64,000 nucleotides of DNA from Escherichia phage VerenaGrendelmeier_Bas101. Positions within the stretch are counted from its first letter, which is position 1. The number at the start of each line of letters is the position of its first letter. Both the position numbers and the translations under genes were made by a program. Below are positions 1 to 64,000 of the stretch, in pieces. Location of the stretch: the sequence record PQ850631.1. One strand, written 5' to 3'. The notes under the pieces were generated by a model, which had not been told where the DNA came from, made no database searches, and saw only the letters and a program-made list of their open reading frames with translations.

Positions 1-1
1 C

Positions 2-781
2 CCATCCAACGCTATTGCGATGGCCTATCGTCGTGAGATGAAAGGTCTTTGCTATGCGATGATTGACGACTATCAAGCAGGAATTGCTGAGTGGCTTGAA
101 AAGAAGCAGGTGAAAAAGTTCTTTGCGCAAGACTCTGCTGATTCAACTTTTCAGACCTTGATGAAGCGCCTTCAACTGAAATGGGCAAAAGCATTCGCCC
201 GTGTTGGGTCAAAGATTGCTGCAGATTTCATCAAGTCAGTTGAAAAGGGTGCGACTTCTGCTACATTCGCAAGTCTTAAATCTGCAGGAATAGAAGCGCC
301 AAAAGCCACATATAATAAATTCGTTGAGAACACTCTTAAAACAAGCGAGACGTTCAACACGACTCTAGTGACTAAGGTTGGCGAGGATATTCACAACAGG
401 GTGTACGAAGCGGTGATGCTTTCGCTGACTTCGCCAGACCCAGCGCAGCAAGGCACATCCGGCATTCAGGCGGCACTAAGGAATGTAAAACAATTCTCTG
501 CAAAACGCGTAGACCTTATCGCCAAAGACCAAACGAGCAAACTTTATTGCGTATTAAGTGATGAAAGGATGCGACAGAATGGCGTTGAGGAATTTGAGTG
601 GGCGCATTCAGGAGCAGGCAAAGAGCCGCGAATATCACATGAGCACGTCGACGGCATGAGATTCAAGCTTGATGACAAACGCTTATGGGAAGTAGGTGGA
701 GAACTTAAGTTCAAAAAGGGTGACATCGGTCCTCCTGGATGGGCAATACACTGCAAGTGCAGAAAAATACCAATTATCTGA
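2..781 (+). CDS. head morphogenesis protein, MuF/SPP1 gp7-like (5'-partial at window edge)
   Basis: Frame is open from the window start. C-terminal motif HSGAGKEPRISHEHVDGMRF...PPGWAIHCKCR is typical of the Mu F head morphogenesis domain. Confidence 0.65.
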   Translation, partial: PSNAIAMAYRREMKGLCYAMIDDYQAGIAEWLEKKQVKKFFAQDSADSTFQTLMKRLQLKWAKAFARVGSKIAADFIKSVEKGATSATFASLKSAGIEAPKATYNKFVENTLKTSETFNTTLVTKVGEDIHNRVYEAVMLSLTSPDPAQQGTSGIQAALRNVKQFSAKRVDLIAKDQTSKLYCVLSDERMRQNGVEEFEWAHSGAGKEPRISHEHVDGMRFKLDDKRLWEVGGELKFKKGDIGPPGWAIHCKCRKIPII

Positions 782-788
782 GGTCATT

Positions 789-1709
789 ATGACGATACCA
801 ATCAACACATTCCCTCTATCTGGACAAACTCCAGTCTTGCCTGCGGTGTATGCTAATGGCTTGGCAATTGTCTCAGAATTCACTTCTGATAAAAACTTGA
901 TTGTTCCACTGAGCCCGCCGCTTGCATCAGGGTATAACTCAGTAGGTCAATTCTTTATGATTGGCAATGATGGCGATTCGACCAGCAAGCCTAACCTGAC
1001 ATTGTCTGTGCCTAAGATGAACATCACAGACGTTCAAACTGGCTTGACTGCATCAACAATCACCATTGCTTTTGGTGAAGCAGTGATCATAGGTATGGAG
1101 TCTGGAGGGTCGAAAAACGCTGTCGCAGTCAAAGTTGTGAAAACCAGCGGCAACCAATACACGTTACCAGCGGCAACAGCTTCCGTTCTTGGTGGCGTCA
1201 AAATAGGCACCGGAATAAGCGTAGCAGGTGATGGTACAATCAGCGTCACCCAATACTCATTGCCGATTGCCTCAGCATCTACTTTAGGCGGCGTAAAGGT
1301 CGGTACAACTCTATCAATTGATGGGTCTGGTGTGCTTAATGCAGCAGCAAGTACCGTCCAGAATGCCACTAATAGCGTCAGCAATCCTCCAACAACTTTG
1401 GTCAATCTGGCAACCTTAAACCTTCCTGCAGGGAAATGGCTTGTAACAGCAAGTCAGTTGACTGTCGCGACAGCAGGCGTTCAAGCGAATACCGGAATTA
1501 CAGTCAAATTGTCAACAAGCAATTCAGATATTACGGATGATGCATTTGCCATGTCAGCTGGAATTCGGGCTGCAGGTCGCTTCGGCGGCAACATCCCAAC
1601 AAAAGTAATTACTCTTGCCGCGCCTGGTAATGTGTATTTAAACTATCAGTGCACCGACGCGTTGACATCTACCGTTTACGGACAGATCACCGCAATTAAG
1701 CTGAACTAA
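789..1709 (+). CDS. structural protein with tandem fiber-like repeats
   Basis: GAGG RBS 5 nt upstream of ATG. Internal ~32-aa repeats (PAATASVLGGVKIGTGISVAGDGTISV / PIASASTLGGVKVGTTLSIDGSGVL) resemble fiber-type repeats. Confidence 0.55.
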   Translation: MTIPINTFPLSGQTPVLPAVYANGLAIVSEFTSDKNLIVPLSPPLASGYNSVGQFFMIGNDGDSTSKPNLTLSVPKMNITDVQTGLTASTITIAFGEAVIIGMESGGSKNAVAVKVVKTSGNQYTLPAATASVLGGVKIGTGISVAGDGTISVTQYSLPIASASTLGGVKVGTTLSIDGSGVLNAAASTVQNATNSVSNPPTTLVNLATLNLPAGKWLVTASQLTVATAGVQANTGITVKLSTSNSDITDDAFAMSAGIRAAGRFGGNIPTKVITLAAPGNVYLNYQCTDALTSTVYGQITAIKLN

Positions 1710-1719
1710 AGAGGAAGTT

Positions 1720-1857
1720 ATGCAAAAGATTATTCAGTCACGTTATGTTAAAGTGCGAAATATTAATTGCAACTCTTTGCTTTCTTGGAAATGGGCTGTT
1801 TATGACTCGATGTTGATTGGCGTTTTAGTGGCAGGAGTGCTATTTAATATTCACTGA
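1720..1857 (+). CDS. small hydrophobic protein (45 aa)
   Basis: ATG preceded by GAGGAAG RBS; C-terminal hydrophobic stretch MLIGVLVAGVLF. Below the ORF-track size cut-off. Confidence 0.3.
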   Translation: MQKIIQSRYVKVRNINCNSLLSWKWAVYDSMLIGVLVAGVLFNIH

Positions 1858-1890
1858 ATTCATCGGCAAAGGATTGCCGCGAGTTTTATA

Positions 1891-2160
1891 CGTATAATGA
1901 CGTATCATCCGTATCAAGTAAGTTGTTGTTTTCAAAAGAATCTTACGGATGATACGCGTTGCCGCCGTACCATATAGGAATTCAAATAAATTAATTTAAA
2001 ATTATATATCTAATTTAATTTTATTTTTTTATAAACTCTTATATATGAAAAGTATCCGTATCATCCGTATCATCCGTAGCACACCAGTGATAGCGCGACT
2101 TATACACCGATACGGATAAAAATACGCCTCATTTTATCCGTATCATCCGTATCACACTAA
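1891..2160. repeat. iteron-like region: at least 8 copies of the 9-10-mer TCATCCGTA(TCA), both orientations, flanking an AT-rich tract (1981-2050)
   Basis: Copies at 1905-1916, 1943-1953 (rc), 2052-2078 (three tandem), 2109-2118 (rc), 2135-2154. Shares blocks with 54327-54615. Confidence 0.7.
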
Positions 2161-2211
2161 TAAAGGCGCGGCTATATCGGTTGTTATACATATTCAAACC
2201 ATAATTATTGT

Positions 2212-2240
2212 TTGCCTAAGTTTTTTTCATTAGATATAAT
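2212..2240 (+). promoter_or_regulatory. sigma70-like promoter TTGCCT-17-TATAAT for the structural operon
   Basis: -35 at 2212-2217, 17-bp spacer, -10 at 2235-2240, about 25 nt upstream of the 2264 start. Confidence 0.4.
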
Positions 2241-2263
2241 ACACAATACTTATTTGAGGGTGG

Positions 2264-3685
2264 ATGCGAATGCAAACGGCACGCGAAATTGACAAAAATG
2301 GATTCTTGACGATTATGGGTTGTCCAATTTCGTCATTTGGCATTTTTGATTATTCTGCTGGTCAAGTTGGTCTTGATGGTGATCCGAATCGCATCGTAAA
2401 AGTCTATCGCCCTGAGTCAGCGGTGAAAGACCCCGAAGCGATAGATTCATTCAAAAATATCCCTTTCATCGACAATCACGAAATGCTTTCTGGATTTGAA
2501 GGTGATGAGGATAACACGGCACCCGAAGAGTATGGTGTCGATGGCGTTCTAACTGGCAATGTTTATTATGACAAGCCATGGATGCGCGGCGACCTTAAAG
2601 TGTTCAGCCGTCGTCTTAAGAAGGCCATTGATTCTGGAAAGGTTGACTTGTCTTTGGGCTATGACTGTGAATTCATCATACAGTCTGGAGAGTTTGACGG
2701 GCAGCCGTATGAAGTGGTGCAGACAACTCTTCGCGGCAACCACATTGCTCTCGTGGACGTTGGTCGAGTACCAGGTGCACGGGTGCTGGATGGTCGTTGC
2801 TTTGACCATCTTTGTTTGACGACTGTAACACCATCCAACGAGGATTTAGACATGCCAAAACCGTTAAAAGGTAAAGCGCGTGATAATGCTGTTGAACAGC
2901 TGAAATCACTGATCCCTGCGCTCGAACAATTTCTGAATGAAGAGAGTGCTGAAGCTGCTCATCAGGACGAAGTTGAAGTGAAAGCAGAAGAGAAGGACTC
3001 AACCGAAAATCGTGAAGAAGTAATGGTTGATCCAGAAGTCAAGGCAGAAGCAGAAGAAACCCCAGAAGGTGAAGAGAAGTTTGAAGTTGAAACTGAATCT
3101 CACGCTGACGGCGAACTTCCGCAATTGATCAGCCAAATCGAAGCACTTATTGCAAAACTGAAAGGTGGCGCGGTAGGTGATGAAGAAGAAGTTGAAGCCG
3201 AAGTCAAAGACGAAGAAGAAGTTGAAGTCAAGGCTGAAGATGTATCACCTTGCGACAAAGCTGAAGATGTGGTTAGCGGCCTGCAAAACAGCAACGTAAA
3301 GGGGGCTTCGGTCGAAAAAGATGACAAACCGACAAAAGCGGCGAAAGCGTCGCCAGGTCCAGCAAAAGGGGAACACTCAATGGCATCTGATTCAGCAGTT
3401 GCTGCTTTCTACGCTGATTCTGCTCGTAAGAATAGCCTCTACCAGCGCCTGTCTAAAGTTGTTGGTGCCTTTGATCATGCAACTATGGACTCCAAGTCCG
3501 TAGCGAAATATGGCGCTAAAAAGTTAGGCTTGAAGTGCGTTGATGGTGCTGAGTTTGACGTGGTGGATAATTATCTGCGCGGCGTTGAGCACGGTCAAAA
3601 ACAGCGTGTAGTCGCAAAACAAAAGGCCGCTGCGGATTCTGCAGCAACTGACGAAGCATTTGAAGCTTGGTTGAAAGGGGAATAA
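2264..3685 (+). CDS. capsid maturation protease / scaffolding-like protein (DUF2213-like N-terminal domain, acidic repeat C-terminal half)
   Basis: N-terminal 200 aa resemble phage prohead protease-like domains. C-terminal half is highly acidic with tandem EEEVEAEVKDEEEVEVKAED repeats. An in-frame ATG at 2270 has better RBS spacing. Confidence 0.5.
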   Translation: MRMQTAREIDKNGFLTIMGCPISSFGIFDYSAGQVGLDGDPNRIVKVYRPESAVKDPEAIDSFKNIPFIDNHEMLSGFEGDEDNTAPEEYGVDGVLTGNVYYDKPWMRGDLKVFSRRLKKAIDSGKVDLSLGYDCEFIIQSGEFDGQPYEVVQTTLRGNHIALVDVGRVPGARVLDGRCFDHLCLTTVTPSNEDLDMPKPLKGKARDNAVEQLKSLIPALEQFLNEESAEAAHQDEVEVKAEEKDSTENREEVMVDPEVKAEAEETPEGEEKFEVETESHADGELPQLISQIEALIAKLKGGAVGDEEEVEAEVKDEEEVEVKAEDVSPCDKAEDVVSGLQNSNVKGASVEKDDKPTKAAKASPGPAKGEHSMASDSAVAAFYADSARKNSLYQRLSKVVGAFDHATMDSKSVAKYGAKKLGLKCVDGAEFDVVDNYLRGVEHGQKQRVVAKQKAAADSAATDEAFEAWLKGE

Positions 3686-3687
3686 AC

Positions 3688-4305
3688 ATGATTTTCCAAA
3701 CTAGTGTAGGCCGTCAATATACAACTGGCTTTCCTGGCGACATCGTTCGCGACGGCCCACAGCGTGGGAAGCCAGGCCGAATCGTTAGCGCCAACGACGG
3801 TGCAAACGTAAACGCCATCAGCCGTGTGTTTGGTTTTAAGGCTGACGTGTCATTAATGGGTACTGGCCAAACCAAAACCTTGGGCGCGCAGGACTTTGAA
3901 GTTGAACTGGGCGGCACCAATTACTATGGCATCCTTGGCAACAGCAAGCGTTACGCTCTGTATGGCAACTCTACTGGTCCTTTGGGTGCCAGCATGGTTC
4001 TGCCTCAATATAGCGAAGGCGAGTTCTATGATATGTGCACGGGCCTCGTAGTTGAAGTATTCAACCCAAGCACCAGTCCGCAGACGCTGAACTACGGCGA
4101 CCTGCTCGCTTATGTACCTAAAGGCATTTCCAGCGGTAACAACCCGAACAACTTGCCTATCGGTGCAATTATCGCCTATACTGGCTCACTGCCAACTGGC
4201 ATGGTTGCCATTCCAGGCGGTATCGTGATTGACCCGACTGCTATTGCCCTTTCCGGCCCAAGCGTCCAGTCTTCCACTTATACCATTGTACAATTGACTC
4301 GTTAA
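3688..4305 (+). CDS. head protein of unknown function (possible decoration/cement protein)
   Basis: AAGGGG RBS then ATG at 3688; lies between protease/scaffold and major capsid genes. Confidence 0.4.
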   Translation: MIFQTSVGRQYTTGFPGDIVRDGPQRGKPGRIVSANDGANVNAISRVFGFKADVSLMGTGQTKTLGAQDFEVELGGTNYYGILGNSKRYALYGNSTGPLGASMVLPQYSEGEFYDMCTGLVVEVFNPSTSPQTLNYGDLLAYVPKGISSGNNPNNLPIGAIIAYTGSLPTGMVAIPGGIVIDPTAIALSGPSVQSSTYTIVQLTR

Positions 4306-4319
4306 TAGGCAGGTGAATA

Positions 4320-5459
4320 ATGACTCGCATTAGCCAAACACACTCTCGCCTCCCAGCGAGCAAGGTGCGCCCTTTTGATATGCAATCCGTTACTGACGCG
4401 GCTGTTTCCCAGCTTGCTCGTATCGGTATTGTGTTTGATTCCGCGATTGTGCGTGATCAGATTGAGCACTTAAACCGTGCAGGCGCTTTCCGCGTAGGTG
4501 ACGCCGCGTTTACTGCGCCGCAGACTACTCCGTCAATCCCGACCCCGTTGCAATTCCTGCAGCAGTGGCTGCCTGGCTTCGTCAAAATCATGACCGCTGC
4601 TCGTAAAATCGACGAGCTGGTTGGTATTGATACCGTTGGTCAGTGGGAAGATGCAGAAATCGTTCAGGGCATCGTTGAACCAGCTGGCACCGCAGTTGAA
4701 TATGGTGATTTCACATCTATTCCTCTGGCAAGCTGGAACGTAAACTTTGAACGTCGTTCTATCGTTCGTGGCGAAATGGGCATGGCAGTTGGTATGCTGG
4801 AAGAAGGCCGCGCATCCGCTATGCGTCTGAACTCCGCAGAAACCAAGCGCCAGCAGGCTGCTGTATCTCTGGAAATCATGCGTAACGCAATCGGCTTCTA
4901 TGGTTGGTACAACGGGAACAACCGCACATTCGGCTTCCTGAATGATCCAAACCTGCCAGCAGCGATGACTTCCAACACCACTTCCGGCTGGGCTACTGCG
5001 ACTTTCCAACAGGTAACTGCAGACATCCGTTTGATGGTTCGTCAAATTCGTGTGAACTCTCAGGACCAGATTGATCCAGAGAAAGTTGACATGACTCTGG
5101 CGCTGCCGACTAACTCTATCGATTGGCTGTCCAACACCACTGACTTCGGTATTTCTGTACGTGACTGGATCACCCAGACTTATCCGAAGATGAAGATCAA
5201 ATCTGCACCGGAACTCAACGGCGCACTTGGCAGTGACCCGACTTTCTTGAACGTGGCATACCTGTACGCCGATCACATCGATTCCTCAATCGATGGTTCA
5301 AGCGATGATGGTTCCGTATTCAGTCAGCTGGTTCAAACCAAGTTCATGACTCTGGGCGTTGAAAAGCGTGCTAAGAGCTACGTTGAAGACTACGCAAACG
5401 CAACAGCAGGCGTTCTGCTCAAGCGTCCGTTCGCAGTCGTCCGTATGACTGGTATTTAA
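4320..5459 (+). CDS. major capsid protein
   Basis: 379 aa, position after scaffold, strongly optimised codon usage, followed by a hairpin; resembles the DUF2184-type capsid family. Confidence 0.7.
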
Positions 5460-5486
5460 TTGCTGTGATTACACAGTAAAACACAT

Positions 5487-5512
5487 GGGGCGTGGTCGAA
5501 AGGCTTCGCCCC
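5487..5512 (+). terminator. GC-rich hairpin after capsid gene (attenuator/terminator)
   Basis: GGGGCG...CGCCCC stem at 5487-5512; weak U-tract. Confidence 0.4.
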
Positions 5513-5574
5513 ATATCAATAGACCTCAAGGGCTGTAGGGGCTTATCTGAGGCTTATATAAATAGGACTACAAA

Positions 5575-6039
5575 ATGTCAAAATACATCGTTTCAACTAT
5601 GTCTATGTCAGTTAACTACACTTTCTATACGGAAGTGAAAGAAAACCCGAATGCAAAAGCTGGTTCAGGCGCTCTTCCAAATATTCGCAAACAGATTCTA
5701 ATCAAGGGCGGCGCTGGTCTTACTTCAGCAACTTCCGGCTTTGGTGAAATGGCAAAAGGCGCTGACGGTGCACCTTTGTGGACTCCTGAAGGAATCGTCA
5801 CCGTTGTAAGCGATGCAGATTTTGAGCATCTGAAAGATCATCACGTGTTTAAGCAGCATCTTGAAAAAGGTTTGGTGAAAGTCGTAAATCACGACATTGT
5901 TGGCAACCACAAAGCCGTCGCTAAAGAAGTTCGCAGCATGTCAGACGACCCGTTTGCGCCTATGACGCGCGAAACTGCTGACAAGCGCATCAAGGTAAAA
6001 TTGAGCGGCGACCAAGAAGATGATTTGTTCCGCGTTTAA
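5575..6039 (+). CDS. hypothetical structural protein
   Basis: ORF with ATG start in the structural operon. Confidence 0.45.
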   Translation: MSKYIVSTMSMSVNYTFYTEVKENPNAKAGSGALPNIRKQILIKGGAGLTSATSGFGEMAKGADGAPLWTPEGIVTVVSDADFEHLKDHHVFKQHLEKGLVKVVNHDIVGNHKAVAKEVRSMSDDPFAPMTRETADKRIKVKLSGDQEDDLFRV

Positions 6040-6053
6040 ATAAGGTGAATGCC

Positions 6054-6509
6054 ATGTCATTAGATTACGAAAAGTTCAGAATTAAATTTCCACAGTTTGC
6101 TGATCAGGTTAAATTCCCTGACACAACACTTCAAGTATTCTATGACATGGCATGTGAATTTATTGAATCACAAGACAGTCCTTGTCGTGTTTTAAATGGC
6201 AGTAAATTGGAGCTGGCATTGGAATATATGACGGCTCATCTTTTATGCATAGCCGCAGACCAACAAGTGTCTGTGTCTTCTGGTGACGGAGTTGAACAAG
6301 GCGGCTTCGTGACTGGCGCAACAATTGGTGACATCACAGTGAACAAAGTCGCGCCGCCTGCGAGTGATGGCTGGGAATACTGGCTATCAAGCACTCCATA
6401 TGGCATGGCGCTGTGGGCGCTTCTTCAAGCACTGGCCGTTGGCGGCTTGTCATTCGGCGGTCTTCCAGAGCGTGAAGGATTCCGTAAAATTGGTGGGGTA
6501 TTCTGGTGA
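6054..6509 (+). CDS. head-tail connector-like protein (DUF4054-like)
   Basis: AAGGTG RBS 6 nt before ATG at 6054; size and position fit. Confidence 0.4.
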   Translation: MSLDYEKFRIKFPQFADQVKFPDTTLQVFYDMACEFIESQDSPCRVLNGSKLELALEYMTAHLLCIAADQQVSVSSGDGVEQGGFVTGATIGDITVNKVAPPASDGWEYWLSSTPYGMALWALLQALAVGGLSFGGLPEREGFRKIGGVFW

Positions 6510-6892
6510 GGATTCCTGGCGTAAACTTATATCGAGTTGCGACAAAGGTTATCGGTCGCCAACCGATTCAATATTACATGTACAAGGGGCGCACCCTTGA
6601 TAAGATGCGCAACTATGTCACTACATATGAAGAACCAATCACTTTACTTGCTTCGGTGCAGGCTGTACTTCGAAACCAATACGTTGAGCTTGGATTAGAG
6701 CTTCAAAAGAACTATGTCAAAATCTGGGTGGACAAAGACATTGTTGACCTTGACCGCGACGCTTCCGGCGACTATTTTGTGTTTGGTGGCAAAACGTACA
6801 AGATGGAAGATGAAACGACATGGTTTGACCAAGATGGTTGGACGTCTTGCCTTGCCGTGGAAGTAAAACAAAGCTTTCCAGTGTCTACTTGA
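6506..6892 (+). CDS. hypothetical structural protein
   Basis: GTG start overlapping upstream stop (GTGA), suggesting translational coupling. Confidence 0.4.
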   Translation: MRIPGVNLYRVATKVIGRQPIQYYMYKGRTLDKMRNYVTTYEEPITLLASVQAVLRNQYVELGLELQKNYVKIWVDKDIVDLDRDASGDYFVFGGKTYKMEDETTWFDQDGWTSCLAVEVKQSFPVST

Positions 6893-6899
6893 GGTGTAT

Positions 6900-7475
6900 A
6901 TGACAGATGTCGACCTGATTGACATGCTGGCAACGCGAATTGAAGAAGGTCTGGCGGCGTATAGTCGTGCAGACCTTTCTGCTGTTCCGGTCCAGAAAAA
7001 ATACCAACCGACTCAACAGGGCATTCCGACTGGTGATCAGATTTGGTTTAACCTTTTATTCTCAGTTCCATTTGGTTGGTCGATGAGAAAGAATGAATTT
7101 GTCAATGATGAATCTCAATTCGTTAATGGCAAATTTAAAGATATTGAAGATCAGATATACGCAACACGTTTTCAAATTAGCGGTTTATTTCCAGAAGTCC
7201 CTGGCGATCCAGAAAAGCCTACGGCTAATGACGTTTTGACTTATTTAGCAAGATTCATAACCCACAAGGCTAATTTGAGAGATTGGTTTAAAAAGCATCA
7301 AGCTTCAGTATATAGAGTCGACATGAACAACAATGAAAAGTTCTATGACGACATGTCGCAATTTGAATCGTTTCCTTCTTTTGATTTGGTAATCCTTCAC
7401 AGAAACGCAATTTCAATTGACACGCCTGCTGTTGCAAGAGCTGTTAATAACGATTTAGGCGATATTCCGGTGTGA
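6900..7475 (+). CDS. hypothetical structural protein
   Basis: GAGG RBS then ATG at 6900. Confidence 0.45.
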   Translation: MTDVDLIDMLATRIEEGLAAYSRADLSAVPVQKKYQPTQQGIPTGDQIWFNLLFSVPFGWSMRKNEFVNDESQFVNGKFKDIEDQIYATRFQISGLFPEVPGDPEKPTANDVLTYLARFITHKANLRDWFKKHQASVYRVDMNNNEKFYDDMSQFESFPSFDLVILHRNAISIDTPAVARAVNNDLGDIPV

Positions 7476-7476
7476 T

Positions 7477-7962
7477 ATGACAAAATCAAAAATGATAGAA
7501 AAACAGATAAAGGCGCTTCAATCGATGAAGGGTCTTACTGTAGAGGCAGGATGGTTTGATTCTACCAGATACCCTTCAGAAACTGGTGGAGAAGGGATGT
7601 TGGTGTCAGAAGTCGCGCGGCTTAATGAATTTGGTCACATAGCCGTTTTGAACTTTGGACAAGGTCCAGTCAGGGTAGAAGTGCCACCCAGACCATTCAT
7701 GAGATATGCCTATGAATTATTCGTTAGTGAGCGCAGTGAAATAGAGAATAAAATTGCTAAAAAGATTTTTTCCGGTAAAATAGACGCTAGACAGGCATTA
7801 GGTCAGATTGGGCTTGCGATGGAAGCAAAGATTGTCGAATCAATTAAAAACGGACCGTGGCAGCCAAACGCCAGATATACTGTACGTGTGAAGGGATTCG
7901 ACAAACCTTTGATTCACACCAGCCTCATGTGGCAATCTGTCAGCAGCCAAGTCATTAAATAA
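7477..7962 (+). CDS. hypothetical structural protein (possible tail completion/neck)
   Basis: ATG start, tight packing. Confidence 0.4.
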   Translation: MTKSKMIEKQIKALQSMKGLTVEAGWFDSTRYPSETGGEGMLVSEVARLNEFGHIAVLNFGQGPVRVEVPPRPFMRYAYELFVSERSEIENKIAKKIFSGKIDARQALGQIGLAMEAKIVESIKNGPWQPNARYTVRVKGFDKPLIHTSLMWQSVSSQVIK

Positions 7963-7974
7963 GAGGACACCGAC

Positions 7975-9513
7975 GTGATCAGTCAATCTCGTTATATTAA
8001 AATTGTATCAGGGGTCGGAGCAGGCGCGGCTGTTGCAGTTCGCAAACTGTCGCTTCGCATCATGACTTCCAATACAGTCCTGCCGCCGGGCATTGTAGCA
8101 GAATTTTCAACTGCTGATGCCGTTGGATCATATTTCGGTTTTTCTTCCGAAGAATACAAGCGTGCAGCATTGTATTTTGGATTCATCAGCAAGCAAATCA
8201 ACTCGCCTGATTCAATCAGCTTTTCTCGCGTTGTATCCACGGCGATTCCTGCAATGGTTATCGGCGATACTGAGCCTAAAACGCTTGCTACTTTTCAGGC
8301 ATTCACTGGCGCTATCTTAAGCATCACTTATGACGGCACAGACTACCTGACTGACGCCATCAACCTTTCAGCGGCAACAAGCCTTGCCAACGTAGCGGAA
8401 CTTTTGGAAACGGCAATCAACACCAAGTTTGCAGCCGAAGGTGGCACGTCGGTGCCTGCACTTGCTGATGCAGAAGTGTATTGGAATGCCAACACCCAGC
8501 AGTTCACTTTGGAAGCCGCTACGTCGACCGCTGGTGCTGGAAACCTTTCGATTAACGTCACAGGTCAACCGACAGACCCATCTCAGGCGCTTGGTTGGAC
8601 GACTACTGGCACCGTTACGGTTGCTGGCCAGGGTGTAGCAAGTCCGGTAGAAGCCATCGCGGCATCTGTGGAGATTTCCAACAACTTTGGCTCATTCCTT
8701 TTCGCTGGAGCAGACCGAACGCTGGAAGAAATCACAGCCGTTGCAGCTTGGACTCACTCGCAGAACAATATGTACATGTATCTGTTCTCGACTGCATTCG
8801 CCAACATTGGCTCATACTATACCGCACTGAAAGGTTACTCAGGCGTTGGTATGATGATCCGTGCAACCAACCTTGCGAATGATTACATCGACCAGGCACC
8901 TGCTGAAATTCTCGCGGCGACAAACTATAATACTGTAAATGCAACTCAAAACTACATGTACTATCAGTTTGACACGCGAAATGTTACTGTATCGACTGAT
9001 TCACGCGCAGATACTGCTGATCAAAACCGTGCAAACTATATCGGCGCTACTCAGCAAGCTGGTCAAACGCTCGCGTTCTTCCAGCGTGGTGTTCTGATGG
9101 GCGGGTCTACCGCAGCAGTTGACATGAACACTTATGCCAACGAGATGTGGCTTAAATCTGCTATTACTTCTCAGCTGTTCAGCATGTTCTTGAATCTTGG
9201 TCGCGTGCCTGCAAACGAAGAAGGCAAAGCGACTGTCCAAGCCATGATTCAAGTTGCTGTTGACAATGCGAAGGTTAACGGCACCATCTCTGTCGGTAAG
9301 GCGCTGACGGAAATTCAGAAACAGTACATCACGCAAACCTCCGGTGACAACACTGCTTGGCGGCAGGTTGAGACTATCGGTTATTGGTTGACTGTCGATT
9401 TTGACACTGAAACCACTTCCGATAACCGCACCGAATACTATGCAACATACACGCTAATCTACTCTAAAGATGATGCTGTGCGTCGCGTTGAAGGTCGTGA
9501 CGTTCTTATTTAA
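7975..9513 (+). CDS. tail sheath-like protein (DUF3383-like)
   Basis: 512 aa, immediately upstream of tube-like gene; AAGAGGA RBS then GTG. Confidence 0.5.
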   Translation: MISQSRYIKIVSGVGAGAAVAVRKLSLRIMTSNTVLPPGIVAEFSTADAVGSYFGFSSEEYKRAALYFGFISKQINSPDSISFSRVVSTAIPAMVIGDTEPKTLATFQAFTGAILSITYDGTDYLTDAINLSAATSLANVAELLETAINTKFAAEGGTSVPALADAEVYWNANTQQFTLEAATSTAGAGNLSINVTGQPTDPSQALGWTTTGTVTVAGQGVASPVEAIAASVEISNNFGSFLFAGADRTLEEITAVAAWTHSQNNMYMYLFSTAFANIGSYYTALKGYSGVGMMIRATNLANDYIDQAPAEILAATNYNTVNATQNYMYYQFDTRNVTVSTDSRADTADQNRANYIGATQQAGQTLAFFQRGVLMGGSTAAVDMNTYANEMWLKSAITSQLFSMFLNLGRVPANEEGKATVQAMIQVAVDNAKVNGTISVGKALTEIQKQYITQTSGDNTAWRQVETIGYWLTVDFDTETTSDNRTEYYATYTLIYSKDDAVRRVEGRDVLI

Positions 9514-9560
9514 ATAATTGCCGCCGTAACTGGCGGCCATCTCTCTGAGAGGAATCTGTA

Positions 9561-10028
9561 ATGATTAACGTTTCCGGTTTTGGCGCTTCGATTCGTTTGG
9601 TAGCATCAAACACTTTCCCTAATGGTGTGACCCTTTCTGATTTTGCAGATGATGCTGATCCGATTGACGCGCCGGACCTGCAAATCTCTGAGGCTGCAAT
9701 GGGCCTTAACGGTGACTTAGTAGTGTGGAACCGTGCAAACCCGCTTGAAGTAGGTGTGAACATCATCCCTACTTCTGAAAGTGATGTTAACTTGGACGTT
9801 CTTGCAGCTGCAAACCGCGTAGGCAAGCGCAAGAACTCCGCAAAAGACGTGATCACACTTGTGCTGACTTATCCTTCTGGAATGGTTATCACGCTAAACA
9901 AAGGCACCTTGACAACTGGTTCAGTAATTCCTGGCATCCAGTCTCAAGGTCGTGTGAAAACACGTCAATATCGCTTCAAGTTTGAGAACGTAGTCAAAAC
10001 TGGCGTGAGCAACCAAGAGATTTTATAA
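9561..10028 (+). CDS. tail tube-like protein
   Basis: 155 aa directly after sheath-like gene; N-terminus MINVSGFGASIRLVA; paralog of 10979-11476. Confidence 0.5.
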   Translation: MINVSGFGASIRLVASNTFPNGVTLSDFADDADPIDAPDLQISEAAMGLNGDLVVWNRANPLEVGVNIIPTSESDVNLDVLAAANRVGKRKNSAKDVITLVLTYPSGMVITLNKGTLTTGSVIPGIQSQGRVKTRQYRFKFENVVKTGVSNQEIL

Positions 10029-10357
10029 TGTATCAAATACCACTTGACAGCGTACCTAACCAGAATATCAGCTTTAACGTTGACGGTGCATATTGGCAGT
10101 TGCACATTTTTGCCGCTATCGAGCATATGTGTGCCGACGTATATCGCAATGGTGAACTTTTGATTCAAGGGGTGCGCTGTTTTGGTGGTATCCCAATGGT
10201 GCCTTATAAGTATCTCATGATTGGGTACGGTAATTTCATTTTCGACAGCGTACCTGATTATGAAAGGTTTAACTCAGGCGGCTGTAATCTATATTACATG
10301 TCAGAATCTGAGTTGGCTGAATTCCAGGCCACTGCTGAAGCGGAGTTTGCAATTTGA
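10028..10357 (+). CDS. hypothetical protein
   Basis: ATG overlaps upstream stop (TAATG). Confidence 0.4.
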   Translation: MYQIPLDSVPNQNISFNVDGAYWQLHIFAAIEHMCADVYRNGELLIQGVRCFGGIPMVPYKYLMIGYGNFIFDSVPDYERFNSGGCNLYYMSESELAEFQATAEAEFAI

Positions 10358-10710
10358 CAACTCTAACCATTGAAGTGAACGAAAATAATGACCTTTTTCT
10401 ACCTGATGGAAGAAACTTAAATATTCTTTCAGGAGAAAAAGCGATGGTGCAAGTAATCAAGGCCGCGCATCAGATGCGACTTGGTGAAGACTTGTACGAT
10501 ATAGAAAACGGGGTCGATTATTTGGGGACCGTTTTCAAGTCGCCCGTTGACGAAGACGGTGCGCGAAAGTCGATTGCAGATGCTATTCTGAAGAAAGCAG
10601 ACGTTGCCGGAATCGACTCATTGACTGTCACCATCCAAAACGGTATCCTTGGATTCACTGCAGAAGTGGTGACTATTTATGGCGAACGTATAAAGGTGAG
10701 TAATCAATAA
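10354..10710 (+). CDS. hypothetical protein
   Basis: TTG start overlapping upstream stop; start uncertain. Confidence 0.35.
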   Translation: MTTLTIEVNENNDLFLPDGRNLNILSGEKAMVQVIKAAHQMRLGEDLYDIENGVDYLGTVFKSPVDEDGARKSIADAILKKADVAGIDSLTVTIQNGILGFTAEVVTIYGERIKVSNQ

Positions 10711-10976
10711 TGGCACAAGTAATTCATTTTGCAAATGGCGTCATGAAATTTGGCGAAAAATTTGAAGACGCATCAGAGCTGTTTAATAAGAAGGTTGAGC
10801 CTGTTACAGAAATCAAAGAGCAGGTCGAAGAAAAGTCCGTTGAACAAAAACTCGATTTTGATTCCATGAGCGTTTCAGAATTGAAGTCTTATGCCAAAGA
10901 AAATGGCATAGACATCAAGGGTCTTTCTTATAAGGATGAAATTCTTGCTGCAGTTAAATCTGCATCTGCGGAGTAA
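10710..10976 (+). CDS. hypothetical protein
   Basis: AAGGTGAG RBS then ATG at 10710. Confidence 0.4.
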   Translation: MAQVIHFANGVMKFGEKFEDASELFNKKVEPVTEIKEQVEEKSVEQKLDFDSMSVSELKSYAKENGIDIKGLSYKDEILAAVKSASAE

Positions 10977-10978
10977 AC

Positions 10979-11476
10979 ATGGTCAATATTAGTGGATTTG
11001 GCACAAGCATTAGAATTGTCGCTCTTCAATCTTTTCCTGTTGGGCTGAATATCAGTTCTTTGTCTGATGACCAGGATTCGCTAATTATTGAGGAAGTTGA
11101 ATCAGTAGGTTATCAACTTACTTACGACGGCGGCATTTGCATATACGACAAAGCCGCCGTCGTTCGCGTATCCATTGCGGTCATTCCAAACACTGAAGAT
11201 GACATAAATCTTAAGCTTTTATTATCTGCCCGTAAAGGTGGATTCAAGTGGTTGCCAATTCAGGATGTGACATCAATGCTTATTACATATCCTGACGGTG
11301 GAAGGGTGGCATTCTCTAACGGAACAATAATCAGCGGTCCGCTTGGTGACTCCATAGAGCAATCAGGCCGTCGCAAGACAAACCGATACACATTTGTGTT
11401 TGCCAGCTACGGCGGCGCGCAGAGCACGTCTCAAATTGCCAAGGGCGTGGTGCAGAGCATATTGGGGTCCATTTAA
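10979..11476 (+). CDS. tail tube-like protein, paralog
   Basis: N-terminus MVNISGFGTSIRIVALQSFP parallels MINVSGFGASIRLVASNTFP of 9561-10028; similarity continues along the protein. Confidence 0.45.
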   Translation: MVNISGFGTSIRIVALQSFPVGLNISSLSDDQDSLIIEEVESVGYQLTYDGGICIYDKAAVVRVSIAVIPNTEDDINLKLLLSARKGGFKWLPIQDVTSMLITYPDGGRVAFSNGTIISGPLGDSIEQSGRRKTNRYTFVFASYGGAQSTSQIAKGVVQSILGSI

Positions 11477-12009
11477 TGGCTATCGATTTACTGTCATATA
11501 GTCTATCAAACAGAAGCTTCACGATAAAGAGCTTCAACCTTGGAGAAGTATCCACGCTTGGATGGGCCATAGTCAACGTCAAAATAAGACTCCAAGCGAA
11601 GATATTCAAAAACCAAAGGGAAGACGGCAGCTATATTGTCGATGGCAGAGTAAAGATGCCGCGAATACTCACTGTCACCGTGATAGCGCAAACGAAAAGT
11701 GCATCAGATGCAATAGCTAAAATGCTGCAAAACAGGTCGACTATATACACAATTAATTCCCGTGGTCTAATATTCGAACGTATGGTGCTGCAAAATAACA
11801 ACTTCAGCCAGGACGCTGACAATATAACGTCTCAGCCCATACAATTGGTCTTCCATGAGATATTAACACAGCAGGATGTGTCTATTCAAACAGCGCAGGC
11901 AGGCGACTCAACAGTAATAGAGCGCGGCATTGCATACATAAAAGAAACTTCTGCCAGCGTCACTGGCGTCGCTACAAAGGTGATGAATGGTATCAAGGGG
12001 ATGTTCTGA
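11476..12009 (+). CDS. hypothetical tail protein
   Basis: ATG overlapping upstream stop. Confidence 0.4.
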   Translation: MAIDLLSYSLSNRSFTIKSFNLGEVSTLGWAIVNVKIRLQAKIFKNQREDGSYIVDGRVKMPRILTVTVIAQTKSASDAIAKMLQNRSTIYTINSRGLIFERMVLQNNNFSQDADNITSQPIQLVFHEILTQQDVSIQTAQAGDSTVIERGIAYIKETSASVTGVATKVMNGIKGMF

Positions 12010-12569
12010 TGGACTTCGTTTCGATTCTGCTTTCTGGTCAATCTTTGACCATAACGAATGAGTCAACAGGTCTTCCTGTCTGGACAAGGCTTTCACCTGT
12101 TTCTGCAGAAATAACATCCCCAGCAGAAACAACTCAATTCCCTCTTGCTGGTACAGCCATGCAGGTTGTCGAAGTATCAAGCACGTCATCAGTAAGCAAT
12201 TTACAGGCGGCAAAGGTTGTAATGCCAGCCCATATGGCGTTAAACGTAATTTGCAATGACCAGTCTACAATTGAAAATATCATAAATTCATTTGATGATG
12301 ACGAAGTCACATTTTCAATAACTTCACGAAGCATCATTGCCAGTAAAATGTCGATGTCCGACGTTGAAATAACCCAGTCAGAAGAAAACTTGAATGGAGT
12401 CTCAATAGTAATAACCTTCGAGCAAACGTCATTTAGCATTCAAGGAAGCTTCGACCCTAAACAATCTGCAGACGAATCATCAAATGGTGTTGCTATTAAA
12501 GAACCAGTCAGTTTGACTACAACTGTGAGTTCGTTATATAATAAAATAAAATCAACAGTAGGAATATAA
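12009..12569 (+). CDS. hypothetical tail protein
   Basis: ATG overlapping upstream stop. Confidence 0.4.
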   Translation: MDFVSILLSGQSLTITNESTGLPVWTRLSPVSAEITSPAETTQFPLAGTAMQVVEVSSTSSVSNLQAAKVVMPAHMALNVICNDQSTIENIINSFDDDEVTFSITSRSIIASKMSMSDVEITQSEENLNGVSIVITFEQTSFSIQGSFDPKQSADESSNGVAIKEPVSLTTTVSSLYNKIKSTVGI

Positions 12570-12570
12570 A

Positions 12571-12987
12571 ATGAAGATCACCAACAAACAAACTGGTCGT
12601 ACAGTAGAAATTAAAATCAGCAAAATGACTGCGATGGAAGGCTGGAATATTCAGCGTCGCTTTGTCGAATTTGCAATGTCGAAAGACCCTGCTTTTCGTT
12701 CAGAGTATACGATGGAAGTGTTGAGCTTCGCAAAAGTCGAGCTTGATGTGGGCCAAGAAATCCCATTAAGTACTGGTGCACTAATTGACAACCATCTTGG
12801 TGACTGGGAAAACCTTAAAGAAGTCTTCGAAGCAGTCCTCATGGAGAACGGTATAAACCCAGATACTCACGCCGAGCGTGAAGGCTACTGGGAACAAGCT
12901 GGCGGCGAAATGGCTGCAGCATTCATCGGCGAATCGATGCGATTAATCGCGCCATTCCTCAGCGGCGAGACTCCAAACAAGGGGTAA
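12571..12987 (+). CDS. putative tail assembly chaperone
   Basis: Small acidic protein immediately upstream of tape measure gene. Confidence 0.3.
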   Translation: MKITNKQTGRTVEIKISKMTAMEGWNIQRRFVEFAMSKDPAFRSEYTMEVLSFAKVELDVGQEIPLSTGALIDNHLGDWENLKEVFEAVLMENGINPDTHAEREGYWEQAGGEMAAAFIGESMRLIAPFLSGETPNKG

Positions 12988-12990
12988 ACT

Positions 12991-15171
12991 GTGTCTGACT
13001 CATTAGAAAAATTTGTGCTTCAATATACGGTGGACTTGAAAGAGTCCATCAATCGTCTTGAGCAATTGCAAGATAAGGTTGATCAGACAAACAAAAAGGC
13101 GAAATCCGCTGGCAAAGATTTCTCTGGAGCATTCAAAGATGTTTTTGGCGAGCTAAAGCCGCTTACTGGTGAGCTAGGGTCAATTGACGGAATACTTGCG
13201 CGGCTGACATATCGTTTTGCCGCGCTCGTTCCTGTTGTCGCAGGATTGGCCGTCGTCGTCAAATCCATCGTTGATGTTCGAAAAGAATACGAAGCGCAAA
13301 GAAAGCTTGGTTTTGAAGCCGGACTCTCTCCAATGGGCGTCGAACAACTACAACGACAGTTGAATGAAAGTTCAGGTGGCATCCTTGGCGCACAGGGGTC
13401 GCGCGATTTAATCAGCAAAGCTTCTAATCTGGCATTCAATGCATACACCAACCCCGATGTGATGAACAAGGACAACTTGTTGTTGAACAAGATGGGGACA
13501 AGTCCTTTCAACAGTAACGGCGGCATCAAAGACACGAATCAGCTGCTTGATGAAATTGGAACAAAGCTGAGAAGTGTGAATGAGCAAACCGCTCGTGCTA
13601 TTGGTGCTCTGGCAGGTTTTACCGCCGATGAAGTCCGCGCCCTTCGCGAGCGCAACCAGTCTGTGAAAGAAAGCACACGCATAAGCGATGAGGAAACGGC
13701 AAAGCTGCAGCGCCAACAAGCTGCTCTTGAGACTATACGAAATAGTATGGGGCAAATTCAAGAAGATTGGCGGCGTATTGAACTGGTTATCGGTGAAAAC
13801 GTTATGCCTGCATTCTCGACGCTTGTCAGCAAGACCGCCGATACAGTCGAAGGATTCCAGATGATGTTCCAAAGAATGTCTGACGGATGGAGCGAATTTG
13901 TCGACAATTTCATCGCTGACTTGAAACACCCGTTTGATAAACAGGCGGCTGTTAACGAGCGTCACGAGCGTGCCGTTGATAGATGGATCACGCAGATGGC
14001 CGAAGGCGATGTGAAACGCCAGAGGAACCAGGAGCAAAACGCTGCTGAACAACGCTCTGCACAGGCTCTTTTTACTCGCGATATCAACCTGTTTTCAAGT
14101 GCCGTTTCAACCTTTGCTGGCGTGATTGATGAGCGTCAAGCTTGGGCGGCATGGGCAGGTGAAATCGGGCGCAGCGCAGGGCAATCCGCGATGCCTGGAA
14201 CACCAGCATTGAATACTGGCGCGACCGTAGGGAATAATCTTGGGTCAGGGAATCCGACAGCATATGACTCAATATATGAGGAAGCTTCAAAACGCTATGG
14301 CATACCTGTAGCGATGATGAAGGCTGTAACTGAAGTCGAATCTGGATTCAATCCAAATGCTGTGAGCGGAGCAGGCGCGACTGGTTTGATGCAAATCATG
14401 CCTTCTAACTTCAAGGGTCTTGGAATAACAGATGGTAATGATCCTCGACAAAACATTATGGGCGGCGCTCAACTTTTGAAAGAGTATCTGAACGCCGCCA
14501 ACGGCGATTGGAATCTTGCGCTGACGATGTATCACGGCGGCTACGACCGAAGCGGCTGGGGCAAGAACACACGCGCGTATCCTGGAAAGGTGATGGCCGC
14601 TCTCGCCCGACAATCCAATGGCGAGTATGCCACGACAGCGCCGCAAGGTGCACCAGTTACTCCAGTACTTAGCGGTAGCGGAGCGGAAGCGCCAAAGGGC
14701 CGTTATGCACCAGTACAAGGTCAATCGCGCCAAACGGTGCAATACAGGCAATTGCAAGAAGCCATTGCAGGATACCTGAACGTACCAGTTGAGCAGTTGA
14801 TGCAGGGACAAGTCAACAAAGGTGATATTGACTTTGCTCAAACTTACCTTAAGCTTGGCACGCAAAGGGATTATATTAAAAACATGCAACTGGCTTCAAC
14901 TCCAGGTGTAAGACCGAACATTCAAGCCGAAGCTATGAAAAACGCTCGTCTTGCTGCATTCCAACTTGAAGCATTCCAGAAATACGGCGGCGACCTTTCC
15001 GCGAATAGTCGACCTGGTGGGCGTGATATTACTATGGGTCAGAAAAACGTTGTCATCAACATCAACGGCGCTCAAGACCCACGCAGCACGGCATTCGAAA
15101 CGAAACGAGTGCTTGAACAAGATGATATCAACGACATAAACAACCTTACTGCTACACCTTTGAAGTGGTGA
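12991..15171 (+). CDS. tape measure protein with C-terminal lytic transglycosylase (SLT) domain
   Basis: 726 aa; coiled-coil N-terminal part, hydrophobic segment, SLT signature EVESGFNPNAVSGAGATGLMQIM...YHGGYD. Confidence 0.7.
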   Translation: MSDSLEKFVLQYTVDLKESINRLEQLQDKVDQTNKKAKSAGKDFSGAFKDVFGELKPLTGELGSIDGILARLTYRFAALVPVVAGLAVVVKSIVDVRKEYEAQRKLGFEAGLSPMGVEQLQRQLNESSGGILGAQGSRDLISKASNLAFNAYTNPDVMNKDNLLLNKMGTSPFNSNGGIKDTNQLLDEIGTKLRSVNEQTARAIGALAGFTADEVRALRERNQSVKESTRISDEETAKLQRQQAALETIRNSMGQIQEDWRRIELVIGENVMPAFSTLVSKTADTVEGFQMMFQRMSDGWSEFVDNFIADLKHPFDKQAAVNERHERAVDRWITQMAEGDVKRQRNQEQNAAEQRSAQALFTRDINLFSSAVSTFAGVIDERQAWAAWAGEIGRSAGQSAMPGTPALNTGATVGNNLGSGNPTAYDSIYEEASKRYGIPVAMMKAVTEVESGFNPNAVSGAGATGLMQIMPSNFKGLGITDGNDPRQNIMGGAQLLKEYLNAANGDWNLALTMYHGGYDRSGWGKNTRAYPGKVMAALARQSNGEYATTAPQGAPVTPVLSGSGAEAPKGRYAPVQGQSRQTVQYRQLQEAIAGYLNVPVEQLMQGQVNKGDIDFAQTYLKLGTQRDYIKNMQLASTPGVRPNIQAEAMKNARLAAFQLEAFQKYGGDLSANSRPGGRDITMGQKNVVININGAQDPRSTAFETKRVLEQDDINDINNLTATPLKW

Positions 15172-15175
15172 TAAT

Positions 15176-16048
15176 TTGAAAAAGAGAATCCTTAAAGTCA
15201 CCTTATCTATGCCGGATGGCACAAGCCAAGTGCTTGATGAAGGATTGATGCTTAGATGCCGAATCAAAAAGGCAGCACTTTCCGTGCAAAATAAGGCCAC
15301 AATCGAAGTCGCAGGATTGACAGGGTACTTAAGAGAGTACCTGCTTTCCAACTTCACCGCATTCAACAAACGTCTGCGTGATCAAGGCCAATTGGCGGCG
15401 AATTATGTCAACGTAACAATTGAAGCTGGATATAGAGAAGGCAACGTTGTTAGTAGCAACTTAGTCTACAAGGGGCAAGTCACAACGGTCGAGATAACAG
15501 CGCCGCCGCCGAACATCGTCATACGCATCACTTGCTACACCAACCAGATAAACAGGACTAAGTTTATCACTCAAGCTGCACCGTCAAACCCAACATTCAA
15601 AGAGTTTGTGGAGTGGTCGGCAAAGCAAATGGATATTGATACTGTTATATGCGATACTTCGATTAACAATCAGCGCCTTGTTAACCCAGGCCGCACAACA
15701 TATGTTGCAGCCGCCTTGTTGCTTGAGATTCAGAACTATCAAAGGAACTCTATTGCGGCATATATCGATGATGATACGCTCATCGTCAAGGATAAAGACA
15801 AAATTCTGAATCCAGAACAGATAACGGTGATTGAGGAATTTGTCGGAATACCGATGTGGAACGAGTGGGGTGCTGACTTCACTTGCATGTATAACGCGGA
15901 TTTGAAGCTTGCCCAAGGTGTGAAATTCAAATCAGTCTTAAACCCAAGCTTGAACGACACCACATTTGTCATCATGCAACTTGAATATGATTTAGCAAGT
16001 CGTGATGATATATTTACGGTGACGGGCGGCGTTGCACCATCGGCCTAA
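15176..16048 (+). CDS. hypothetical tail/baseplate protein
   Basis: TTG start after RBS-like GTGGTG; position after tape measure. Confidence 0.4.
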   Translation: MKKRILKVTLSMPDGTSQVLDEGLMLRCRIKKAALSVQNKATIEVAGLTGYLREYLLSNFTAFNKRLRDQGQLAANYVNVTIEAGYREGNVVSSNLVYKGQVTTVEITAPPPNIVIRITCYTNQINRTKFITQAAPSNPTFKEFVEWSAKQMDIDTVICDTSINNQRLVNPGRTTYVAAALLLEIQNYQRNSIAAYIDDDTLIVKDKDKILNPEQITVIEEFVGIPMWNEWGADFTCMYNADLKLAQGVKFKSVLNPSLNDTTFVIMQLEYDLASRDDIFTVTGGVAPSA

Positions 16049-16050
16049 AT

Positions 16051-16572
16051 ATGAGAAAGAATAAAGTAATTGAGCTGTTTGGAGTTACTTATGAAATACA
16101 TCAATTCAGCGCAATAGACGCGTTTGAAATGGTTGATGCGATAAGCATATTAACTCCACTTGAATTATTAAGTGAATGTCATGTTATTAAATATGACGGA
16201 ACTAAAGTCAGATTAAACTCTGAGAAGGCCATCAGTGAAGAAGTGAAAAGTGTGCCAAATCACTTGCCGCCCAACCTTGTATTGAAAGTTCTAATGGAAG
16301 CGGTAAAGAAGCACAATTTTGGATTCCTCAGTGATTGGAAAGGCACTAAGATTCCAAATAGATTCTTGGCTGACGTCCCGACCGTAGAGCCTAATTATCT
16401 TGAGCCGATGGTTGCAAGCCTAATAAACAATGGTCTTGCTTCGTTAAAAGAATTGGAAGAATATTATTCATTGCGTGATGCATTCGCTATGTTTGATGGA
16501 CTAATAGCAAAATCACTTAATGAAGCCTACTCAAACGAAGCTGCCATTAAAGAATCAAAGTCAAATCGCTAA
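16051..16572 (+). CDS. hypothetical baseplate protein
   Basis: ATG start. Confidence 0.4.
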   Translation: MRKNKVIELFGVTYEIHQFSAIDAFEMVDAISILTPLELLSECHVIKYDGTKVRLNSEKAISEEVKSVPNHLPPNLVLKVLMEAVKKHNFGFLSDWKGTKIPNRFLADVPTVEPNYLEPMVASLINNGLASLKELEEYYSLRDAFAMFDGLIAKSLNEAYSNEAAIKESKSNR

Positions 16573-16582
16573 AATATTGCTT

Positions 16583-16631
16583 ATAGACTCCTTATAGATT
16601 ATAATTTGTTGATCAGATATAAGGAGTCTAT
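16583..16631 (+). repeat. perfect 14-bp inverted repeat (ATAGACTCCTTATA / TATAAGGAGTCTAT) enclosing the RBS of the spike gene
   Basis: Arms at 16583-16596 and 16618-16631, 21-nt loop; right arm contains AAGGAG and abuts the start codon. Confidence 0.6.
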
Positions 16632-16632
16632 G

Positions 16633-17358
16633 ATGGCAGAGAAGTTAACTCAACTTACAAGCCCCAACCAAACTGACAAATCAAGTATGTTTGCCGCGCT
16701 GCAGGGAATGCTGGATCGTGGCAAGTATACCACTGACGGCATGATTCCTGCACAAGTAATATCTTATGACCGCAAACAGAATTTAGCAGTCATAAAGCCT
16801 GTTATTCATTTCGTAAGTCTTGATGATAAACCAGTGGAGCGTCAACCTCTGGTGTCAATTCCTGTATTGGCAATCGGCGGCGGCGGCTTTGTAATCAACT
16901 TTCCTTTGAAAGAAGGTGATTTGGGCTGGATATTCGCTGGCGACCGCGAGTTGTCGACATTCCTTGAAGAATTGAAGCCGACCGCGCCTACCAATGGTCG
17001 CGTGAAAACTTTCGCTGATGGACTGTTCATACCGGATGTATTCCGAAAATACACCATAAGCGGAGAGGATGCAGGCTCAATGGTAATTCAGTCACTCAGC
17101 GGCGCTGTACGAATTGCATTAAGTGATGACTCGATAAACATAACCGCATCAGCTGGGGTAAACGTGAAAACACCAATCACCACTATCGACCAACAACTGA
17201 TAGTGAATGGAAAGGCAACATTCAATGGTGGTATAGAAGGGAAAGAAGGAACGACGGCAACGCTTCCGACTGGCACCACAATCGGCGGCACAAATGTATC
17301 CACTCACGGGCACATAGGTAACGGACCTGGAAACAGAACTGGGGACATGATAGAATGA
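16633..17358 (+). CDS. baseplate central spike protein (gpV / Mu gp45-like)
   Basis: OB-fold-like region PVLAIGGGGFVINFPLKEGDLGWIFAGD; C-terminal GTNVSTHGHIGNGPGNRTG. Start chosen at ATG with AAGGAG spacing. Confidence 0.55.
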   Translation: MAEKLTQLTSPNQTDKSSMFAALQGMLDRGKYTTDGMIPAQVISYDRKQNLAVIKPVIHFVSLDDKPVERQPLVSIPVLAIGGGGFVINFPLKEGDLGWIFAGDRELSTFLEELKPTAPTNGRVKTFADGLFIPDVFRKYTISGEDAGSMVIQSLSGAVRIALSDDSINITASAGVNVKTPITTIDQQLIVNGKATFNGGIEGKEGTTATLPTGTTIGGTNVSTHGHIGNGPGNRTGDMIE

Positions 17359-18626
17359 GTGCACAATATTCTTACATAGTAAGCACTGGTGTAATAACCA
17401 TCGACACAGCCGATTTGCTGGCTGACGTTCAGAATGAATGGATTGAGTCATTAGGGGTCGGGCTTGACGTTGATGCATCGACACCGCAAGGCACCCTAAT
17501 CGCGACAGAGACTTTGGCAAGAACTTCAGTCATGAAGAACAACGCCGAGCTGGGAAGTCTCATCAACCCTAATTATTCATATGGCGTATACCTTGATGCC
17601 ATCGCGGCACTGCTTGGTATTGAGCGAACGAAAAACATCAGCACGATGTTGAAAGGAATTACCGCAGAAGGAACGCCGCTGTTGGAAATTCCTGCTGGAA
17701 GTTTGCTGACGGATTCAAACGGCACATACTGGTATGTTCTTGAAGACGTTCAAATCACTTCGACTGGCAAGACAAGCAACATGACTCTTGCATCAAAAGA
17801 TTATGGCTCATTTACGGTTGCCCCTGATGAAGAGTTTACAGTGGTGCAAGGTTATGACGTCATCGGATGGTCAAGAACGTATTCAACATCAGCAACGACG
17901 ACTGTGCCAGGAACGCAATACATGGGCGACGGAGCGTTAAAGGCCGCTCGCGTTAAGCGTCTTTACCAGCAGGGCATTGCATCGCTTGGTGCCATTCGCG
18001 CTCGCGCCATGTCGGTCGACGGCGTGGAATCTGTGATGGTCGTGGAGAACGACACGGGATTGCCTGGAACGGTACGCGGCATCACCTTTTCAACGCCTAA
18101 CGGTGTTTGGGTGTGCGCAAGCGGAACTTTCGATAAGCAAGTTTTTGCTGAGACTATTTTCAAAGCGAAAATGGGCGGCCAGCCGTGGGACTTTGGTGCT
18201 GCCAACCAGGGCAATCCAGTCAACTCTCCTGATGGAATAGAAGTTGTCGACGAAGAATCACAACTGTCTTATTTCGTGAAGTTCAACACTGCAGTAATAT
18301 ATGACTTGTATGTCGATATTACTGTTTCAAGAGGCACCGCAACCGCCGATGCGGAATCTATTATTGCCGCTGTGTTGAATTACGGCAATGGCAATTTTAA
18401 CGGTGAGCAAGGGTATACAGTAGGTCAATCTCAATCTTCTTTTGAAATTGCTTCAGCAGTGTCTTGCGAGTATCCAGGCTTGTATATTAAAGATTGCAAA
18501 ATTGCAGCAGTTAAAAGCGGACAGGCAGCGCCAAATTATCCATCCGATTACGGCAGCGAGTGGATTGCCAATCCTTGGGATAAGGCGAATACTATGCGCG
18601 GCTTCATCAACGTTAAATTTGTGTGA
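17355..18626 (+). CDS. baseplate J-like protein
   Basis: 423 aa, position after spike; ATGA overlap with upstream gene. Confidence 0.55.
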   Translation: MSAQYSYIVSTGVITIDTADLLADVQNEWIESLGVGLDVDASTPQGTLIATETLARTSVMKNNAELGSLINPNYSYGVYLDAIAALLGIERTKNISTMLKGITAEGTPLLEIPAGSLLTDSNGTYWYVLEDVQITSTGKTSNMTLASKDYGSFTVAPDEEFTVVQGYDVIGWSRTYSTSATTTVPGTQYMGDGALKAARVKRLYQQGIASLGAIRARAMSVDGVESVMVVENDTGLPGTVRGITFSTPNGVWVCASGTFDKQVFAETIFKAKMGGQPWDFGAANQGNPVNSPDGIEVVDEESQLSYFVKFNTAVIYDLYVDITVSRGTATADAESIIAAVLNYGNGNFNGEQGYTVGQSQSSFEIASAVSCEYPGLYIKDCKIAAVKSGQAAPNYPSDYGSEWIANPWDKANTMRGFINVKFV

Positions 18627-18632
18627 GGAACT

Positions 18633-21371
18633 ATGCAAAAGTTTGACACAAACCTGTTGCAAAACCTTAAGTGGATGCAGAACAATGCACCAAACATTAC
18701 ATCTTTGGTGCAAAAGAAAAGTGACTGGTATGAAAGATACCAAGATCAGTTTTGGACTGACTGGTACAATAACATTTTTAACATTGACACTTGTGATGCA
18801 ATGGGCATTTATATTTGGTGCGACATTCTTTGCATACCAAGAGACTTTGTGGACTTAAGCAATTATGAGCACAACTGGGCGTTTGGACCGACGCGCGACA
18901 ACTTTGAAGGTGCGGACAACATCGGCGGCAACTTCTTTGGTGCTGGCGGGAAGGTTGTAAAGAATATCGAAGAAGCGCGCATACTTCTTAAGCTTCGTTA
19001 TCTGACGCTTACAAGTGATGGCCGCATCGAAAGTATCAACCGCATGCTTAAGTGGATTTTTAACCGTGGAGAGGCTTGGGATTACTCTTCATCACGCTAC
19101 GCATATGTGACCGACAATACTCAAGGTGCGGTGTCTTCATCTGAATCAACAAATGGCTCATTCCTTCTGTACGACTGGCAAGGGTCAACTGAGATTCAGC
19201 ATGATTATAAGCAGATACTTTTAAGCCATGGCAACAACGCCGGGCTGACCATCAGCGGAGTGTCAGGCGCCGTGTCACGGATGGCGCACCCAGATTGGTA
19301 CTCATGGGGGAATGGCTCCGGCACAGGTCTTGTCGGCGGCGACACCAGACAGTATGGCGGCCCTGATTACTATGGACAGTTGTGTGGTGATTACCCAGGC
19401 GAGGCCATAGAGAATTTTGCCAACGCAGTAAGGGTAGTCAAGACTGCTTCAAGCGGTGAGCCTGTGTATTCTTTGGCAAATAATCCAAGCGCCCAATCCA
19501 TTGCGCTTCCTTCGCAGGCTGGCGTTAACGTTTGTTATAGCTTCTACATAAAGGTGCTTTCTGAAAATGTCGCTTCTGTTTCGGTTACAGAGAATAGTGA
19601 TGCATCGAGTAATGGAAAGCTGTTTGACCCCGTCACTGGCCAGTTCAACTTGGACCCGTCATTGAGCTATTTCATCAAAGGCAAATTCGATGGAGTAAGA
19701 AGGGAATCAAACCGTGGTGGCATAAAAGCAATTGGCGGCGATTGGTATCGAATCTGGATTGTAGAGCAGACGGCAACCGCTGCTTCTGGAGTAAGTACCA
19801 GCTTTTCAATAGAGTTGAAGGCGACTGCCGCTGGATCAACTCAAACTCGTGAATTGCCTGAAGGGTCTGATGCTCTTTTGTTTGGATACTCGATTTGCGT
19901 CTGCGACCCTGTTCAGAATCCAAATGGACCTGAGCCTTATTTTTATGGAACGCAAAACCCTCCTTCTGACGGAACAGCAATCCTGTCTGTAACGGCGGGA
20001 ACACTCAATAACATCTCCTGTGCAAACGGACCGCTGACGACAAGAAACGGTGTAGTTGGCGAGTCATTCATGCAACCTGGCTCATCACTTGCATACTCTG
20101 GCTCAATCGGCGGCTACCCGTACCCAGGGAACGCCACGCTGATTGCAGAGACTGATGGAATCAGACGCTCATGGAACGTTAGCAGGCTGGATGGAGTACC
20201 GCCGCCGCCGACCGCCGACTATTACATGGAATACGTCATCGGACCTTATTTCGCCAACAACCTGTCTGACAACTTTAAGACGCTAGTTGGTGACAGGAAT
20301 GAAGGATTCTTGCCAGCAAATGCCGGAATACGCTGGCAGCTTTACCAAGAAGTCGCAGACTTATCTGATATTGATTTGACTGTCAGCGACATAACAGACA
20401 CGCGCGTAGGATTTGAAACGGAAGGTGTTGCGTGGATTAACACTGACGGTATCATCAGAGTTGGCGGCATCAACGAGTGGCCGCTGAACAACTTCAACGG
20501 TGTGATACGCCAGCTTGAATCTTTGAAAGGTGTAAACCAGGTCGTCGACGGCGCGCTTGTCAACGACTATTCAATCTCAAAAGCATCAAGAGATGACTTT
20601 GGTCGTGAAATACCACGCGCGGCAATCACTAACTATTGGCGCTACACACAGCCAAATGACGGTACATCTTTTGGCAATATCATTGAGGATGGCGCAAACA
20701 CTGTCACAGCGATGCCAATCAGCGGTGTGCCCAACCAGTTCCCATCATTCAAGCTTTCCGCTACAATAGGGACTGTGCCAACGTCCGGTTATGCACGCGC
20801 TGTACTTGCTACTAAATACACTGGCACCCTGACTGGCCCTTTGTCATTTATCGCAATAGTCAAAAACAACACGGTTAACGGTCAAAAACTTTTTGTAACT
20901 GTACCGGATGGGATGGGCGGCTATATCCCTAAATTCTACAACATAGGCGCAGGTGATTTGCAACGTATCGAAATTGACCTTGCCGCTGAGATTGTTGAAG
21001 GCGCTACCTGGGATGGATCAACAGGCGGCATCAGCATCGGTTTGATATCAGGGAAAGACTTGCCGACCGAAGTTGGTACTACTCTTGAACTTGATATTTT
21101 AAGCTTGATGCTTGTGTCTGGTAGTACGATGAATGCGCTTGCAATTTCAACAAGCGAAGATTTCGCAAAGAAAACTGCGACTTCTATATACATCAAAAAC
21201 CCAGGATCACTTGCCACTGGAGTTCAATTGATTGCTTCTAATGGTGATGTTGTAGCAACAGTAAACTTTCCGAGAAGTGCTGCTGGTGGTTATGTTTCAA
21301 GCATGAACATAACTGACTTAACTGGTGATTGGGCATCGACCCTTTTATCAAAAATTAAATACATCGTGTAG
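18633..21371 (+). CDS. large baseplate wedge / tail fiber-associated protein
   Basis: 912 aa, GAGGA RBS, position between baseplate J and fiber. Confidence 0.45.
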   Translation: MQKFDTNLLQNLKWMQNNAPNITSLVQKKSDWYERYQDQFWTDWYNNIFNIDTCDAMGIYIWCDILCIPRDFVDLSNYEHNWAFGPTRDNFEGADNIGGNFFGAGGKVVKNIEEARILLKLRYLTLTSDGRIESINRMLKWIFNRGEAWDYSSSRYAYVTDNTQGAVSSSESTNGSFLLYDWQGSTEIQHDYKQILLSHGNNAGLTISGVSGAVSRMAHPDWYSWGNGSGTGLVGGDTRQYGGPDYYGQLCGDYPGEAIENFANAVRVVKTASSGEPVYSLANNPSAQSIALPSQAGVNVCYSFYIKVLSENVASVSVTENSDASSNGKLFDPVTGQFNLDPSLSYFIKGKFDGVRRESNRGGIKAIGGDWYRIWIVEQTATAASGVSTSFSIELKATAAGSTQTRELPEGSDALLFGYSICVCDPVQNPNGPEPYFYGTQNPPSDGTAILSVTAGTLNNISCANGPLTTRNGVVGESFMQPGSSLAYSGSIGGYPYPGNATLIAETDGIRRSWNVSRLDGVPPPPTADYYMEYVIGPYFANNLSDNFKTLVGDRNEGFLPANAGIRWQLYQEVADLSDIDLTVSDITDTRVGFETEGVAWINTDGIIRVGGINEWPLNNFNGVIRQLESLKGVNQVVDGALVNDYSISKASRDDFGREIPRAAITNYWRYTQPNDGTSFGNIIEDGANTVTAMPISGVPNQFPSFKLSATIGTVPTSGYARAVLATKYTGTLTGPLSFIAIVKNNTVNGQKLFVTVPDGMGGYIPKFYNIGAGDLQRIEIDLAAEIVEGATWDGSTGGISIGLISGKDLPTEVGTTLELDILSLMLVSGSTMNALAISTSEDFAKKTATSIYIKNPGSLATGVQLIASNGDVVATVNFPRSAAGGYVSSMNITDLTGDWASTLLSKIKYIV

Positions 21372-21381
21372 AGGAACGGCA

Positions 21382-23169
21382 ATGCCAACACTTATTAACA
21401 GACCTTTCGCGCAAAGCGGTGATGTATCCGTGGTGCCGGATGCAAGTCCAAGCGGTTATGTGAACTTCCAGCGCGGCTACACCCCTGACTATGCACTTGC
21501 GCTGGAAGCCGGAAACGTAGCCGCGAAAGCAGTTGAACGTGAGTCGATGAACTGGTTGCTGAATCTGATCACCGACAACCTTATGTTCATACAGGACCAC
21601 GGCGCTCAACAGTATTTCTCGTCTGACTTGAAGCCAGATGGATACCCGAAAAATGCCATCGTTGTCAGCAACTCTGGCACCCCTTCAGCGCCTGAATGGC
21701 GCATTTTCCAGAGTGTGGTAGACGGCAACACCAGCGCAGTCCCAGCTAACGGCGAAACGGAATCTTGGCAGGAATTGACGCTGCCTAGCGAAGCGAGAAA
21801 ATATATTCCTATGCCTGCTGGCGGCGATGCGCAAAACCCGTATTTTGTTCGCGGACTGATTTCAAACTTTGTGGACTTTGATAATATCACGACTTCCACA
21901 ACTATTGTCATTCAATCTGATGCCGTTGCCGCTCTCTGCTCTAACATCCCGAATGCGGTTGGTGCGACGAAGGTTGCAGGACGTCTCCAGGTTTGCGCTT
22001 GGCAGGTTGATGCGCAGACTTTCGCCCTGCAACAATACACGTCAATGAACGGATATGTTTTCACCCGCTCTTATACGTCTGGTGCTTGGAGTGCTTGGAT
22101 TCAAAATGCAACTGTTCAAGACGTGCAAATCGGCACGCCGAATCTTGCATCAGGTAAAGGCGCACAAGATATAATCCTTACCGTTCCGGCAGGTTATGCA
22201 TGGCCGCCGTCAGCAGGTAGTCGCCTGACAATTGTCAATGATGTAACGACTACCGGACCTGTTACCGTGACCATTGGTGCAAACAAGGTTGCCGTCCTTG
22301 GATTCGACGGCGGCGAGTTGCCAGCAGGGTCCATCGTCGGTCTGCTGCCTTTCACCATTATTTATGACGGAACAGTCTGGCGTCTTCTTCAAGCATTCGG
22401 CGCGGCGCAAATCGGTGTTGATGCTAGTGAGCCGCAACAGTTTGTGACAAAGCGTCAACTCGATGATTTGGCTTCTAAGTTGATCACTATGGGTGATGTA
22501 TTCGAAGTCGGTGAGACTCGATTCTTGACTAATGGCACCAACCCAAACACCAAGCTTGGCGCTTATGGACAGGTGTGGACCAGATTGCCTGATAACATGG
22601 TCATCAGAACATCCGGCACGGCACGAAACGGTCTTGCCACTGGCGGCGCGGACTCCGTCACCCTTACCGCCGCCATGCTTCCTCTGCACAATCACAGCGT
22701 GAACATTACTACGCGACAAAGCGGTCCATGGTCAAATACCACTGGAGATGCGGGCAACCATAACCACACAGGCGATACCAGTCAAAACGGTGCTCACGTG
22801 CACGGAATGGATTCGGCAGGCAACCACCACCATGACAGTAGCTGGGGTGAGGCGAATACGAATGATGCGCGGTATGGCGTGTATGACAATACGCACAACA
22901 ACTTCGGCAGTCGAAAGGGCGGCGACTGGGATAACTACAAATACAACACCTCGACTAACGGCAACCACGTCCACAATATCCAATCTTCTGGGTCACACAC
23001 CCATGGGTTGAATATAAATTACGCTGGCAATCACAGCCATAGCTATACCCTTCCCGCTCACACTCACGATGTGGTCGGTAACACTGGCAACGCAGGGCAG
23101 TCTGTTCCAACGGCTGTCTCAACCCTGCCGCGATATGTCGTCTTGAACGGCTGGTACAGAAGCGCATAA
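21382..23169 (+). CDS. tail fiber protein with C-terminal His-rich HxH repeats
   Basis: GAGGA RBS; C-terminal GNHNHTGDT...AHVHGMD...NHHHD...NHVHNIQ...SHTHGL...NHSHSY...AHTHDV. Confidence 0.65.
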   Translation: MPTLINRPFAQSGDVSVVPDASPSGYVNFQRGYTPDYALALEAGNVAAKAVERESMNWLLNLITDNLMFIQDHGAQQYFSSDLKPDGYPKNAIVVSNSGTPSAPEWRIFQSVVDGNTSAVPANGETESWQELTLPSEARKYIPMPAGGDAQNPYFVRGLISNFVDFDNITTSTTIVIQSDAVAALCSNIPNAVGATKVAGRLQVCAWQVDAQTFALQQYTSMNGYVFTRSYTSGAWSAWIQNATVQDVQIGTPNLASGKGAQDIILTVPAGYAWPPSAGSRLTIVNDVTTTGPVTVTIGANKVAVLGFDGGELPAGSIVGLLPFTIIYDGTVWRLLQAFGAAQIGVDASEPQQFVTKRQLDDLASKLITMGDVFEVGETRFLTNGTNPNTKLGAYGQVWTRLPDNMVIRTSGTARNGLATGGADSVTLTAAMLPLHNHSVNITTRQSGPWSNTTGDAGNHNHTGDTSQNGAHVHGMDSAGNHHHDSSWGEANTNDARYGVYDNTHNNFGSRKGGDWDNYKYNTSTNGNHVHNIQSSGSHTHGLNINYAGNHSHSYTLPAHTHDVVGNTGNAGQSVPTAVSTLPRYVVLNGWYRSA

Positions 23170-23177
23170 GGTGATTT

Positions 23178-23822
23178 ATGATTAATGCAAACGTGATATC
23201 TAAAGGGACCGGATGCAGCATGGATGTCGCAGAGAAATGGGTGGACCCTTTCAAGCAGGCTTGTGAGCACTACGGAATCAAAAGCAAGAACGCCATCGCG
23301 GCGTTGCTTGCAAACGTAGGAGTGGAAACAGGCAGTCTGAAGACATTTGTGGAAAACTTGAATTATTCCGCTCAAGGTCTTGCTAATACATGGCCTAGCC
23401 GTTACAGCGCCAGCGGTCGTTTCGGCGGTGCACCCAACTCCTTGGCATTGTCGATTGCCCGTAAACCAATGGAAATCGCCAATAATACATATGCAAACCG
23501 CATGGGCAACGGTTCGGTAGCATCGGGAGACGGTTGGAAGTACCGTGGCCGTGGTGCCATTCAGCTGACTGGAAAGGATAACTATGCAGATTATTCAAAG
23601 CAATCAGGCTATGACGCATTGAACAATCCTGATATTCTGACTGAACCAAAATACATCGCTGACAGCGCGGCATGGTTCTTTAAGAATAGCGGCTGTATTC
23701 CTCTTGCCGATGCGGGTGCATTTGATTCGACTGTTAAGCGGATTAACGGGGCCGCGCCGAATACGGCTAACCATGGGGATTTGCGACGGAAGCGTTACAA
23801 GGATGCACTAGCAGTTATGTAA
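23178..23822 (+). CDS. endolysin, glycoside hydrolase family 19-like
   Basis: Motif YRGRGAIQLTGKDNYADY and AAWFFKNSG consistent with GH19. Confidence 0.75.
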   Translation: MINANVISKGTGCSMDVAEKWVDPFKQACEHYGIKSKNAIAALLANVGVETGSLKTFVENLNYSAQGLANTWPSRYSASGRFGGAPNSLALSIARKPMEIANNTYANRMGNGSVASGDGWKYRGRGAIQLTGKDNYADYSKQSGYDALNNPDILTEPKYIADSAAWFFKNSGCIPLADAGAFDSTVKRINGAAPNTANHGDLRRKRYKDALAVM

Positions 23823-23823
23823 G

Positions 23824-23854
23824 AAAAAGGCCCATATGGGCCTTTGTTTATTTT
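23824..23854. terminator. bidirectional rho-independent terminator
   Basis: Palindrome GGCCCATATGGGCC flanked by A-tract upstream and T-tract downstream, between convergent genes. Confidence 0.7.
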
Positions 23855-24078
23855 ACGGCTTCAACCTGGACGGGCGGCGCGGAGCTTGTATCAATGTCTG
23901 GCAAGTCGAAGTAATACCCCGCCATGCCAATCACGCCAACAATCGCGGCCCGTGCCACCTTGTTGCTAATTGACTCCCCAATAAGCTTTACCAACAGGGA
24001 CAAGATTTGAGACGTCAAAGCCTTTTTCAGCCTTTTGTTTTCTTCCAAATCTTTCTGCATAACTACCACCCATGTCAA
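23848..24078 (-). CDS. small membrane protein (one TM)
   Basis: Hydrophobic segment AAIVGVIGMAGYYF. Confidence 0.4.
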   Translation of the reverse strand: MTWVVVMQKDLEENKRLKKALTSQILSLLVKLIGESISNKVARAAIVGVIGMAGYYFDLPDIDTSSAPPVQVEAVK

Positions 24079-24617
24079 CGCACATCCTGTGTCTTAACAT
24101 TACCTGAAGCATCTCTTAAGGGCAGTGGATAGTAGGCCATTTGGTAGTCTGATACGCCTTCAACATGATAAAACACGATTACGTCTTTGCTGTTGATGAG
24201 CATGTTAACGACATCTGATTTATCTTCTGGAGTAAGTATGAGTGCGCCGCCTGTCCTGCTGTCTACTGCAACAGGGTATGTCTTGTCGACAAGGCCGCTG
24301 TCCAATGTATTATACCTGACAACGATTTCAGGGGCATCAACTTTTGCAATTGACATTCCGAACACAAACGACACGACTTGGCGACCGCGATCATTCATTA
24401 CGCACATCTTTTCCTTGTCAAACCTTTCCTTTATCACATCGTATTTGTTCCAGCAAAATTCGAACGATTGGCCGTTGTTAAAATATCGAGTTAATACTTT
24501 TGCATTGCTGTTTGGCGGCGTAAACATACTTTCAGCCGCAGCACTTTTGGTGAAGAACAAAACTGTCAGCATAGCCATGATGATGATCAAAACAATCTTT
24601 AAATTTTTTGATTTCAT
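24075..24617 (-). CDS. secreted protein with N-terminal signal peptide
   Basis: MKSKNLKIVLIIIMAMLTVLFFTKSAAAES resembles a Sec signal peptide. Confidence 0.5.
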   Translation of the reverse strand: MKSKNLKIVLIIIMAMLTVLFFTKSAAAESMFTPPNSNAKVLTRYFNNGQSFEFCWNKYDVIKERFDKEKMCVMNDRGRQVVSFVFGMSIAKVDAPEIVVRYNTLDSGLVDKTYPVAVDSRTGGALILTPEDKSDVVNMLINSKDVIVFYHVEGVSDYQMAYYPLPLRDASGNVKTQDVR

Positions 24618-24793
24618 TATAATTCACCTTTTGATTACGAATATTAATAGTATAGGCCGAAGGTTTTGAAAGTAAATAAGGCGAAAGGTAAATAAAAGAA
24701 AAGCCGGAGATTTCCGGCTTTATGTATACACTGCAGATTTAATTCTATAAAACGGCGCGATAGATTATCCGCACCAATTATTTATCCAGTGTC

Positions 24794-25771
24794 TTAAAAA
24801 TACTCCATATCGGTAATATCACGGAAGCATTTATACAAAGCAGAGCGCGGCACATCGACAATGCCAAAGTTAAAGAATTTATATGTAAGATACTTGTTGC
24901 GATAATTCTCGCGATTCTCCCAAAGCATTTTTCTCTCTGCCATAGGCATTGAACCAGCGGAGACGCGGAAAGGAATCATTTCGCCTTTCTCATCAACATA
25001 TTTTGGATTGACGACTACGAATGAGCCAAGGTATCCTTTTGCGACTAATCCTTCAGCCTCTTTTGAACGCTTAGTGCGACCCAACTCATCAATGAATGCT
25101 TCGTTGTTGTTCTCCATCATCTCAACGAAGTCTATGATCAGTCCTTCTTCATCGGTCCACGGCTTGTCCTTCCACACATCACGTGACTTTGGCGTCGCGC
25201 GGCCATGCTTGTATTTACCCGTCCAAGACTTGCCATACAAGCCTTCATAGCCAAGCTGGTCTGCTTCGATTTGCATTGCCGCGTACTGCTCCATATTTTC
25301 GATGTTGCGATATTCGAGAGCGCGAAGGAATGGGCGTCGACCATGGTTGATGAGGTGCTGATTGACTTCAGCAACTCTAGCGCGATAGTTTGCATAACGC
25401 TTTTCAAAAGGCAAATCAGGGTCGCTGAAATCATCAAACACCCACCATGTAAAGTTAGTGATTGCATCAGTATTCATGCATGCAGTATAGGCCTGTTGCA
25501 TGACGTTCTTATCATTTGGATTGCCGTCGATTAGCTCTCCATCAAGTCCGTGAATTAATTCACCCAAGAAGAGGAACTCTTTTTTGATTTGAATGTTTCG
25601 CAGTGCCATGCCGGACGTGCCCATTGGCAAGTTGTCATACGCCATTGCGCGTATGCCATCGACCTTGAATGACAATCCGCAAGGCAGCGGCACGTCTTCG
25701 CCGCGCTCGATTATTTGCTTACGCTGGCAACCCTTCATTGGTTTTAATGCTTTGATTTCTCCTGCCATCAC
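24794..25771 (-). CDS. ATP-dependent DNA ligase
   Basis: Nucleotidyltransferase motif I KVDGIRA; also GELIDG and EGLVAKG. Confidence 0.65.
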   Translation of the reverse strand: MMAGEIKALKPMKGCQRKQIIERGEDVPLPCGLSFKVDGIRAMAYDNLPMGTSGMALRNIQIKKEFLFLGELIHGLDGELIDGNPNDKNVMQQAYTACMNTDAITNFTWWVFDDFSDPDLPFEKRYANYRARVAEVNQHLINHGRRPFLRALEYRNIENMEQYAAMQIEADQLGYEGLYGKSWTGKYKHGRATPKSRDVWKDKPWTDEEGLIIDFVEMMENNNEAFIDELGRTKRSKEAEGLVAKGYLGSFVVVNPKYVDEKGEMIPFRVSAGSMPMAERKMLWENRENYRNKYLTYKFFNFGIVDVPRSALYKCFRDITDMEYF

Positions 25772-26361
25772 TCAAACTCCTTATTCATCACTTGTTCCAG
25801 CGCATAGGCGTAAGCCTGATCAGTCGATTTGATGAATGTGCCGTTGTACATGACACCTTTTCGGTCTTTAATGTCTTCGTAGGCCGCTTGCGCACAGTCG
25901 GATAAGCGAAGGCCATAATCATGAGCTACGCCGGAAAGGTAATCGGATGCGGCCATGATGGTCACGTCAATATCCATGGTCTGATTCTTAGCGATTGCAT
26001 CACCAAGTCGTCCAAGGGTCTTTGCCAGGCGAAGGATAAATGAATGAGGGTGAGCACCTTTATCAGCGCAACCGCCGCCATTAATGTTTTCGATTTCAGT
26101 ACCGTTTTGCGCTGCCAGGATGGTCAACACAACAAGGCAATCGCCGATGTCGTCCTTAATTGCTGCCTGCAAGTCACAGATGGCTTGCTCTGTATATCCA
26201 ATTTCAGGGTCGAAGAACACAAGGTCATGGAGTTGATCAACGTGGTCGGTTAACTCCCCGAACTCGCTGATAAGCTTCGGGTATTGGTCCTTAAGGTCGC
26301 AACCTTGGATGATGTTACGGTCAGAAGCCCACTGGCGAATGTTTGCATAAATCTGTTTCAT
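25768..26361 (-). CDS. MazG-like nucleotide pyrophosphohydrolase
   Basis: IRQWASDRNI, LISEFGELTDHV and IGDCLVVLTILAAQNG match the MazG-type EExxE helical pattern. Confidence 0.5.
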   Translation of the reverse strand: MKQIYANIRQWASDRNIIQGCDLKDQYPKLISEFGELTDHVDQLHDLVFFDPEIGYTEQAICDLQAAIKDDIGDCLVVLTILAAQNGTEIENINGGGCADKGAHPHSFILRLAKTLGRLGDAIAKNQTMDIDVTIMAASDYLSGVAHDYGLRLSDCAQAAYEDIKDRKGVMYNGTFIKSTDQAYAYALEQVMNKEFE

Positions 26362-26876
26362 TTATTTTCCTTTGATGCATTGAATTGATCGATTTTTATT
26401 TTAGCCTGATTATAAGTATCAATCAAGCTATTAACTTTCTCTTTTAATCGATTTGTTTCTGCGGCGAACTGAACAAGAAAACTGACATCTTCTTCTGATA
26501 GTCCACAGTTTCCTTCTGGGATAGAGAGGCGTCCAGTGGTCGCAGAGTCGGGCATACTCCTGAGTAACTCACGGGAGCAGCTGAGTTGCGCGCGCAACTT
26601 GATATTCCCAGACTTGTAACGAGCAATAGTGTCATCAGCAACCAGTTGCGCTTCCTGGCGACCCTTCTCATATGCCGATGCCGATTCAACCTGTAAAGAT
26701 GCAATTTGCTCTTCGAGTGCATTTATCTTGTCCTTACGCTCATTAAGCGATGTCAGATATTGATTATCCTTGACCAGTGATGCGTTGGTTTGCTGCAGGT
26801 CTTCAACGTATGATCCAGCGGCAAACGCGCCAACAAGGGCCAGAATCTTCAGGAGCGGTACAATTCTTTCTATCAT
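26358..26876 (-). CDS. Rz: i-spanin (Rz-like)
   Basis: N-terminal TM (ILALVGAFAAGSYV) followed by coiled-coil periplasmic domain; contains an embedded lipoprotein ORF. Confidence 0.65.
   Translation of the reverse strand: MIERIVPLLKILALVGAFAAGSYVEDLQQTNASLVKDNQYLTSLNERKDKINALEEQIASLQVESASAYEKGRQEAQLVADDTIARYKSGNIKLRAQLSCSRELLRSMPDSATTGRLSIPEGNCGLSEEDVSFLVQFAAETNRLKEKVNSLIDTYNQAKIKIDQFNASKENK
26444..26671 (-). CDS. Rz1: o-spanin (Rz1-like) lipoprotein, embedded in the Rz frame
   Basis: Alternative frame inside 26358-26876: MRRVARKRNWLLMTLLLVTSLGISSC with lipobox Cys; Pro-containing mature part. Confidence 0.55.
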   Translation of the reverse strand: MRRVARKRNWLLMTLLLVTSLGISSCARNSAAPVSYSGVCPTLRPLDASLSQKETVDYQKKMSVFLFSSPQKQID

Positions 26877-26894
26877 GATGCACCAGATAAATAA

Positions 26895-26916
26895 AAGGCC
26901 GCCAATCGGCAGCCTT
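26895..26916 (-). terminator. rho-independent terminator (minus strand)
   Basis: 9-bp stem with one mismatch; minus-strand transcript followed by UUUUAUUUAU. Confidence 0.5.
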
Positions 26917-26933
26917 GTTGATTTGATTGTCGA

Positions 26934-27794
26934 TTAAAACTCTTCTGCGTCGGTCGGAGTTTCATTGACAGGACCAGCGGCACCGCTTGCTTCTTCCTGC
27001 TTGCTGCGGTCAATGTTAACGTTGCCGCCAACTACGTCATTGTGGAATGCCTTGGCGACTTCGTACAGACCTTTATCCTGCACCAGACCTTCCAGCTCAA
27101 ACTTAAGAACTGACCAGGTGTTGCCGTCTTTGGACTGAGATGCAGTGCCCATGCGAACAATGTTCATAAAGGTCGGCGGCGTTTTCAGACCCTGCGGAGT
27201 CTGAACTTTCTTCTGCTGCAGAGCGGTCATCAGCATGCGAGACGGCTTGATCATGGAAGAAGTCAGAGACAGCATTGCGCTACCAAATTCACCAGTTTCT
27301 TCGTTCAACAGAATTACGAAGTGGTTGCGTGTATCTGCGTAGTAAGGCGATTTCTTCTCGTGCACCTTGCCGTTTTCGTCCGGCACGAATACCTTACCGT
27401 TGATCTCAACAGCGCGGCCTGCCGCGACTTCTGCATCAACGTGCTCTTTGGTGAATTCACCTTTAAAGCCTTTATCATCGGACTCGCGACCGCCCCAAAG
27501 GATGAAGGTGCGTTTGAATGCGCAAGGGATGATCTGCACGCCTTTCTTGCCGTCATACAACTCACCAGTAACGGTGTTGTAAAGCATGCCAGCTTTTGCG
27601 CCAGGAACGTGTTTTGGATCATCTTCGTCGACCATAGGAGACATCTTCTGCAGTACGACGATAAAAGGAATGGCATACGCATCGGCATCGGCACCTTCAA
27701 AACCAGCGCCAAAATCGGTCATGTCGACAAAATCAGCCATAGCGGACATCTGGGTGTTTTTCACTGCAACTTCGGTGGTTTCTTTCTTAGACAT
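26934..27794 (-). CDS. putative single-stranded DNA-binding protein (acidic C-terminal tail ending in Phe)
   Basis: 286 aa; C-terminus ...NETPTDAEEF resembles the T7 gp2.5-type acidic tail with terminal aromatic residue. Confidence 0.4.
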   Translation of the reverse strand: MSKKETTEVAVKNTQMSAMADFVDMTDFGAGFEGADADAYAIPFIVVLQKMSPMVDEDDPKHVPGAKAGMLYNTVTGELYDGKKGVQIIPCAFKRTFILWGGRESDDKGFKGEFTKEHVDAEVAAGRAVEINGKVFVPDENGKVHEKKSPYYADTRNHFVILLNEETGEFGSAMLSLTSSMIKPSRMLMTALQQKKVQTPQGLKTPPTFMNIVRMGTASQSKDGNTWSVLKFELEGLVQDKGLYEVAKAFHNDVVGGNVNIDRSKQEEASGAAGPVNETPTDAEEF

Positions 27795-27853
27795 TTGATA
27801 TTTTCCTATAGTATCAAGTTTCGTGGCAACCTGATTTCAAGATAAAGGTTAAA

Positions 27854-28411
27854 TTACTTTTTGCTTTTAGGCAAGGTTATTTTAGCTTCTTTGTATTCAA
27901 AAACGCTAATATCTTCACTAACTGGATTGCCCGCTTCCAGCTGTTCTTTTACAAACGACTTCAGTGTAGCAGAATGAACGCCTTGTTTCAACGTGGCTTC
28001 AACACCATCTTCACGCAGTGCGGCAACAATCTCTTGCGCCTGTTCGATTTCTTCGCGACCGAACTCAGCCGTGACGCTGGACTTGATCAAGCCGCCGTAA
28101 CCGTTGTTGACAAGCCAATCGAAAACTTTTAATTCGTTTTCTTTCTTGATTGAAGCATTCACCTTGGACTCGACTTTGATTTTGGTCTTGTCCTCAAGCT
28201 TGATTTCAGACACACCAAGCTCATCCATTACGCCAGGAAGCAGAACAGTTTTGATTTCACTGATGCGCTGCTTTTGCATATCAGCTTCATCTTCAAGCTC
28301 TGTCAAAGCTTCTTGGCGTTCTGCCAGTTCAGATACTAAGCGCGCAAGGCGCTCTTGAATGCTCTCAGGAGCGACCTGCGGCAAATCATCTTCCCAATTA
28401 ATATTGCTCAT
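27854..28411 (-). CDS. hypothetical protein with N-terminal coiled coil
   Basis: 185 aa, acidic, coiled-coil N-terminus. Confidence 0.4.
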   Translation of the reverse strand: MSNINWEDDLPQVAPESIQERLARLVSELAERQEALTELEDEADMQKQRISEIKTVLLPGVMDELGVSEIKLEDKTKIKVESKVNASIKKENELKVFDWLVNNGYGGLIKSSVTAEFGREEIEQAQEIVAALREDGVEATLKQGVHSATLKSFVKEQLEAGNPVSEDISVFEYKEAKITLPKSKK

Positions 28412-28671
28412 ATTTTACCTTCTTGCATTAGCCCTTCAACACGGGTCATTTGATAACGTTCAGGTTTCCAAGCCGCCAAAGCCTTCTCAGCGCCTTTTAA
28501 GGTTTTATATGCCTTGATGCCAGGCATAATAACGGTATTCACCCCAGCACCGTTGCCATAATCAAACTCTTTAACAACGCGGAACATTCCGTCAATTTCT
28601 TTGACCAAAAGACGTTTGAAAGCGATTGCGCCAGTAGCTTCATTTTTGTAACGTTCAAGGATGCGTACCAT
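28408..28671 (-). CDS. hypothetical protein
   Basis: 87 aa ORF, overlapping stop/start with neighbour. Confidence 0.4.
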   Translation of the reverse strand: MVRILERYKNEATGAIAFKRLLVKEIDGMFRVVKEFDYGNGAGVNTVIMPGIKAYKTLKGAEKALAAWKPERYQMTRVEGLMQEGKI

Positions 28672-28747
28672 TTTGTATTCCTCTGTTTCGTTTCTATGAA
28701 TTAATTATGACTCATCTTCCGTGACAAGTCAAATTATTTTTTTGATA

Positions 28748-30271
28748 TTAATTCATCTTTTTGCCGTCGAGGATGTGATCAGCAAGCATAGACTTCATAC
28801 TTAGTGATCGCTGAATTTCTTCGTCGATGGTATCAACACCAATAAAATCAACATACAACACGCTTGATTTGGTGCCGATGCGGTGATTTCGGTCTTCGGA
28901 TTGCTTGCGCAGCTCGTTGTCATAGTTGCAAGAATAATAGATTGCCAAGTCGGCAGCGGTAAGCGTGATTCCGATGCCTGCCGCTGCAGCGTGGCAAACC
29001 AACACCTGTGTTCCACCATTCGCGACTGTGTTCTTCTGGAAGTCATCAATTAAGAACTCGCGCTGCTCTTTGGACGTTTCACCGTTGTATACACCAGTGA
29101 CCACGCCTTCAGACCCAAGCCAGTCCTTAATCTGGTTCATCTCTTCCTTAAAGATGGCCCAAACGATGAATTTGCGCTCTGGGTCGTCTTCCAGCACCCC
29201 TTCCACATAGTCCTTAAAGGCCGTGAATCGTGGGTTGTCTTCCATGTAGACCATCTCATCATACACCTTAACAAAGCCTGATGTCACCTGCTTCATCTTA
29301 GTGCGAGATGCGATCATCTCAAACTTAACGTTTTCTTCTTCGCCTTTGTACTCCATCAGATAGTTGTACTCATTCTTGAGTTCATCGTATACATCGCGCT
29401 GCTTAGGAGACAACTCGAAGTCGATAAACTTGTACACCTTCTCTGGAAGGTCCGGCAAGTATTCCGCTTTTGTCGCACGGAAATAGTGCGGCTCCATCAG
29501 CCGGATAAGCTTGTCAAGGTTTTTATACATCGGTCGGCCAAACTGGTCTTTGCGCGGCACTTGCGGAATGCCATAACCGTTGCCGCCGATTTTCTTGAGA
29601 ATGGCCTGCATCTCTGGGTCGTGCGCTTCAAGCAGCACTGTGAATTCAGAGTTGAATGCACGGAACGATTTGGTGCCGAGCAAGCCAGCTTCAAGGAAGT
29701 GATACTGCATGTAAATATCAGCAGGCGAGCGCGGCAGCGGCGTGCCGGAAAGTATGCGACGGGCCTTTGCCAGCCGTCCCAATTCTACAACCTTGATGGA
29801 GCGTTTGGCTGTGTTATTTTTGATACGCGTCGATTCGTCAATGATCATCAAACAGCGGTACTTCTTCAGGACAGACTCGATGTGTTGATAACCGACTGGT
29901 GTGTTGACAGTATCGATGTTGAATGAGAAGATGCGCGCAGGCACTTCACCTTCAGGATAGTGATCAGCAAACATCTTCTCCCAAATGGCTTTACCCTTTT
30001 TAGTTTTCATCTTGTCATTTCCGCGCCAGTAATGACCAATCCATTTAATGGAAAGGTGTTCTGGTGCTTCACGACGAATCCAGTTCGAGTGGACACCGTT
30101 AGGAGCGATGACAACCATGGCATCAAATGCGCCAGCGGCGAAGTGTTTTTCAAACTCTGCCAAAGCAGTCCAGGTTTTACCAAGACCCTGTTCCATAAAA
30201 TAAGCAAAGTATTTTCTGCGGCCTGCTTTATCAAGCGCCAATAATTGGTGGCGCATCCCTTGTGTTTTCAT
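28748..30271 (-). CDS. SNF2-family helicase
   Basis: Walker A QGLGKT, DExx-like IIDESTRIKN, LSGTPLP, motif VI EDRNHRIG. Confidence 0.7.
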   Translation of the reverse strand: MKTQGMRHQLLALDKAGRRKYFAYFMEQGLGKTWTALAEFEKHFAAGAFDAMVVIAPNGVHSNWIRREAPEHLSIKWIGHYWRGNDKMKTKKGKAIWEKMFADHYPEGEVPARIFSFNIDTVNTPVGYQHIESVLKKYRCLMIIDESTRIKNNTAKRSIKVVELGRLAKARRILSGTPLPRSPADIYMQYHFLEAGLLGTKSFRAFNSEFTVLLEAHDPEMQAILKKIGGNGYGIPQVPRKDQFGRPMYKNLDKLIRLMEPHYFRATKAEYLPDLPEKVYKFIDFELSPKQRDVYDELKNEYNYLMEYKGEEENVKFEMIASRTKMKQVTSGFVKVYDEMVYMEDNPRFTAFKDYVEGVLEDDPERKFIVWAIFKEEMNQIKDWLGSEGVVTGVYNGETSKEQREFLIDDFQKNTVANGGTQVLVCHAAAAGIGITLTAADLAIYYSCNYDNELRKQSEDRNHRIGTKSSVLYVDFIGVDTIDEEIQRSLSMKSMLADHILDGKKMN

Positions 30272-30690
30272 GACAATTCCTCTAAATACTTGATGATGTG
30301 ATGAATAGTTCCCTTCACGATTATCTCACGTTGAACGTCTGCAATATTATAACGCTTTAATTCAATAGAAGGGTGGACTAAATAAAACATCTTCTCAGAA
30401 TCAACCTTAAGCAGAACAAATGATGGGTATTTCCAATCATTCCACGAAGAAAGAAAGCTGCATTGGCCTTTCTCAAATGCATTTCTGAAAGGTGCAGTGG
30501 TGGCCCTTGCAGGCCACGATTCAAAGAACTTCATTTCAAGCCAAAAGCCGCGCCCTTTCCGGTTTGTGCCGATTACGTCCGGCACGCCATCACCAGTCAT
30601 CGACTCGATTCTTTGAAGCTTCAATACCGATTCTGAATGCTTCTTCAAAGGCACGAATATGTATTTCTGCTCACGGTTATTTGTTGCCAT
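30268..30690 (-). CDS. VRR-NUC domain nuclease
   Basis: GVPDVIG...GFWLEMKF matches the PD-(D/E)xK VRR-NUC pattern. Confidence 0.6.
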   Translation of the reverse strand: MATNNREQKYIFVPLKKHSESVLKLQRIESMTGDGVPDVIGTNRKGRGFWLEMKFFESWPARATTAPFRNAFEKGQCSFLSSWNDWKYPSFVLLKVDSEKMFYLVHPSIELKRYNIADVQREIIVKGTIHHIIKYLEELS

Positions 30691-33574
30691 CTGGATACAC
30701 CTGTTTGATCACATCAACGATGAACATGTCAATGCCTTCAAGCTTACGACCTTTCATCAGGAAGAATGCGCCGTTCCCGACGTTTTCAGCAATGTACTTC
30801 CCGTACTTCTGGAACTTCTCTGGACGAATCCTGAAGCGCATTGGCGAGTCGGTCGAGTCGTCTTTGCACATAAGGTCGATGAACTGAGTCTCAAGCTTGT
30901 TCCCGTACTGGTCAAACTCTGCGTAGCGGCCATCAGCTTGAAGACCCTTTTTAAGCTTTCCGTGCTTTGTATAAATGCCGCGCTCAAGACGTTTACGGAT
31001 GCGTGTTGCTTCGTTCTCGTCTGCAAGCACTTTCTTTGTCAACTTGCCGATTACTATTGCGCGCTCGTCATCACCGACTTCCTTCATCTGGCGTATTGAA
31101 GCACCGGAAGTAACGCCAATCAGATAGGGGTCATTATACGCCCAGCCGAACTTGGTGTGCATCTCTGTAAGGTCGCCGTATTTAACTTCAGCATTGGCCA
31201 ATGCACCCTTTTGCTTTTGCGTTAAGGTTCCGGCTTCACGTGCTTCGATATACTTCATCGCCTTCACCATTCCGTACCCTTTCGCGTTCATGATGCCGCC
31301 GATTAGCTTTCCGTTCGCGATGGTCCAGTTCATCGAAGAGTGATCAGGGTCGATTGGAACGTAATCCACGCCTTCCTTCGCAAGTTCACGTAATATCGCA
31401 ATCGTCTGGTCTTCGTCCTTAGCAGCGCGTAAGCAGGCAGCGGCAAATTCCAACGGGTAGTGTCGCTTAAGCCACAAGGTCCAGTAGGTCACGACCGCGT
31501 ATGACACGGAGTGTGACTTGTTAAAGCCCCATGACCCGAACGTAGCCATCGCTTGCCAAAGCTTTCTTGCATCCGCTTCCGGTACGCCGTTATTGATTGC
31601 GCCTGCAACAAAGTCCTCGCCAAGCTTGTTAAAGTATTCTTCACCCTTACGGCCTGACATCGCCTTACGTACAGCGGACGTTTTCGCCCAGTCAAATGAA
31701 CCAATCTCTTTAACAACGGCCATGATTTGCTCTTGGTAAAGAAACACGCCGTAAGTCTCTTTTAAGTATGGCTCAAGCTGCGGCACGTCGTATTCAATCG
31801 GCGCACGCCCTGCCGCGCGTTCAATGTATTTCTGGGCCATACCGGATGACAACGGGCCAGGTCGACCCAAAGCTGTCAGGTTGTCGATTTTGTTAAAGTT
31901 ATCGACGTGAACAAAGTTTGTTACTGAACGTACAGCATCACCTTCAAACTGGAAGATGCCTGACATCTTGTTTTCGTTAAGAATGTCAAGGACGCTTTGA
32001 TCATCAAGCTTGATTCCGTAGAGCGTTTCAGCATCAATAACGCCTGTATCAGAAATAATGCCGAGAGTACGAAGGCCCAACGCATCAAGCTTCAAAAGGT
32101 TAAGGTATTCGCTGTCAGGCTTATCGATTTGCGCAATCCCTTCTGCAGTTACAGTACAGTAATCAGAGATTGGGTCATTACACACAATGATTCCCGCTGC
32201 GTGAACACCTGTGTGAGACGGGTGAATCTCAAGGTCACCCATGCAACGCGCGGCGTCAGGATATTTCGCCACGAACTCTTGACCCGTGGTCGTTGTTGCA
32301 AAGGTATCCTCCAGGCCGTGACCATAACGGGCGTCACCGGATGAGTATTCAAGCAGTGCGTTTTTAATGTTGGCCGTTTCGTGGTATCCAATGTTGAACT
32401 TCTTACCAACCTGCGCCATTACTGAGTTGGCCTTAAGCGTGTTGATGTTGCCAAGCTTTGCAACGTTCATTTCGCCGTATTTCTCTTTAAGATAATCAAA
32501 CACCATATAGCGTTTGGTATCTTCAAAGTCGATGTCGATGTCAGGAAGGTCGGCGCGGCTTACGTCGATGAATCGGGCAAACAGTAGCTTATACGGGATT
32601 GGGTCCACTTCCGTGATGCCGAGGCAATAGCAAACAAGTGAACCAGCCGATGAGCCGCGCGCAGGACCGACGAGCATTTTTGTTTTTGCGAATCGCACAA
32701 GGTCCGCTACCACCAGAAAGTATGAGTCGAAATCTTTCAGCTGAATCTGGTGAATCTCTTCGTTGAAGCGGTCCTCATATTCCTGAGTCCATTCTTTGAT
32801 GTGACCTGCTTTTAGACGGTACTCCATCCCCTCACGAGCAAGCTTTACCATGTCACCAGCAAGGTGAATAATCGGTGCCTTACGCAATTTCAAGTCAAGT
32901 CCGACTATGCCGTTTGCTATGTCAACAGCATTGGCCGTTGCCTGATCAAGTTCATCTTCAGTCAAGATGCCTTTAAGCTGTTTGCGCAAGTCTTCCGCGT
33001 CAACGATGCAATGCGGCTTGACCGTGTCGCGCACTTCCCAAGCATAAGCAAAGTCAACGTGCTCAGGTGAAGGCATGTGGTTGTATCCGGTTAAAACCAG
33101 CGGCCTTCCACCGCTACGATGAGCCAATGCCTGGCGCTTTGCCAAAAGGAACGATGATGGGTTGACGTCTATATAGTCGTAGTCCTCTGGCCGCAGCAAC
33201 TCCACGGCACCGCCACAGAATTTAACGACGCCATCGAGCGCACCGAACTCTGCACGGGTAAGCCCACCGCGCTGCGTTGAAAGTGTTGTAGCATTGTAAA
33301 AAGATTTTAAGTCAAGGGCCAATATCCAAGCCTTCGGTTTGAATCCCTTTTTAGGGTCCGCATCAGGGTCGATGATTGGAATCTCCATCCCAAACATAGG
33401 CTTAATATCATTTTTCTGGCATTCCTTTTCCCAGCGAACGTGACCCCATGTGTTGTTATCAACTAATGCCGCGACTTCGCAGCCCAACTCTTTGAGCCGT
33501 GCTATAATTTCAGGATGCCGTCCATAAACTTCTTTGAACGTGTAACCGCTGCGAACTCTCAATTGTGGAAACAT
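30677..33574 (-). CDS. dnaE: DNA polymerase III alpha subunit-like (DnaE family)
   Basis: 965 aa; PHP-like N-terminus; catalytic block GPARGSSAGSLVCYCLGITEVDP...DLPDIDIDFE parallels E. coli DnaE. Confidence 0.8.
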   Translation of the reverse strand: MFPQLRVRSGYTFKEVYGRHPEIIARLKELGCEVAALVDNNTWGHVRWEKECQKNDIKPMFGMEIPIIDPDADPKKGFKPKAWILALDLKSFYNATTLSTQRGGLTRAEFGALDGVVKFCGGAVELLRPEDYDYIDVNPSSFLLAKRQALAHRSGGRPLVLTGYNHMPSPEHVDFAYAWEVRDTVKPHCIVDAEDLRKQLKGILTEDELDQATANAVDIANGIVGLDLKLRKAPIIHLAGDMVKLAREGMEYRLKAGHIKEWTQEYEDRFNEEIHQIQLKDFDSYFLVVADLVRFAKTKMLVGPARGSSAGSLVCYCLGITEVDPIPYKLLFARFIDVSRADLPDIDIDFEDTKRYMVFDYLKEKYGEMNVAKLGNINTLKANSVMAQVGKKFNIGYHETANIKNALLEYSSGDARYGHGLEDTFATTTTGQEFVAKYPDAARCMGDLEIHPSHTGVHAAGIIVCNDPISDYCTVTAEGIAQIDKPDSEYLNLLKLDALGLRTLGIISDTGVIDAETLYGIKLDDQSVLDILNENKMSGIFQFEGDAVRSVTNFVHVDNFNKIDNLTALGRPGPLSSGMAQKYIERAAGRAPIEYDVPQLEPYLKETYGVFLYQEQIMAVVKEIGSFDWAKTSAVRKAMSGRKGEEYFNKLGEDFVAGAINNGVPEADARKLWQAMATFGSWGFNKSHSVSYAVVTYWTLWLKRHYPLEFAAACLRAAKDEDQTIAILRELAKEGVDYVPIDPDHSSMNWTIANGKLIGGIMNAKGYGMVKAMKYIEAREAGTLTQKQKGALANAEVKYGDLTEMHTKFGWAYNDPYLIGVTSGASIRQMKEVGDDERAIVIGKLTKKVLADENEATRIRKRLERGIYTKHGKLKKGLQADGRYAEFDQYGNKLETQFIDLMCKDDSTDSPMRFRIRPEKFQKYGKYIAENVGNGAFFLMKGRKLEGIDMFIVDVIKQVYPDGNK

Positions 33575-34116
33575 TATTTACTCCAGATGTCATATACGCC
33601 AATTTGTTGGCAGACTTTGTGCAGTAATATTACGTCGTCTAATGCACGGTGTTTCTGTTCATATTTTCCGAAATATAATTCATACAGCTCTTGAAGCTTA
33701 ACTCTTCGGCCAAAAATAGGCAAGGTTTGCTCAACTGTACAAATGTTTATTTCTGGAAAATTAACATCATCAAGCGTAAGTCCTTCGCGCTGTAGTGCAT
33801 AATCAAGAATGTTTTTATCGAACGCATGGTTGTGCGCGATAGTGGCATCCGTCTTCTTGAAGATTTCTTTTAGCTGCGGGACAAAATTGATGAATGGTGG
33901 ATTGCACTCAAGGTCTTCATTTGTTAATCCGGTAATCTTTGTGATAATTTCTTCAATCACGATTTCAGGATTAATTATGAATTCAAACGTTTCAAGAATC
34001 TCTTTGCCGTCTGTCAACAGACCTGCAAATTCAATAGGGCGCGGCTGCATCCCAAGCGGCGCTTTCGGGTGCACGGTCAATCCGGTTGTTTCGAAGTCAT
34101 AAGGGAGAAATAACAC
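33574..34116 (-). CDS. dnaQ: DnaQ-like 3'-5' proofreading exonuclease
   Basis: Exo motifs DFETTGL, AHNHAFD, HRALDD. Confidence 0.75.
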   Translation of the reverse strand: MLFLPYDFETTGLTVHPKAPLGMQPRPIEFAGLLTDGKEILETFEFIINPEIVIEEIITKITGLTNEDLECNPPFINFVPQLKEIFKKTDATIAHNHAFDKNILDYALQREGLTLDDVNFPEINICTVEQTLPIFGRRVKLQELYELYFGKYEQKHRALDDVILLHKVCQQIGVYDIWSK

Positions 34117-34139
34117 ATTAGCCTCCTACAAAAAGGCCG

Positions 34140-34159
34140 CCCATTAGGACGGCCACATA
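34140..34159 (-). terminator. rho-independent terminator (minus strand)
   Basis: 8-bp stem with one GU wobble; minus-strand transcript followed by UUUUUG, then AGGAGG RBS of the exonuclease gene. Confidence 0.55.
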
Positions 34160-34170
34160 TTCACGATTTG

Positions 34171-34722
34171 TTATACAGTGTACGGAGTACCGTCTTGATT
34201 CAACCGCACGATGAACTTAAGGTCAACACCAATGATTTCACGCGTATCAAAGATCACATAGTTGTAACGACGCTGACCAGCAATGTTTGGGTTGGTGTGA
34301 GAGTCGGTCACAACTTCCTGTGCAACCTGAATGCCTTCTTCGCTAAAGAACTTACGCCATTCAGCAAGTTCAGCGGCAGTCACGTGCATGCCAAGGTGGC
34401 TGACCTGATTGTCATGCGCATCGATATATTCGATGTTTTCGTTAATCCAGTTGCAGCCCATTGTGTAGTCAAGGATTTCAAGCTCAAGAGGCTTACCAGC
34501 GCCGCCATCAGTACCGTTGCCAGCCTGATAGTTGAAGCGCAAGTCAGCTTCATTGGTACAATCGTCGCGACGACCTTTAAAGTCATCAGCTTCAAATACG
34601 CGACCAGTAGCAACAACATGATCATGGAACCATTCTGTCAGGCCGATTTTAGCCAAGAAATCCTGTGCGCGCTGAGCATCTGGAATTGACAGGGCGATTT
34701 GTTCAATTTTAAAATGTGGCAT
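34171..34722 (-). CDS. VOC (glyoxalase/bleomycin-resistance)-like protein
   Basis: 183 aa; N-terminal HFKIEQIALSIPDAQRAQDFLAKIGL resembles VOC beta-alpha-beta modules. Confidence 0.3.
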   Translation of the reverse strand: MPHFKIEQIALSIPDAQRAQDFLAKIGLTEWFHDHVVATGRVFEADDFKGRRDDCTNEADLRFNYQAGNGTDGGAGKPLELEILDYTMGCNWINENIEYIDAHDNQVSHLGMHVTAAELAEWRKFFSEEGIQVAQEVVTDSHTNPNIAGQRRYNYVIFDTREIIGVDLKFIVRLNQDGTPYTV

Positions 34723-34818
34723 TTTGTTTCCTTAATTAAATATTATTGATTAATTACTGTGTTGTCTTCGTCCTGTTTCTTTTCAGGAGCGGGTGTGACA
34801 ACTTCAAATGTTCGTGAT

Positions 34819-35502
34819 TTATTTACCGAATGGAATATCAGTACCAGACATAAAGCGCCATGCGCCCGTAATTAAGATATGGCGAATGAAGTCAGCAATT
34901 ACTTGCGGCTCAGTCTCCAATCCGTTCATCAATGCCTTTTTCTGGTATTCAGCAGCATACTCAGGAGTCCAGCCGCGAGTCGCGCAAACAGCATCTTCAA
35001 TCTGTTTGGACATGCCAGTACCACGTAGCTTGTTAGGACTAATAGAAAATACCGTGATCCCGTATTTAGGCGTAAGCTCGTGAGCCATCTGCTTGCTAAT
35101 CATAAGCGCAGCGGCCTTGGAAGCATTATAACACAAGCTGGACGTCATAGGAATATGCGCAGCGTTGGAAACGATATTGATCACAAAACCTTTGTTGTCG
35201 ATAAGACTTTTCAGCGCGGCTTGAGTCGTGTTGACGAAAGAGAAGGCGTTGGTGTGCATAACGCGATTGAACTCTTCGTAGTTAACATCTTCAAACCAGT
35301 TGTTGGAGTTGACGCCAGCACAGTTGATCAAGCCTTCTACATCATATGGGCTTAAAATTTCTTTCATCTGTTTCGCGTCGCGGACGTCATATCCGTATGC
35401 TGAATCGATTCCAAGCACGTTATGACCGTAAGCGCCAAGGGTGTCAAAAATAGATTTACCAAGACCGGAATTGGAACCTGTTACAACAATTACTTTTTTC
35501 AT
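34819..35502 (-). CDS. short-chain dehydrogenase/reductase (SDR)
   Basis: Cofactor motif VTGSNSGLGKS and catalytic YNASK. Confidence 0.7.
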   Translation of the reverse strand: MKKVIVVTGSNSGLGKSIFDTLGAYGHNVLGIDSAYGYDVRDAKQMKEILSPYDVEGLINCAGVNSNNWFEDVNYEEFNRVMHTNAFSFVNTTQAALKSLIDNKGFVINIVSNAAHIPMTSSLCYNASKAAALMISKQMAHELTPKYGITVFSISPNKLRGTGMSKQIEDAVCATRGWTPEYAAEYQKKALMNGLETEPQVIADFIRHILITGAWRFMSGTDIPFGK

Positions 35503-35567
35503 TTATTTATCCTTTTTGGACTTCATTTCGATGAGATAAATATAACTCATCGAAACGCACAAGTAAA

Positions 35568-36440
35568 CTATTTATTGAAATTAATATTGTGGGTGTTGAC
35601 GAGACGTTCACACATGGCGCTGTAAACACCATCATCGTGTATAGAGTCTTCGTGCTTCAGGCCGCTGATTGCAAAGCGTGTAAGCTTGACAATCTTAAGC
35701 TCGAACAGATGCCACATGTGGTAGTCTTCCGGCGTTTTCAACGTTACGCCATTAGGGAAAAGCACCTGCATAACCTGGCCTACCATCACAGCGTTATCGC
35801 CATAGACAGCGTTACGCTCACGGAAAGTCGCGGCCATCGCATCAAGAATATCGGCGGCGGTTGCCGGAGATTGTTTGATTTCCACTGCTTTAGTCTCTTC
35901 TTGCCCCGTTGCGCTTGGATCAACTGCTAATCGTTGCACTACTTCACCTGCCTTGCAAAGATTAAATGTAAAAGCGATTTTATTTTGAGCAACGGAATTA
36001 TAATCCATAGCTTCTTTACGCATCGCCGCGAGTACGTCTTGTCTGTCGTCAAACACATTAATGATTCGATAATCGCCGTGACGCAATGCGTAATATAGCC
36101 ATTCAGACTTCATAATAGTTGATGGACGTTTGTCGCCATAGTCTCTCATCTTGATTGTAAATTCATCAAAAGGGAAAACATTGTCCAGACGTTCAAAAGT
36201 CACTTGTCTGTATTTTTCTGGCCTTGCAGTCCAATATTCAACCGCCTCACCGCGAAGAGATGCCGACTCTACTGCTGATGCAATGTGAGGATAGAACTGA
36301 TCATAACCAATACCGCTGTAATAATCATCATAGTCTGACAACGGACCTGCCACCTTGATGCGGTCTAAGCGCCAACGGTCATCAAACAGCGTTCCGTCAA
36401 GGTCGAATACGTTTAAAATTTCGCTGTTTTTAATGCTCAT
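35568..36440 (-). CDS. HAD-family phosphatase fused to a C-terminal domain of unknown function
   Basis: Motif I FDLDGTLFDD, later NVFDDRQDV; ~140-aa C-terminal extension. Confidence 0.55.
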   Translation of the reverse strand: MSIKNSEILNVFDLDGTLFDDRWRLDRIKVAGPLSDYDDYYSGIGYDQFYPHIASAVESASLRGEAVEYWTARPEKYRQVTFERLDNVFPFDEFTIKMRDYGDKRPSTIMKSEWLYYALRHGDYRIINVFDDRQDVLAAMRKEAMDYNSVAQNKIAFTFNLCKAGEVVQRLAVDPSATGQEETKAVEIKQSPATAADILDAMAATFRERNAVYGDNAVMVGQVMQVLFPNGVTLKTPEDYHMWHLFELKIVKLTRFAISGLKHEDSIHDDGVYSAMCERLVNTHNINFNK

Positions 36441-37240
36441 CCTTTTGATACTCCATCTTTAGCAACTGGATTGTTGGTGATTGGCATCGCACTCCAAAAC
36501 TGGATGCGTAACTCTTCTTGCTGTGCCGTGGTATCCATCCAATCACGATACCAAGGGCAATGGGCTTTGCCATGACGAGGAAACGCGCATTTACCCATAC
36601 CGATGCATTGCGGCTGTAATAATGGATTTGCCCACGGGTGCACCTTGAGGACTTCCGCAACCATTGCTCGGAATACTTCTTGATACTCGCCTTGTGTGCG
36701 CGTGCACAAGCGGTTGGAAGCCATCTGTTGCAGCGTTCGCAAGTTGAACTTTGCCATGATATGCGTTTGCATATTAGAAGGCAACACGGCACGTGCATCT
36801 TGAATCTCTGCGCCAGCCGCGCGAAGCTCTTGATACAAAGCATCGATAGTCGCCATCGCATCATCCCACTTCTCTGCCAGTTCAGCGGCCTTCTCGTCAT
36901 GACGAGTCCATCCCTTTGGATCATCCTCTGGGTAAGTAAACTTAGCAGGGCGAATCGCATCAAATGCAGACGACTCCTGAGCGCGGCTGGTGCGTTCTTG
37001 ATATGCGCCTGTGCGTGTGCGCACCATCTGATGGGTCATATTCTTTGATACATCAGTGATGTCAAAGATATAGTCCACAAAGTCAAAAGGCGACTTGATT
37101 GTATCAAGCATGTAGCGCCAGTGCTCTTGCTTCTCTGATTCTGTCATCTCAGAGACTGGCTTACCAGTCATGCGCGTGTTCTTTGTTTCCAGCAAAAGGT
37201 CAAGTGCATCTTGGGTGTATCGAATTAATTCAACTTTCAT
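36437..37240 (-). CDS. thyX: ThyX-like flavin-dependent thymidylate synthase (variant RTR motif, C-terminal Cys/His extension)
   Basis: RTRTGAYQERTSR aligns with the ThyX RHR-X7-8-S motif; ARAVLPSNMQTHIMAKFNLRTLQQM aligns with the ThyX LP/N.R.L block; extra C-terminus QCIGMGKCAFPRHGKAHC. Confidence 0.55.
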   Translation of the reverse strand: MKVELIRYTQDALDLLLETKNTRMTGKPVSEMTESEKQEHWRYMLDTIKSPFDFVDYIFDITDVSKNMTHQMVRTRTGAYQERTSRAQESSAFDAIRPAKFTYPEDDPKGWTRHDEKAAELAEKWDDAMATIDALYQELRAAGAEIQDARAVLPSNMQTHIMAKFNLRTLQQMASNRLCTRTQGEYQEVFRAMVAEVLKVHPWANPLLQPQCIGMGKCAFPRHGKAHCPWYRDWMDTTAQQEELRIQFWSAMPITNNPVAKDGVSKG

Positions 37241-37253
37241 TTTAATTATCCTA

Positions 37254-37700
37254 TTAACGGTAATTCACTAGTTGCTGATCACCAGAGAAGGTGCAATGAT
37301 AAACGAATTGTGCGTTATAAAGCAACTGAAAACTTTTCTTTGGTTCATTATTAGAACTCATTGATGTAAAGATTTCTGCACCAGAACGGTTTTCACCAAT
37401 CAGGTTAATAAAGCCGCCAGTTGAACGAGGCTGAACGAAAGTGAAACGCTGCATCCACGGAGTCCGGTTGGCACCTTTTCCGGTGAATCCCTGAATCTGA
37501 ATATTCAGACCTTCTTGCTCGTTCACACCGATGTAAGTGGTAATTGTTGCGCCAGTCGTCGCTGCGGTCTTGCCGTCCATCGCTTCGCAATCGTAAACAG
37601 CGATTGAATCGGAAGTACGGACAGCGGCTTCAGTCGCTTCCATATACATGGTTCCGAGAATAGCAGTCGCGGCAAGCGCGATTCCAGTGATGCGTTTCAT
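37254..37700 (-). CDS. secreted protein with signal peptide, unknown function
   Basis: MKRITGIALAATAILGTMYMEATEAA signal-like N-terminus; two Cys. Confidence 0.5.
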   Translation of the reverse strand: MKRITGIALAATAILGTMYMEATEAAVRTSDSIAVYDCEAMDGKTAATTGATITTYIGVNEQEGLNIQIQGFTGKGANRTPWMQRFTFVQPRSTGGFINLIGENRSGAEIFTSMSSNNEPKKSFQLLYNAQFVYHCTFSGDQQLVNYR

Positions 37701-37720
37701 TTTCGTTTCCTCTATGAGTT

Positions 37721-37757
37721 CTGCTTCAATGATTAAAGTATACGCCCATTGAAGCAG
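37721..37757. promoter_or_regulatory. 11-bp-stem hairpin in intergenic region
   Basis: CTGCTTCAATG ... CATTGAAGCAG, 15-nt loop, directly upstream of the RBS of the 37254-37700 gene on the minus strand. Confidence 0.5.
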
Positions 37758-37765
37758 AAAGCAAA

Positions 37766-38761
37766 TTATTTATTAGCAATATAAGCAAATTTTTGATAGT
37801 TATTTGCTTTGATGAGTTTTTCAACTTCAGCAAGGTCATGAGCGACGTCATCAAGCAAAATGTTTCGCCAAGTAGCGAATCGACCGACACTGAATACGTT
37901 CAAATCCATAGTCAACTGGAGCAGTAAGGCGTGGCGCAAGTCTTTCGGAATGTCGACAATTTTGCCATACTTCTGGTCAACCTTTTCAACTTCTTCCAAA
38001 GAGATGTCATTCCATGAAAGACCAAAAGCGGTAAGAACTTCATCCACTTCTGCACGCAGCTTCATGTCGCGATAACGTGTAATGCCGCCAGCGGCTTCAA
38101 CTGCTGCCGCGCTGACGCTTACCAATGGAATTGTTTCAATGATCAGCGTGTCACCAGTGATTGATGCGCGGTAAGTCCTTACAGAATAGTCAGGGAAGTA
38201 AATTGTTTGATACAACTCACACTTGCGCTTAATCTTAAAACGATAAACGCGAATATTTGCCTTATCAAACGAGAAGTCGAGCTTTTGATCAATACCAGCA
38301 AGCTTCATCATGACTGGCAGCGGCGATGTGTTGATGATTGGCGTCTCGCTATAGCCGCAAAGCGTGTCGACCGGAGTATTAAAGAATATACGGTCACCCA
38401 GTTTATCGACAAGTTGATCATAAAAGTCATCCGGCGCTATGTAGCGCGTAGCAGTTTGAAGCTTCATGATTGAGCGGCTGCCAAACTGGTTGGTGACTTT
38501 CATAGAGTACATATTGGCAAGGTTGATTGGGCAATGGTCGTGATAGTAGTTACCGCGAAAATACACGGCCTTGTCAACTGTCACTGCCTTAAAAGGGATT
38601 CCGGTAATACGGCTTACTTCTTCGCCGCGAAAGCGTAGCAGCGCCTTGTGCTGTGGCGCTCGCTCCCCTGCTTCGTACACAATAGAGTTCGGGAAGTGAC
38701 ACGCGGTAATAAGTCCTGCCAAACCGCCGCCGATAATCATTACAGGTTGTTTCATGTTCAT
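37766..38761 (-). CDS. FAD/NAD(P)-binding flavoprotein, UDP-galactopyranose mutase-like
   Basis: Rossmann motif IIGGGLAGL then acidic residue; C-terminal VGRFATWRNILLDDVAHD resembles the Glf-type C-terminus. Confidence 0.4.
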   Translation of the reverse strand: MNMKQPVMIIGGGLAGLITACHFPNSIVYEAGERAPQHKALLRFRGEEVSRITGIPFKAVTVDKAVYFRGNYYHDHCPINLANMYSMKVTNQFGSRSIMKLQTATRYIAPDDFYDQLVDKLGDRIFFNTPVDTLCGYSETPIINTSPLPVMMKLAGIDQKLDFSFDKANIRVYRFKIKRKCELYQTIYFPDYSVRTYRASITGDTLIIETIPLVSVSAAAVEAAGGITRYRDMKLRAEVDEVLTAFGLSWNDISLEEVEKVDQKYGKIVDIPKDLRHALLLQLTMDLNVFSVGRFATWRNILLDDVAHDLAEVEKLIKANNYQKFAYIANK

Positions 38762-38840
38762 TTGTCCTTTGTGGGTGATATGAGAAGTATAATAGCTAAA
38801 TTATTTTACAGCAACAAGTCATTTCTATTTAGTACAGACG

Positions 38841-38868
38841 AAAAAAAGACCCACAACAAGTGTGGGTC
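38841..38868 (-). terminator. rho-independent terminator (minus strand)
   Basis: GACCCACA...TGTGGGTC stem; minus-strand transcript followed by seven U. Confidence 0.65.
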
Positions 38869-38896
38869 AATTACCGCTATATAACCGTCCTACAGG

Positions 38897-39742
38897 TTAT
38901 TCCGCTTGATCACCGTCTTCAGCATCGTCGTTGGATTCAACATCGACAAACTCGATGTGGCCCATCTCTTCCAGCTTGCTCAGGTAGGAGCGAACGGAAG
39001 CGCCAAACAGTTGATCTTTAACTTTCTCGCCCAGCTCATCGATAGACTGTGCCACGCCAACTTCGCCTTCTTTGATCGCAGCCAGAACGCGTCCACGGGT
39101 GGAATGCTCTTGCGGCTGGCTCAGGCCATTACCAGTGTAGATGAAGTGAGTAGCTTTTGCACGACGCTGACCGTTTGCCTTTTTAGCAGCCTTACGTTCT
39201 GCGATGGCTTTGCGACGTTCTTCAGCTTCTTTCTTACGCTGTTCTTTCTGCTGTTCTGCAGCTTCTTTCGCCGCAATCTTAGCAGCTTCACGCTCTGCCT
39301 TGCGTTTCGCTTTAGCTTCTTCTTTGGCCTTCTCTTTTTCGGCCTTCGCTGCAGCACGGGCTTGATCACGCTCTGCTTTCTTAGCAGCAGCTTGTTCAGC
39401 TTTCAGGCGCTTGGCTTCTTCTTTAGCCTTTGCCTTTTCGATTTCTTTCGCTGCTTTAGCGGCTTCACGCTCTGCTTTCTTAGCAGCGGCCTTTTCTGCA
39501 CGCTCTTTAGCTTTCTTGGCTGCTTCTTCAGCACGCTTCTGAGCCTTCTCATCAGCAGCCTGCTTGCGTTTCAGCGCAGCTTCTTCACGCTTGGCTTGTT
39601 TTTCCTGCTCACGCTTCTGGCGTTTTTCTTCGGCTTCTTTCTTTTTAGCCAGGCGTTTTTCTTCAGCCACGCGACGACGTTCTGCTGCAGCTGCTTGTTT
39701 TTCTTCTTTAGATAATACTTTGATTGCTTCGGCCATGTTCAC
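38897..39742 (-). CDS. Lys/Glu/Ala-rich protein (long predicted single alpha-helix) with small C-terminal globular domain
   Basis: About 200 aa of KEEKQAAAAERRRVAEEKRLAKKKEAEEKR-type low complexity, then an ~80-aa C-terminal domain. Confidence 0.5.
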   Translation of the reverse strand: MNMAEAIKVLSKEEKQAAAAERRRVAEEKRLAKKKEAEEKRQKREQEKQAKREEAALKRKQAADEKAQKRAEEAAKKAKERAEKAAAKKAEREAAKAAKEIEKAKAKEEAKRLKAEQAAAKKAERDQARAAAKAEKEKAKEEAKAKRKAEREAAKIAAKEAAEQQKEQRKKEAEERRKAIAERKAAKKANGQRRAKATHFIYTGNGLSQPQEHSTRGRVLAAIKEGEVGVAQSIDELGEKVKDQLFGASVRSYLSKLEEMGHIEFVDVESNDDAEDGDQAE

Positions 39743-39895
39743 AGTCCTTAAATAAATTAGTTTATTTTATATTCCCCGTTTGGGATAACTTAATTATGCC
39801 TTCAGTCGCCGCCAGTAGCAACTAAAAACTATGGCGGCGATGCCACTTTAATTAAACTGATTTTCAGTTTTATTTTTCGTAAATTTACGTCAACA

Positions 39896-41080
39896 TTAAC
39901 GCGCTTTCAAATCACGGTACACGGTCAGATTCTTCTTAGCACGGGTGATTGCGGTGTACATCATCTTGGAGTACGGAACGCCGCGCAAGATTTCTTCCAG
40001 CACGCACACATTATCCCACTCGCTGCCTTGCGATTTGTGCACCGTGATGACATAGCCATAGTCCATCCCGCCAACAGCGCGTTGCGCTTCTTTGCGCACT
40101 TCCTGATCAGTAGAGAAGGAAAGAGGATTAATCTTAACCTTTATATCTTTACCATCAGTCAATGAACGCAAGTTGACATACATTATTTCATTCGACTCAT
40201 CTTCATCCCTTTCAAAGTCCGGCACTGGCTCATAGCCAATAACAATCCCTTGCTCGCCATTACAGAATCCTGGCCCGTGTTGGTTGAAGGTGCAAATAAC
40301 CTTCTCGCCGATTCCTGGCATTGGTGTTATACGTCCGCTCACTTGCCGTAATAATGAATTCCATTTATCTTTGGTGCTATTATAGGAGCAAATAATTTGA
40401 TCATCTTCGCCCATGAATTTCTTCAATGCAGTAACGCGCGGCGATTCTGCCAATACTTTGACGTCATCGTATTCACGCGGAGGAAGGCGGTTGCCTTGGC
40501 GAACGAAGAAGGAAGCACGGATGATGTTGGACTCTTTCCCTTGCCGCATGATTTCTGTTAACAGTACGTCAACGGCTTCTTCGGTAAAGTAGGCGGCGGC
40601 TTTTACCGGAGGGACTTGTCCAATGTCGCCTAATGCCAGCACAGGGATGCGGTGATCAAGAAGGCGCTCTGTGTCCCACTCGCCAACCATTGAAGCTTCA
40701 TCAAGGACTACAAGATGCGGCTTTTCGTCCAGCTTTGACTTTCTCGAGAATATTGGCTCATTGTCGTCATTTACGCCGCGCACGTTATAGATGAACTGGT
40801 GAAGGGTCTTAGCGCCACGACAACCTTTTTGCTTTAATCTGCTTGCAGCCTTTCCGGTCGGCGCAATATAGATAGCGCCGTACTCACCGACACAACGGCG
40901 CACAATCTCGCGAGCAATAGAGGTTTTACCAGTCCCTGCATAGCCAGCGATGAAAAACACGCGCTTCGTCGTTTTACCGTCTTGCAATCGCTTGTACCAT
41001 GCAACGGCCTTTTCGATGGCGTCAATTTGTTGCGCGTTAAACTGAATCACTGGCTCATCATTAAATTCTGGAATGTTCAT
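39896..41080 (-). CDS. SF1 helicase, Dda/RecD-like
   Basis: Walker A GYAGTGKTS, Walker B VVLDEASMV, C-terminal VITVHKSQGSEWDNV and YTAITRAKKNL. Confidence 0.7.
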   Translation of the reverse strand: MNIPEFNDEPVIQFNAQQIDAIEKAVAWYKRLQDGKTTKRVFFIAGYAGTGKTSIAREIVRRCVGEYGAIYIAPTGKAASRLKQKGCRGAKTLHQFIYNVRGVNDDNEPIFSRKSKLDEKPHLVVLDEASMVGEWDTERLLDHRIPVLALGDIGQVPPVKAAAYFTEEAVDVLLTEIMRQGKESNIIRASFFVRQGNRLPPREYDDVKVLAESPRVTALKKFMGEDDQIICSYNSTKDKWNSLLRQVSGRITPMPGIGEKVICTFNQHGPGFCNGEQGIVIGYEPVPDFERDEDESNEIMYVNLRSLTDGKDIKVKINPLSFSTDQEVRKEAQRAVGGMDYGYVITVHKSQGSEWDNVCVLEEILRGVPYSKMMYTAITRAKKNLTVYRDLKAR

Positions 41081-41406
41081 TATAACTCCACTACGCTGTC
41101 AAGGTCCAGATATACTGGAATAAAATGGCAATCTTCTTTTCGTTCAAACATCTCACCATCAACATGGCTGAAGAAAACAGTTGTATTTGGTATCTTCCAT
41201 CCTTTCTCGTCGCGCACTAAGTACGCCATGGATTCAACAGGGATGTGCAGCGATACCGGATTTGCGGCAAAAATAAATTTGATTCTGTCTGGTTGACCCA
41301 GGAATCGCATGATTGTTAGGCTTGAATTCAATCTTGTATTAAGGAAGGACTCAACGATTCCGACGTGTGTTGCACGTTCGCGTTGCTTCGTCTCTTTTTC
41401 GTTCAT
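41080..41406 (-). CDS. hypothetical protein
   Basis: First gene of the leftward block; ATGA overlap with helicase gene. Confidence 0.4.
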   Translation of the reverse strand: MNEKETKQRERATHVGIVESFLNTRLNSSLTIMRFLGQPDRIKFIFAANPVSLHIPVESMAYLVRDEKGWKIPNTTVFFSHVDGEMFERKEDCHFIPVYLDLDSVVEL

Positions 41407-41444
41407 TTCAGGCGACCTTTGTTAGTGCGGAAATATTTTCTGAT

Positions 41445-41473
41445 AGTATAATTGCAGATATAGTATAAAGCAA
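41445..41473 (-). promoter_or_regulatory. sigma70-like promoter for the leftward block (TTGCTT-17-TATACT on minus strand)
   Basis: -10 complement at 41445-41450, -35 complement at 41468-41473. Confidence 0.4.
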
Positions 41474-41509
41474 AGTAAATCGAAATTGTGAACTAAATGG
41501 TAAATATTG

Positions 41510-41537
41510 TTGACTTTGTATCACTCAATATTATACT
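41510..41537 (+). promoter_or_regulatory. sigma70-like promoter for the rightward early block (TTGACT-16-TATACT)
   Basis: -35 at 41510-41515, -10 at 41532-41537, about 30 nt upstream of the primase gene. Confidence 0.45.
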
Positions 41538-41566
41538 GCAGGTATTGATCACCGAAGGAAAGAAAG

Positions 41567-42649
41567 ATGGCTAGTTTAAGAGAAGAAGCAAAAATAATTG
41601 AAGAGTTTTTAACAGAACTCCAAAGAGGCATCCCAGAAGATGAGCGCGTCATGACGGTGTTTGCTCCTGAAGCAACGGTACAGACCGACGAGCGCGGCAA
41701 GAAGATCAACAGCAGCTTCTGGCCTAAGCCTTGGAAGTTGGGCAAGCCGCTCATGCAGCACCAAAACGGCTATGCTTGCATCAGTTCAATGCGTAAGTCT
41801 CCCAACCCAAAGACGGGTGAGATGCGATACTGGCGTACAGAGTCGGCCTTTGGTCACGGCATGGCGATGATGGTCGACGACATCGGTCACGGTAAAGGGT
41901 CCAAAGGCGATTTAGATTTGGAGTTCTTTTTCGAGCGACTGAAGCCGACTGTCATAGTCGAGACGTCACCGAACAACCACCAGCTTTGGTACTTCTTTAA
42001 AGAACCGATTGACCATCTTATTCAGTTCAAAGCATTTCTTGGGTCTTTCGTTAACATGGTACTCAAGAAGGGCGGCGACAACACGATTAAAGACGTAACG
42101 CGCGTTGGCCGTGTTCCTGGGTGCATCAACAACAAGCGTGTGACTCACGACGGCCCCTATAAATATGTCGATGAGAACGGCGACCCGTTCCGCTGCCGAC
42201 TTGTCCATGCAGACTACTCCTTGCGCTACACCATCGAAGACATCTGTCAGGCATTCGGCTTTCACGTCGTTATGCCGCAAAAGCGTGAGATTCAAATTGA
42301 CGTAGATGAATACAAGTACGATGCTGTTTGGTATAAAATAGCCCAGCAGATTCTAGCGCGCAACAAGATGGGTGAAGGGTCTGATGGCGACGTCATCGAG
42401 AATATGTCAGGCAAGTGCCGCATAATCTGCCCTTGGGGTGAAGAACACACCAACGGCGACCCGTATGGCGCTTACTTTCGCGGCCCTATCCCTGGTGCAG
42501 AACATGAGTTTGTGTTCGGTTGCGCCCACGACTGTCACCGGAAAGGGGAAGGCAAGAAAGGTTGGACTGCTTTTGTTGAAGCAATCGTCATGCCTTATAT
42601 TGAGAATCAACTTGACATGATAAATCGTCGTGCAGGTGGCATAAAATAG
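41567..42649 (+). CDS. AEP-family primase-polymerase with C-terminal zinc-binding motif
   Basis: AEP motifs MMVDDIG, SPNNHQLWYFF and RVGRVPGCINNK (R.PG..N.K); C-terminal CPWGEEH...CAHDCH. Confidence 0.55.
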   Translation: MASLREEAKIIEEFLTELQRGIPEDERVMTVFAPEATVQTDERGKKINSSFWPKPWKLGKPLMQHQNGYACISSMRKSPNPKTGEMRYWRTESAFGHGMAMMVDDIGHGKGSKGDLDLEFFFERLKPTVIVETSPNNHQLWYFFKEPIDHLIQFKAFLGSFVNMVLKKGGDNTIKDVTRVGRVPGCINNKRVTHDGPYKYVDENGDPFRCRLVHADYSLRYTIEDICQAFGFHVVMPQKREIQIDVDEYKYDAVWYKIAQQILARNKMGEGSDGDVIENMSGKCRIICPWGEEHTNGDPYGAYFRGPIPGAEHEFVFGCAHDCHRKGEGKKGWTAFVEAIVMPYIENQLDMINRRAGGIK

Positions 42650-42707
42650 TTTGCTTTTATTTTCATAGCAACTATAATCATTTTATGAACTGAAGCAGAG
42701 GTGATTC

Positions 42708-42854
42708 ATGCAAAGCGAAGAATTGAACATCGAGGTTGAATGTCTGTTAAAGTCGTTAGAACCTAAACCAGCAGAGCTTCCGACCCTTCAAGGAGTCACG
42801 GCTCACCATCAAGCGGCTGCGGCCAAACACTACTCTGAATTTGTTAAGGAATAA
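42708..42854 (+). CDS. small hypothetical protein (48 aa)
   Basis: GAGGTG RBS, ATG at 42708, fills the gap between flanking genes. Confidence 0.3.
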   Translation: MQSEELNIEVECLLKSLEPKPAELPTLQGVTAHHQAAAAKHYSEFVKE

Positions 42855-42856
42855 AA

Positions 42857-43147
42857 ATGAACGAACCAAAAATGATGACCGTTGAAGAAGCACAAAAGCT
42901 TCGTGTTGAAAACGAGCTTAAGCTTGTCAACCAGATTCTCCCCTTGTTTGCAGGCTACGCAGTGGAGGAAGTTGTTGGTGCAATCCTTAACGTATCAACG
43001 CATGTCGCTATGAATCTTCAGGCCGAACGATTCAATACGCTGCTGACTATTAAAAACCTTACGGTCAGTGCAACGTTCACCGTTGAGCCAGTCAATTTTG
43101 ACGAAGCTTCAGCCGCAATTCAACAGCAAAGAGATCAAGAGGTGTAG
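42857..43147 (+). CDS. hypothetical protein
   Basis: ATG start. Confidence 0.4.
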   Translation: MNEPKMMTVEEAQKLRVENELKLVNQILPLFAGYAVEEVVGAILNVSTHVAMNLQAERFNTLLTIKNLTVSATFTVEPVNFDEASAAIQQQRDQEV

Positions 43148-43148
43148 C

Positions 43149-43412
43149 ATGGGTGCTTTCCGTAATGAGTTCACCTGGAACGTTACCAGCAATCTCTCGA
43201 CTTGTCCTAACTGTGCAAGCGATGTTATCAAGGTGCGGCAGCATCGCAACGCGGAGGAAGGTGCCTGGGAGGATGGCGACCTTGTAGAATGCCAGTGCTG
43301 CTCTCATGAAGGTGTTGTGGAGCTTTACGCTGGCGAAGGTTGCCCACCAGCAGAACGCACAGCACGCGTTGAATGGGATGCAACAGACTCCATTGGTGAT
43401 CCTCAACAGTAA
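43149..43412 (+). CDS. small zinc-ribbon-like protein
   Basis: CPNC...CQCC cysteine pairs; start at ATG after the upstream stop. Confidence 0.4.
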   Translation: MGAFRNEFTWNVTSNLSTCPNCASDVIKVRQHRNAEEGAWEDGDLVECQCCSHEGVVELYAGEGCPPAERTARVEWDATDSIGDPQQ

Positions 43413-43430
43413 ATTTAGGTATAGATACTT

Positions 43431-43535
43431 ATGAAAGCCGTAAAGAAATACACATTAATCATTTCCCTTGTTATCATCCTGGGGCTATTATATGTATTGG
43501 ATATGGCATATTATTTGGCAGGGGTGAGTAAATGA
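43431..43535 (+). CDS. very small membrane peptide (34 aa)
   Basis: MKAVKKYTLIISLVIILGLLYVLDMAYYLAGVSK; ATGA overlap with next gene. Confidence 0.25.
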   Translation: MKAVKKYTLIISLVIILGLLYVLDMAYYLAGVSK

Positions 43536-43822
43536 ATATTGTAATTCTTTATGGTGAAAATATCAGCGATGACGACATCGAAGTTGCCGTTGATGTTTAC
43601 GGTATCGATGAGGTGAAACGTGTTGAAGAAATTAGTGGCGCAAATCTCAATGAGATTGTCAAAGAAGCTGGTTGCCCTTCGGAAGAGATTCTGGTGGTTA
43701 CTAACGATGACCTGTCTTCTATGGATCATTTGCGCCGCATCTTCACCGATTGCCAATACCTTCATGCTGTTCAATCAGTAAACAAATTGAGAAAGGCATA
43801 CGCCAACCAATTTCCTTGCTGA
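43532..43822 (+). CDS. hypothetical protein
   Basis: ATG start. Confidence 0.4.
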   Translation: MNIVILYGENISDDDIEVAVDVYGIDEVKRVEEISGANLNEIVKEAGCPSEEILVVTNDDLSSMDHLRRIFTDCQYLHAVQSVNKLRKAYANQFPC

Positions 43823-43872
43823 TAGTTCACCAGTTATATTGCTTTAAATTGAGTTTTACTATATTAATATAC

Positions 43873-43897
43873 AACGCCAGATTTCTGGCGTTTATTT
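43873..43897 (+). terminator. rho-independent terminator
   Basis: CGCCAG...CTGGCG stem followed by TTTATTT. Confidence 0.6.
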
Positions 43898-43958
43898 ACC
43901 GCACCCTGAAAGGATATATCCATGCAACAATATAACAAAGCCGTATCAGGAGGATTAA

Positions 43959-45629
43959 ATGTCAATTAATAATGACAATCTTCCAGAGGATACAGGTGAT
44001 GAATTTGGTGCAATCTTTGACGAAATTCAAGATGCAGGCGTTTCGGAAGAAATGCAGGCAGCAGAGCAGCAAGGCACCAGAGCTAAAATCAGCCTTCAAC
44101 ACAAAGCCGTTGAAAAAGATTCAGAGCGCATGGAGTGTTACGGTGAAGAAGACTTGGTTGAAAGAGCACGCTTGCTCGCCTCACTTCAGGTAATCAAGTT
44201 CCCTCACTACAAGCCGACCAAAGATGACTTCGTTCTACAGGCAGACCGGACGAGTGACATGAACCGCTATGCGGTGTTCGACGCGTTGTTTGATAAGGGA
44301 AGTGGCATTGTTCCATTCCCTCACAAAGATACTTTTCGTGGGCGCTTAGTCGACCATCGCGGCGAAACATTCACTGACCGTACCTTGGAAGTCACAGAGA
44401 TAGTTGCCGCTGTCGACGCAGCAGGGCTGTCTAACCCAAACTCACGTCAGGTTGCTCAATCCTATAAGGAATGGGCCATGCGTTATCAGCGCGACGACCT
44501 GATGGACTTCTTCTACAAGAAGCTGCCTGAATGGGACGGTACTGCGCGCATCGAGAAATACCTTATCGAGCTATTCCGACCGTTCGATACAGAGTTAAAC
44601 CGACAAATCGGTGTGTATTTTTGGCTATCGCTCTACAACCGCCTGACCAACCCTGGCTGTCAAGCGCCAATCTCCATCGCGCTCATCGGCGGCCAGAACG
44701 CAGGGAAGAGTTATTTTAGCAAGCTGCTTTGCGAAGCTATTATGAACGACCGCCACGCAACACCGATTCCGTTGAACTTAGCCGCGCAAAACTTCAACCC
44801 GTTCTTGCGAGCTATTACGGGTCGCTCGATTATCGCGAACGTCGGCGAGATGACAGGCTTTAAAAAGGCCGACATCGAAAACATGAAAGCATTCCTGACT
44901 AAGACGGAAGATGACCTGGACTTCAAATTTGAAGATACGCAGGTTAAACCACGCCAGTGGATTGCTATCATGGACGGCAACGAATACGCAGGCATGCAGC
45001 GTGATGACACGGGCAACCGTCGTGTGTATCCTATCTTTGTTGGCCAACTCGCCGACAAGGACGGGCAACCGAACTGGTCGAAAGATTTCCAAGCTGACCT
45101 TTCCACTTTGAAAGAAGACGTTTGGCAGCTTATGGCTGAGTGCGCTGCGTGGATGGAGAAGCACGGCGAAGCAGGCTATAACGCGTTTGTTGGTGAAACA
45201 TCTCGCATGCTTACTGAGTTCAGTAAAAACGAGATGGAACGCGCTCGCGGCGTTATCCGTGATGAGATGGTTGACAACGACCTTGTTGAAGTCGTCATCA
45301 CCGCGCCTTATGATCGACATCACAGCGGACGCTGGCACATCACCAGTGGTGCTATTGCTATGGGATTCAGAGCGAAGTGCGGCAAGTCGCCTTTCTCTCG
45401 TACCCTTGCGCCGCACATGTCGAAGCTTGGTTTTGAGCCTGCAACCTATCGCAACCAGCGCGGTTACTTTACGCCGCTGATTAAGAATGAAGCAGGGGAA
45501 TACATTTCTGATTTGATGACCATCTTAGCGTATCTTATCCGCGATGAGTCTGACCCTGAAGATATTGAATTCTTGAAGAAGGTTATCGAGCGTAAACGTT
45601 CTTTGGGAAGAGATAAGGATGAATTCTGA
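43959..45629 (+). CDS. P-loop NTPase, VirE/D5-like primase-associated helicase
   Basis: 556 aa; Walker A IALIGGQNAGKSY; AGGAGGA RBS. Confidence 0.5.
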   Translation: MSINNDNLPEDTGDEFGAIFDEIQDAGVSEEMQAAEQQGTRAKISLQHKAVEKDSERMECYGEEDLVERARLLASLQVIKFPHYKPTKDDFVLQADRTSDMNRYAVFDALFDKGSGIVPFPHKDTFRGRLVDHRGETFTDRTLEVTEIVAAVDAAGLSNPNSRQVAQSYKEWAMRYQRDDLMDFFYKKLPEWDGTARIEKYLIELFRPFDTELNRQIGVYFWLSLYNRLTNPGCQAPISIALIGGQNAGKSYFSKLLCEAIMNDRHATPIPLNLAAQNFNPFLRAITGRSIIANVGEMTGFKKADIENMKAFLTKTEDDLDFKFEDTQVKPRQWIAIMDGNEYAGMQRDDTGNRRVYPIFVGQLADKDGQPNWSKDFQADLSTLKEDVWQLMAECAAWMEKHGEAGYNAFVGETSRMLTEFSKNEMERARGVIRDEMVDNDLVEVVITAPYDRHHSGRWHITSGAIAMGFRAKCGKSPFSRTLAPHMSKLGFEPATYRNQRGYFTPLIKNEAGEYISDLMTILAYLIRDESDPEDIEFLKKVIERKRSLGRDKDEF

Positions 45630-46276
45630 TGAATAAAGCAATCAACATCGCTAAATTCTTTCAACATCTTGGTGAACTGAACAAAGAAAGTGACGTTCAC
45701 GGCGAAGAAATGAACCGGATGATCTCAACCGTGTTGCGTGGCTTTGGTTATGATAAGGACTCAATCACTTGCAAGCGTACAAAGCTTGTTGATGAGTCTT
45801 ATCTTTACTACGTAGAGTTGCGCATCGGGAAAGATGTGATGATCATTGACCCTAAACTGGAAGGGGCGCACTGTTTTGGCGCTCACCCTCGTGCGAGTGA
45901 ATTCAAGGGTCGCGGTCGCAACCGAATCCAGAAGCTTGATGACGCAGGTGACTTGAACATTGCCATGTTCCTTAAAGAGTTCCTTGCGCTACCGAAGGTT
46001 GCATCATCCACTGGTCGTGATGACCCTTGCAAGATTGGATTCCGAACTAAAGATTTGCGCAATGCGCTACGCAAGAAGGGATTTGTGCCTTCTTATGACA
46101 ACGTCGCCGCGCTGATGGCTTCAATGGAGGAAGCTGAAGCGATGGACAAGGTGCGCGGCTATTTCCTGAATACAGGCTTCACCATGTATGAATGGCACAC
46201 GAAGGGATTGACTGTCGCCGACTTCATCTATTCATTAGAGCAGAAGTATGTACGCAATATGCAGGCCACAGGATAA
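45629..46276 (+). CDS. hypothetical protein
   Basis: ATGA overlap with upstream gene. Confidence 0.45.
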   Translation: MNKAINIAKFFQHLGELNKESDVHGEEMNRMISTVLRGFGYDKDSITCKRTKLVDESYLYYVELRIGKDVMIIDPKLEGAHCFGAHPRASEFKGRGRNRIQKLDDAGDLNIAMFLKEFLALPKVASSTGRDDPCKIGFRTKDLRNALRKKGFVPSYDNVAALMASMEEAEAMDKVRGYFLNTGFTMYEWHTKGLTVADFIYSLEQKYVRNMQATG

Positions 46277-46315
46277 TTATCATCAAAATATTTGCTTTTC
46301 TGACGAGGTGATATT

Positions 46316-46540
46316 ATGATTAATTTAGACAGGATTGAGTTAGCACTTAGTACCTTAATCAAATATTACCAGTTTGCTTTTAAGGCTAGTTTGTTCGGCT
46401 TGTTCAATCCTCATCAAGCAGCAAAGGCGCGAAGCAATGCTAACCGCCTGCGCTGTACTGGTATAGTTATCCACGACCGGATATTGACAGAGGGTAGATT
46501 CAGCCATGAATACACAAGGGAGAATAACAAAGCAACGTAG
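46316..46540 (+). CDS. hypothetical protein
   Basis: GAGGTG RBS, ATG start. Confidence 0.4.
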   Translation: MINLDRIELALSTLIKYYQFAFKASLFGLFNPHQAAKARSNANRLRCTGIVIHDRILTEGRFSHEYTRENNKAT

Positions 46541-46715
46541 GGCTTTACAAGTCCTCATCCACTACCTGTCACGCCTTTATCCAACGGCGCACGAGCAGAA
46601 TCCATCAACGGGTCACCTGTTTAAGCGCCGTAACCTTTCGTTGAAAACATTCGCTTTAATCCAATACGACCGCTACCTGGACGGGCGCTACTGCGGCCCG
46701 AAGGATTCTCTATGA
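46506..46715 (+). CDS. hypothetical protein
   Basis: Fills the gap; overlaps neighbours at both ends. Confidence 0.3.
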   Translation: MNTQGRITKQRRALQVLIHYLSRLYPTAHEQNPSTGHLFKRRNLSLKTFALIQYDRYLDGRYCGPKDSL

Positions 46716-46990
46716 TTACTACATACAAAGTATTCTTTGTCAAGTGCACATCATCTATTGATGACCAATTTACTGCTGACAAGAATTATCCCGTGATTTC
46801 TGAGTCAAGGCTAGATATAATCTTGAATGATCATGAGATCTATGAGCCGATGCCAGCGACTGCGTTTGATGTTATCGGTCACGTTCGGATTAAGACGAAT
46901 GTTGAGACGATGCATGACCCGTTGTTCAAGAAGCAAATCAAGAATGCTATGCAAGACTTTTGCGCGGCTATGTTTAAATATTATAAGTGA
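46712..46990 (+). CDS. hypothetical protein
   Basis: ATG start. Confidence 0.4.
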   Translation: MITTYKVFFVKCTSSIDDQFTADKNYPVISESRLDIILNDHEIYEPMPATAFDVIGHVRIKTNVETMHDPLFKKQIKNAMQDFCAAMFKYYK

Positions 46991-46997
46991 GTTGAAG

Positions 46998-47219
46998 ATG
47001 AGCAAGAAAACCCTTAAGGCTGGCGACCGTATCCGTTGGGTATCAGGACAACATGTGCGAGCAGGAACCATCCTTGAGCTGGATGAATACCTTACCGATT
47101 CTCGCGGTCGCAATCATTACCGTGTAAGAATCGATACAGTAAAAGAAGATGACAAATCAATGGTTGGTGAAGTGGTCATCGTTACTCCACGTCAAATTAA
47201 GGCGGCTTGTGAAGCATGA
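46998..47219 (+). CDS. hypothetical protein
   Basis: ATG at 46998. Confidence 0.4.
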   Translation: MSKKTLKAGDRIRWVSGQHVRAGTILELDEYLTDSRGRNHYRVRIDTVKEDDKSMVGEVVIVTPRQIKAACEA

Positions 47220-47371
47220 ATAAATATCAATTTAGCGATAATAAAATCAGTAAGGCAGATGCAATCAAGCAGCTTCGCCGCGTACTTGAAGCCAGCGGAC
47301 ATACGAAAGAGCGTGCACGCGTCCTGGCCAAAGAGCATTATAAACGTTTTGTGTCACAAATCAGAGGTTAA
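47216..47371 (+). CDS. small hypothetical protein (51 aa)
   Basis: ATG overlapping upstream stop; fills the gap to 47374. Confidence 0.35.
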   Translation: MNKYQFSDNKISKADAIKQLRRVLEASGHTKERARVLAKEHYKRFVSQIRG

Positions 47372-47373
47372 TT

Positions 47374-47865
47374 ATGATCATTCATCGCCCTTTAATGTTA
47401 AACAAAGAAGAGTGTGAAGAAATTTTACACGCATTGAGACGTGCAGAGGCAGATGTCAACATTCGTGTAAAGGTAAGAAACTTTATCATGAATGAGTTTA
47501 AAGGTTATGATGTTGACTATGCCATCGATAAATTACTGAATCGAAACGTCAAGGGTGCAACAAGACCTATTCACCATCAATCACGTTGCGTAAGAGTTCC
47601 TATTAAAACTTATGTTGATAAAAAGCCGCGCCTTAAGCCAATTGACATATTTGACATAAAGAACGGCTACTCAATCATAAGCAAGGACGCGGAAGAGGGT
47701 GCAATTCCTGTCAATGGCCGAGTGATTCACGTGTCGCACGATGCTGATCAGACTTTAATTCAATGGGTAAGGTTTGATAACACTGGCGGCGGCAAATATC
47801 GCTACTATGGCGACGAGCGATTCACCACTAAATTCTATAAGGTACTCGACCATGGCTCATGTTAA
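47374..47865 (+). CDS. hypothetical protein
   Basis: ATG start. Confidence 0.45.
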   Translation: MIIHRPLMLNKEECEEILHALRRAEADVNIRVKVRNFIMNEFKGYDVDYAIDKLLNRNVKGATRPIHHQSRCVRVPIKTYVDKKPRLKPIDIFDIKNGYSIISKDAEEGAIPVNGRVIHVSHDADQTLIQWVRFDNTGGGKYRYYGDERFTTKFYKVLDHGSC

Positions 47866-48199
47866 AGACGAAGTGCTGTTTGGCGCAGAGATTAAGAAAC
47901 GTGTCAGAGAAATGGCAGGAGAAGAAAGAATGAAGTCGCTGCGAAAAGGTTTTGATCACATCAATGGCGTATCCGGCACGAAGGAGATGGGCGTGTTGGT
48001 AAAAGACATTCGCATTGGCGATGTCATGGTCATCGACCGACAAGCGCGCGTCGTTATCCAGGTACAGCCGAACGATGATGAAGGTTGTGTCCTATTGAAG
48101 CTGAAGAAGCTTTCATCCAGCCCAGCGAAAGCCGTCATCAAGAAGGTATGGCCCGAAGGATTACGCAAACTCATTCGTCGACCCGTGGAGAATGTTTAA
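47852..48199 (+). CDS. hypothetical protein
   Basis: Internal ATG chosen to minimise overlap with upstream gene. Confidence 0.4.
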   Translation: MAHVKDEVLFGAEIKKRVREMAGEERMKSLRKGFDHINGVSGTKEMGVLVKDIRIGDVMVIDRQARVVIQVQPNDDEGCVLLKLKKLSSSPAKAVIKKVWPEGLRKLIRRPVENV

Positions 48200-48435
48200 T
48201 GGAAGATTATATCAACGCTATGTATATGGCATTCTATGTCGTGCAACTTCCCAATGGCGCGGTATTTTATGGCGAGTATACCTTTGACGTTCAATATGAC
48301 GTTTCAGAGCGTACAGTGTTAACAAGGGAGTTGATTGCGGACCTTAAGGACGACATCAAACGCGTCGCGCGGCAGCAGTTCAATTTGGATGACACAGTCA
48401 TCGTTCGAATTACCGGAATAACAGAGGTGCAGTGA
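48199..48435 (+). CDS. hypothetical protein
   Basis: TAATG overlap. Confidence 0.4.
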   Translation: MEDYINAMYMAFYVVQLPNGAVFYGEYTFDVQYDVSERTVLTRELIADLKDDIKRVARQQFNLDDTVIVRITGITEVQ

Positions 48436-48764
48436 TGACCCGTGATCAGATACTCGCCGCGCATGAGCGTGGACTGATAAAGGAAGTGTGGAAGAAGGCC
48501 AATGCATTTGCTGATTCTTATTACTTCTTAAAGAAGTGCATAAAAGAAAATGCAAGAATGGGCAACACAGTATTGACTTTCAATCTTCTGTCTTATGGCG
48601 AAAGGCTTAATGCAATATATGCTTGTAGACTAGCCAGCATGAAGTTTGATAGAGGAAATGACGGAGAGTTGACCATCTATCGATTCTCTCACCGGACGGG
48701 TGATACAAAGATAACAAGGACACGTGAACAGATAGAGATTGACCTACTCCACTATGTAAAATGA
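48435..48764 (+). CDS. hypothetical protein
   Basis: AGAGGTG RBS, ATG at 48435. Confidence 0.4.
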   Translation: MTRDQILAAHERGLIKEVWKKANAFADSYYFLKKCIKENARMGNTVLTFNLLSYGERLNAIYACRLASMKFDRGNDGELTIYRFSHRTGDTKITRTREQIEIDLLHYVK

Positions 48765-48769
48765 ATATC

Positions 48770-48849
48770 AAAAAGGTGAGCTAAATGCTTGCCTTTTCTT
48801 TTATCAATACCTATACTCTTTTCATCAAGACGAACAATTGAGGTGAATT
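48770..48849 (+). promoter_or_regulatory. terminator-promoter cassette, copy A (hairpin overlapping -35, TTGCCT-17-TATACT)
   Basis: AAAAGGTGAGCTAAATGCTTGCCTTTT hairpin plus T-tract; -35 at 48789-48794, -10 at 48812-48817; homologous to 50021-50097. Confidence 0.5.
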
Positions 48850-49167
48850 ATGATTTACTTAGGAATGGACCAGGAACAAAACGAGTTGCTAGGAAGCGTG
48901 TTAAACGTAGACTTGAACACAGCTGTACACATCAAGCCTTGGCCAGAGGACCACGGCGACGTAGTTGTACCCGTTGCGCCTTGGACGCGTTACGTGGCCA
49001 TTGACAATGACGGCCTCGTACATTGTTATTCAGAAAAGCCGACTTACTTCGAAAAGTATCACCAATGGCTGATGACTGGATGGGCAAAGGTGCGCTGTTG
49101 CGGCGAAGTCAGTCTGGAAGGCTGGAGCTTCGAGGCTAGTGAATCGTGTGTCGAGGTGAAATTATGA
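48850..49167 (+). CDS. hypothetical protein (shares a domain with 52644-53135)
   Basis: RYVAIDNDGLVHCYSEKPTYFEKYHQWL parallels RFVARDSNGTIWAYEEKPVWEERRGQWL. Confidence 0.45.
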   Translation: MIYLGMDQEQNELLGSVLNVDLNTAVHIKPWPEDHGDVVVPVAPWTRYVAIDNDGLVHCYSEKPTYFEKYHQWLMTGWAKVRCCGEVSLEGWSFEASESCVEVKL

Positions 49168-49382
49168 ATGCCGCGCTGGGTAAGTTGTCGTTCAATAAGC
49201 GTAACGAATTGCGCATGGTGTCGCGCTTTCAACAAACGCATTTATCACTAATCAAGATTGCAAACAAGGCCTACTCTCTAAATTGTCCTGAAGAAGAATG
49301 GAAAGAATTGAATGAGCGTCATAAACAATTACAAAAGGCTGCATTTAAGCTGCAGCAATATGCTATGGAGTATGCAAAATGA
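49164..49382 (+). CDS. hypothetical protein
   Basis: ATGA overlap. Confidence 0.4.
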   Translation: MNAALGKLSFNKRNELRMVSRFQQTHLSLIKIANKAYSLNCPEEEWKELNERHKQLQKAAFKLQQYAMEYAK

Positions 49383-49762
49383 GAATGAAGCGTTGCCCTT
49401 ACTGCCACGATGTGATGCATCTTCCACACGAAGAGTTTGTGCAGCACATGACTAACTGTGATAAGAATCCTAAGAGCGAAAGCCAACTTGAAGAAAGAAT
49501 GTTCTTGGTGTCATTCAAAGCTTCTGCTTATGAAGTGCAACGTTCTTACGGCGCACCAAGTACGATTTACTGTCCAACAACGTTGAGAAGCGACATCGAC
49601 TCAATTCAGCTTTCGACTTGGATTAACGTTAAGGAAGGAGTCACGCCTCACTTTATTGCGCGCATTCAATCTCAGATTCTACAAATCAAGCGCGAATACA
49701 ACCGTGACATCACTGAAGTGAAGGTGTTGTCTATCACGCCGATGAATAAGGAGATGCCGTGA
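49379..49762 (+). CDS. hypothetical protein with N-terminal Cys/His motif
   Basis: CPYCH...H...C near the N-terminus. Confidence 0.4.
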   Translation: MRMKRCPYCHDVMHLPHEEFVQHMTNCDKNPKSESQLEERMFLVSFKASAYEVQRSYGAPSTIYCPTTLRSDIDSIQLSTWINVKEGVTPHFIARIQSQILQIKREYNRDITEVKVLSITPMNKEMP

Positions 49763-50019
49763 ACAAGGGTCCGATGACGAAGTTGGCCGTTGCCGCGCGG
49801 AAGCTTCGACAAGCCGTTAATGGGTCGCGGCCCGTGGCATTAACACTCGACGACGCAAAGGCACTGGTAGAGCTACTCGACGAGCACAACCGACGCAAGA
49901 ATCTGGAGAACACATTACGCTGGCGCGTTACTCCGAAAGGGCGGGAGAGTGAAAAGAAAGCTTACTTGCGACGCAAACTAAGGTCAGTCGGCCTCCACGA
50001 AGAAGCAAAGAATATTTAA
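49759..50019 (+). CDS. hypothetical protein
   Basis: GTG start after AAGGAG. Confidence 0.35.
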   Translation: MNKGPMTKLAVAARKLRQAVNGSRPVALTLDDAKALVELLDEHNRRKNLENTLRWRVTPKGRESEKKAYLRRKLRSVGLHEEAKNI

Positions 50020-50020
50020 T

Positions 50021-50097
50021 TCAAAAAGGTGAGCTATATGCTTGCCTTTTTATTTGACTGTATTATACTTAGTTCATCAAGCAAAGGAGATTTGATT
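50021..50097 (+). promoter_or_regulatory. terminator-promoter cassette, copy B (TTGCCT-17-TATACT)
   Basis: AAAAGGTGAGCTATATGCTTGCCTTTTT; -35 at 50044-50049, -10 at 50067-50072; then AAGGAGA RBS of next gene. Confidence 0.5.
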
Positions 50098-50349
50098 ATG
50101 CGTATCAAACCAGCAACCCATCGAGTCCAAGACCTAAGTGGCTTTCTTGAGAAGCAAATTAACATTAATGAATTGAAAGGTGATATTTCAGCGTATTTTT
50201 CAATTAAGCAGATGCAGTTGGATGCGCAAGAAGATGGTGATATGGAAATGGCTGCTGCATTTGGATCAAGTATGAGACAGATTCGTGAGAAGTATGACGA
50301 AAGAGTTTGGAAAAAAGAGATTGGATTGATTCAAGCAAAGGAGAAATGA
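50098..50349 (+). CDS. hypothetical protein
   Basis: AAGGAGA RBS, ATG at 50098. Confidence 0.45.
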   Translation: MRIKPATHRVQDLSGFLEKQININELKGDISAYFSIKQMQLDAQEDGDMEMAAAFGSSMRQIREKYDERVWKKEIGLIQAKEK

Positions 50350-50657
50350 TTATGAGTTACGACGAAAGGTTTGGCAGAAGCGTATTGTTTCATGATGCTG
50401 TTTGGATGGACAGCCAAGATGTTGTCTGCGTAGCGTTGAATGAATCTTATAACGGTGTGCTCAAGCCGTTCAAAATCGGTGAGACATACGAGCTGTTTCA
50501 CGGATGGTTGACGCGTCGCAACAACCTTCCTGATATGGAAGTCTGGTGGATAGAATACAAGGGTCAGGCTCATCGGTGCAAGGTTGTAGAGATGCACGGC
50601 GTCAAATACTATCAATCGATTATCAGCGGCTTTGTTTTTAAAGAGGGTGAGATATGA
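50346..50657 (+). CDS. hypothetical protein
   Basis: ATG overlapping upstream stop. Confidence 0.4.
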   Translation: MIMSYDERFGRSVLFHDAVWMDSQDVVCVALNESYNGVLKPFKIGETYELFHGWLTRRNNLPDMEVWWIEYKGQAHRCKVVEMHGVKYYQSIISGFVFKEGEI

Positions 50658-50959
50658 GCACCGAAGCGATGAAGAGCAAGTTGTTGAAGGTGATGCAGGC
50701 CGCTGTCGAGTGCGGCGCTATTCAGGATTTCAAAGAGACGCAAGAAGGCGGTGAGCCAGTATTCTTCTTCAAGAACAAGAAAGGTGCGGCGGCTGCGGTG
50801 ATGCTCTTGAAGAACAGCGACACGACCTTTATCCTTTGCGCAGGCGGTTATGACCTTGTTGCCGATGACTCTTACATCACCTGCGCGACGGGTATTAATC
50901 CTATGTTAACGTTCGAGCGTCGCGGTATTCGTGTTGCGACATTTGGAGGCTGTTTATGA
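50654..50959 (+). CDS. hypothetical protein
   Basis: ATG start with RBS. Confidence 0.4.
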   Translation: MSTEAMKSKLLKVMQAAVECGAIQDFKETQEGGEPVFFFKNKKGAAAAVMLLKNSDTTFILCAGGYDLVADDSYITCATGINPMLTFERRGIRVATFGGCL

Positions 50960-51252
50960 AACTAAGTTTAGCACAAGTCCAAACATTATACCGTATGGAA
51001 GACGGGACGCGATATATGTTGCGTGGCGATTGCAAGAAGGCTCATGAGAAGCGCCCATCGCTGTTTCATGACGTCAATGCACCATCAATCCCTGTCTTGT
51101 TTCGCCTTGGGCTTGTTGATTGGGCGGTTCAAGGAGAAAAAGACCCAAGGCTATATTCATTTGTGGTGATGACAAAGAAGGGTCGCGAGGCATTACAAGG
51201 AATTAAAGAGAATATGAGAAGAGGAAAATACTATTATGACATCCAACCTTAA
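50956..51252 (+). CDS. hypothetical protein
   Basis: ATG start with GGAGG RBS. Confidence 0.4.
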   Translation: MKLSLAQVQTLYRMEDGTRYMLRGDCKKAHEKRPSLFHDVNAPSIPVLFRLGLVDWAVQGEKDPRLYSFVVMTKKGREALQGIKENMRRGKYYYDIQP

Positions 51253-51472
51253 AGCCCGTTTATTATTCATCAAGCCGCATGTGCCGTATAAGATTAGTAA
51301 GCGCACCTGGCTTAACATTTACAACCGCAGCGGCAACCGTTGTTTGTACAAGGCAAAGCGGCGCAAGAAGGTATATTTAAAGGCTGTGATGTCGCAACCC
51401 GTTGATGCATTCAACATCGGCGAAAATGAATTGTCAATCGGCTATCAAATTGAACTAGGAGTAAAGAAATGA
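51236..51472 (+). CDS. hypothetical basic protein
   Basis: ATG start; Lys/Arg-rich. Confidence 0.35.
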   Translation: MTSNLKARLLFIKPHVPYKISKRTWLNIYNRSGNRCLYKAKRRKKVYLKAVMSQPVDAFNIGENELSIGYQIELGVKK

Positions 51473-51978
51473 AAATCGAACAACTCGAAGCAGTATTGGC
51501 AATGGCTGTTAAAGCAGGCGCAATCAAAAGCTGGCATCGCGAGAAGTCGGATGATGGCGCGCATTTTTGTCGCAACTTCTATATCGTCGGCAACCTTAAC
51601 GACCACTACACCATCGAGTGGTATATTAACATGATGACGCTTAAGTCGCGCACCATGGAGCTTTGGTTTGATGACGTTTGCCTTTCTCATAGCCACCCGT
51701 GCTACGACGTTGCGCTTGGATTCTTTTACAAAAGCAACCAACCAATCGCCCACATCGGTGAGAAGCATGAGCATTTGAAGGATAAGCAAAAGACTGCTGA
51801 CGGCTGGATTGATTGGGACGGCAGCGACTCGAATCCAGTACCAGGTAAGAAAGTTATGTATAAGCTTCGAGACGGTTATGAATCAAGAAGGCCTGTACTT
51901 TCGGATAGTATGACATGGGAAATTGTCGGTAGACCTTTTGGCGACGACATCATCGCTTATCGCGTCGTGGAGGAATAA
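51469..51978 (+). CDS. hypothetical protein (C-terminal domain shared with 53132-53551)
   Basis: C-terminus NPVPGKKVMYKLRDG...DIIAYRVVEE parallels NPVPGEIVEYKLRNG...DIIAYRVVKEG. Confidence 0.45.
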   Translation: MKIEQLEAVLAMAVKAGAIKSWHREKSDDGAHFCRNFYIVGNLNDHYTIEWYINMMTLKSRTMELWFDDVCLSHSHPCYDVALGFFYKSNQPIAHIGEKHEHLKDKQKTADGWIDWDGSDSNPVPGKKVMYKLRDGYESRRPVLSDSMTWEIVGRPFGDDIIAYRVVEE

Positions 51979-52319
51979 TGGAAGAGCAAGAAGGACGTGA
52001 GCTAACGTTCGACGAGCAGATGCAAGAGCTTCAGCGCACATCGCCGCTGCGCGGTAAGGTTGTTGACATCGAGGCGAGCAAGTCCAATCTCACTCAGTGG
52101 CGGCTCAAGTGCACCAGCACAAGCAAAGAACTGTCGAGCTTCAAAGTCGGTCAGACCTATTTGCTTTATGAGGCAAAAGGACTTATTATTGATGGAAGGC
52201 AAATTGTCTTCACGGTAGTCAGCGGAATGCGTTGGTTCGTGAAGCGTGATGTCGAGGGCCGTGACATGTTTGTCGCAGGCTTTCCAGAAACAAGATTCCA
52301 ATTGGAGAAGGTTAAATGA
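51978..52319 (+). CDS. hypothetical protein
   Basis: ATG start. Confidence 0.4.
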   Translation: MEEQEGRELTFDEQMQELQRTSPLRGKVVDIEASKSNLTQWRLKCTSTSKELSSFKVGQTYLLYEAKGLIIDGRQIVFTVVSGMRWFVKRDVEGRDMFVAGFPETRFQLEKVK

Positions 52320-52651
52320 AATTGAAATGGTACGTGGACCCTGAGCCGACAGGCTCATACAGGTCATTCCAACGTCGCGGCTGGCCGATTTGTTACAGCG
52401 GTAATCCCGATAAAGAAGACTGCGAGATGCTCGCCGCGATAGTAAGTCTTAATCATGACGGCTATGAAGGCCACTACGCGAGAGCAACCAACCTTCGGCT
52501 CAAGGTGCGCATCCATTTCAAGGTCGCAGGCGAGGACCGCACAGGACTCTCCAAGGAAGAGTTCAGCAGCATTGCCGAAGCAAAGGCATGGCTCAAGGCA
52601 TTCTATAAGAACAACCTAAATTTTATCCAACTAAGGACGCATCATGACTAA
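52316..52651 (+). CDS. hypothetical protein
   Basis: ATG start. Confidence 0.4.
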   Translation: MKLKWYVDPEPTGSYRSFQRRGWPICYSGNPDKEDCEMLAAIVSLNHDGYEGHYARATNLRLKVRIHFKVAGEDRTGLSKEEFSSIAEAKAWLKAFYKNNLNFIQLRTHHD

Positions 52652-53135
52652 CAAAACGCAACGCATCAATTTTGAAGGTAAAGAATACGAAATAGACGCT
52701 CGTGCAAGATTCGTCGCGCGTGACTCTAACGGAACCATCTGGGCGTACGAGGAAAAACCTGTATGGGAAGAGCGGCGCGGCCAGTGGTTGTATGAAACAT
52801 GCGGTTCAGTTTGGTGCGAGCGCATCGACCAAGTGAAGACGTTTGAAAAGAACAGGCCATCATCACGTGATTCATTGAAGGAAGTCGAATCAATCAAAAT
52901 CAAAGACCCAGCGCCGTCGACCGATAAACAATACGCAGTCGGGCAACGTGACATCGAGCAACTCGACGAGGGCGGCTATTATACGCGCCACATCCATGCC
53001 ATGACTCAAGAAGGACTTTACAGCAAGTCGGACATCGCCGCTGAACTGGCCCATCGTGACTTACAAATCGACCTTCTCAAGATAGAAGTGCAGAACTTAC
53101 GAAACACCCTGTTAAATACTTGGAGCTTAAAATGA
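52644..53135 (+). CDS. hypothetical protein (shares a domain with 48850-49167)
   Basis: See 48850-49167. Confidence 0.45.
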   Translation: MTNKTQRINFEGKEYEIDARARFVARDSNGTIWAYEEKPVWEERRGQWLYETCGSVWCERIDQVKTFEKNRPSSRDSLKEVESIKIKDPAPSTDKQYAVGQRDIEQLDEGGYYTRHIHAMTQEGLYSKSDIAAELAHRDLQIDLLKIEVQNLRNTLLNTWSLK

Positions 53136-53551
53136 TACAGCGTTACGATGTTGATTATTGCACGCAGCACGCTTGCACTTGTGAAGTTGTAAAGGATGAT
53201 GAAGGCGGCTATGTTGAATATGAGGACTATGAATCACTACTCAAGCTTAATGAGTCGCTAACAAAAGAGATTGAGCAATACCGCGAGCGCATCAAAGTCG
53301 CTGAAGATATTATCAAGCTTTTTAGCGAGGCTGTTGAGAAATACAAGGAGCGCAACGTACCGATTAAGGAGGAAGCGTGGACCGTGTGGCGTGGTGGCGA
53401 TAATCCGGTGCCTGGTGAGATTGTTGAATACAAGCTGCGCAATGGAGGTGATAAAGTTCTGTCGAGACTTTCTGATCATCTTCACTGGGGTCATATAGGC
53501 GCGTTAAAGGGCAGCGACATCATTGCTTATCGGGTCGTTAAGGAGGGGTGA
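53132..53551 (+). CDS. hypothetical protein (C-terminal domain shared with 51469-51978)
   Basis: ATGA overlap; Cys-rich N-terminus CTQHACTC. Confidence 0.45.
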   Translation: MIQRYDVDYCTQHACTCEVVKDDEGGYVEYEDYESLLKLNESLTKEIEQYRERIKVAEDIIKLFSEAVEKYKERNVPIKEEAWTVWRGGDNPVPGEIVEYKLRNGGDKVLSRLSDHLHWGHIGALKGSDIIAYRVVKEG

Positions 53552-54000
53552 TGGGCAAACGGCTTATCGCCGCTGGTTGGGCCATACCGAAGTGGGGCCA
53601 TCGTGCGCATTACTTTGACGAAGGAGAAGGGCAAAGCCTTTGTGGTCGCGCAACATATTTCGGTGATGAGCGCGTCAGCGGCGATTATATCGATTCGCTT
53701 TTAGGTAAAGGTGATTGCAAGAAGTGCCAAAATATATTAAGAGATATTCTTACGCAAAAAGGATTGCTTGAGCTTGATGAATCGGAAGAAGTAATTGATC
53801 TTAAGCTGGAAGCCAATCACCTTATTAATATGTTCAAGAATTATTACTTAACTAATATGCGCTCAAAGATGCGTAAGGAAGTAATAGAAGAGGTACTCAC
53901 TTACAATCCTTTAAGGATGAATAAAACTAAATTGAAGAAGTTTAATATAATGATAAGGAAGGAATTTAAAAGGCTTGGAGTGAAGAATTTTATATTTTAA
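53551..54000 (+). CDS. hypothetical protein
   Basis: AGGAGG RBS; CxxC...CxxC-like cysteines; last gene before terminator. Confidence 0.4.
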   Translation: MGKRLIAAGWAIPKWGHRAHYFDEGEGQSLCGRATYFGDERVSGDYIDSLLGKGDCKKCQNILRDILTQKGLLELDESEEVIDLKLEANHLINMFKNYYLTNMRSKMRKEVIEEVLTYNPLRMNKTKLKKFNIMIRKEFKRLGVKNFIF

Positions 54001-54016
54001 TAGTGATTAATGTTAA

Positions 54017-54038
54017 GAGGGCCGATTGGCCCTTTTTG
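54017..54038 (+). terminator. rho-independent terminator ending the early block
   Basis: GGGCCGATTGGCCC followed by TTTTT. Confidence 0.65.
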
Positions 54039-54039
54039 T

Positions 54040-54290
54040 TTGCCTGTGGTATGTGAGGATTTATTATCGGATAAAGCGATTGATTTGTGCAAATCTATTA
54101 GAGGGTCATGGGTAGTGAGGATTGTGACGTGAATTTTGTGTCTTGAATATGTGTGCGAATCTGGAAGATTATTGTACTGTGGTGCTGTGGGATTGTAGAG
54201 GGAATCACTAGGAATTGGAGCGTGTACCGTGGTGTGTGGTCCTGTAGGCTGCGCCGTCTATGGGATTGTCGCTTGAAATTAAAAAGGAGA
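54040..54290. repeat. non-coding GT-rich tract with GGGATTGT / GAGGATTGT repeats
   Basis: Strong G+T skew on plus strand; no ORF; repeats near 54118, 54192, 54262. Confidence 0.5.
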
Positions 54291-54326
54291 TATAGTTAGC
54301 TGGCTAACCTTACGCATAGAATTTAA

Positions 54327-54615
54327 GCGTATAATGACGTAAGATTTGGACCTATCCGTAGTTCACTCCACACACTTCTATGGTGCGCCGCGACTGGGTT
54401 CAGTGGTACATCTTACGGATGATACGGATGATACGCGTCGCCGCTATACTTTATACAACTTTGAAAAAAACAATTAACTCCATTTTGAATTAATTTAAAT
54501 TAATTTTTTTCTACATCCTCATACTTATACTAAACTTATATTTATACGTATTATCCGTAAGATATAAGTAAAAACAAAGACTTGCGGCAATACGGATGAT
54601 ACGTCACGATACGCT
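54327..54615. repeat. second iteron-like region homologous to 1891-2160
   Basis: Shared blocks GCGTATAATGACGTA, ATCTTACGGATGATACG...GCCGC, AT-rich AATTAATTTAAA tract, TATCCGTA copies. Confidence 0.65.
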
Positions 54616-54778
54616 TCAACCAGCCAGCAGCGGCTAAGTCATTGATTTGCATAACAAGCGACGAAAGGGATGGATTTCTTTTATACGTATCAAACAGTAC
54701 ACCACGCACCACGGTCCGTTATCCATCCAGCACTATGATTTGTGTACGTTTATAGCCATAATGAACATCAATCTGCAC

Positions 54779-54807
54779 TTGAATATAATGTCCATCCATT
54801 GTATAAT
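54779..54807 (+). promoter_or_regulatory. sigma70-like promoter TTGAAT-17-TATAAT
   Basis: -35 at 54779-54784, -10 at 54802-54807, upstream of the TerS-like ORF. Confidence 0.35.
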
Positions 54808-54817
54808 TCACACTATT

Positions 54818-56298
54818 AATTTGCACTATGGGATTTTGCACTATGAGTCAAGATTATGTAGCGATGCCTGAAGACTTTGAAGACCCGCGATTCGCAGAGC
54901 ACAATCAGGCTTTATTCGATGAGTTCATTGACCTTGTTATTCAGGGCCATGACATGCGCGCAGCTTTTGCACTAGTATTTGGAATGGAAGTTGCAACGGA
55001 TAACTACACTGGCCAGCGAATCCTTTGCACGCAACGCAATCCATACTACAAGATGCGCTTCAAAAAGCGTATGGAAGAGATGCCACTCAAGGATTTGTGG
55101 AGCGTAAAAGGTGCAATTCACAATTTGGTCAAGCTTGTGCGTGATCCAGAAGTCGCGGCGTCAGCCAAGCTTAATGCTATTCGTGAACTGAATATCATCT
55201 ATGGCATCACGATGATTGATGAAAACGGCAATAGTAAAATGGGCCGTTCTATGGACGATTTCTACAAGGATTTTGGAGAGGCGGCCAAAGAAGGCGAGCA
55301 ATTCTCCCGCCACTAGCCAATTTGCACTATAAAACGGCCCTAGAACACATTGTCTCCACTTCTAGGGCCATCGGTAATACGACGGGGAAGGTTGCAACCG
55401 TAAACGCGTTAGAAAGTGTATTATTATAAGTCATCTTTTAGTCACCTTACGTAACAATTTACGACCTTCAACCGTCCAATCGAACGACTCCACCAGCAGA
55501 TTCGCACTATAACCTAAGATGATGCGCCCTTTCTCGTTATCGACCCGCCAACAAGTCTCGAATAGCATTCGATTTGCACTATTAACTATCGCCGCAACGC
55601 GCGTTGGGTAAACGCAATTTGCACTATGGTCGTAAAGGGATAAGGTGCGACCACTTCCGATGGACAATGTAGCGATGAGAATAAGCGTATTCATAAGCCA
55701 CCAATTTGCACTATGAAAAGCGACCCCGAAGGGCCGCCATTCGATTAGATAATCTGGAATGTGTAGGACTTGTTGCCGAACTCAAAGTTCAAGCGTCCAG
55801 CTTCTTTAAGCTTCATGCGGAAGCGAATGTGCTTACTATCCGGTAAGCCCAGCGCGGCGAACGCCACGCGGACCGATTTGAACTCGCCTACACCCTCGAC
55901 CATAACGCCGTTACGCGTGAGACGCTTTTGCGCCACTTCCTTGTTATCCCAACTTTTTGCAATACCTTCGCTATTCGAACGGCGATGGGAAGGAGTTCCA
56001 TTTTGCACTACGCAATTTGCACTATCGTTTAGGCCGCTTTTAACGAAGGCTTCATACTCTTCGTCGGTCATCGCGTCGAGTTCTTCCTGGGTCGGCTCGG
56101 CCTTTTTAACGACCGCACGCGCCTTATGCGTTTTTACATCGCTGGACACTTCCTCGCGCGGCTTCGCGTCGGGAATGGGCGATTCGTTGGACGGCTCATC
56201 GAGCGCGTTTAAGGACTCGATTAACGCGATTACGCGAGTCTCGGCGGTACGGCGGTCCGCAAATTTCTTAATCGGCTTCGAACCGGAATTTGCATTAT
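54818..56298 (+). repeat. strand-specific array of about 10 copies of the 12-mer AATTTGCACTAT (and one-mismatch variants)
   Basis: Copies at 54818, 54833, 55319, 55499, 55571, 55616, 55703, 55999, 56014, 56287, all in the same orientation, irregular spacing, crossing coding and non-coding DNA. Confidence 0.75.
54828..55316 (+). CDS. terminase small subunit-like DNA-binding protein (orphan; start ambiguous 54828/54843)
   Basis: HTH-like GHDMRAAFALVFG followed by LKDLWSVKGAIHNLVKLVRDPEVAASAKLNAIRELNIIYGIT; no large terminase gene adjacent. Confidence 0.35.
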   Translation: MGFCTMSQDYVAMPEDFEDPRFAEHNQALFDEFIDLVIQGHDMRAAFALVFGMEVATDNYTGQRILCTQRNPYYKMRFKKRMEEMPLKDLWSVKGAIHNLVKLVRDPEVAASAKLNAIRELNIIYGITMIDENGNSKMGRSMDDFYKDFGEAAKEGEQFSRH

Positions 56299-56371
56299 AA
56301 AATGCAACGAGGTCGGCGGTCTTAGTTGCGATAACGTCGCCGCTAGTCGAGAAACGATTTAAGCTAACCAT
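55745..56371 (-). CDS. hypothetical protein (208 aa)
   Basis: Long ORF with codon usage distinct from the structural genes (AAG, CGC, TCG-rich); contains embedded 12-mer copies. Confidence 0.4.
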   Translation of the reverse strand: MVSLNRFSTSGDVIATKTADLVAFYNANSGSKPIKKFADRRTAETRVIALIESLNALDEPSNESPIPDAKPREEVSSDVKTHKARAVVKKAEPTQEELDAMTDEEYEAFVKSGLNDSANCVVQNGTPSHRRSNSEGIAKSWDNKEVAQKRLTRNGVMVEGVGEFKSVRVAFAALGLPDSKHIRFRMKLKEAGRLNFEFGNKSYTFQII

Positions 56372-56451
56372 AATGAACTCCTATTTGTTAGGGCGCTAGG
56401 CGCGAAAGAATTTTATTAAAGCGCCGCGCGCGACGCTCTAAAAATCCTCTC

Positions 56452-56766
56452 TTACTCTTCGTCGTCTTCGATTAATTCGAGGGCGAAGGCGTAAGCTTTG
56501 CTATCGTAATTAACTAAAACGGCGAGTTCGAACTCGTTAATAAACGCCGTTTTACCGCATAAATTTAATTCCGCATCGACTTCGAAGAATCCGTTTTCGT
56601 CGCGCTCTAAGCGAGAAGCAGCGAGTTGCTCGATTACCGTCGCGTCGTTAATTTCTTCGCCTAAGCGAACGCCGGAGAATTTCGCGAGAATTTCGCCGTA
56701 AGTAAGCGTAACGCCCTGGACTTCGGCGGTTGCGTTTTCGAGGGTAAAGCGGGTAACGATAGCCAT
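56452..56766 (-). CDS. small acidic protein (104 aa)
   Basis: Strongly acidic, ends ...LIEDDEE. Confidence 0.45.
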   Translation of the reverse strand: MAIVTRFTLENATAEVQGVTLTYGEILAKFSGVRLGEEINDATVIEQLAASRLERDENGFFEVDAELNLCGKTAFINEFELAVLVNYDSKAYAFALELIEDDEE

Positions 56767-56906
56767 AATAAACTCCTAGTTGGGAGAGGCGTTAACGACC
56801 TATTCGTTAACTCATCCCGTCCCGATATGAGTACATTATAATATAGTGTAGAAAAAAGTAAAGCACTTTTTCGATAAAAATGCGATAAATTATTTTATCT
56901 TTTTTC

Positions 56907-56934
56907 TTTACTTCTTCGTACACTCGCGTATACT
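56907..56934 (+). promoter_or_regulatory. sigma70-like promoter TTTACT-16-TATACT with conserved GTACACT spacer and TTGTTTATATCGAGA leader
   Basis: Near-identical architecture to 57305-57333. Confidence 0.45.
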
Positions 56935-56988
56935 TGTTTATATCGAGACGGGCGATGGCCCTTCCTTCTACTAGCATCGGGAGTTTTA

Positions 56989-57293
56989 TTATGACCACTT
57001 TAATCTCTTCTATCCTTACTTACGACGAAGACCGTTTAACCGTTCGCTCTCTTATCGCCGCCGTTAACGCGGAACTAGAATCCACCATTATTAAGGTCCG
57101 CGCGGTCGCTTTCGTCGGCCTTTCCTTCGACGATATTAAGTACGCCGAACGTAGCGCCATCCGCTTCGCGAAGACCGACGACGAAGCCGTTACCCTTATC
57201 GAGACGGTTACGCCGCGCGGCGAAGCGTTAATTATCGTCGAGTATATCGACGTAGAAGGCGATAAGGCTTATAAATATTTTATTGCAGAATAA
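56989..57293 (+). CDS. small acidic protein (101 aa)
   Basis: ATG at 56989; acidic. Confidence 0.45.
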
Positions 57294-57304
57294 CGAAAAA
57301 GTGC

Positions 57305-57333
57305 TTTACTTCTTCGTACACTAAGACTATAAT
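57305..57333 (+). promoter_or_regulatory. sigma70-like promoter TTTACT-17-TATAAT, paralog of 56907-56934
   Basis: Shares CTTTACTTCTTCGTACACT and the GTTTTATATCGAGAG leader. Confidence 0.45.
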
Positions 57334-57400
57334 GTTTTATATCGAGAGGGGATGAGGTAGCGAATAGGTCGCTACCCGCCCGACCAACTAGGAGATTATT

Positions 57401-57691
57401 ATGATTACTTTAGCCGCTATCCGTTCCGCTCGCGTCGAGACTTCCGAAAACTCTAACGTATTTGGCGAAACCTTAGAGAGCGTTTATCTCTCTAACGTAG
57501 ACGCAACTATCGAACCTATTTATGAGCCGATCAACTTCCTCGACCTTTACAAGTATCGCGACGAGGACATCGTATCATCCCGCGTAACGATTAACGGCTT
57601 CGTCTATACGATTACCGAAATCGGCGGCGAATATCTCGCTGTACCGCAACTCGGCGGCGAAGTAACTTATTTTAAAATTGTCTCCTTATAA
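57401..57691 (+). CDS. small acidic protein (96 aa)
   Basis: GGAG RBS, ATG at 57401. Confidence 0.45.
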   Translation: MITLAAIRSARVETSENSNVFGETLESVYLSNVDATIEPIYEPINFLDLYKYRDEDIVSSRVTINGFVYTITEIGGEYLAVPQLGGEVTYFKIVSL

Positions 57692-57710
57692 TATCCTTCC
57701 GTTACTAATA

Positions 57711-57736
57711 GGCCGCGCTTAGTCGCGGCTTTTCTT
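57711..57736 (+). terminator. rho-independent terminator
   Basis: GCCGCG...CGCGGC stem followed by TTTTCTT. Confidence 0.6.
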
Positions 57737-57854
57737 CGTCCCTATCTCGATGCGCTTCTCCGCGAAAACTCCTTTATCCTTCCCTTCGTCGTCGCATAAT
57801 CTTCGTCGAGATGCGCCTTAGTTCGCATAACAGGTATTACGTTAAATGGAGAAC

Positions 57855-57931
57855 ATCGCGTAAGTCCTTGTTTTATATAGACACCTATATCGGACCGTTA
57901 GGGCGGGTCGCGTAAGTCGTTGTTTTATAAA
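57855..57931 (+). repeat. direct repeat pair TCGCGTAAGTC(C/G)TTGTTTTATA
   Basis: Copies at 57855-57879 and 57907-57931; shares TTGTTTTATA with the leaders of the two promoters upstream. Confidence 0.55.
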
Positions 57932-58055
57932 GGCGCAAAACTTTCCCTTCGTTCCGAACTAAAACGAGGAATATGCCGACCCTTCGCCCGAAAATAGTAC
58001 GCATGCGAAATCACATGCATCTCGAATAATCCCCACCGATATTATCCTACACGCA

Positions 58056-58118
58056 ATCATTCGCTTTCGAATCATTATGCTTCATATTATTATGCGTCGA
58101 ATCATTCGCTTTCGAATT
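58056..58118 (+). repeat. direct repeat pair AATCATTCGCTTTCGAAT
   Basis: Copies at 58056-58073 and 58101-58118, each with a TTCGAA palindrome. Confidence 0.55.
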
Positions 58119-58205
58119 GTAACGCTGGAAACTGTAACGGCGATTGATTATTGCGTTCGTGTGGTTTTTAGGGCATGGGTCTTTTGGTGCGTTTTGGTGC
58201 TTGAT

Positions 58206-58318
58206 GGAATTTGCGGTACACTAATCAAAATACGACACATTTGGTCCACTAACTTTTCAAAGAAAAAGTCCTAGACAGTACCGTACTATTTTGTACCCAC
58301 AGGAATTTGCAGTACACT
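58206..58318 (+). repeat. direct repeat pair GGAATTTGC(G/A)GTACACT
   Basis: Copies at 58206-58222 and 58302-58318; combines the AATTTGC core with the GTACACT promoter-spacer motif. Confidence 0.5.
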
Positions 58319-58388
58319 CCTGCGCGGCAGGCAAAATAAAGGGCCGCCCTAAGCGACCCACGATTCATGGTTAAATCAGCAACACCCA

Positions 58389-58769
58389 CTATTCACTCTT
58401 ATGGGCATCACCAAATCCATCAGCAATCTGGCTGATCAACGACTCAATGGACACAGTTTTACCAATTGATCGAGCGGTTATGGCGAGCATATTATCAATC
58501 AAACCACGATTGGCTTCACATGTTCCAGGCTTTAATTCATCTTTAGGACCACCAAAAAGCTGGTCGCGCAGACTTTCAAGAGAACGCTCAATATTTTCCA
58601 ACTTCTCTTCTAAATCGGATTGGCGACGTAAAACCCACGTCAAGTCACGGTTGCCAACTTCCAATCCATCAGAATAGCAAGGTGGAGCGTCAATTTTGAT
58701 GCTGGAACCAAAAGCAGTGCCGCTGCCTTTAGTATAAGTATGGCTCATAGAATCATTTTTATTTGACAT
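58389..58769 (-). CDS. hypothetical protein (126 aa)
   Basis: Start set at internal ATG with AAAGG RBS; the longer ORF-track N-terminus reads through a terminator hairpin. Confidence 0.4.
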   Translation of the reverse strand: MSNKNDSMSHTYTKGSGTAFGSSIKIDAPPCYSDGLEVGNRDLTWVLRRQSDLEEKLENIERSLESLRDQLFGGPKDELKPGTCEANRGLIDNMLAITARSIGKTVSIESLISQIADGFGDAHKSE

Positions 58770-58814
58770 ATCATTACCTTTAATATTTGGGTGATTAACA
58801 ATAACTATAATAAA

Positions 58815-58829
58815 GCCGCATAGCGCGGC
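58815..58829 (-). terminator. small GC hairpin plus U-tract (minus strand)
   Basis: GCCGC...GCGGC; minus-strand transcript followed by UUUAUUAU. Confidence 0.35.
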
Positions 58830-58831
58830 AT

Positions 58832-59092
58832 TCAAATCGATTTATTAATTGTGACGATTGGATTCATCAATCGATACCAATTGCGCAGGGTCGCCGGATA
58901 CCGTTGAGCCGATGATACCCATCTGAGAGAAAATTCTGAATAAACTTCTTTCCAGTACTTGCGCGCAGCTTTCTGGGCTTGCCCTTTGCGCTTATAACTT
59001 TTGCCTTGAAAGATGAAGCGGTCTTTTGGAGCGTAATACTCCACCACACCTTCCAGCCATTGTAAGAATGCTACTGATTCATTTTGATTCAT
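58832..59092 (-). CDS. hypothetical protein (86 aa)
   Basis: GAGGT RBS upstream of ATG on minus strand. Confidence 0.4.
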   Translation of the reverse strand: MNQNESVAFLQWLEGVVEYYAPKDRFIFQGKSYKRKGQAQKAARKYWKEVYSEFSLRWVSSAQRYPATLRNWYRLMNPIVTINKSI

Positions 59093-59099
59093 GTTAACC

Positions 59100-59495
59100 T
59101 CAATATTTTAATAAGAAAGCACCCAACCAACTTTCCTCGACCTCGCGGCCAGTAGCCACACGGTCGGTCTTGGCTATGGGTCTGGATTCGCCGCAGGGCA
59201 ACCCGTCCTGTAGATGTGTACTATTGCCAATTCTCACCATGACCTTTCCATCAGGGTCGATATAAGCGCGACAACCCATGATTTCGAGTCGTTGTAGACA
59301 CTGGCGAATCGTTTTCAGCTTCTCACCGGACCGGATAGAGCGCGGTCGCGACCGCTGACCGTTTTTATTCACTGTACGCTTGACGACCGGAATCTCATTG
59401 GTGCGTTGCGGCTTGGGTCGGTAATAAGCCTCTTCGCCAGGAGTCGCACCTGGCGTTAATTCGCGCTTGAGAGCCTTTTCAATATCGATGATCAT
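59100..59495 (-). CDS. hypothetical basic protein (131 aa)
   Basis: Arg/Lys-rich ORF. Confidence 0.4.
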   Translation of the reverse strand: MIIDIEKALKRELTPGATPGEEAYYRPKPQRTNEIPVVKRTVNKNGQRSRPRSIRSGEKLKTIRQCLQRLEIMGCRAYIDPDGKVMVRIGNSTHLQDGLPCGESRPIAKTDRVATGREVEESWLGAFLLKY

Positions 59496-59589
59496 AATTC
59501 ATGCCGCAGCAGCGTGGATGATTGCGTAAACGATTCCAAACAGGGCGACAATACAAACCGTGCCCCAAAATGCAAAGCGTCGCGCCTCT

Positions 59590-59877
59590 TTATCCATTAG
59601 AGCCTTCTCCGCTGTTAATGTTGTCCAAAATCAAGGTTGGAATTTCATCTTGAGTCCTGACTTTGTAATGCGAAGGCATTTTGCTTTCTAACAATGCCTG
59701 TTCAGCTTCTCCCTTTGTCTCAAAGAGCGGGATGCACCAATCAACTGCATTGCCGTGTTCATCACCCTTGACGGCCTTCAAAAAGACAAGGCGCTTGTCC
59801 GCAGGGTCGATGCCGCAAATTAAGTATTTTGGAAGAGATTTTGCTTTCTGAGCTTTATCAATATCTTCAAATTTCAT
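59590..59877 (-). CDS. hypothetical protein (95 aa)
   Basis: Start at ATG with GAGGTG RBS. Confidence 0.4.
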   Translation of the reverse strand: MKFEDIDKAQKAKSLPKYLICGIDPADKRLVFLKAVKGDEHGNAVDWCIPLFETKGEAEQALLESKMPSHYKVRTQDEIPTLILDNINSGEGSNG

Positions 59878-59958
59878 AAAACACCTCACTTGTTAACGTA
59901 TAATGAGTATAACTTAATAGCGCATAAAGTAAAGGCGCTTTTCAGCGCCTTGAGTGAA

Positions 59959-62292
59959 TTATTTCGCTGCTTTTAGCGCGGCTATCTCTGCCTCTAGTGA
60001 CTCGACCTTTTTCATCAACTCCTGTACCACGTGCATCGTATCCAAAAGCATAGGTGTCGTATCAAGTTGTTTTTGTTCAACTTCGACACCTTCACTCGGA
60101 TAGAATTTAATCGTCTTAACATACAAAGGATCAATAATCTCTGCCTGTTGAGCGATAATACCCCTTCTTATCCTTTCCTTTTCATCATTGTTGTATATGA
60201 ACGTTACATACTCCAGCGATGAAAGGTTGCTCCATGCTTTTTCAACCGTTCCTGGTTTTATGTCATGCTTCAAATTCTCATCAGAGATGGCATTCTTCTG
60301 AAGCGTGTAAAAACTATCTGATCCAAGAATTGACACAGAGAAGAATACATCATGAGAGTTTGGCTGGATGTTCATCCTTGTTTGGTATTGCGCGTTATCG
60401 TCACCTACGACAAGCCAAGTCCCCTGAGCAAAACTTCCATTATTATTGTGGATCAAACCGTGATGAAGAGTGGTCGCATAGCCTGTATCTACTTGTTGAC
60501 CGCCGCTAAAAAGGCTGTTGAATGCATAGTTTTGACCTATTGACTGTCTCACCGTTGCATAAGTGCCGATTCTTGTGCCAGTCTCATTCCAAGACATGAG
60601 ACTTCCGTATCTTGCTGCGTATCGGTCGCTACTCAGGGTTCCTGAATCATCAAACGCAAGGTCTTTTGTAACTCCTTTTGTTTTGTTATATACAGATAAA
60701 ATTGCATAATAAAAGCCATCCATGTATGCATCGCACCGAAGCCCAGCATCAGCCTCAACGACGGTTCCGATTTTGTATTGAGCCCTTATCTGACCAGATG
60801 ATGCCTTGACTCCAGAACCTGGGCGAACGGAGTCAGCATTGATGACCTGCCATTGCGTATCCGCGGCAACGAATCCACCCGATGCACGAATCACCCAAAC
60901 TCCGACGAAGTTGCGCGGAACAATTTCCGCTGCTGAACGACCATAAACAGGACTGCAGCGAGAAGCGTCAAAGTTTGTTTGTATGAATCTTGACCCAGAG
61001 CCTGCTGCCGCAGGAGAGTCACCCGAAGTTATTGACTGAAAAGCACCATTAGTTGCCACCTGGCTTGGTGCAGAAGCCAGCGTCACCATTGTGTGCGGCG
61101 CTGAGTAAATTATATTTGGAGCGCCTGATTCAGACACAACCCCGTTGGATGATGAATTCCCACCGTCACCCCTGCCAAATAAGGCCTGTATGGAACCAGT
61201 TTGAACACCGTTCCTGTCAGGCACTCGAAACGTCGTCGTTCCGTTGCCCAGAGAATATTTGCCGCGTTTTGCTGGGTCTGCTAACCAATCTGCATCAGCA
61301 ATAGGTGAAAGCATTTGCGCATACGCCCAAAGCTCAGGCCAATCAGCACGATTGAGTAGTTGACCGTCAGCGACGACTTCATAAGGTTGAATATAAGCGC
61401 GGCTGTCGCGTAAGTGGAAGTCGCCGACGCCATAGTTCATCACGCCGTTCATACTTGGGCCAACGGTGCCTGTGTTCACCAAGTTCTCAACCCAACGCTT
61501 CGTAGTAGCATCATAGTCGTTAACTGGGTCGCCAGCGAGCGGCGTTGATCCTTGAGGGCGTATGTTCAACCAAGCCTGAGCATTATCTGCAGAGCCTGTG
61601 CCGCCCATGGAAGTTGGCACGATGTCTTGATCAGCGACTGCGCCAAATCCAAAGGCCGACTTCACACCATCAATAGTTGTCTGGCCTGTGCCGCCGTTAG
61701 CTACTGGGATTACGGTTGACTCGGAATAAATCATGACCCAAGAAGACCATGATTGAGTTTCCATGGTGAATCTTCTTTGATATGTATTGTTGGAATCGAA
61801 TGTCGTATATCGTTGAATGCAACTTTCTGATATAACGCCTGTCTGCAATACTTCTAATACTCCTGCTTGCTGCGCAGGGTAATTCAAAGCTGAAGATGCA
61901 CCACCGTTTGAATTTTGGAAGTACTGCCCAAACCAAGTCCCTGTAAGCGCATTAAGATTCATGCCGGATGGAACAATCCCAAAGTTTCGGACAGTGCCCG
62001 TCAAAGTCGCGGCAGTAGTTCGAATGGAAAGCATATCGCCCGCCGCCCATGCACGAGCTGCAGTACCTTCCTGCGCACGCTGCACGGTTAGAACGTTTCC
62101 AACAACGGCTGTTACTGTGACGATTTCGAACTGGAGGCCTGTTGCAGCGTCGACGATTGTCGCCACTACACGCTCGTTTGCGCCCAAGGTCGGAAAGCCC
62201 GACCCTGAGCGGATTGTGATTGTGGTGCCTGAAGTCGTCGTTGGCTGAGCGAGCGCGACCTCAAAGTTGTTTTTGAATATTAGCCTTGGCAT
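59959..62292 (-). CDS. tail fiber / tailspike protein with C-terminal intramolecular chaperone (peptidase S74-like) domain
   Basis: 777 aa; C-terminal SDENLKHDIKP...LEYVTFIYNND...RRGIIAQQAEIIDPLYV and terminal coiled coil. Confidence 0.65.
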   Translation of the reverse strand: MPRLIFKNNFEVALAQPTTTSGTTITIRSGSGFPTLGANERVVATIVDAATGLQFEIVTVTAVVGNVLTVQRAQEGTAARAWAAGDMLSIRTTAATLTGTVRNFGIVPSGMNLNALTGTWFGQYFQNSNGGASSALNYPAQQAGVLEVLQTGVISESCIQRYTTFDSNNTYQRRFTMETQSWSSWVMIYSESTVIPVANGGTGQTTIDGVKSAFGFGAVADQDIVPTSMGGTGSADNAQAWLNIRPQGSTPLAGDPVNDYDATTKRWVENLVNTGTVGPSMNGVMNYGVGDFHLRDSRAYIQPYEVVADGQLLNRADWPELWAYAQMLSPIADADWLADPAKRGKYSLGNGTTTFRVPDRNGVQTGSIQALFGRGDGGNSSSNGVVSESGAPNIIYSAPHTMVTLASAPSQVATNGAFQSITSGDSPAAAGSGSRFIQTNFDASRCSPVYGRSAAEIVPRNFVGVWVIRASGGFVAADTQWQVINADSVRPGSGVKASSGQIRAQYKIGTVVEADAGLRCDAYMDGFYYAILSVYNKTKGVTKDLAFDDSGTLSSDRYAARYGSLMSWNETGTRIGTYATVRQSIGQNYAFNSLFSGGQQVDTGYATTLHHGLIHNNNGSFAQGTWLVVGDDNAQYQTRMNIQPNSHDVFFSVSILGSDSFYTLQKNAISDENLKHDIKPGTVEKAWSNLSSLEYVTFIYNNDEKERIRRGIIAQQAEIIDPLYVKTIKFYPSEGVEVEQKQLDTTPMLLDTMHVVQELMKKVESLEAEIAALKAAK

Positions 62293-62330
62293 TTTACGGT
62301 CCTCGTTTTGTCGACAACCGTATTATAACC

Positions 62331-62672
62331 TTAATTTCTTTTGAGAGGAATATGACGGTGGCTGCCATTATTTGGTTTAATAATGAGCATAAAAACGATT
62401 AGAAAGATGATGGCTGATATACTTAATTCAATCAGCGCGGCTTGAGATATAGATTGATCTTCATGATACTGCTTTTGCATTTCTGCTTTCTTCTGAGCGC
62501 AAACTTCAGGTGATATGTAATCACCTTTTGAGTTGCCATAATAAATTTCGCCGTTTTCAGAAATCAGTCTGCCGCAAATATCCGTTTCAGCCTTTGCGCT
62601 CGACATCATAATAACGGTGCCGATGATAGCGGCGATAGTCCAGATTAACAGTTGTGATAAAGTGTTGTTCAT
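62331..62672 (-). CDS. membrane protein with N-terminal signal peptide and C-terminal TM anchor
   Basis: Start at ATG with AGAGG RBS; MNNTLSQLLIWTIAAIIGTVIMMSSAKA; C-terminal LIELSISAIIFLIVFMLII. Confidence 0.45.
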   Translation of the reverse strand: MNNTLSQLLIWTIAAIIGTVIMMSSAKAETDICGRLISENGEIYYGNSKGDYISPEVCAQKKAEMQKQYHEDQSISQAALIELSISAIIFLIVFMLIIKPNNGSHRHIPLKRN

Positions 62673-62868
62673 GATAACCTCTTTAAATTCCCTTCCCATA
62701 TCGGGAAGGGTGAATATTATTCTACTCGAAAGAACAGGCGCGTACCACACAGCGAGTCCCAACGGCCTTCACCATCCCATACCGACCCAACGCCAGCGGT
62801 GATAACCCCAGCAGAATTGGCGGCATTGGCCCAGGCGAGACGTTTCAGCTTCCAACTGCACCAACGAT

Positions 62869-63105
62869 TCACAGGTCATCTCCTAACTGTAAAATAGAGC
62901 CTGCATAAATGATCGCTAGAGCTAAAGGCGCACCGCTTCCAACTTCTCTATTCTCTTTAATTTGAAGAGTATCCTTAAGGAATTGAAGTTGCACGTTAAA
63001 TTCACTTTCGACTCCAAGAGATACGGCCAATCCCCTTATGGACTCAGCAAAAACTTTTGTCAAGACTTCTTGGGGGATATCAACTGTAATTTTTTCACTT
63101 GCCAT
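62869..63105 (-). CDS. hypothetical protein
   Basis: Start at ATG (alternative TTG at 63123). Confidence 0.35.
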   Translation of the reverse strand: MASEKITVDIPQEVLTKVFAESIRGLAVSLGVESEFNVQLQFLKDTLQIKENREVGSGAPLALAIIYAGSILQLGDDL

Positions 63106-63316
63106 TTTCTTTCCACTCCACAAATGTGCTATCGCTTGTTTCTCTATTTAGCAGGTATCTGCCGCGCATTCCATGAAGGCTAAACTCAACCGTCGATGGA
63201 TTAGATTTTGAAAGCCATATAGGTTGCCCGTCGAATGGACCGCCTATGCACGTGTATTTAGCTTTTGGCTCACTCCTTTTGGGCCGTTTCGCCCGCTCTT
63301 TGATTGATAGTCTCAT
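63095..63316 (-). CDS. hypothetical basic protein
   Basis: 73 aa ORF. Confidence 0.35.
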   Translation of the reverse strand: MRLSIKERAKRPKRSEPKAKYTCIGGPFDGQPIWLSKSNPSTVEFSLHGMRGRYLLNRETSDSTFVEWKENGK

Positions 63317-63531
63317 CAGTCTTCACCTTGAGATTCCAGACAAGTAAGGACAAGCCAAGTCATCGGAAGAATCAAAACCAGAGAAATGAGGGACCAGATA
63401 GACCAGCACAGGATGACAGACTTGAATGTGTGAACGTCGCCAAACGCAGCAGTAAAACAGAATCCCATTACAAATGCAATAGCTGTGGAATGGTTATCTA
63501 TGGCTTTGATGGCGCGGTCGATGAGTTTCAT
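63316..63531 (-). CDS. small two-TM membrane protein (holin-like candidate)
   Basis: 71 aa, two hydrophobic segments (AIAFVMGFCFTAAFG; ILCWSIWSLISLVLILPMTWLVL), charged C-terminus. Confidence 0.4.
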   Translation of the reverse strand: MKLIDRAIKAIDNHSTAIAFVMGFCFTAAFGDVHTFKSVILCWSIWSLISLVLILPMTWLVLTCLESQGED

Positions 63532-63619
63532 ATTACCTCCGATTTTGAGTTAATATGATTATAACGCAGAGTTTCAGAAAGGCAAACTTTTTGTGAATTA
63601 TGCCGTCCATGGCATCGTA

Positions 63620-63850
63620 TCAGTGTGAAGACGCAATTAATGTGCCACTTCCCTTTGCGAAAATCTCAACGCCTGGCGGGATTGTGACTGTACCAACAAC
63701 TGCGATTCCGATCAAATTGTCATCGGCCTTTTCCCCAAAACAAATCTCAGCGGCACCGCCGCGAACTTGAATAAGTGCTCCTGATACGTTTTCAGCAACA
63801 GAGATTACGGAAGTATAAGAGGGAGTGAGTTGAATGTTGACTAGGGCCAT
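63620..63850 (-). CDS. hypothetical protein
   Basis: AGGAG RBS upstream of ATG on minus strand. Confidence 0.4.
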   Translation of the reverse strand: MALVNIQLTPSYTSVISVAENVSGALIQVRGGAAEICFGEKADDNLIGIAVVGTVTIPPGVEIFAKGSGTLIASSH

Positions 63851-63871
63851 GGTTTACTCCTGATAAAAAAA

Positions 63872-63891
63872 TGGCCAGAAAGAATCTGGCC
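63872..63891 (-). terminator. hairpin plus U-tract immediately upstream of the 63850 gene (minus strand)
   Basis: GGCCAGA...TCTGGCC; minus-strand transcript followed by seven U. Confidence 0.45.
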
Positions 63892-64000
63892 GAAAGATCA
63901 CCCTTTATCCACTACTAAGCTGGAATCATAATTTTACTTGATATAGCTTGCACAAGCAAACTATAATATGAATAAAATATCAACACATAATTGGAAAGTC

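What the first reader, a model, noticed from the sequence alone, without database searches (positions are those of the whole stretch)
9561..11476. Two paralogous tail tube-like genes separated by three small genes
Proteins 9561-10028 and 10979-11476 share an N-terminus (M(I/V)N(V/I)SGFG(A/T)SIR(L/I)VA) and overall length and pattern. One follows the sheath-like gene as expected for a tube protein; the second may be a tube initiator or terminator, or a baseplate tube component derived by duplication.
Basis: seen in the sequence. Interest (0 to 1): 0.4.

Follow-up and report, generated by a model that had tools for sequence, protein, structure and literature searches.

The report
Tail tube and baseplate-tube paralogues
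The two similar genes are the tail tube protein of an E. coli myophage (Wifcevirus) and its old duplicate, which by homology forms one adaptor ring joining the tube to the baseplate; this arrangement has already been solved by cryo-EM in related Pseudomonas phages, so the finding is real but ordinary.

Summary
ORF A (9561-10028, 155 aa) and ORF B (10979-11476, 165 aa) are paralogues: 33% identity over 143 aa without gaps, E 2e-32. Both match Pfam PF22764. Three small genes lie between them, and a sheath gene lies upstream.

The window is a Wifcevirus, 99.3% identical in DNA to Escherichia phage vB_Eco4M-7. ORF A matches the solved tail tube proteins of Pseudomonas phages Pa193 (gp33) and E217 (gp32). 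ORF B matches Pa193 gp37 "baseplate tube" and E217 gp36 "tail tube-B". In those phages this protein forms one hexameric ring under the last tube ring and carries the ripcord heterohexamer, the hub and the tip.

The gene order sheath, tube, adaptor, sheath initiator, small variable gene, tube-B, ripcord-1, ripcord-2, chaperone-position gene, tape measure, hub is kept in five phage groups. A tree separates a tube clade from a tube-B clade (100/100 bootstraps), so the duplication is ancient. Both genes are under strong purifying selection. Published mass spectrometry of vB_Eco4M-7 detected both proteins, the tube with a far higher score.

Novelty is low. Public records mislabel both genes "tail fiber protein".

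The parts
7975..9513 (+). Tail sheath protein (512 aa)
   Evidence: PF11863 DUF3383 at 3e-119 and phrog_205 'tail sheath' at 1.5e-73. Corresponds to vB_Eco4M-7_48, which was detected by MS.
9561..10028 (+). ORF A: major tail tube protein (155 aa, 16.5 kDa)
   Evidence: PF22764 at 1.2e-60. Best solved matches are Pa193 gp33 tail tube 9b42 (1.4e-48) and E217 gp32 8fuv (4.4e-42). Falls in the tube clade. Amino-acid-identical to vB_Eco4M-7_49, which gave 6 peptides, 52% coverage and score 283 by MS. 45 synonymous against 2 non-synonymous codon differences versus ECO71P1.
10028..10357 (+). Baseplate adaptor, 'helical bundle' (109 aa); orthologue of E217 gp33 / Pa193 gp34
   Evidence: PDB 9b45_A at 1.1e-26 and 8env_G at 2.3e-26. 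PF22479 Pam3_gp18 at 4e-16.
10354..10710 (+). Sheath initiator (118 aa, TTG start); orthologue of E217 gp34 / Pa193 gp35
   Evidence: PDB 9b45_G 'Sheath initiator' at 6e-23 and 8env_H at 1.8e-21. phrog_120 at 8e-21. Corresponds to vB_Eco4M-7_51, detected by MS.
10710..10976 (+). Small variable protein (88 aa) with a C-terminal SAP-like motif; sits where E217 gp35 / Pa193 gp36 sit; function unknown
   Evidence: No solved homologue. PF02037 SAP at 8e-6. Only a short N-terminal motif is shared with the genes at this position in other genera. 18 synonymous against 14 non-synonymous differences versus ECO71P1. Corresponds to vB_Eco4M-7_52, MS score 2929.
10979..11476 (+). ORF B: baseplate tube / tail tube-B (165 aa, 17.6 kDa), inferred to form one hexameric ring between the tube and the ripcord ring
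   Evidence: PF22764 at 1.9e-53. Best solved matches are Pa193 gp37 'baseplate tube' 9b45_M (1.1e-52) and E217 gp36 8env_I (2.2e-49). Falls in the tube-B clade, 100/100 bootstraps. Amino-acid-identical to vB_Eco4M-7_53, which gave 3 peptides and score 4.5 by MS. 41 synonymous against 0 non-synonymous differences.
11476..12009 (+). Ripcord-1 (177 aa); orthologue of E217 gp37 / Pa193 gp38
   Evidence: PDB 9b45_S at 1.1e-20 and 8eon_A at 2.9e-20. PF22760 at 3e-10.
12009..12569 (+). Ripcord-2 (186 aa); orthologue of E217 gp38 / Pa193 gp39
   Evidence: PDB 9b45_V at 1.3e-27 and 8eon_D at 1.6e-27. PF22760 at 1.8e-71.
15176..16048 (+). Baseplate hub (290 aa); orthologue of E217 gp41 / Pa193 gp42, the next layer of the cap below the ripcords
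   Evidence: PDB 8eon_E at 2.5e-85. PF22759 at 3e-118.

Best explanation
ORF A is the major tail tube protein. It polymerises as stacked hexamers inside the sheath. ORF B is its ancient paralogue, the 'baseplate tube' or 'tail tube-B'. It forms one hexameric ring, coaxial with the tube, at the tube's baseplate end. This ring is the interface between the six-fold tube and the cap below it: three ripcord-1/ripcord-2 heterodimers (11476-12569), then the trimeric hub (15176-16048), then the tip. By analogy with tube-initiator rings in other contractile tails (my own knowledge), it probably also offers the surface on which ORF A starts to polymerise. After contraction the ring stays on the tube tip with the ripcords and hub, while the wedge 'nut' slides up with the sheath.

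Shown here: the paralogy, the orthology of each copy to a solved protein, the conserved gene order, purifying selection, and expression at unequal abundance in a phage with identical proteins.

Inferred by homology and not shown for this phage: the ring position, the hexameric stoichiometry and the behaviour on contraction.
For: - **Paralogy:** E 2e-32.
- **Reciprocal orthology to solved chains:** ORF A matches the tail tubes 9b42 and 8fuv at 1e-48 and 4e-42, but tube-B only at about 1e-25. ORF B matches tube-B 9b45_M and 8env_I at 1e-52 and 2e-49, but the tubes only at 1e-21 and 3e-16.
- **Role of the orthologues:** the cryo-EM papers describe E217 gp36 and Pa193 gp37 as a hexameric ring with the tube fold (RMSD 3.6 and 4.2 A to the tube). 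It is coaxial with the tube, serves as a platform for the ripcord heterohexamer, and is retained at the tip after contraction (PMC10329688; PMC11456595).
- **Partners present:** every interaction partner is encoded in the window in the same order: adaptor, sheath initiator, ripcord-1, ripcord-2, hub.
- **Synteny:** the order is conserved in PB1, MyoSmar, XcP1 and Karil-Mokiny-1.
- **Distribution:** tblastn of ORF B finds 735 places in 379 phage records. Nearly every listed record has two places.
- **Tree:** the tube-B clade has 100/100 bootstrap support.
- **Selection:** 45:2 and 41:0 synonymous to non-synonymous codon changes versus ECO71P1.
- **Expression:** MS of vB_Eco4M-7, whose proteins are identical, detected both. 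Tube: score 283 and 52% coverage. Tube-B: score 4.5 and 25% coverage. This fits many rings against one.
Against: - No structure or stoichiometry exists for any Wifcevirus. Ring position and copy number are transferred from phages whose proteins are only about 52-55% identical.
- The MS scores are not quantitative, and the sample was a phage lysate preparation. The abundance ratio is therefore only indicative, and the tube-B score (4.5, 3 peptides) is weak.
- My own structure predictions failed (pLDDT 29 and 33) and add nothing.
- The 'initiator' role, meaning nucleation of tube polymerisation, is not demonstrated even in E217 or Pa193.
Confidence: 0.9

Rival explanations
1. ORF B is a tail tube terminator or tail-completion protein that caps the tube at the neck end.
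For: Terminators of some contractile tails are distantly related to the tube fold (my own knowledge).
Against: The solved orthologues of ORF B sit in the baseplate cap. The neck-end proteins are encoded separately, upstream of the sheath: 6894-7475 is the E217 gp29-type 'gateway' protein (PF22756, 1e-38), and 7477-7962 is annotated 'tail completion or Neck1' in Bas98. ORF B is encoded among baseplate genes.
Confidence: 0.02
2. ORF A and ORF B are two interchangeable or co-polymerising major tube proteins, with both present along the whole tube.
For: They share the same fold family and similar size.
Against: In E217 and Pa193 the tube is built from one protein only. The two clades have stayed distinct across at least five phage groups, and tube-B carries a clade-specific C-terminal extension. 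The MS signal for ORF B is far weaker than for ORF A.
Confidence: 0.03
3. The pair is a recent, lineage-specific duplication, with one copy redundant or decaying.
For: The very similar N-termini could suggest a recent event.
Against: ORF A is 55% identical to the PB1 tube but only 31% to its own neighbour ORF B. ORF B is 52-60% identical to tube-B of other genera. The tree splits by paralogue and not by phage, 100/100. ORF B has 41 synonymous and 0 non-synonymous changes within the genus and is 100% conserved in protein in genomes about 10% divergent in DNA.
Confidence: 0.01

Closest known systems
E217 gp36 'tail tube-B' (PDB 8env/8eon) and Pa193 gp37 'baseplate tube' (PDB 9b45), Pbunavirus
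   Same: ORF B aligns over its full length at about 52% identity (E 1e-52 and 2e-49). It sits at the same place in the gene order, after three small genes and before the two ripcord genes. It belongs to the same Pfam family as the tube (PF22764) and carries the same C-terminal extension relative to the tube.
   Different: The host is Escherichia/Shigella rather than Pseudomonas. No structure exists for the Wifcevirus protein. The small gene just upstream (10710-10976) has no detectable similarity to the PB1 gene at that position, apart from a short N-terminal motif.
E217 gp32 (PDB 8fuv) and Pa193 gp33 (PDB 9b42) tail tube
   Same: ORF A aligns over its full length at E 4e-42 and 1.4e-48. It lies directly downstream of the sheath gene.
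   Different: Only ordinary sequence divergence: about 55% identity to the PB1 tube.
Tube-like initiator rings of other contractile systems: T4 gp48/gp54, Afp5/Pvc5 (my own knowledge, not tested here)
   Same: The same logic applies: a tube-fold paralogue forms one ring between the hub complex and the repeating tube.
   Different: No sequence similarity was detected in any search here. These systems have different numbers of adaptor rings, and they lack the ripcord heterohexamer described for E217 and Pa193.

Membership tests
Pfam PF22764 (E217_Gp32; tail tube / tube-B family of Pbunavirus-type myophages) | Full-length match to the family profile above the gathering score (27 bits) | tested here: met
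   ORF A scores 203.8 bits over profile positions 1-143 of 144. ORF B scores 180.4 bits over positions 2-143 of 144.
Baseplate tube / tail tube-B (E217 gp36, Pa193 gp37) | Closer in sequence to the solved tube-B proteins than to the solved tube proteins (orthology) | tested here: met
   ORF B scores 181 and 170 bits against tube-B, but 80 and 63 bits against the tubes. It falls in the tube-B clade with 100/100 bootstraps.
Baseplate tube / tail tube-B (E217 gp36, Pa193 gp37) | Genomic position: downstream of the sheath initiator and immediately upstream of the ripcord-1/ripcord-2 pair and the tape measure | tested here: met
   Window order established. The same order holds in PB1, MyoSmar, XcP1 and Karil-Mokiny-1.
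Baseplate tube / tail tube-B (E217 gp36, Pa193 gp37) | C-terminal extension beyond the tube core | tested here: met
   A conserved GAQS...Q.....(I/L)L tail is present in all five tube-B sequences and absent from all tube sequences. A similar tail occurs in the diverged Bm1 copy.
Baseplate tube / tail tube-B (E217 gp36, Pa193 gp37) | Forms a single hexameric ring coaxial with the tube at the baseplate end of the virion | not testable with these tools
   Known only from the E217 and Pa193 cryo-EM structures. For this phage there is only indirect support, from the weak MS signal relative to the tube.
Baseplate tube / tail tube-B (E217 gp36, Pa193 gp37) | Tube fold (two orthogonally packed beta-sheets) | tested here: inconclusive
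   AlphaFold2 with a two-sequence alignment gave pLDDT 29 for ORF B and 33 for ORF A, which is unusable. The fold is inferred from about 52% sequence identity to the solved chains.
Major tail tube (E217 gp32, Pa193 gp33) | Closest to the solved tube proteins; encoded directly after the sheath; abundant virion protein | tested here: met
   ORF A scores 167 and 146 bits against the tubes, but 92 and 91.5 bits against tube-B. Its position is shown. MS gave 52% coverage and score 283 for the identical protein.

The most novel reading that the evidence does not exclude
The conserved C-terminal tail of tube-B (about 15-20 residues, GAQS...Q.....(I/L)L) has kept its pattern in all five genera examined. 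The Pa193 paper lists gp37 as residues 1-151 of 167, and the E217 chain in the PDB holds 152 residues, so this tail may be unresolved in both structures. That reading rests on residue ranges and chain lengths, not on inspection of the models, and the E217 paper itself cites res. 1-167. If unresolved, the tail could make a symmetry-mismatched contact that six-fold averaging would hide, for instance with the tape measure protein or with the unplaced small protein encoded just upstream. Such a contact might couple tube initiation to tape-measure loading or release. This is speculation from a conservation pattern. Nothing here tests it.
Probability: 0.1. Interest if true: 0.4.

Novelty: already known. 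Interest (0 to 1): 0.12.

Why it matters
Its main value is for annotation. GenBank records of Wifcevirus and many Pbunavirus phages, the Pfam description of PF22764 and PHROG 2420 all call these two proteins "tail fiber protein" or "hypothetical protein". Assigning them correctly as tail tube and baseplate tube, together with the adaptor, sheath initiator, ripcords and hub, gives a complete tail-tip parts list for a group of E. coli O157 and Shigella phages that are candidates for biocontrol. It reveals no new biology: the tube and tube-B paralogy and its structural role were described for E217 in 2023 and Pa193 in 2024.

Tried and rejected
1. **Structure prediction.** I predicted both proteins with AlphaFold2, using only the two window sequences as the alignment because only window sequences could be submitted without a large database search. 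The models had mean pLDDT 29.1 and 32.8 and were unusable, so I ran no fold search.

2. **Third small gene.** I tested whether 10710-10976 is homologous to the PB1 gene at the same position. BLASTP found no significant similarity (E 10). An all-against-all comparison of five genera shows only a short shared N-terminal motif followed by unrelated low-complexity tails.

3. **Phages with a single copy.** I checked Bordetella IFTN1 and Burkholderia Bm1, which showed only one tblastn place. Bm1 does carry a diverged tube-B at L007:8132-8629 (HMM E 4e-41) that groups with the tube-B clade (99/100). Three candidate ORFs of IFTN1 did not match, but I did not scan that genome exhaustively.

4. **Rejected readings.** Terminator, co-polymer tube and recent duplication; see the rival explanations.

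5. **Programmed frameshift.** I looked for a second reading frame in the gene upstream of the tape measure (12571-12987). The ORF list shows no + strand ORF of at least 40 aa overlapping its 3' end. I did not pursue this further.

Full report
**What the window is.** The 4.6 kb around the finding is 99.3% identical in DNA to Escherichia phage vB_Eco4M-7. It is 98-99% identical to WFC and Bas98, and about 90% to ECO71P1, WFH and other members of the genus Wifcevirus. These are E. coli and Shigella myophages of 66-72 kb, and the BASEL paper describes them as distant relatives of the Pseudomonas Pbunavirus genus (PMC11990801).

**Observation.** The ORF list shows both ORFs at exactly the stated coordinates on the + strand.
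- ORF A is 9561-10028 (155 aa).
- ORF B is 10979-11476 (165 aa).
- BLASTP of the pair gives 33% identity and 61% positives over 143 residues with no gaps, E 2e-32.
- Both match Pfam PF22764 end to end (1.2e-60 and 1.9e-53) and PHROG 2420.
- Three tightly packed small ORFs lie between them: 10028-10357, 10354-10710 and 10710-10976.
- The upstream gene 7975-9513 is a tail sheath (DUF3383, 3e-119; phrog_205).

**What each copy is.** A sequence search of the Protein Data Bank separates the two copies cleanly.

| Copy | Best matches | Weaker matches |
|---|---|---|
| ORF A | Pa193 gp33 "Tail tube" 9b42, 1.4e-48; E217 gp32 8fuv, 4.4e-42 | tube-B proteins, about 1e-25 |
| ORF B | Pa193 gp37 "Baseplate tube" 9b45_M, 1.1e-52; E217 gp36 8env_I, 2.2e-49 | tube proteins, 1e-21 and 3e-16 |

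The E217 paper calls gp36 "tail tube-B". It describes a protein similar to tube gp32 (RMSD 3.6 A) that forms a hexameric ring concentric with gp32. That ring provides the attachment surface for three gp37/gp38 heterodimers, which step the symmetry down to the trimeric hub gp41 and tip gp43. On contraction gp36, gp37/gp38 and gp41 stay on the distal tube tip (PMC10329688). [quoted passage not shown]

**The surroundings.** Every partner in that architecture is encoded in the window, in the same order.

| Window coordinates | Assignment | Evidence |
|---|---|---|
| 10028-10357 | "Helical bundle" adaptor (E217 gp33 / Pa193 gp34) | 1e-26, |
| 10354-10710 | Sheath initiator (E217 gp34 / Pa193 gp35) | 6e-23, |
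| 11476-12009 | Ripcord-1 | 1e-20, |
| 12009-12569 | Ripcord-2 | 1e-27, |
| 12991-15171 | Tape-measure-position protein with an SLT transglycosylase domain | |
| 15176-16048 | Baseplate hub | 2.5e-85, |
| 16606-17358 | Spike | |
| 17355-18626 | Baseplate J-like wedge | |

Only the third small gene (10710-10976) has no solved relative.

**Age of the duplication.** The order sheath, tube, three small genes, tube-B, two ripcords, small gene, lytic tape measure, hub recurs in Pseudomonas phage PB1, Serratia phage MyoSmar, Xanthomonas phage XcP1 and Burkholderia phage Karil-Mokiny-1.
- tblastn with ORF B finds 735 places in 379 phage records, and nearly every listed record has two places.
- ORF A is 43-55% identical to tubes of the other genera but 31% to ORF B. 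ORF B is 48-60% identical to other tube-B proteins.
- A neighbour-joining tree splits by paralogue and not by phage. The split has 100/100 bootstrap support, or 99/100 when a diverged tube-B from Burkholderia phage Bm1 is added.
- All tube-B sequences share a C-terminal extension (GAQS...Q.....(I/L)L) that the tubes lack.

The duplication is therefore old and the two copies have distinct, maintained roles.

**Are both genes functional?**
- Against ECO71P1, which differs by about 10% in DNA, ORF A has 45 synonymous and 2 non-synonymous codon differences. ORF B has 41 and 0.
- ORF B is 100% identical in protein across several divergent Wifcevirus genomes.
- Both proteins are amino-acid-identical to vB_Eco4M-7_49 and _53.
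- Published mass spectrometry of that phage detected _49 (16.5 kDa; 6 peptides, 52% coverage, score 283) and _53 (17.6 kDa; 3 peptides, 25% coverage, score 4.5) (PMC7048862).

This is not quantitative, and the tube-B identification is weak. It agrees with one abundant and one rare tube-fold protein.

**Mechanism.** ORF A polymerises as the tube. ORF B forms the single adaptor ring at the baseplate end. That ring docks on the ripcord heterohexamer and hub and presents a tube-like upper face to the first ORF A ring.
- Shown here: paralogy, orthology, synteny, purifying selection and unequal expression.
- Inferred from E217 and Pa193: ring position, six copies per virion, and retention on the tip after contraction.
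- The nucleating "initiator" role is an analogy with other contractile tails (my own knowledge) and is not demonstrated even in the Pbunavirus structures.

**What failed.** AlphaFold2 on two-sequence alignments gave pLDDT 29 and 33. Sequence identity to solved chains takes its place.

**Verdict.** The finding is real and correctly interpreted, but already known at the level of the phage group. It is ordinary tail-module biology. The practical yield is a correction of annotation: these genes are labelled "tail fiber protein" or "hypothetical protein" in public records, in the Pfam description and in PHROGs.

Noticed in passing
window 11476-12009 and 12009-12569: A second adjacent pair of paralogues sits right after ORF B. 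Both match PF22760 (Gp38_E217; 3e-10 and 1.8e-71) and PHROG 2580. They are only 21% identical to each other (BLASTP E 2e-4). They are orthologues of ripcord-1 and ripcord-2, which form the 3+3 heterohexamer in E217 and Pa193. Their predicted pI values are opposite, 9.6 and 4.2.
   Followed up: partly
window 10710-10976: This 88-aa protein, between the sheath initiator and tube-B, has a C-terminal SAP-like helix-extended-helix motif (PF02037, 8e-6) and no solved homologue. It evolves fast (18 synonymous: 14 non-synonymous versus ECO71P1). It shares only a short N-terminal motif (xIxFANGVM-like) with the genes at the same position in PB1, MyoSmar, XcP1 and Karil-Mokiny-1, whose tails are unrelated and of low complexity. 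The identical vB_Eco4M-7_52 gave one of the highest MS scores in the published table (2929; 65% coverage). The Pa193 gene at this position (gp36) is never mentioned in the Pa193 paper's main text, and in the E217 text the name gp36 refers to tube-B. Its role and location are unexplained.
   Followed up: partly
window 9561-12569; loci L001, L002, L005, L008: There is a systematic misnomer. The tube, tube-B and both ripcords are annotated 'tail fiber protein' in many GenBank records, including Bas98, PB1 and Karil-Mokiny-1. The Pfam PF22764 description reads 'Tail fiber protein gp32', and PHROGs 2420 and 2580 read 'tail fiber protein'. The solved structures show tube and baseplate-cap proteins.
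   Followed up: yes
window 11420-11476 (C-terminus of ORF B): The conserved C-terminal tail of tube-B may lie beyond the modelled residues in both structures. The Pa193 paper lists gp37 as residues 1-151 of 167, and the E217 chain 8env_I holds 152 residues, although the E217 paper cites res. 1-167. I inferred this from residue ranges and chain lengths and did not inspect the models. What the tail contacts is unknown.
   Followed up: no
L007:8132-8629 (Burkholderia phage Bm1): Bm1 has a diverged tube-B gene directly upstream of its tape-measure-position gene, with no recognisable ripcord pair between them. This suggests a simpler or rearranged baseplate cap in that lineage. Bordetella phage IFTN1 showed no second tube-like gene among the three ORFs tested.
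   Followed up: partly
window 12991-15171: The gene in the tape-measure position (726 aa) carries an internal SLT lytic transglycosylase domain (residues 430-529, 2.8e-24). The Pa193 paper notes a putative transglycosylase domain in its tape measure protein gp41.
   Followed up: no
window 1-64000: ARAGORN found no tRNA genes in the whole window. AT skew and GC skew change sign near 24 kb, 42 kb and 56 kb, which suggests blocks of opposite transcription direction.
   Followed up: no

What the first reader, a model, noticed from the sequence alone, without database searches (positions are those of the whole stretch)
16583..16631. Perfect 14-bp inverted repeat that buries the ribosome-binding site of the baseplate spike gene
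ATAGACTCCTTATA and TATAAGGAGTCTAT are exact reverse complements separated by 21 nt. The right arm contains the AAGGAG Shine-Dalgarno and ends at the start codon, so the stem would sequester the RBS. This could set spike stoichiometry by translational repression, or be an operator for a dimeric regulator.
Basis: seen in the sequence. Interest (0 to 1): 0.45.

Follow-up and report, generated by a model that had tools for sequence, protein, structure and literature searches.

The report
Promoter nested in spike-gene RBS hairpin
The inverted repeat is real and hides the ribosome-binding site of a phage baseplate-spike gene, but a bacterial-type promoter sits between its two arms, so probably only long read-through messages are silenced while messages started at that promoter are translated, a device known from phage T4 and here conserved across a large family of E. 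coli, Pantoea, Serratia and Pseudomonas phages.

Summary
The 14-bp perfect inverted repeat (16583-16596 / 16618-16631) exists as described. It is the longest in the window (0.01 expected by chance) and is almost invariant in the Wifcevirus genus. The right arm holds the SD AAGGAG, and the helix extends to the A of the start codon (16633). The left arm lies in the promoter spacer, so transcripts from this promoter lack it and have an open RBS (-6.9 kcal/mol). Read-through transcripts fold into a -30 kcal/mol RBS-occluding hairpin. In the orthologous spacer of Pseudomonas phage 14-1, a published, in-vivo-validated sigma70 promoter (P018, TSS 28318) starts between the two arms. Across about 17 divergent lineages the -10 box is conserved (11 TATAAT against 0.25-0.65 expected). 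The arms differ in sequence but still pair with the RBS, with compensatory changes between Kyle and PA1, sense-only G.U pairs, and leaderless variants in two lineages. Closest known: T4 genes e, soc, 49 and I-TevI. The operator reading is disfavoured. All evidence is computational or from the ortholog. I rate it a new member of a known kind, of moderate interest.

The parts
12513..12542 (+). Upstream sigma70-like promoter (TTGACT-18-TATAAT), the likely source of transcripts that read through into the spike leader
   Evidence: 11 of 12 consensus matches. No + strand terminator-like site lies between it and 16600. Its position corresponds to 14-1 P016/P017, upstream of the lytic tail protein operon. 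Read-through itself is inferred.
16051..16572 (+). Upstream gene (173 aa, phrog_4774, function unknown), stop codon TAA at 16570-16572
   Evidence: Homologs precede the spike gene in the syntenic relatives.
16577..16582 (+). -35-like hexamer TTGCTT
   Evidence: It lies 17 nt upstream of a perfect TATAAT. TTGCTT, TTGCCT and TTTACT recur as -35-like hexamers at other intergenic promoter-like sites in the window.
16583..16596 (+). Left (5') arm, an anti-SD sequence (contains CTCCTT) lying inside the promoter's 17-nt spacer
   Evidence: It is invariant in 11 Wifcevirus genomes although promoter spacers are normally unconstrained.
16597..16617 (+). Loop (21 nt) holding the -10 box and the predicted transcription start
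   Evidence: The only variable site in the genus, G16611A in AV128, lies here.
16600..16605 (+). -10 box TATAAT (perfect consensus)
   Evidence: A -10 box occupies the equivalent place in nearly all syntenic relatives: 11 TATAAT observed against 0.25-0.65 expected in 759 nt of spacers.
16611..16613 (+). Predicted transcription start (6-8 nt after the -10), downstream of the left arm and upstream of the right arm
   Evidence: Inferred from promoter geometry. In the orthologous 14-1 spacer the mapped TSS (28318) lies 8 nt after the -10 and between the arms.
16618..16631 (+). Right (3') arm containing the Shine-Dalgarno sequence
16621..16626 (+). Shine-Dalgarno AAGGAG, 6 nt before ATG 16633
   Evidence: Mansfield annotates the RBS at the equivalent place.
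16581..16633 (+). Full predicted helix in read-through RNA: 16 outer pairs (including U16582.G16632 and U16581-A16633) plus a 5-bp inner helix
   Evidence: -30.0 kcal/mol, z = -5.0. The RNA starting at 16612 folds at -6.9 kcal/mol, z = +0.5.
16633..17358 (+). Baseplate central spike gene (241 aa); its stop overlaps the start of the wedge gene (17355) by 4 nt

Best explanation
The 60-nt spacer before the spike gene holds a host-RNA-polymerase (sigma70-type) promoter nested inside an RBS-occluding RNA hairpin. The 5' arm is an anti-Shine-Dalgarno sequence in the promoter's -35/-10 spacer. The -10 box and the transcription start lie in the loop. The 3' arm is the Shine-Dalgarno region up to the start codon. 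Two kinds of spike mRNA therefore exist. Long transcripts arriving from the upstream tail operon (promoter at about 12.5 kb) carry both arms and fold so that the SD and the first base of the AUG are paired, so they should be poorly translated for spike. Transcripts started at the internal promoter (about 16611-16613) lack the 5' arm, have an open RBS and should be translated. Spike synthesis, and probably that of the overlapping wedge gene, would thus depend on the internal promoter and be uncoupled from read-through of the upstream operon. This geometry matches T4 genes e, soc, 49 and I-TevI. Shown here: the repeat, its statistics, its conservation, the promoter consensus, the in-silico folds and the comparative pattern. 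Shown by others in an ortholog: the TSS and promoter activity in phage 14-1. Inferred: promoter activity in this phage, read-through, differential translation, and the biological purpose (timing or stoichiometry of the spike).
For: (1) The repeat is real and non-random. The long RNA folds at -30.0 kcal/mol (z -5.0) and the RNA from 16612 at -6.9 kcal/mol (z +0.5). (2) TTGCTT-17-TATAAT fits the window's own promoter style. (3) In the orthologous spacer of Pseudomonas phage 14-1 (same gene order, spike 43% identical), promoter P018 is classed sigma70. Its TSS at 28318 was mapped by ONT-cappable-seq, it was active in reporter assays in E. coli and P. aeruginosa, and it drives TU018 = gp42 (spike) + gp43 (wedge). 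The TSS falls between left arm TGGGAAGGCT and right arm GGCTTTCCCA. (4) Across syntenic relatives the spacer sequence is not conserved but a -10 box is: 11 TATAAT in 759 nt against 0.25-0.65 expected, mostly 22-32 nt before the start. (5) Shuffling only the segment 5' of the predicted TSS shows specific complementarity to the RBS: p <= 0.05 in 8 of the 12 loci tested, and Fisher combined p = 4e-7 over 11 lineages. The arms are unrelated in sequence (window 14 bp; Kyle 13 bp; PA1 10 bp; L006 12 bp; L098 13 bp; MTx 10 bp). (6) Kyle and PA1, which are position-homologous, give 5 of 14 pairs changed on both sides, against 0-1 in slid registers. (7) Sense RNA is more stable than antisense in 15 of 19 lineages (p = 0.008), and G.U pairs occur in L098, L034, 14-1, TropicalSun and PCSE1. 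(8) Within the genus the spacer has 1 of 60 variable sites against 29-42% at flanking third codon positions. (9) No + strand terminator-like site lies between 12542 and 16600, and no TTS was mapped in the 14-1 structural region. (10) Other short-leader promoter-proximal starts in the window show no occlusion. (11) In L022 and L108 the TATAAT ends 6 nt before the ATG, so the promoter transcript would be leaderless and no clear SD is present. This is a different route to the same outcome. (12) The T4 precedent is documented in PMC3014915.
Against: There are no RNA or protein data for any Wifcevirus, so promoter activity, read-through and differential translation are all inferred. The -35 matches only 3 of 6 positions, and the tool's stricter scan did not list this promoter. 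By the mean-pairing metric the window itself reaches only p = 0.05-0.065. Four lineages (L017, L018, L035, L104) have the -10 box but no convincing occluding stem, and WTB lacks a clear -10. Unlike T4, both transcript classes would come from sigma70-type promoters inside a structural module, so the benefit of silencing the read-through class is unclear. Two other perfect repeats in the window also bracket a -10 box without covering the RBS, so an additional or different role for '-10 in a hairpin loop' cannot be excluded.
Confidence: 0.6

Rival explanations
1. Constitutive translational brake: every spike mRNA carries the hairpin, which lowers initiation to set the low copy number of the spike, and the TATAAT in the loop is not a functional promoter.
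For: The hairpin is strong and covers the SD. The spike is a low-copy virion component (general knowledge of contractile tails). The -35 is weak, 3 of 6.
Against: The -10 box is the most conserved feature of the spacer across divergent lineages: 11 observed against 0.25-0.65 expected. The ortholog in 14-1 has a mapped TSS between the arms and promoter activity in E. coli. Leaderless variants exist.
Confidence: 0.1
2. RNA processing or stability element: the hairpin in polycistronic RNA is an RNase III (or other nuclease) site, or a 3' stabiliser for the upstream message, and RBS pairing is secondary.
For: In the window the composite helix is about 21 bp (16 + 5 with a 3-nt bulge), close to RNase III substrate size (own knowledge). 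Two other -10-bracketing hairpins in the window do not cover an RBS yet fold strongly in read-through RNA, which would fit a general intercistronic RNA role.
Against: In relatives the stems are only 7-14 bp, and what is conserved is pairing with the SD/start region rather than helix length. A 21-nt loop is a poor design for a stabiliser. No Rfam family matches.
Confidence: 0.12
3. DNA operator: a dimeric phage or host regulator binds the palindrome overlapping the -10 and switches the internal promoter.
For: The repeat brackets the -10, a typical repressor position. Three promoter-like sites in the window have such perfect repeats, against 0.03 expected. All three are invariant in the genus.
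Against: The three repeats are unrelated in sequence, arm length (14, 13, 10 bp) and spacing (21, 15, 10 nt). The arm motif does not recur elsewhere. Relatives keep pairing but not sequence, with compensatory changes. G.U pairs and the sense-over-antisense stability difference point to RNA. The arm position relative to the -10 shifts between lineages while the right arm stays on the RBS.
Confidence: 0.07
4. Translational coupling device: ribosomes finishing the upstream 173-aa gene melt the hairpin, so spike translation on the polycistronic RNA is tied to upstream translation.
For: The hairpin lies just after the upstream stop codon. In L006/L007 the left arm begins only about 7 nt after the stop.
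Against: In the window the left arm starts 10 nt after the stop. From the spacer sequences it starts about 13-28 nt after the stop in Kyle, PA1, 14-1, L098, L136, L005 and MTx. That is at or beyond the reach of a terminating ribosome (own knowledge of ribosome footprints), so at most the first base pairs would be opened. This idea also does not explain the conserved -10 box.
Confidence: 0.05
5. Transcription terminator or insulator ending the upstream operon just before the internal promoter.
For: A strong hairpin at an operon junction next to a promoter.
Against: No U-tract follows the stem (the sequence is GATGGCAGAG), and the terminator scan found nothing in 15500-17500. The stem is AT-rich. 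No TTS was mapped in the homologous region of 14-1.
Confidence: 0.03

Closest known systems
Phage T4 gene e (lysozyme) leader: an RBS-sequestering hairpin with late promoters inside it (also T4 soc, gene 49 and I-TevI)
   Same: The SD and/or AUG are paired in transcripts initiated upstream. A promoter lies in the DNA encoding the 5' strand or loop, so its transcripts lack the 5' strand and are translated (PMC3014915). The window shows the same geometry: left arm upstream of the predicted +1, right arm on the SD.
   Different: In T4 the internal promoter is a gp55-dependent late promoter (TATAAATA) and the silenced transcripts are early or middle ones, so the logic is temporal. Here the internal promoter is sigma70-type, the ortholog is active in uninfected cells, and the element sits inside a structural operon before a baseplate spike gene. 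What distinguishes the two transcript classes biologically is unknown. There is no sequence homology to the T4 elements.
Pseudomonas phage 14-1 promoter P018 / transcription unit TU018 (Putzeys et al. 2024, PMC10914365; supplement of bioRxiv 10.1101/2023.10.13.562163)
   Same: It occupies the orthologous position: between the phrog_4774 homolog gp41 and the spike gp42. It is sigma70-type with a -10 of TATACT and a mapped TSS 19 nt before the spike ATG. Arms flanking the -10/TSS pair with the SD/start region.
   Different: The spacer sequence is unrelated and the stem is shorter (10 bp with 2 G.U pairs, z = -1.55). I found no mention of leader structure or RBS occlusion at P018 in the paper's main text.
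Leaderless-mRNA promoters (start codon at +1)
   Same: In relatives L022 and L108 the TATAAT ends 6 nt before the ATG. Only the promoter-initiated RNA would be efficiently translated, which is the same outcome as the hairpin gate.
   Different: The window's leader is about 21 nt with a strong SD, so it is not leaderless.

Membership tests
T4 e/soc/49/I-TevI-type promoter-within-hairpin translational gate | SD and/or start codon sequestered in an RNA helix in upstream-initiated transcripts | tested here: met
   In silico only: -30.0 kcal/mol, z -5.0, with AAGGAG and A16633 paired. Recurrent in relatives.
T4 e/soc/49/I-TevI-type promoter-within-hairpin translational gate | A promoter positioned so that its transcripts lack the 5' strand of the helix (sequence level and ortholog) | tested here: met
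   TTGCTT-17-TATAAT with the left arm in the spacer. The -10 is conserved family-wide. The ortholog TSS is mapped between the arms in 14-1.
T4 e/soc/49/I-TevI-type promoter-within-hairpin translational gate | Experimentally mapped TSS inside the hairpin in this phage | not testable with these tools
   No transcriptome data for any Wifcevirus were found.
T4 e/soc/49/I-TevI-type promoter-within-hairpin translational gate | Upstream transcription reads through the element | tested here: inconclusive
   There is no terminator-like site on the + strand between 12542 and 16600, and no TTS in the 14-1 structural region, but no direct read evidence.
T4 e/soc/49/I-TevI-type promoter-within-hairpin translational gate | Long transcripts poorly translated, short ones well translated | not testable with these tools
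   Needs toeprinting, reporters or ribosome profiling.
T4 e/soc/49/I-TevI-type promoter-within-hairpin translational gate | Internal promoter belongs to a later temporal class than the read-through transcripts (T4 late promoter TATAAATA) | tested here: not met
   The promoter is sigma70-type. The ortholog P018 is active in uninfected E. coli and P. aeruginosa. No TATAAATA is present. I treat this as specific to T4 rather than defining of the mechanism, but it is the main difference.
Sigma70-dependent promoter | -10 hexamer, 16-18 nt spacer and -35 hexamer | tested here: met
   -10 6 of 6, spacer 17, -35 3 of 6 (TTG). The stricter tool scan, which needs 4 of 6 in each hexamer, did not list it.
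Sigma70-dependent promoter | Promoter activity or TSS | not testable with these tools
   Shown only for the 14-1 ortholog.
Operator for a dimeric DNA-binding regulator | Half-site sequence conserved among relatives, and/or a recurring motif in the genome | tested here: not met
   The arms differ in every lineage while pairing persists. There is no other good copy in the window.
Operator for a dimeric DNA-binding regulator | Symmetry at the duplex-DNA level (no strand bias) | tested here: not met
   Sense-only G.U pairs, and sense more stable than antisense in 15 of 19 lineages, p = 0.008.
Intrinsic (Rho-independent) terminator | GC-rich stem followed by a U-tract | tested here: not met
   The stem is AT-rich and is followed by GATGGCAGAG. 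The scan found none in 15500-17500.
RNase III processing site | Helix of roughly two turns (about 20 bp or more; own knowledge) | tested here: inconclusive
   The window's composite helix is about 21 bp with a bulge. Relatives have only 7-14 bp, so length is not the conserved property.
Any Rfam family | Covariance-model match | tested here: not met
   No match up to E = 1 in 16300-16900.

The most novel reading that the evidence does not exclude
Perfect inverted repeats bracketing a sigma70 -10 box form a distinct, selected class of element in these phages, with three in this genome against 0.03 expected. Because the 5' arm always lies upstream of the +1, they mark RNA by its origin (read-through or locally initiated). 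At the spike gene this restricts translation to internal-promoter transcripts and could act as an assembly-order or stoichiometry checkpoint for the baseplate. At the other two sites the same geometry would serve a different, still unknown purpose, such as processing, insulation from transcriptional interference, or promoter control through DNA structure.
Probability: 0.15. Interest if true: 0.7.

Novelty: new member of a known kind. Interest (0 to 1): 0.5.

Why it matters
If confirmed, a regulatory device until now documented mainly in T4 (translation allowed only from transcripts that start inside an RBS-hiding hairpin) would be shown to be conserved in a large, unrelated family. That family is the PB1-like / Wifcevirus / Kylevirus / Myosmarvirus myophages, which include hundreds of isolates used or proposed for therapy and biocontrol. 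It would mean that expression of the central spike, and probably the overlapping wedge gene, depends on a small internal promoter rather than on the long tail operon. This matters for rebuilding or refactoring these genomes; a Wifcevirus, vB_Eco4M-7, has already been assembled synthetically according to the abstract of PMC11074155. It also gives a testable handle on how baseplate protein amounts or timing are set. The family-wide pattern, with the same architecture reached through unrelated arm sequences and in two lineages through a leaderless start, is a clear case of selection on a function rather than on a sequence.

Tried and rejected
(1) Rfam search of 16300-16900 at E <= 1 found nothing. 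(2) The tool's promoter scan did not list the spike promoter because the -35 has only 3 of 6 matches. I used my own PWM scan, built from classical sigma70 frequencies from memory, so those scores are only indicative. (3) A family-wide formal covariation analysis was not possible, because the arms are not position-homologous between lineages: the left arm sits in the spacer, on the -10, or in the discriminator. I used a shuffle-the-5'-segment test instead. Formal pair counting was restricted to the alignable trio window/Kyle/PA1, where the window is 2 nt out of register. Three sequences give little statistical weight. (4) The mean-pairing metric gives only p = 0.05-0.065 for the window itself, because AT-rich shuffled 5' segments also pair loosely with the AU-rich leader. 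The perfect-stem statistic is the better measure there. (5) The PMC copy of the 14-1 paper has no supplement held, so the bioRxiv supplement was used. (6) The promoters annotated in the Xanthomonas phage XcP1 record near this locus are on the opposite strand and are pattern-based, so I did not use them. (7) Terminator, translational coupling and operator readings were considered and set aside, as listed under the rivals. (8) The TTG at 16606 listed as the ORF start lies in the loop and was rejected as the start in favour of ATG 16633. (9) One literature search failed on a term that was too short. (10) No protein-database, structure or representative searches were needed.

Full report
OBSERVATION. 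The window is a Wifcevirus-type E. coli myophage: 28 phage records match 15000-19000 at 90-98% identity. The reported repeat is present exactly as described, with arms 16583-16596 (ATAGACTCCTTATA) and 16618-16631 (TATAAGGAGTCTAT), 14 bp, 100% complementary, 21 nt apart. It is the longest perfect inverted repeat with a loop of 60 nt or less in the 64-kb window. Dinucleotide-preserving shuffles give 0.01 such repeats of >=14 bp per window. It lies in the 60-nt gap between a 173-aa gene of unknown function (16051-16572, phrog_4774) and a 241-aa gene (16633-17358). That gene matches Pfam PF18352 (name masked in the output; Gp138_N spike domain from memory) and is annotated 'baseplate spike' in Bas98-100. 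An E217 gp41-type hub gene lies upstream and a Baseplate_J wedge gene downstream. The likely start is the second of two adjacent ATGs (16633): the SD AAGGAG (16621-16626) is 6 nt away, relatives begin M-A, and the Bas99 annotation agrees. As RNA the region folds at -30.0 kcal/mol (z = -5.0). The helix extends by U.G and U-A pairs to 16581/16633, so the SD and the first base of the start codon are paired.

The loop contains a perfect TATAAT (16600-16605). [quoted passage not shown] The left arm therefore sits in the spacer of a sigma70-type promoter, and the right arm lies downstream of the predicted start at about 16611-16613. The same promoter style, with TTGCTT, TTGCCT or TTTACT spaced 16-18 nt from TATAAT or TATACT, recurs at other intergenic sites in the window. 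An RNA starting at 16612 has no significant structure (-6.9 kcal/mol, z = +0.5), and its RBS is open.

COMPARATIVE EVIDENCE. Loci encoding relatives of the spike were collected from viral and metagenomic contigs and from named phages. In lineages that keep the order '173-aa homolog then spike' with a gap of 30-70 nt, the spacer sequence is not conserved but a -10 box is. TATAAT occurs 11 times in 759 nt of spacers, against 0.25 expected from locus density or 0.65 from base composition. In most lineages it is spaced 17 nt from a T-rich -35-like hexamer and ends 22-32 nt before the start codon.

Many lineages also pair the segment upstream of the predicted start with the SD/start region, using unrelated sequences:
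- Pantoea phage Kyle: ACCTCTTACAGTA / TACTGTAAGAGGT, 13 bp perfect, with TTTACT-17-TATAAT.
- Pantoea phage PA1: ACTGCCTTAC / GTAAGGCAGT.
- L006/7: TCTCTCCCGGTG / CACCGGGAGAGA.
- L034: TTATATCCGGTG / CATCGGATATAA, with one G.U pair.
- L098: CGATTTTTCCTTA / TAAGGGGAAATCG, with two G.U pairs.
- Serratia MTx and Erwinia TropicalSun: the -10 itself is the left arm (TTATAATATC / GATATTATAA).
- P. syringae phage tabernarius (L136): CTTGGCGC / GCGCCAAG.
- L005/8: GGCGATA / TATCGCC.

Shuffling only the segment 5' of the predicted TSS shows that the native segment pairs the RBS more than expected. This holds at p <= 0.05 in 8 of the 12 loci tested (seven at p <= 0.013), and Fisher's combined p over 11 lineages is 4e-7. 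Kyle and PA1 can be aligned position by position. In their register 5 of 14 pairs changed on both sides and 81% of cells are paired, against 0-1 compensatory pairs and 30-50% paired in slid registers. With three sequences this is only indicative. The sense RNA is more stable than the antisense in 15 of 19 lineages (Wilcoxon p = 0.008). In Salmonella phage PCSE1 a mutated right arm re-pairs with an upstream CTCCTTTATT through G.U pairs (-22.7 sense against -11.4 antisense). In L022 and L108 the TATAAT ends 6 nt before the ATG and no clear SD is present, so the promoter transcript would be leaderless. That is another way of restricting translation to locally initiated RNA (inference). Within the Wifcevirus genus (11 genomes) the spacer has 1 of 60 variable sites, G16611A in the loop, while flanking third codon positions vary at 29-42%.

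EXPERIMENTAL ANCHOR IN AN ORTHOLOG. Pseudomonas phage 14-1 (Pbunavirus) has the same gene order, and its spacer reads TTCCTAACCGGGCCTGGGAAGGCTATACTAGACCTGCCAAATCAGAGGCTTTCCC-ATG. Putzeys et al. 2024 list promoter 14-1 P018 with a TSS at 28318 (+) and class sigma70. It drives TU018 (28318-30402, gp42 + gp43) and is marked as validated in their work (supplement of bioRxiv 10.1101/2023.10.13.562163). [quoted passage not shown] The TSS lies 8 nt after the -10, which is where I predicted it before seeing the table. It falls between left arm TGGGAAGGCT and right arm GGCTTTCCCA, which abuts the ATG. The numbered TTSs in that study jump from T004 at 6661 to T005 at 35525, so no terminator was mapped in the structural region, which is consistent with read-through from P016/P017. 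I found no discussion of leader structure at P018 in the paper's main text, and no other description of the feature in the searchable literature.

READ-THROUGH IN THE WINDOW. A strong promoter-like site (TTGACT-18-TATAAT, 12513-12542) precedes the operon that runs through the lytic tail/tape-measure gene, the hub gene and the 173-aa gene. No + strand terminator-like site lies between it and the spacer. The first convincing + strand terminator is at 23826-23845, at the end of the module. Read-through is therefore expected but not shown.

MECHANISM PROPOSED. There are two classes of spike mRNA. Read-through RNA carries both arms and has its RBS occluded. RNA from the internal promoter lacks the 5' arm and is translatable. 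[quoted passage not shown] The differences from T4 are that the internal promoter is sigma70-type rather than a gp55 late promoter, and that the element sits inside a structural operon. The purpose is unknown: it could uncouple spike and wedge synthesis from the upstream tail genes, or set timing or stoichiometry. The spike stop overlaps the wedge start by 4 nt, so the gate may also affect the wedge gene (inference).

RIVALS.
- Operator: disfavoured. Relatives conserve pairing rather than sequence, G.U pairs are sense-specific, the motif does not recur, and the arm position relative to the -10 shifts between lineages.
- Terminator: no U-tract and no scan hit.
- Translational coupling: the left arm begins 10 nt after the stop here and farther in most relatives.
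- RNase III or stability element: cannot be excluded for this genus, because the composite helix is about 21 bp, but helix length is not what relatives conserve.
- Constitutive brake without a promoter: contradicted by conservation of the -10 and by the 14-1 TSS.

AN UNRESOLVED COMPLICATION. Two other perfect repeats in the window also bracket a sigma70-like -10 box, both on the - strand between co-directional early-module genes. They are at 37719-37731/37747-37759 (13 bp) and 35526-35535/35546-35555 (10 bp). In all, 3 of 23 promoter-like sites have such a repeat of >=10 bp, against 0.03 expected. Both are invariant in the genus, and both fold strongly in read-through RNA only (-19.7 kcal/mol, z -2.8; -23.0 kcal/mol, z -5.2). 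Their right arms end 18 and 23 nt before the ATG and do not hide the SD. Among the promoter-proximal starts tested, the spike site is the only short-leader one where the upstream segment occludes the RBS. So '-10 in a hairpin loop' may be a broader device in these phages, of which the spike case is the translational version. I could not establish what the other two do.

VERDICT. The best explanation (confidence about 0.6) is a T4-e-like promoter-within-hairpin gate on the baseplate spike gene, conserved by architecture across a large phage family and anchored by a mapped TSS in an ortholog. I rate it a new member of a known kind, with interest of about 0.5.

Noticed in passing
window 37719-37759 (- strand; gap before the gene starting at 37700): A perfect 13-bp inverted repeat (TTCTGCTTCAATG / CATTGAAGCAGAA) brackets the -10 of a TTGCTT-16-TATACT promoter-like site. 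The left arm is in the promoter spacer and the right arm ends 18 nt before the ATG, so the SD (GAGGAA) is not covered. It is invariant in 6 Wifcevirus genomes. Read-through RNA folds at -19.7 kcal/mol (z -2.8), while the RNA from the -10 onward has no significant structure.
   Followed up: partly
window 35526-35555 (- strand; gap before the FabG-like gene starting at 35502): A perfect 10-bp inverted repeat (TTTCGATGAG / CTCATCGAAA) brackets the -10 of TTTACT-17-TATATT. The right arm ends 23 nt before the ATG. Read-through RNA folds at -23.0 kcal/mol (z -5.2). The arms are invariant in the genus. The equivalent MTx promoter has only a small hairpin inside its spacer. Together with the spike site, 3 of 23 promoter-like sites have a -10-bracketing repeat of >=10 bp, against 0.03 expected.
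   Followed up: partly
window 1901-2154 (406-nt gap upstream of the gene at 2264): A cluster of five direct copies of CGTATCATCCGTATCA (1901, 2057, 2066, 2130, 2139), plus an inverted copy at 1944-1956 and a 13-bp inverted repeat at 2109-2121/2132-2144. It lies just upstream of a strong promoter-like site, TTGCCT-17-TATAAT (2212-2240). It looks like an array of protein-binding sites (regulatory or packaging-related); function unknown.
   Followed up: no
window 23826-23845: A GC-rich palindromic hairpin AAAGGCCCATATGGGCCTTT followed by a T-run, at the junction between the + strand structural module and the - strand genes. It is a likely terminator closing the late operon, possibly bidirectional.
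   Followed up: no
window 56766-56862 (- strand): The promoter-like site TTTACT-16-TATAAT has an unusually long 62-nt leader before the ATG at 56766. The upstream segment raises RBS pairing in the shuffle test (p = 0.01). The leader contains CTCAT...ATGAG and a repeated GTTAAC.
   Followed up: no
L022 930-966 and L108 2356-2392 (metagenomic relatives): TATAAT ends only 6 nt before the spike ATG and no clear SD is present, which implies a leaderless spike mRNA in these lineages.
   Followed up: partly
L185 (Serratia phage MTx) 345-436 and 2906-2975: Other promoter-like sites in a related genus also carry small inverted repeats inside or overlapping the -35/-10 spacer: TTGACG-ATGGCGCTATTAAGCGC-CATAAT, and TTGACT-GCAGGCCAAGGATGGCC-GATAAT.
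   Followed up: no
window, genome-wide (e.g. 2212, 41510, 48789, 54779, 57305, 63585): Intergenic promoter-like sites share a house style (-35 TTGCCT, TTGCTT or TTTACT, with -10 TATAAT or TATACT), which suggests that this phage relies on host sigma70 RNA polymerase throughout, as reported for 14-1.
   Followed up: partly

What the first reader, a model, noticed from the sequence alone, without database searches (positions are those of the whole stretch)
21382..23169. Tail fiber with a dense C-terminal array of His-x-His motifs
The last ~120 residues contain at least seven HxH-type motifs (NHNH, HVH, HHH, HVH, HTH, HSH, HTH) embedded in Gly/Asn-rich sequence, the pattern of metal-coordinating fiber tips in T4-type long and short fibers. 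This gene is the likely receptor-binding determinant of the structural operon.
Basis: partly seen in the sequence, partly recalled or inferred. Interest (0 to 1): 0.4.

Follow-up and report, generated by a model that had tools for sequence, protein, structure and literature searches.

The report
Conserved phage tail fibre, histidine-stapled tip
This gene encodes the conserved tail fibre of a Wifcevirus-type E. coli phage, whose tip is a T4 gp37-like needle with eight His-x-His motifs that most likely hold metal ions. The same feature has already been published for a 95%-identical orthologue, so the finding is real but ordinary.

Summary

The window is a Wifcevirus, a roughly 68-kb E. coli myovirus. 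The N-terminal 370 residues are homologous to the baseplate-docking part of the Pseudomonas phage Pa193 fibre gp47. The C-terminal 225 residues are homologous to the T4 gp37 receptor-binding tip (profile E = 2.5e-19). The arrangement is collar, four HxH going up, a 44-residue head, four HxH coming down. The head carries the motif that surrounds the zinc site of T4 gp12.

All 16 motif histidines are invariant in 20 orthologues.

This fibre is 94.6-100% identical across phages isolated on different hosts. A second fibre at 59959-62292 (-) is 55-97% identical and mosaic, and it is the likelier host-range determinant.

Humolli et al. 2025 (PLoS Biol) already described this fibre's gp37-like tip and conserved HxH motifs. 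The small additions here are the gp12-type head and the concentration of the little variation in the head, as two alleles that cut across backbone clades.

Metal binding and trimer geometry were not tested.

The parts
21382..23169 (+). Tail fibre gene (595 aa plus stop): the conserved Wifcevirus fibre with the gp37-like tip
   Evidence: ORF and translation. PHROG tail-protein families phrog_5717 (E = 1.6e-173) and phrog_4900. 86-98% nt identity to 28 Wifcevirus records.
21382..21771 (+). aa 1-130: N-terminal baseplate-docking domain ('bead I'), boundary approximate. Includes Leu39 and Leu41, which align with Pa193 gp47 Ile41 and Leu43.
   Evidence: Residues 2-373 align to Pa193 gp47 residues 4-369 (PDB 9b45) at E = 2.7e-32. 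The docking loop is described in PMC11456595. Only 2 of 130 columns vary in 20 orthologues.
21772..22491 (+). aa 131-370: shaft, equivalent to beads II and III of Pa193 gp47 (boundary approximate)
   Evidence: Same alignment to 9b45. Matches phrog_4900 over residues 2-376. 22 of 240 columns vary.
22492..22686 (+). aa 371-435: collar domain, first part (gp10/gp11/gp12/gp37-type)
22687..22833 (+). aa 436-484: ascending needle arm with four HxH motifs (436, 460, 472, 482)
   Evidence: Motif positions. Aligned to the ascending HxH motifs of T4 gp37. The histidines are invariant in 20 orthologues.
22834..22965 (+). aa 485-528: distal head, the presumed receptor-contact surface. Contains SSWGE...GGDWDN, the gp12-type motif.
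   Evidence: The head profile A3 matches T4 gp12 residues 445-484 at E = 2.9e-4. It is the most variable segment: 16 of 44 columns vary against 45 of 551 elsewhere, Fisher p = 1e-6.
22966..23067 (+). aa 529-562: descending needle arm with four HxH motifs (529, 539, 551, 560)
23068..23166 (+). aa 563-595: return to the collar (C-terminal ...LPRYVVLNGWYRSA)
   Evidence: The family consensus ends PPY..W.RTA. This aligns to the C-terminus of gp10. AF2 pLDDT blocks here range from 68 to 92.
18633..21371 (+). Upstream partner: baseplate wedge-2 (triplex) protein, 912 aa. It carries the fibre-attachment loop (Trp82, Phe84, Phe91, Phe101).
   Evidence: Pfam DUF2612. The N-terminal 185 aa match Pa193 gp46 (9b45_v) at about E = 1e-41. 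The four hydrophobic loop residues described in PMC11456595 are conserved.
59959..62292 (-). Second, variable fibre of the phage (777 aa, C-terminal intramolecular chaperone). Not part of this gene, but it is the likelier host-range determinant.
   Evidence: phrog_6921 and Pfam Peptidase_S74. 55-97% aa identity within the genus and mosaic with T5-like phages. Described as the T-shaped dual-RBD fibre in PMC11990801.
23826..23845 (+). Terminator-like hairpin that closes the structural/lysis transcription unit after the endolysin gene (23178-23822)
   Evidence: No promoter-like or terminator-like site separates the wedge-2, fibre and endolysin genes, and the intergenic gaps are 10 and 8 nt.

Best explanation
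The gene encodes the conserved, baseplate-attached tail fibre of a Wifcevirus myovirus.

**Shown by homology**
- The first ~370 residues are the docking domain and shaft of a Pbunavirus-type fibre. They plug into the attachment loop of the wedge-2 protein encoded immediately upstream.
- The last ~225 residues are a T4 gp37-type tip: a collar, a needle and a small distal head.
- The chain runs up the needle with four HxH motifs, forms the head, and runs back down with four more HxH motifs to the collar.

**Inferred from the T4 gp37 and gp12 structures**
- The protein is a homotrimer.
- At each of the eight levels, the HxH of the three chains gives six histidines that bind one metal ion octahedrally (Fe2+ in gp37, Zn2+ in gp12).
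- The ions act as internal staples that make a thin, rigid needle.

**Inferred from conservation**
- The head, which carries a gp12-type motif, contacts a conserved cell-surface structure. The LPS core or another invariant outer-membrane component is most likely.
- This contact would follow binding of the O-antigen by the variable T-shaped fibre.
- The fibre would then serve the irreversible-binding or triggering step, not host-range choice.
For: - **Identity of the phage and gene:** 86-98% nt identity to 28 Wifcevirus genomes, with the same synteny of wedge-2, fibre and endolysin.
- **N-terminal homology:** residues 2-373 match Pa193 gp47 (9b45) at E = 2.7e-32.
- **Docking interface:** the upstream protein matches Pa193 gp46 at about E = 1e-41. 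The interface residues described in PMC11456595 are conserved on both partners.
- **Tip homology:** a family profile matches 2XGF (T4 gp37 tip) at E = 2.5e-19, gp10 C-terminal domain at 6.7e-9, the cyanophage A-1(L) fibre at 1.6e-9 and the SU10 short fibre at 4.6e-7.
- **Layout:** 4 + 4 HxH motifs flank a 44-residue insert, against 3 + 4 in gp37.
- **Head motif:** it matches gp12 residues 445-484 at E = 2.9e-4.
- **Conservation:** all 16 motif histidines are invariant in 20 orthologues, and GxHxH is the family consensus. dN/dS is 0.02-0.07.
- **Variation:** it is concentrated in the head, Fisher p = 1e-6.
- **Second fibre:** it is variable and mosaic.
- **Published support:** an AlphaFold 3 trimer of the orthologue shows a gp37-like tip with HxH motifs, ipTM 0.64 (PMC11990801). 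The same tip type is seen in Bas63 (PMC12609058) and SU10 (PMC9509320).
Against: - Metal identity and occupancy are unknown.
- No receptor is known for this fibre. Published data show only that Wifcevirus isolates need O16 O-antigen, without assigning it to either fibre.
- Head variation means the fibre is not strictly invariant, so some role in specificity is not excluded.
- The gp12 head match covers only 40 residues. The sequences for that profile were picked using a pattern that included the DWDN motif, which makes the test partly circular.
- Pfam gives no hit for the protein at E <= 0.1.
Confidence: 0.72

Rival explanations
1. One reading: this fibre is the phage's primary receptor-binding and host-range determinant.
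For: - It is the only fibre gene in the structural operon.
- Its tip is homologous to the T4 gp37 tip, which is the T4 host-range determinant.
- The only variable segment is the distal head, and its alleles are exchanged between backbone clades.
- More distant relatives (51-57% identity) carry different head types on the same scaffold.
Against: - The protein is 94.6-100% identical in phages isolated on O157:H7, K-12(O16), Shigella and ESBL E. coli.
- Both head alleles occur in phages of K-12(O16) (Bas98 and Bas100 against Bas99) and in phages of O157:H7 (FEC19 and Ro157lw against ECML-117), so the allele does not track the host.
- The other fibre is far more variable and mosaic.
- The published analysis assigns variable-receptor recognition to the other fibre.
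Confidence: 0.15
2. A purely structural or mechanical fibre. It binds no receptor. It braces or positions the baseplate or the other fibre and transmits the trigger signal, and the HxH needle is only a rigid strut.
For: - Very strong purifying selection, with dN/dS of 0.02-0.07.
- Humolli et al. suggest 'a more mechanical role'.
- The SU10 short fibres with this tip type rearrange to build a nozzle.
Against: - In every studied case the homologous tip is described as a receptor-binding domain: shown for T4 gp37, inferred for the Bas63 long and short fibres and for the SU10 short fibre.
- Variation is focused on the exposed head, Fisher p = 1e-6. That is unexpected for a strut with no ligand.
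Confidence: 0.1
3. The histidine array is mainly a metal-carrying or metal-scavenging device. The fibre would mimic an iron source to reach a siderophore or metal-uptake receptor. It is not an internal structural staple.
For: - HxH-rich fibres are discussed as iron-binding in marine phage work, for example PMC11705849 (title and abstract only).
- The array is dense, at eight motifs.
- Weak chance-level similarity of the head profile to ZinT (E = 0.16-0.5).
Against: - Homology to gp37 places the histidines inside the trimer core, not on the surface.
- The spacing and the GxHxH context match the buried sites of gp37.
- The ZinT matches are not significant.
Confidence: 0.03

Closest known systems
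Conserved 'second' tail fibre of Wifcevirus phages (called Gp32 of ManiWeber/Bas99 in Humolli et al. 2025, PLoS Biol, PMC11990801; GenBank Bas99_0031, Bas100_0031)
   Same: It is an orthologue. Identity is 94.6-100% aa across 20 genomes, with the same position between the wedge-2 and endolysin genes. The paper already reports the gp37-like elongated tip, the conserved HxH motifs and conservation across the genus.
   Different: Nothing essential. The paper's gene numbers do not match the GenBank locus tags, so the identification rests on the description. Added here: the count of eight invariant HxH motifs, the gp12-type head motif, and the head-focused variation with two alleles shuffled between clades.
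T4 gp37 long-tail-fibre receptor-binding tip (PDB 2XGF)
   Same: The collar, needle and head order is the same, with the chain doubling back. GxHxH repeats lie on both arms. Profile homology is E = 2.5e-19. [quoted passage not shown]
   Different: - There are eight HxH motifs (4 + 4) instead of seven (3 + 4).
- The head sequence resembles gp12, not gp37.
- The tip sits on a 595-aa single-protein fibre docked directly on a simple Pbunavirus-type baseplate, not on a four-protein long fibre.
- No gp38-type assembly gene lies next to it; the downstream gene is the endolysin.
- It is conserved, not hypervariable.
T4 gp12 short-tail-fibre receptor-binding domain (PDB 1OCY, 1H6W)
   Same: HxH followed by G[WF]GE ... 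G..DWDN aligns with gp12 residues 445-484, beginning at its HKH. That this HKH is the zinc-binding site is from my own knowledge of the gp12 structure. The likely role is also similar: a conserved fibre that binds a conserved envelope component after a more variable fibre has bound.
   Different: Only about 40 residues match. gp12 has a single metal site and a larger knitted head. The whole-domain profile does not reach gp12.
Pbunavirus tail fibre (Pa193 gp47, PDB 9b45; E217 homologue)
   Same: The N-terminal ~370 residues are homologous (E = 2.7e-32). The docking residues are conserved, and so is the neighbouring wedge-2 protein with its attachment loop.
   Different: Pa193 gp47 is 962 aa and about 500 Å long, with an unrelated distal part. 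Here the distal part is replaced by the gp37-type tip. Pbunaviruses are not described as having a second fibre.
Felixounavirus long and short tail fibres (Bas63 gp26/gp27, Felix O1 fibre) and Kuravirus SU10 short tail fibre gp16 (PDB 7z47)
   Same: They have the same tip type, with six to seven HxH motifs in Bas63 and two pairs in SU10. Felixounaviruses are the most numerous phage relatives of the C-terminal domain by tblastn (25-33% identity).
   Different: Their N-terminal anchors and shafts differ, as do the number of HxH motifs and the head sequences.

Membership tests
T4 gp37-type receptor-binding tip (collar, needle and head) | Sequence homology to the gp37 tip across the collar and both needle arms | tested here: met
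   The profile of 58 family members matches 2XGF at E = 2.5e-19, profile positions 51-256 against chain residues 28-228.
T4 gp37-type receptor-binding tip (collar, needle and head) | Repeated HxH motifs on an ascending and a descending segment that flank a head insert | tested here: met
   Motifs at 436, 460, 472, 482 | 529, 539, 551, 560 here, against 883, 915, 929 | 966, 980, 989, 998 in gp37. The histidines are invariant in 20 orthologues.
T4 gp37-type receptor-binding tip (collar, needle and head) | Collar domain of the gp10/gp11/gp12 fold, formed by both ends of the segment | tested here: inconclusive
T4 gp37-type receptor-binding tip (collar, needle and head) | Homotrimer with a six-stranded interdigitated needle and HxH side chains on the three-fold axis | not testable with these tools
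The published AlphaFold 3 trimer of the orthologue has ipTM 0.64.
T4 gp37-type receptor-binding tip (collar, needle and head) | Bound metal ions (Fe2+ in gp37), one per HxH level | not testable with these tools
   This needs ICP-MS, anomalous scattering or a structure.
T4 gp12 short-tail-fibre receptor-binding domain | Metal-site motif HxH..G[FW]GE...G..DWDN (gp12 residues 445-484) | tested here: met
   The head profile A3 matches 1OCY, 1PDI and 5IV5 gp12 at E = 2.9e-4 to 1.3e-3, starting exactly at the HKH. The single-sequence hit is E = 0.9. Caveat: the profile members were selected with a DWDN-containing pattern.
T4 gp12 short-tail-fibre receptor-binding domain | Homology over the whole gp12 head and collar | tested here: not met
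   The whole-domain profile A1 does not retrieve gp12 at E <= 10. Only 40 residues align.
Pbunavirus-type baseplate-docked fibre (Pa193 gp47) | Homologous N-terminal docking domain and beads, with conserved hydrophobic docking residues | tested here: met
   E = 2.7e-32 over residues 2-373. Leu39 and Leu41 align with Ile41 and Leu43 of gp47.
Pbunavirus-type baseplate-docked fibre (Pa193 gp47) | Adjacent wedge-2 (triplex) protein with the fibre-attachment loop | tested here: met
   The upstream 912-aa protein matches gp46 at about E = 1e-41. Trp82, Phe84, Phe91 and Phe101 align with Trp84, Phe86, Phe93 and Phe112.
Pbunavirus-type baseplate-docked fibre (Pa193 gp47) | Homologous distal (receptor-binding) part | tested here: not met
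   There is no significant alignment beyond residue ~373.
Host-range-determining receptor-binding protein | Receptor-binding region varies between relatives with different hosts | tested here: not met
   Identity is 94.6-100% across phages of different hosts, and head alleles do not track the host. The other fibre varies from 55 to 97%.

The most novel reading that the evidence does not exclude
The conserved fibre is the functional equivalent of T4's short tail fibre on a minimal Pbunavirus-type baseplate. It would bind a near-invariant envelope component irreversibly and trigger contraction. The two head alleles (GGDWDN and [ST]DYDN types) recombine freely between backbone clades, and on this reading they mark a so far unrecognised two-state polymorphism in that secondary receptor. 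The fibre would then also show that the gp12 head and the gp37 needle are interchangeable modules of one lineage.
Probability: 0.3. Interest if true: 0.35.

Novelty: already known. Interest (0 to 1): 0.15.

Why it matters
It matters little beyond annotation. The gene should be labelled as the conserved Wifcevirus tail fibre with a gp37-like, HxH metal-stapled tip, and not as the host-range determinant. Anyone engineering the host range of these unusually fast-replicating phages should target the fibre at 59959-62292 first. The head-restricted variation and its recombination between clades give a defined, testable handle (44 residues, two alleles) on what this conserved fibre binds, which is still unknown for the genus.

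Tried and rejected
- **Pfam scan of the protein:** no family at E <= 0.1. PHROGs gave the first functional assignment.
- **Word-indexed homologue search with the C-terminal 256 aa:** it returned only 16 distant proteins and missed the orthologues. The full-length search returned 4. The exhaustive representative search was needed to see the family, with 403 proteins at E <= 1e-3.
- **AlphaFold2 monomer of aa 340-595:** mean pLDDT was 67.8. The collar was confident, but the needle and head were mostly below 50, so the model says nothing about HxH geometry.
- **Positive selection on the head:** not supported. dS is saturated between head alleles and dN/dS is at most 0.13 where it can be computed. 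Allele exchange therefore fits better than diversifying point mutation.
- **Antisense ORFs inside the gene (169, 101 and 99 aa):** no PHROG hits. I treat them as chance ORFs.
- **Internal promoter or terminator between wedge-2, fibre and endolysin:** none convincing. Promoter-like sites are near the shuffle expectation.
- **Metal-scavenging reading:** the ZinT similarities were not significant.
Full report
**1. The observation**

The ORF list shows a 614-aa GTG-initiated frame at 21325-23169. The biological start is the ATG at 21382.
- It lies 10 nt after the stop of the upstream gene (21371).
- A GAGGA sequence lies 6 nt upstream.
- All 20 orthologues examined begin MPTLINRPFAQS.

The product is 595 aa. 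HxH motifs start at residues 436, 460, 472, 482 (HHH), 529, 539, 551 and 560. Eighteen of the 19 histidines are in the last 165 residues, which are rich in N, G, H, S and T.

Shuffling that already His-rich tail gives 1.84 HxH on average, and 3 of 100,000 shuffles reach eight. Shuffling the whole protein never does.

**2. Where the window comes from**

The gene is 86-98% identical at the nucleotide level to 28 phage records, all of them Wifcevirus. These are E. coli and Shigella myoviruses of 66-72 kb. The best match is TH32 at 97.6%, and Bas100 is 96.0%.

The annotated Bas100 record shows the same order of genes: sheath, tube and others, a tape-measure-like lytic tail protein, hub, spike, the Baseplate_J wedge, a 912-aa 'hypothetical protein', this 'tail protein', and the endolysin. 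A convergent replication module follows.

In the window, the gaps on either side of the fibre gene are 10 nt and 8 nt. No convincing promoter or terminator lies between the genes. A terminator-like hairpin sits right after the endolysin, at 23826-23845. Antisense ORFs inside the gene have no family matches.

**3. The N-terminal two thirds**

Residues 2-373 align to residues 4-369 of 'gp47 tail fiber' in PDB 9b45 at E = 2.7e-32. Entry 9b45 is the baseplate of Pseudomonas phage Pa193, a Pbunavirus.

The Pa193 paper describes residues 1-340 as three beads (PMC11456595). The loops at residues 38-52 (Ile41, Leu43) dock on the attachment loop of the wedge-2 (triplex) protein gp46, at residues 80-113 (Trp84, Phe86, Phe93, Phe112).

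Both sides of that interface are conserved here.
- The window fibre has Leu39 and Leu41 at the aligned positions.
- The upstream 912-aa protein matches gp46 at about E = 1e-41 over its first 185 residues.
- It keeps Trp82, Phe84, Phe91 and Phe101 at the aligned positions.

So this fibre docks on the baseplate in the Pbunavirus way. This step rests on homology with conserved interface residues. The docking domain is almost invariant in the genus, with 2 variable columns in 130.

**4. The C-terminal third**

Pfam finds nothing in the protein. PHROGs assigns the C-terminus to 'tail collar' and 'tail fiber' families.

An exhaustive HMMER search with residues 340-595 finds 403 cluster representatives at E <= 1e-3. 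In the 166 sequences retrieved, HxH counts range from 0 to 14, and most carry 3 to 14.

The alignment of 58 members gives this consensus: a collar segment (YPVG..NPN..F.G.TW ... TGG.DSVTLT...LP.H.H), a series of G.H.H repeats, a variable insert, more G.H.H repeats, and a C-terminal PPY.....W.RTA.

A profile of this alignment was searched against all PDB sequences.

| PDB entry | Protein | E-value |
|---|---|---|
| 2XGF | T4 gp37 receptor-binding tip | 2.5e-19 |
| 8kec | cyanophage A-1(L) fibre | 1.6e-9 |
| 2fkk | T4 gp10 C-terminal domain | 6.7e-9 |
| 7z47 | SU10 short tail fibre | 4.6e-7 |
| 9nxk | Pa223 fibre | 1e-3 |

The 2XGF match covers the collar and both needle arms.

T4 gp37 itself carries seven tip HxH motifs at 883, 915, 929 | 966, 980, 989, 998. 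That is three before and four after its head. The window protein has four before and four after a 44-residue insert.

The Bas63 paper summarises the gp37 architecture (PMC12609058). [quoted passage not shown] By homology, this protein should hold up to eight ions per trimer. This step is inferred and was not tested.

**5. The head**

The single-sequence PDB search gave a marginal hit of residues 480-530 to T4 gp12 (E = 0.9). Thirteen family members share the same head type, HxH..G[WF]GE....G.YD....G...D[WY]DN....TST.G.HxH.

Their profile matches gp12 residues 445-484 in three gp12 entries at E = 2.9e-4 to 1.3e-3. The match begins exactly at the HKH of gp12. That this HKH is the zinc-binding site is from my own knowledge of the gp12 structure. 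The tip is therefore a gp37-type needle capped by a gp12-type head motif.

Two caveats apply.
- Only 40 residues match.
- The sequences were picked with a pattern that contained DWDN, so the test is partly circular.

More distant full-length relatives (32-57% identity) carry at least two other head types on the same scaffold. This suggests the head is an exchangeable module.

**6. Structure prediction**

Only monomer prediction was available. The model of residues 340-595 has a mean pLDDT of 67.8. The collar is confident, but the needle and head are mostly below 50, as expected for an interdigitated trimer modelled as one chain.

The published AlphaFold 3 trimer of the orthologue has ipTM 0.64. 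[quoted passage not shown]

**7. Is it the receptor-binding determinant?**

Across 20 Wifcevirus orthologues, pairwise identity is 94.6-100% and dN/dS is 0.02-0.07. The host phages were isolated on O157:H7, K-12 with restored O16, Shigella flexneri and ESBL E. coli.

The phage has a second fibre at 59959-62292 (-).
- It is 777 aa, with a Peptidase_S74 intramolecular chaperone.
- It is only 55-97% identical within the genus, and large parts are shared with T5-like phages.
- TH32 is the closest phage for the HxH fibre, with 99.6% aa identity in the C-terminal 256 aa. It matches this second fibre at only 71% identity over 71% of its length.

This agrees with Humolli et al. They call the second fibre T-shaped, with a gp12-like RBD1 and a T5-like RBD2. 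They link it to O-antigen recognition and suggest 'a more mechanical role' for the conserved fibre.

It is most likely wrong about host-range determination.

**8. What is new here, modestly**

The little variation the fibre has is not spread evenly.

| Region (aa) | Variable columns |
|---|---|
| Docking domain, 1-130 | 2 of 130 |
| Shaft, 131-370 | 22 of 240 |
| Collar, first part, 371-435 | 4 of 65 |
| Ascending needle arm, 436-484 | 9 of 49 |
| Head, 485-528 | 16 of 44 |
| Descending needle arm, 529-562 | 5 of 34 |
| C-terminal return to collar, 563-595 | 3 of 33 |

The head against the rest gives Fisher p = 1e-6.

Two main head alleles exist: ...NTNDARYGVYDNTHNNFGSRKGGDWDN... and ...YADQARYGVYDGT.NN[IL]GS[RA][KR]-[TS]DYDN....
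- Both occur in both backbone clades defined by the first 1110 nt.
- Synonymous divergence between the alleles is saturated. That points to exchange of a tip cassette, not to point-mutation arms-race evolution.
- Both alleles occur in phages of K-12(O16) and of O157:H7, so they do not map onto host serotype.

This fits a head that touches something at the cell surface. It does not fit a head that decides the O-serotype host range.

**9. Mechanism proposed**

*Shown by homology*
- A fibre docked on the wedge-2 loop.
- A gp37-type collar, needle and head tip with eight invariant HxH levels.

*Inferred*
- The protein is a homotrimer.
- One octahedral metal ion sits at each level and staples the needle.
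- The head is the ligand-binding end.

*Inferred more weakly*
- The ligand is a conserved envelope component such as the LPS core.
- It is bound after the T-shaped fibre has engaged the O-antigen.
- This supplies the irreversible-binding or triggering step, as gp12 does in T4.

Rivals are a primary host-range determinant, a purely mechanical strut and a metal-delivery device. They are weighed in the rival section. None is excluded by experiment.

**10. Verdict**

The feature is real, well conserved and correctly recognised as a T4-type HxH fibre tip. It is an orthologue of a fibre for which exactly this feature has been published. The same tip type is also documented in Felixounavirus (Bas63), Kuravirus (SU10) and other phages. 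Novelty is therefore 'already known' and interest is low.

Noticed in passing
window 18633-21371 (+): The wedge-2 (triplex) baseplate protein is 912 aa. Its Pbunavirus homologues are 500-504 aa (Pa193 gp46, E217 gp45), and only the first ~185 residues align. The remaining ~725 residues match only an unknown-function PHROG (phrog_4797) and could be an extra exposed domain at the baseplate periphery.
   Followed up: partly
window 59959-62292 (-): The variable T-shaped fibre of this phage is 96.5-96.6% identical to those of Bas98 and Bas100, which depend on O16 O-antigen, so the window phage probably targets the same glycan. TH32, the closest genome by the HxH fibre, has a quite different version (71% identity over 71% of the length). 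This shows fibre mosaicism within the genus.
   Followed up: partly
L004 and L010 (ManiWeber/Bas99, PQ850618.1): The gene numbers in Humolli et al. (Gp32 for the conserved fibre, Gp114 for the T-shaped fibre) do not match the GenBank locus tags. The conserved fibre is Bas99_0031, Bas99_0032 is the endolysin, and the T-shaped fibre is Bas99_0109. The match to the paper therefore rests on its description, not on the numbers.
   Followed up: yes
P0017, P0018, P0019, P0020, P0027, P0028, P0168 (full-length relatives at 32-57% identity): The same N-terminal scaffold carries needles of different length (8 to 12 HxH) and at least three unrelated head sequences. Whole HxH repeats are inserted or deleted between relatives.
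   Followed up: partly
window 23826-23845 (+): A GC-rich hairpin followed by a T-run lies right after the endolysin stop. It sits at the point where the rightward structural/lysis unit meets leftward genes, so it may act as a bidirectional terminator.
   Followed up: no
window 12991-15171 (+): A 726-aa 'lytic tail protein' carries an SLT transglycosylase domain (aa 430-529) inside what looks like the tape-measure position.
   Followed up: no
window 34819-35502 (-): By synteny with the Bas100 annotation, this 227-aa ORF corresponds to a FabG-like 3-oxoacyl-ACP reductase, an auxiliary metabolic gene that is unusual in a virulent coliphage. It was not verified here.
   Followed up: no
L002 (Pantoea phage PA1, Kylevirus, PP537389.1) 9001-9789: A ~69-kb Pantoea phage of another genus encodes a C-terminal tip 35% identical to this one. 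That is the closest phage relative outside Wifcevirus, ahead of the Felixounavirus fibres. The record is unannotated.
   Followed up: no
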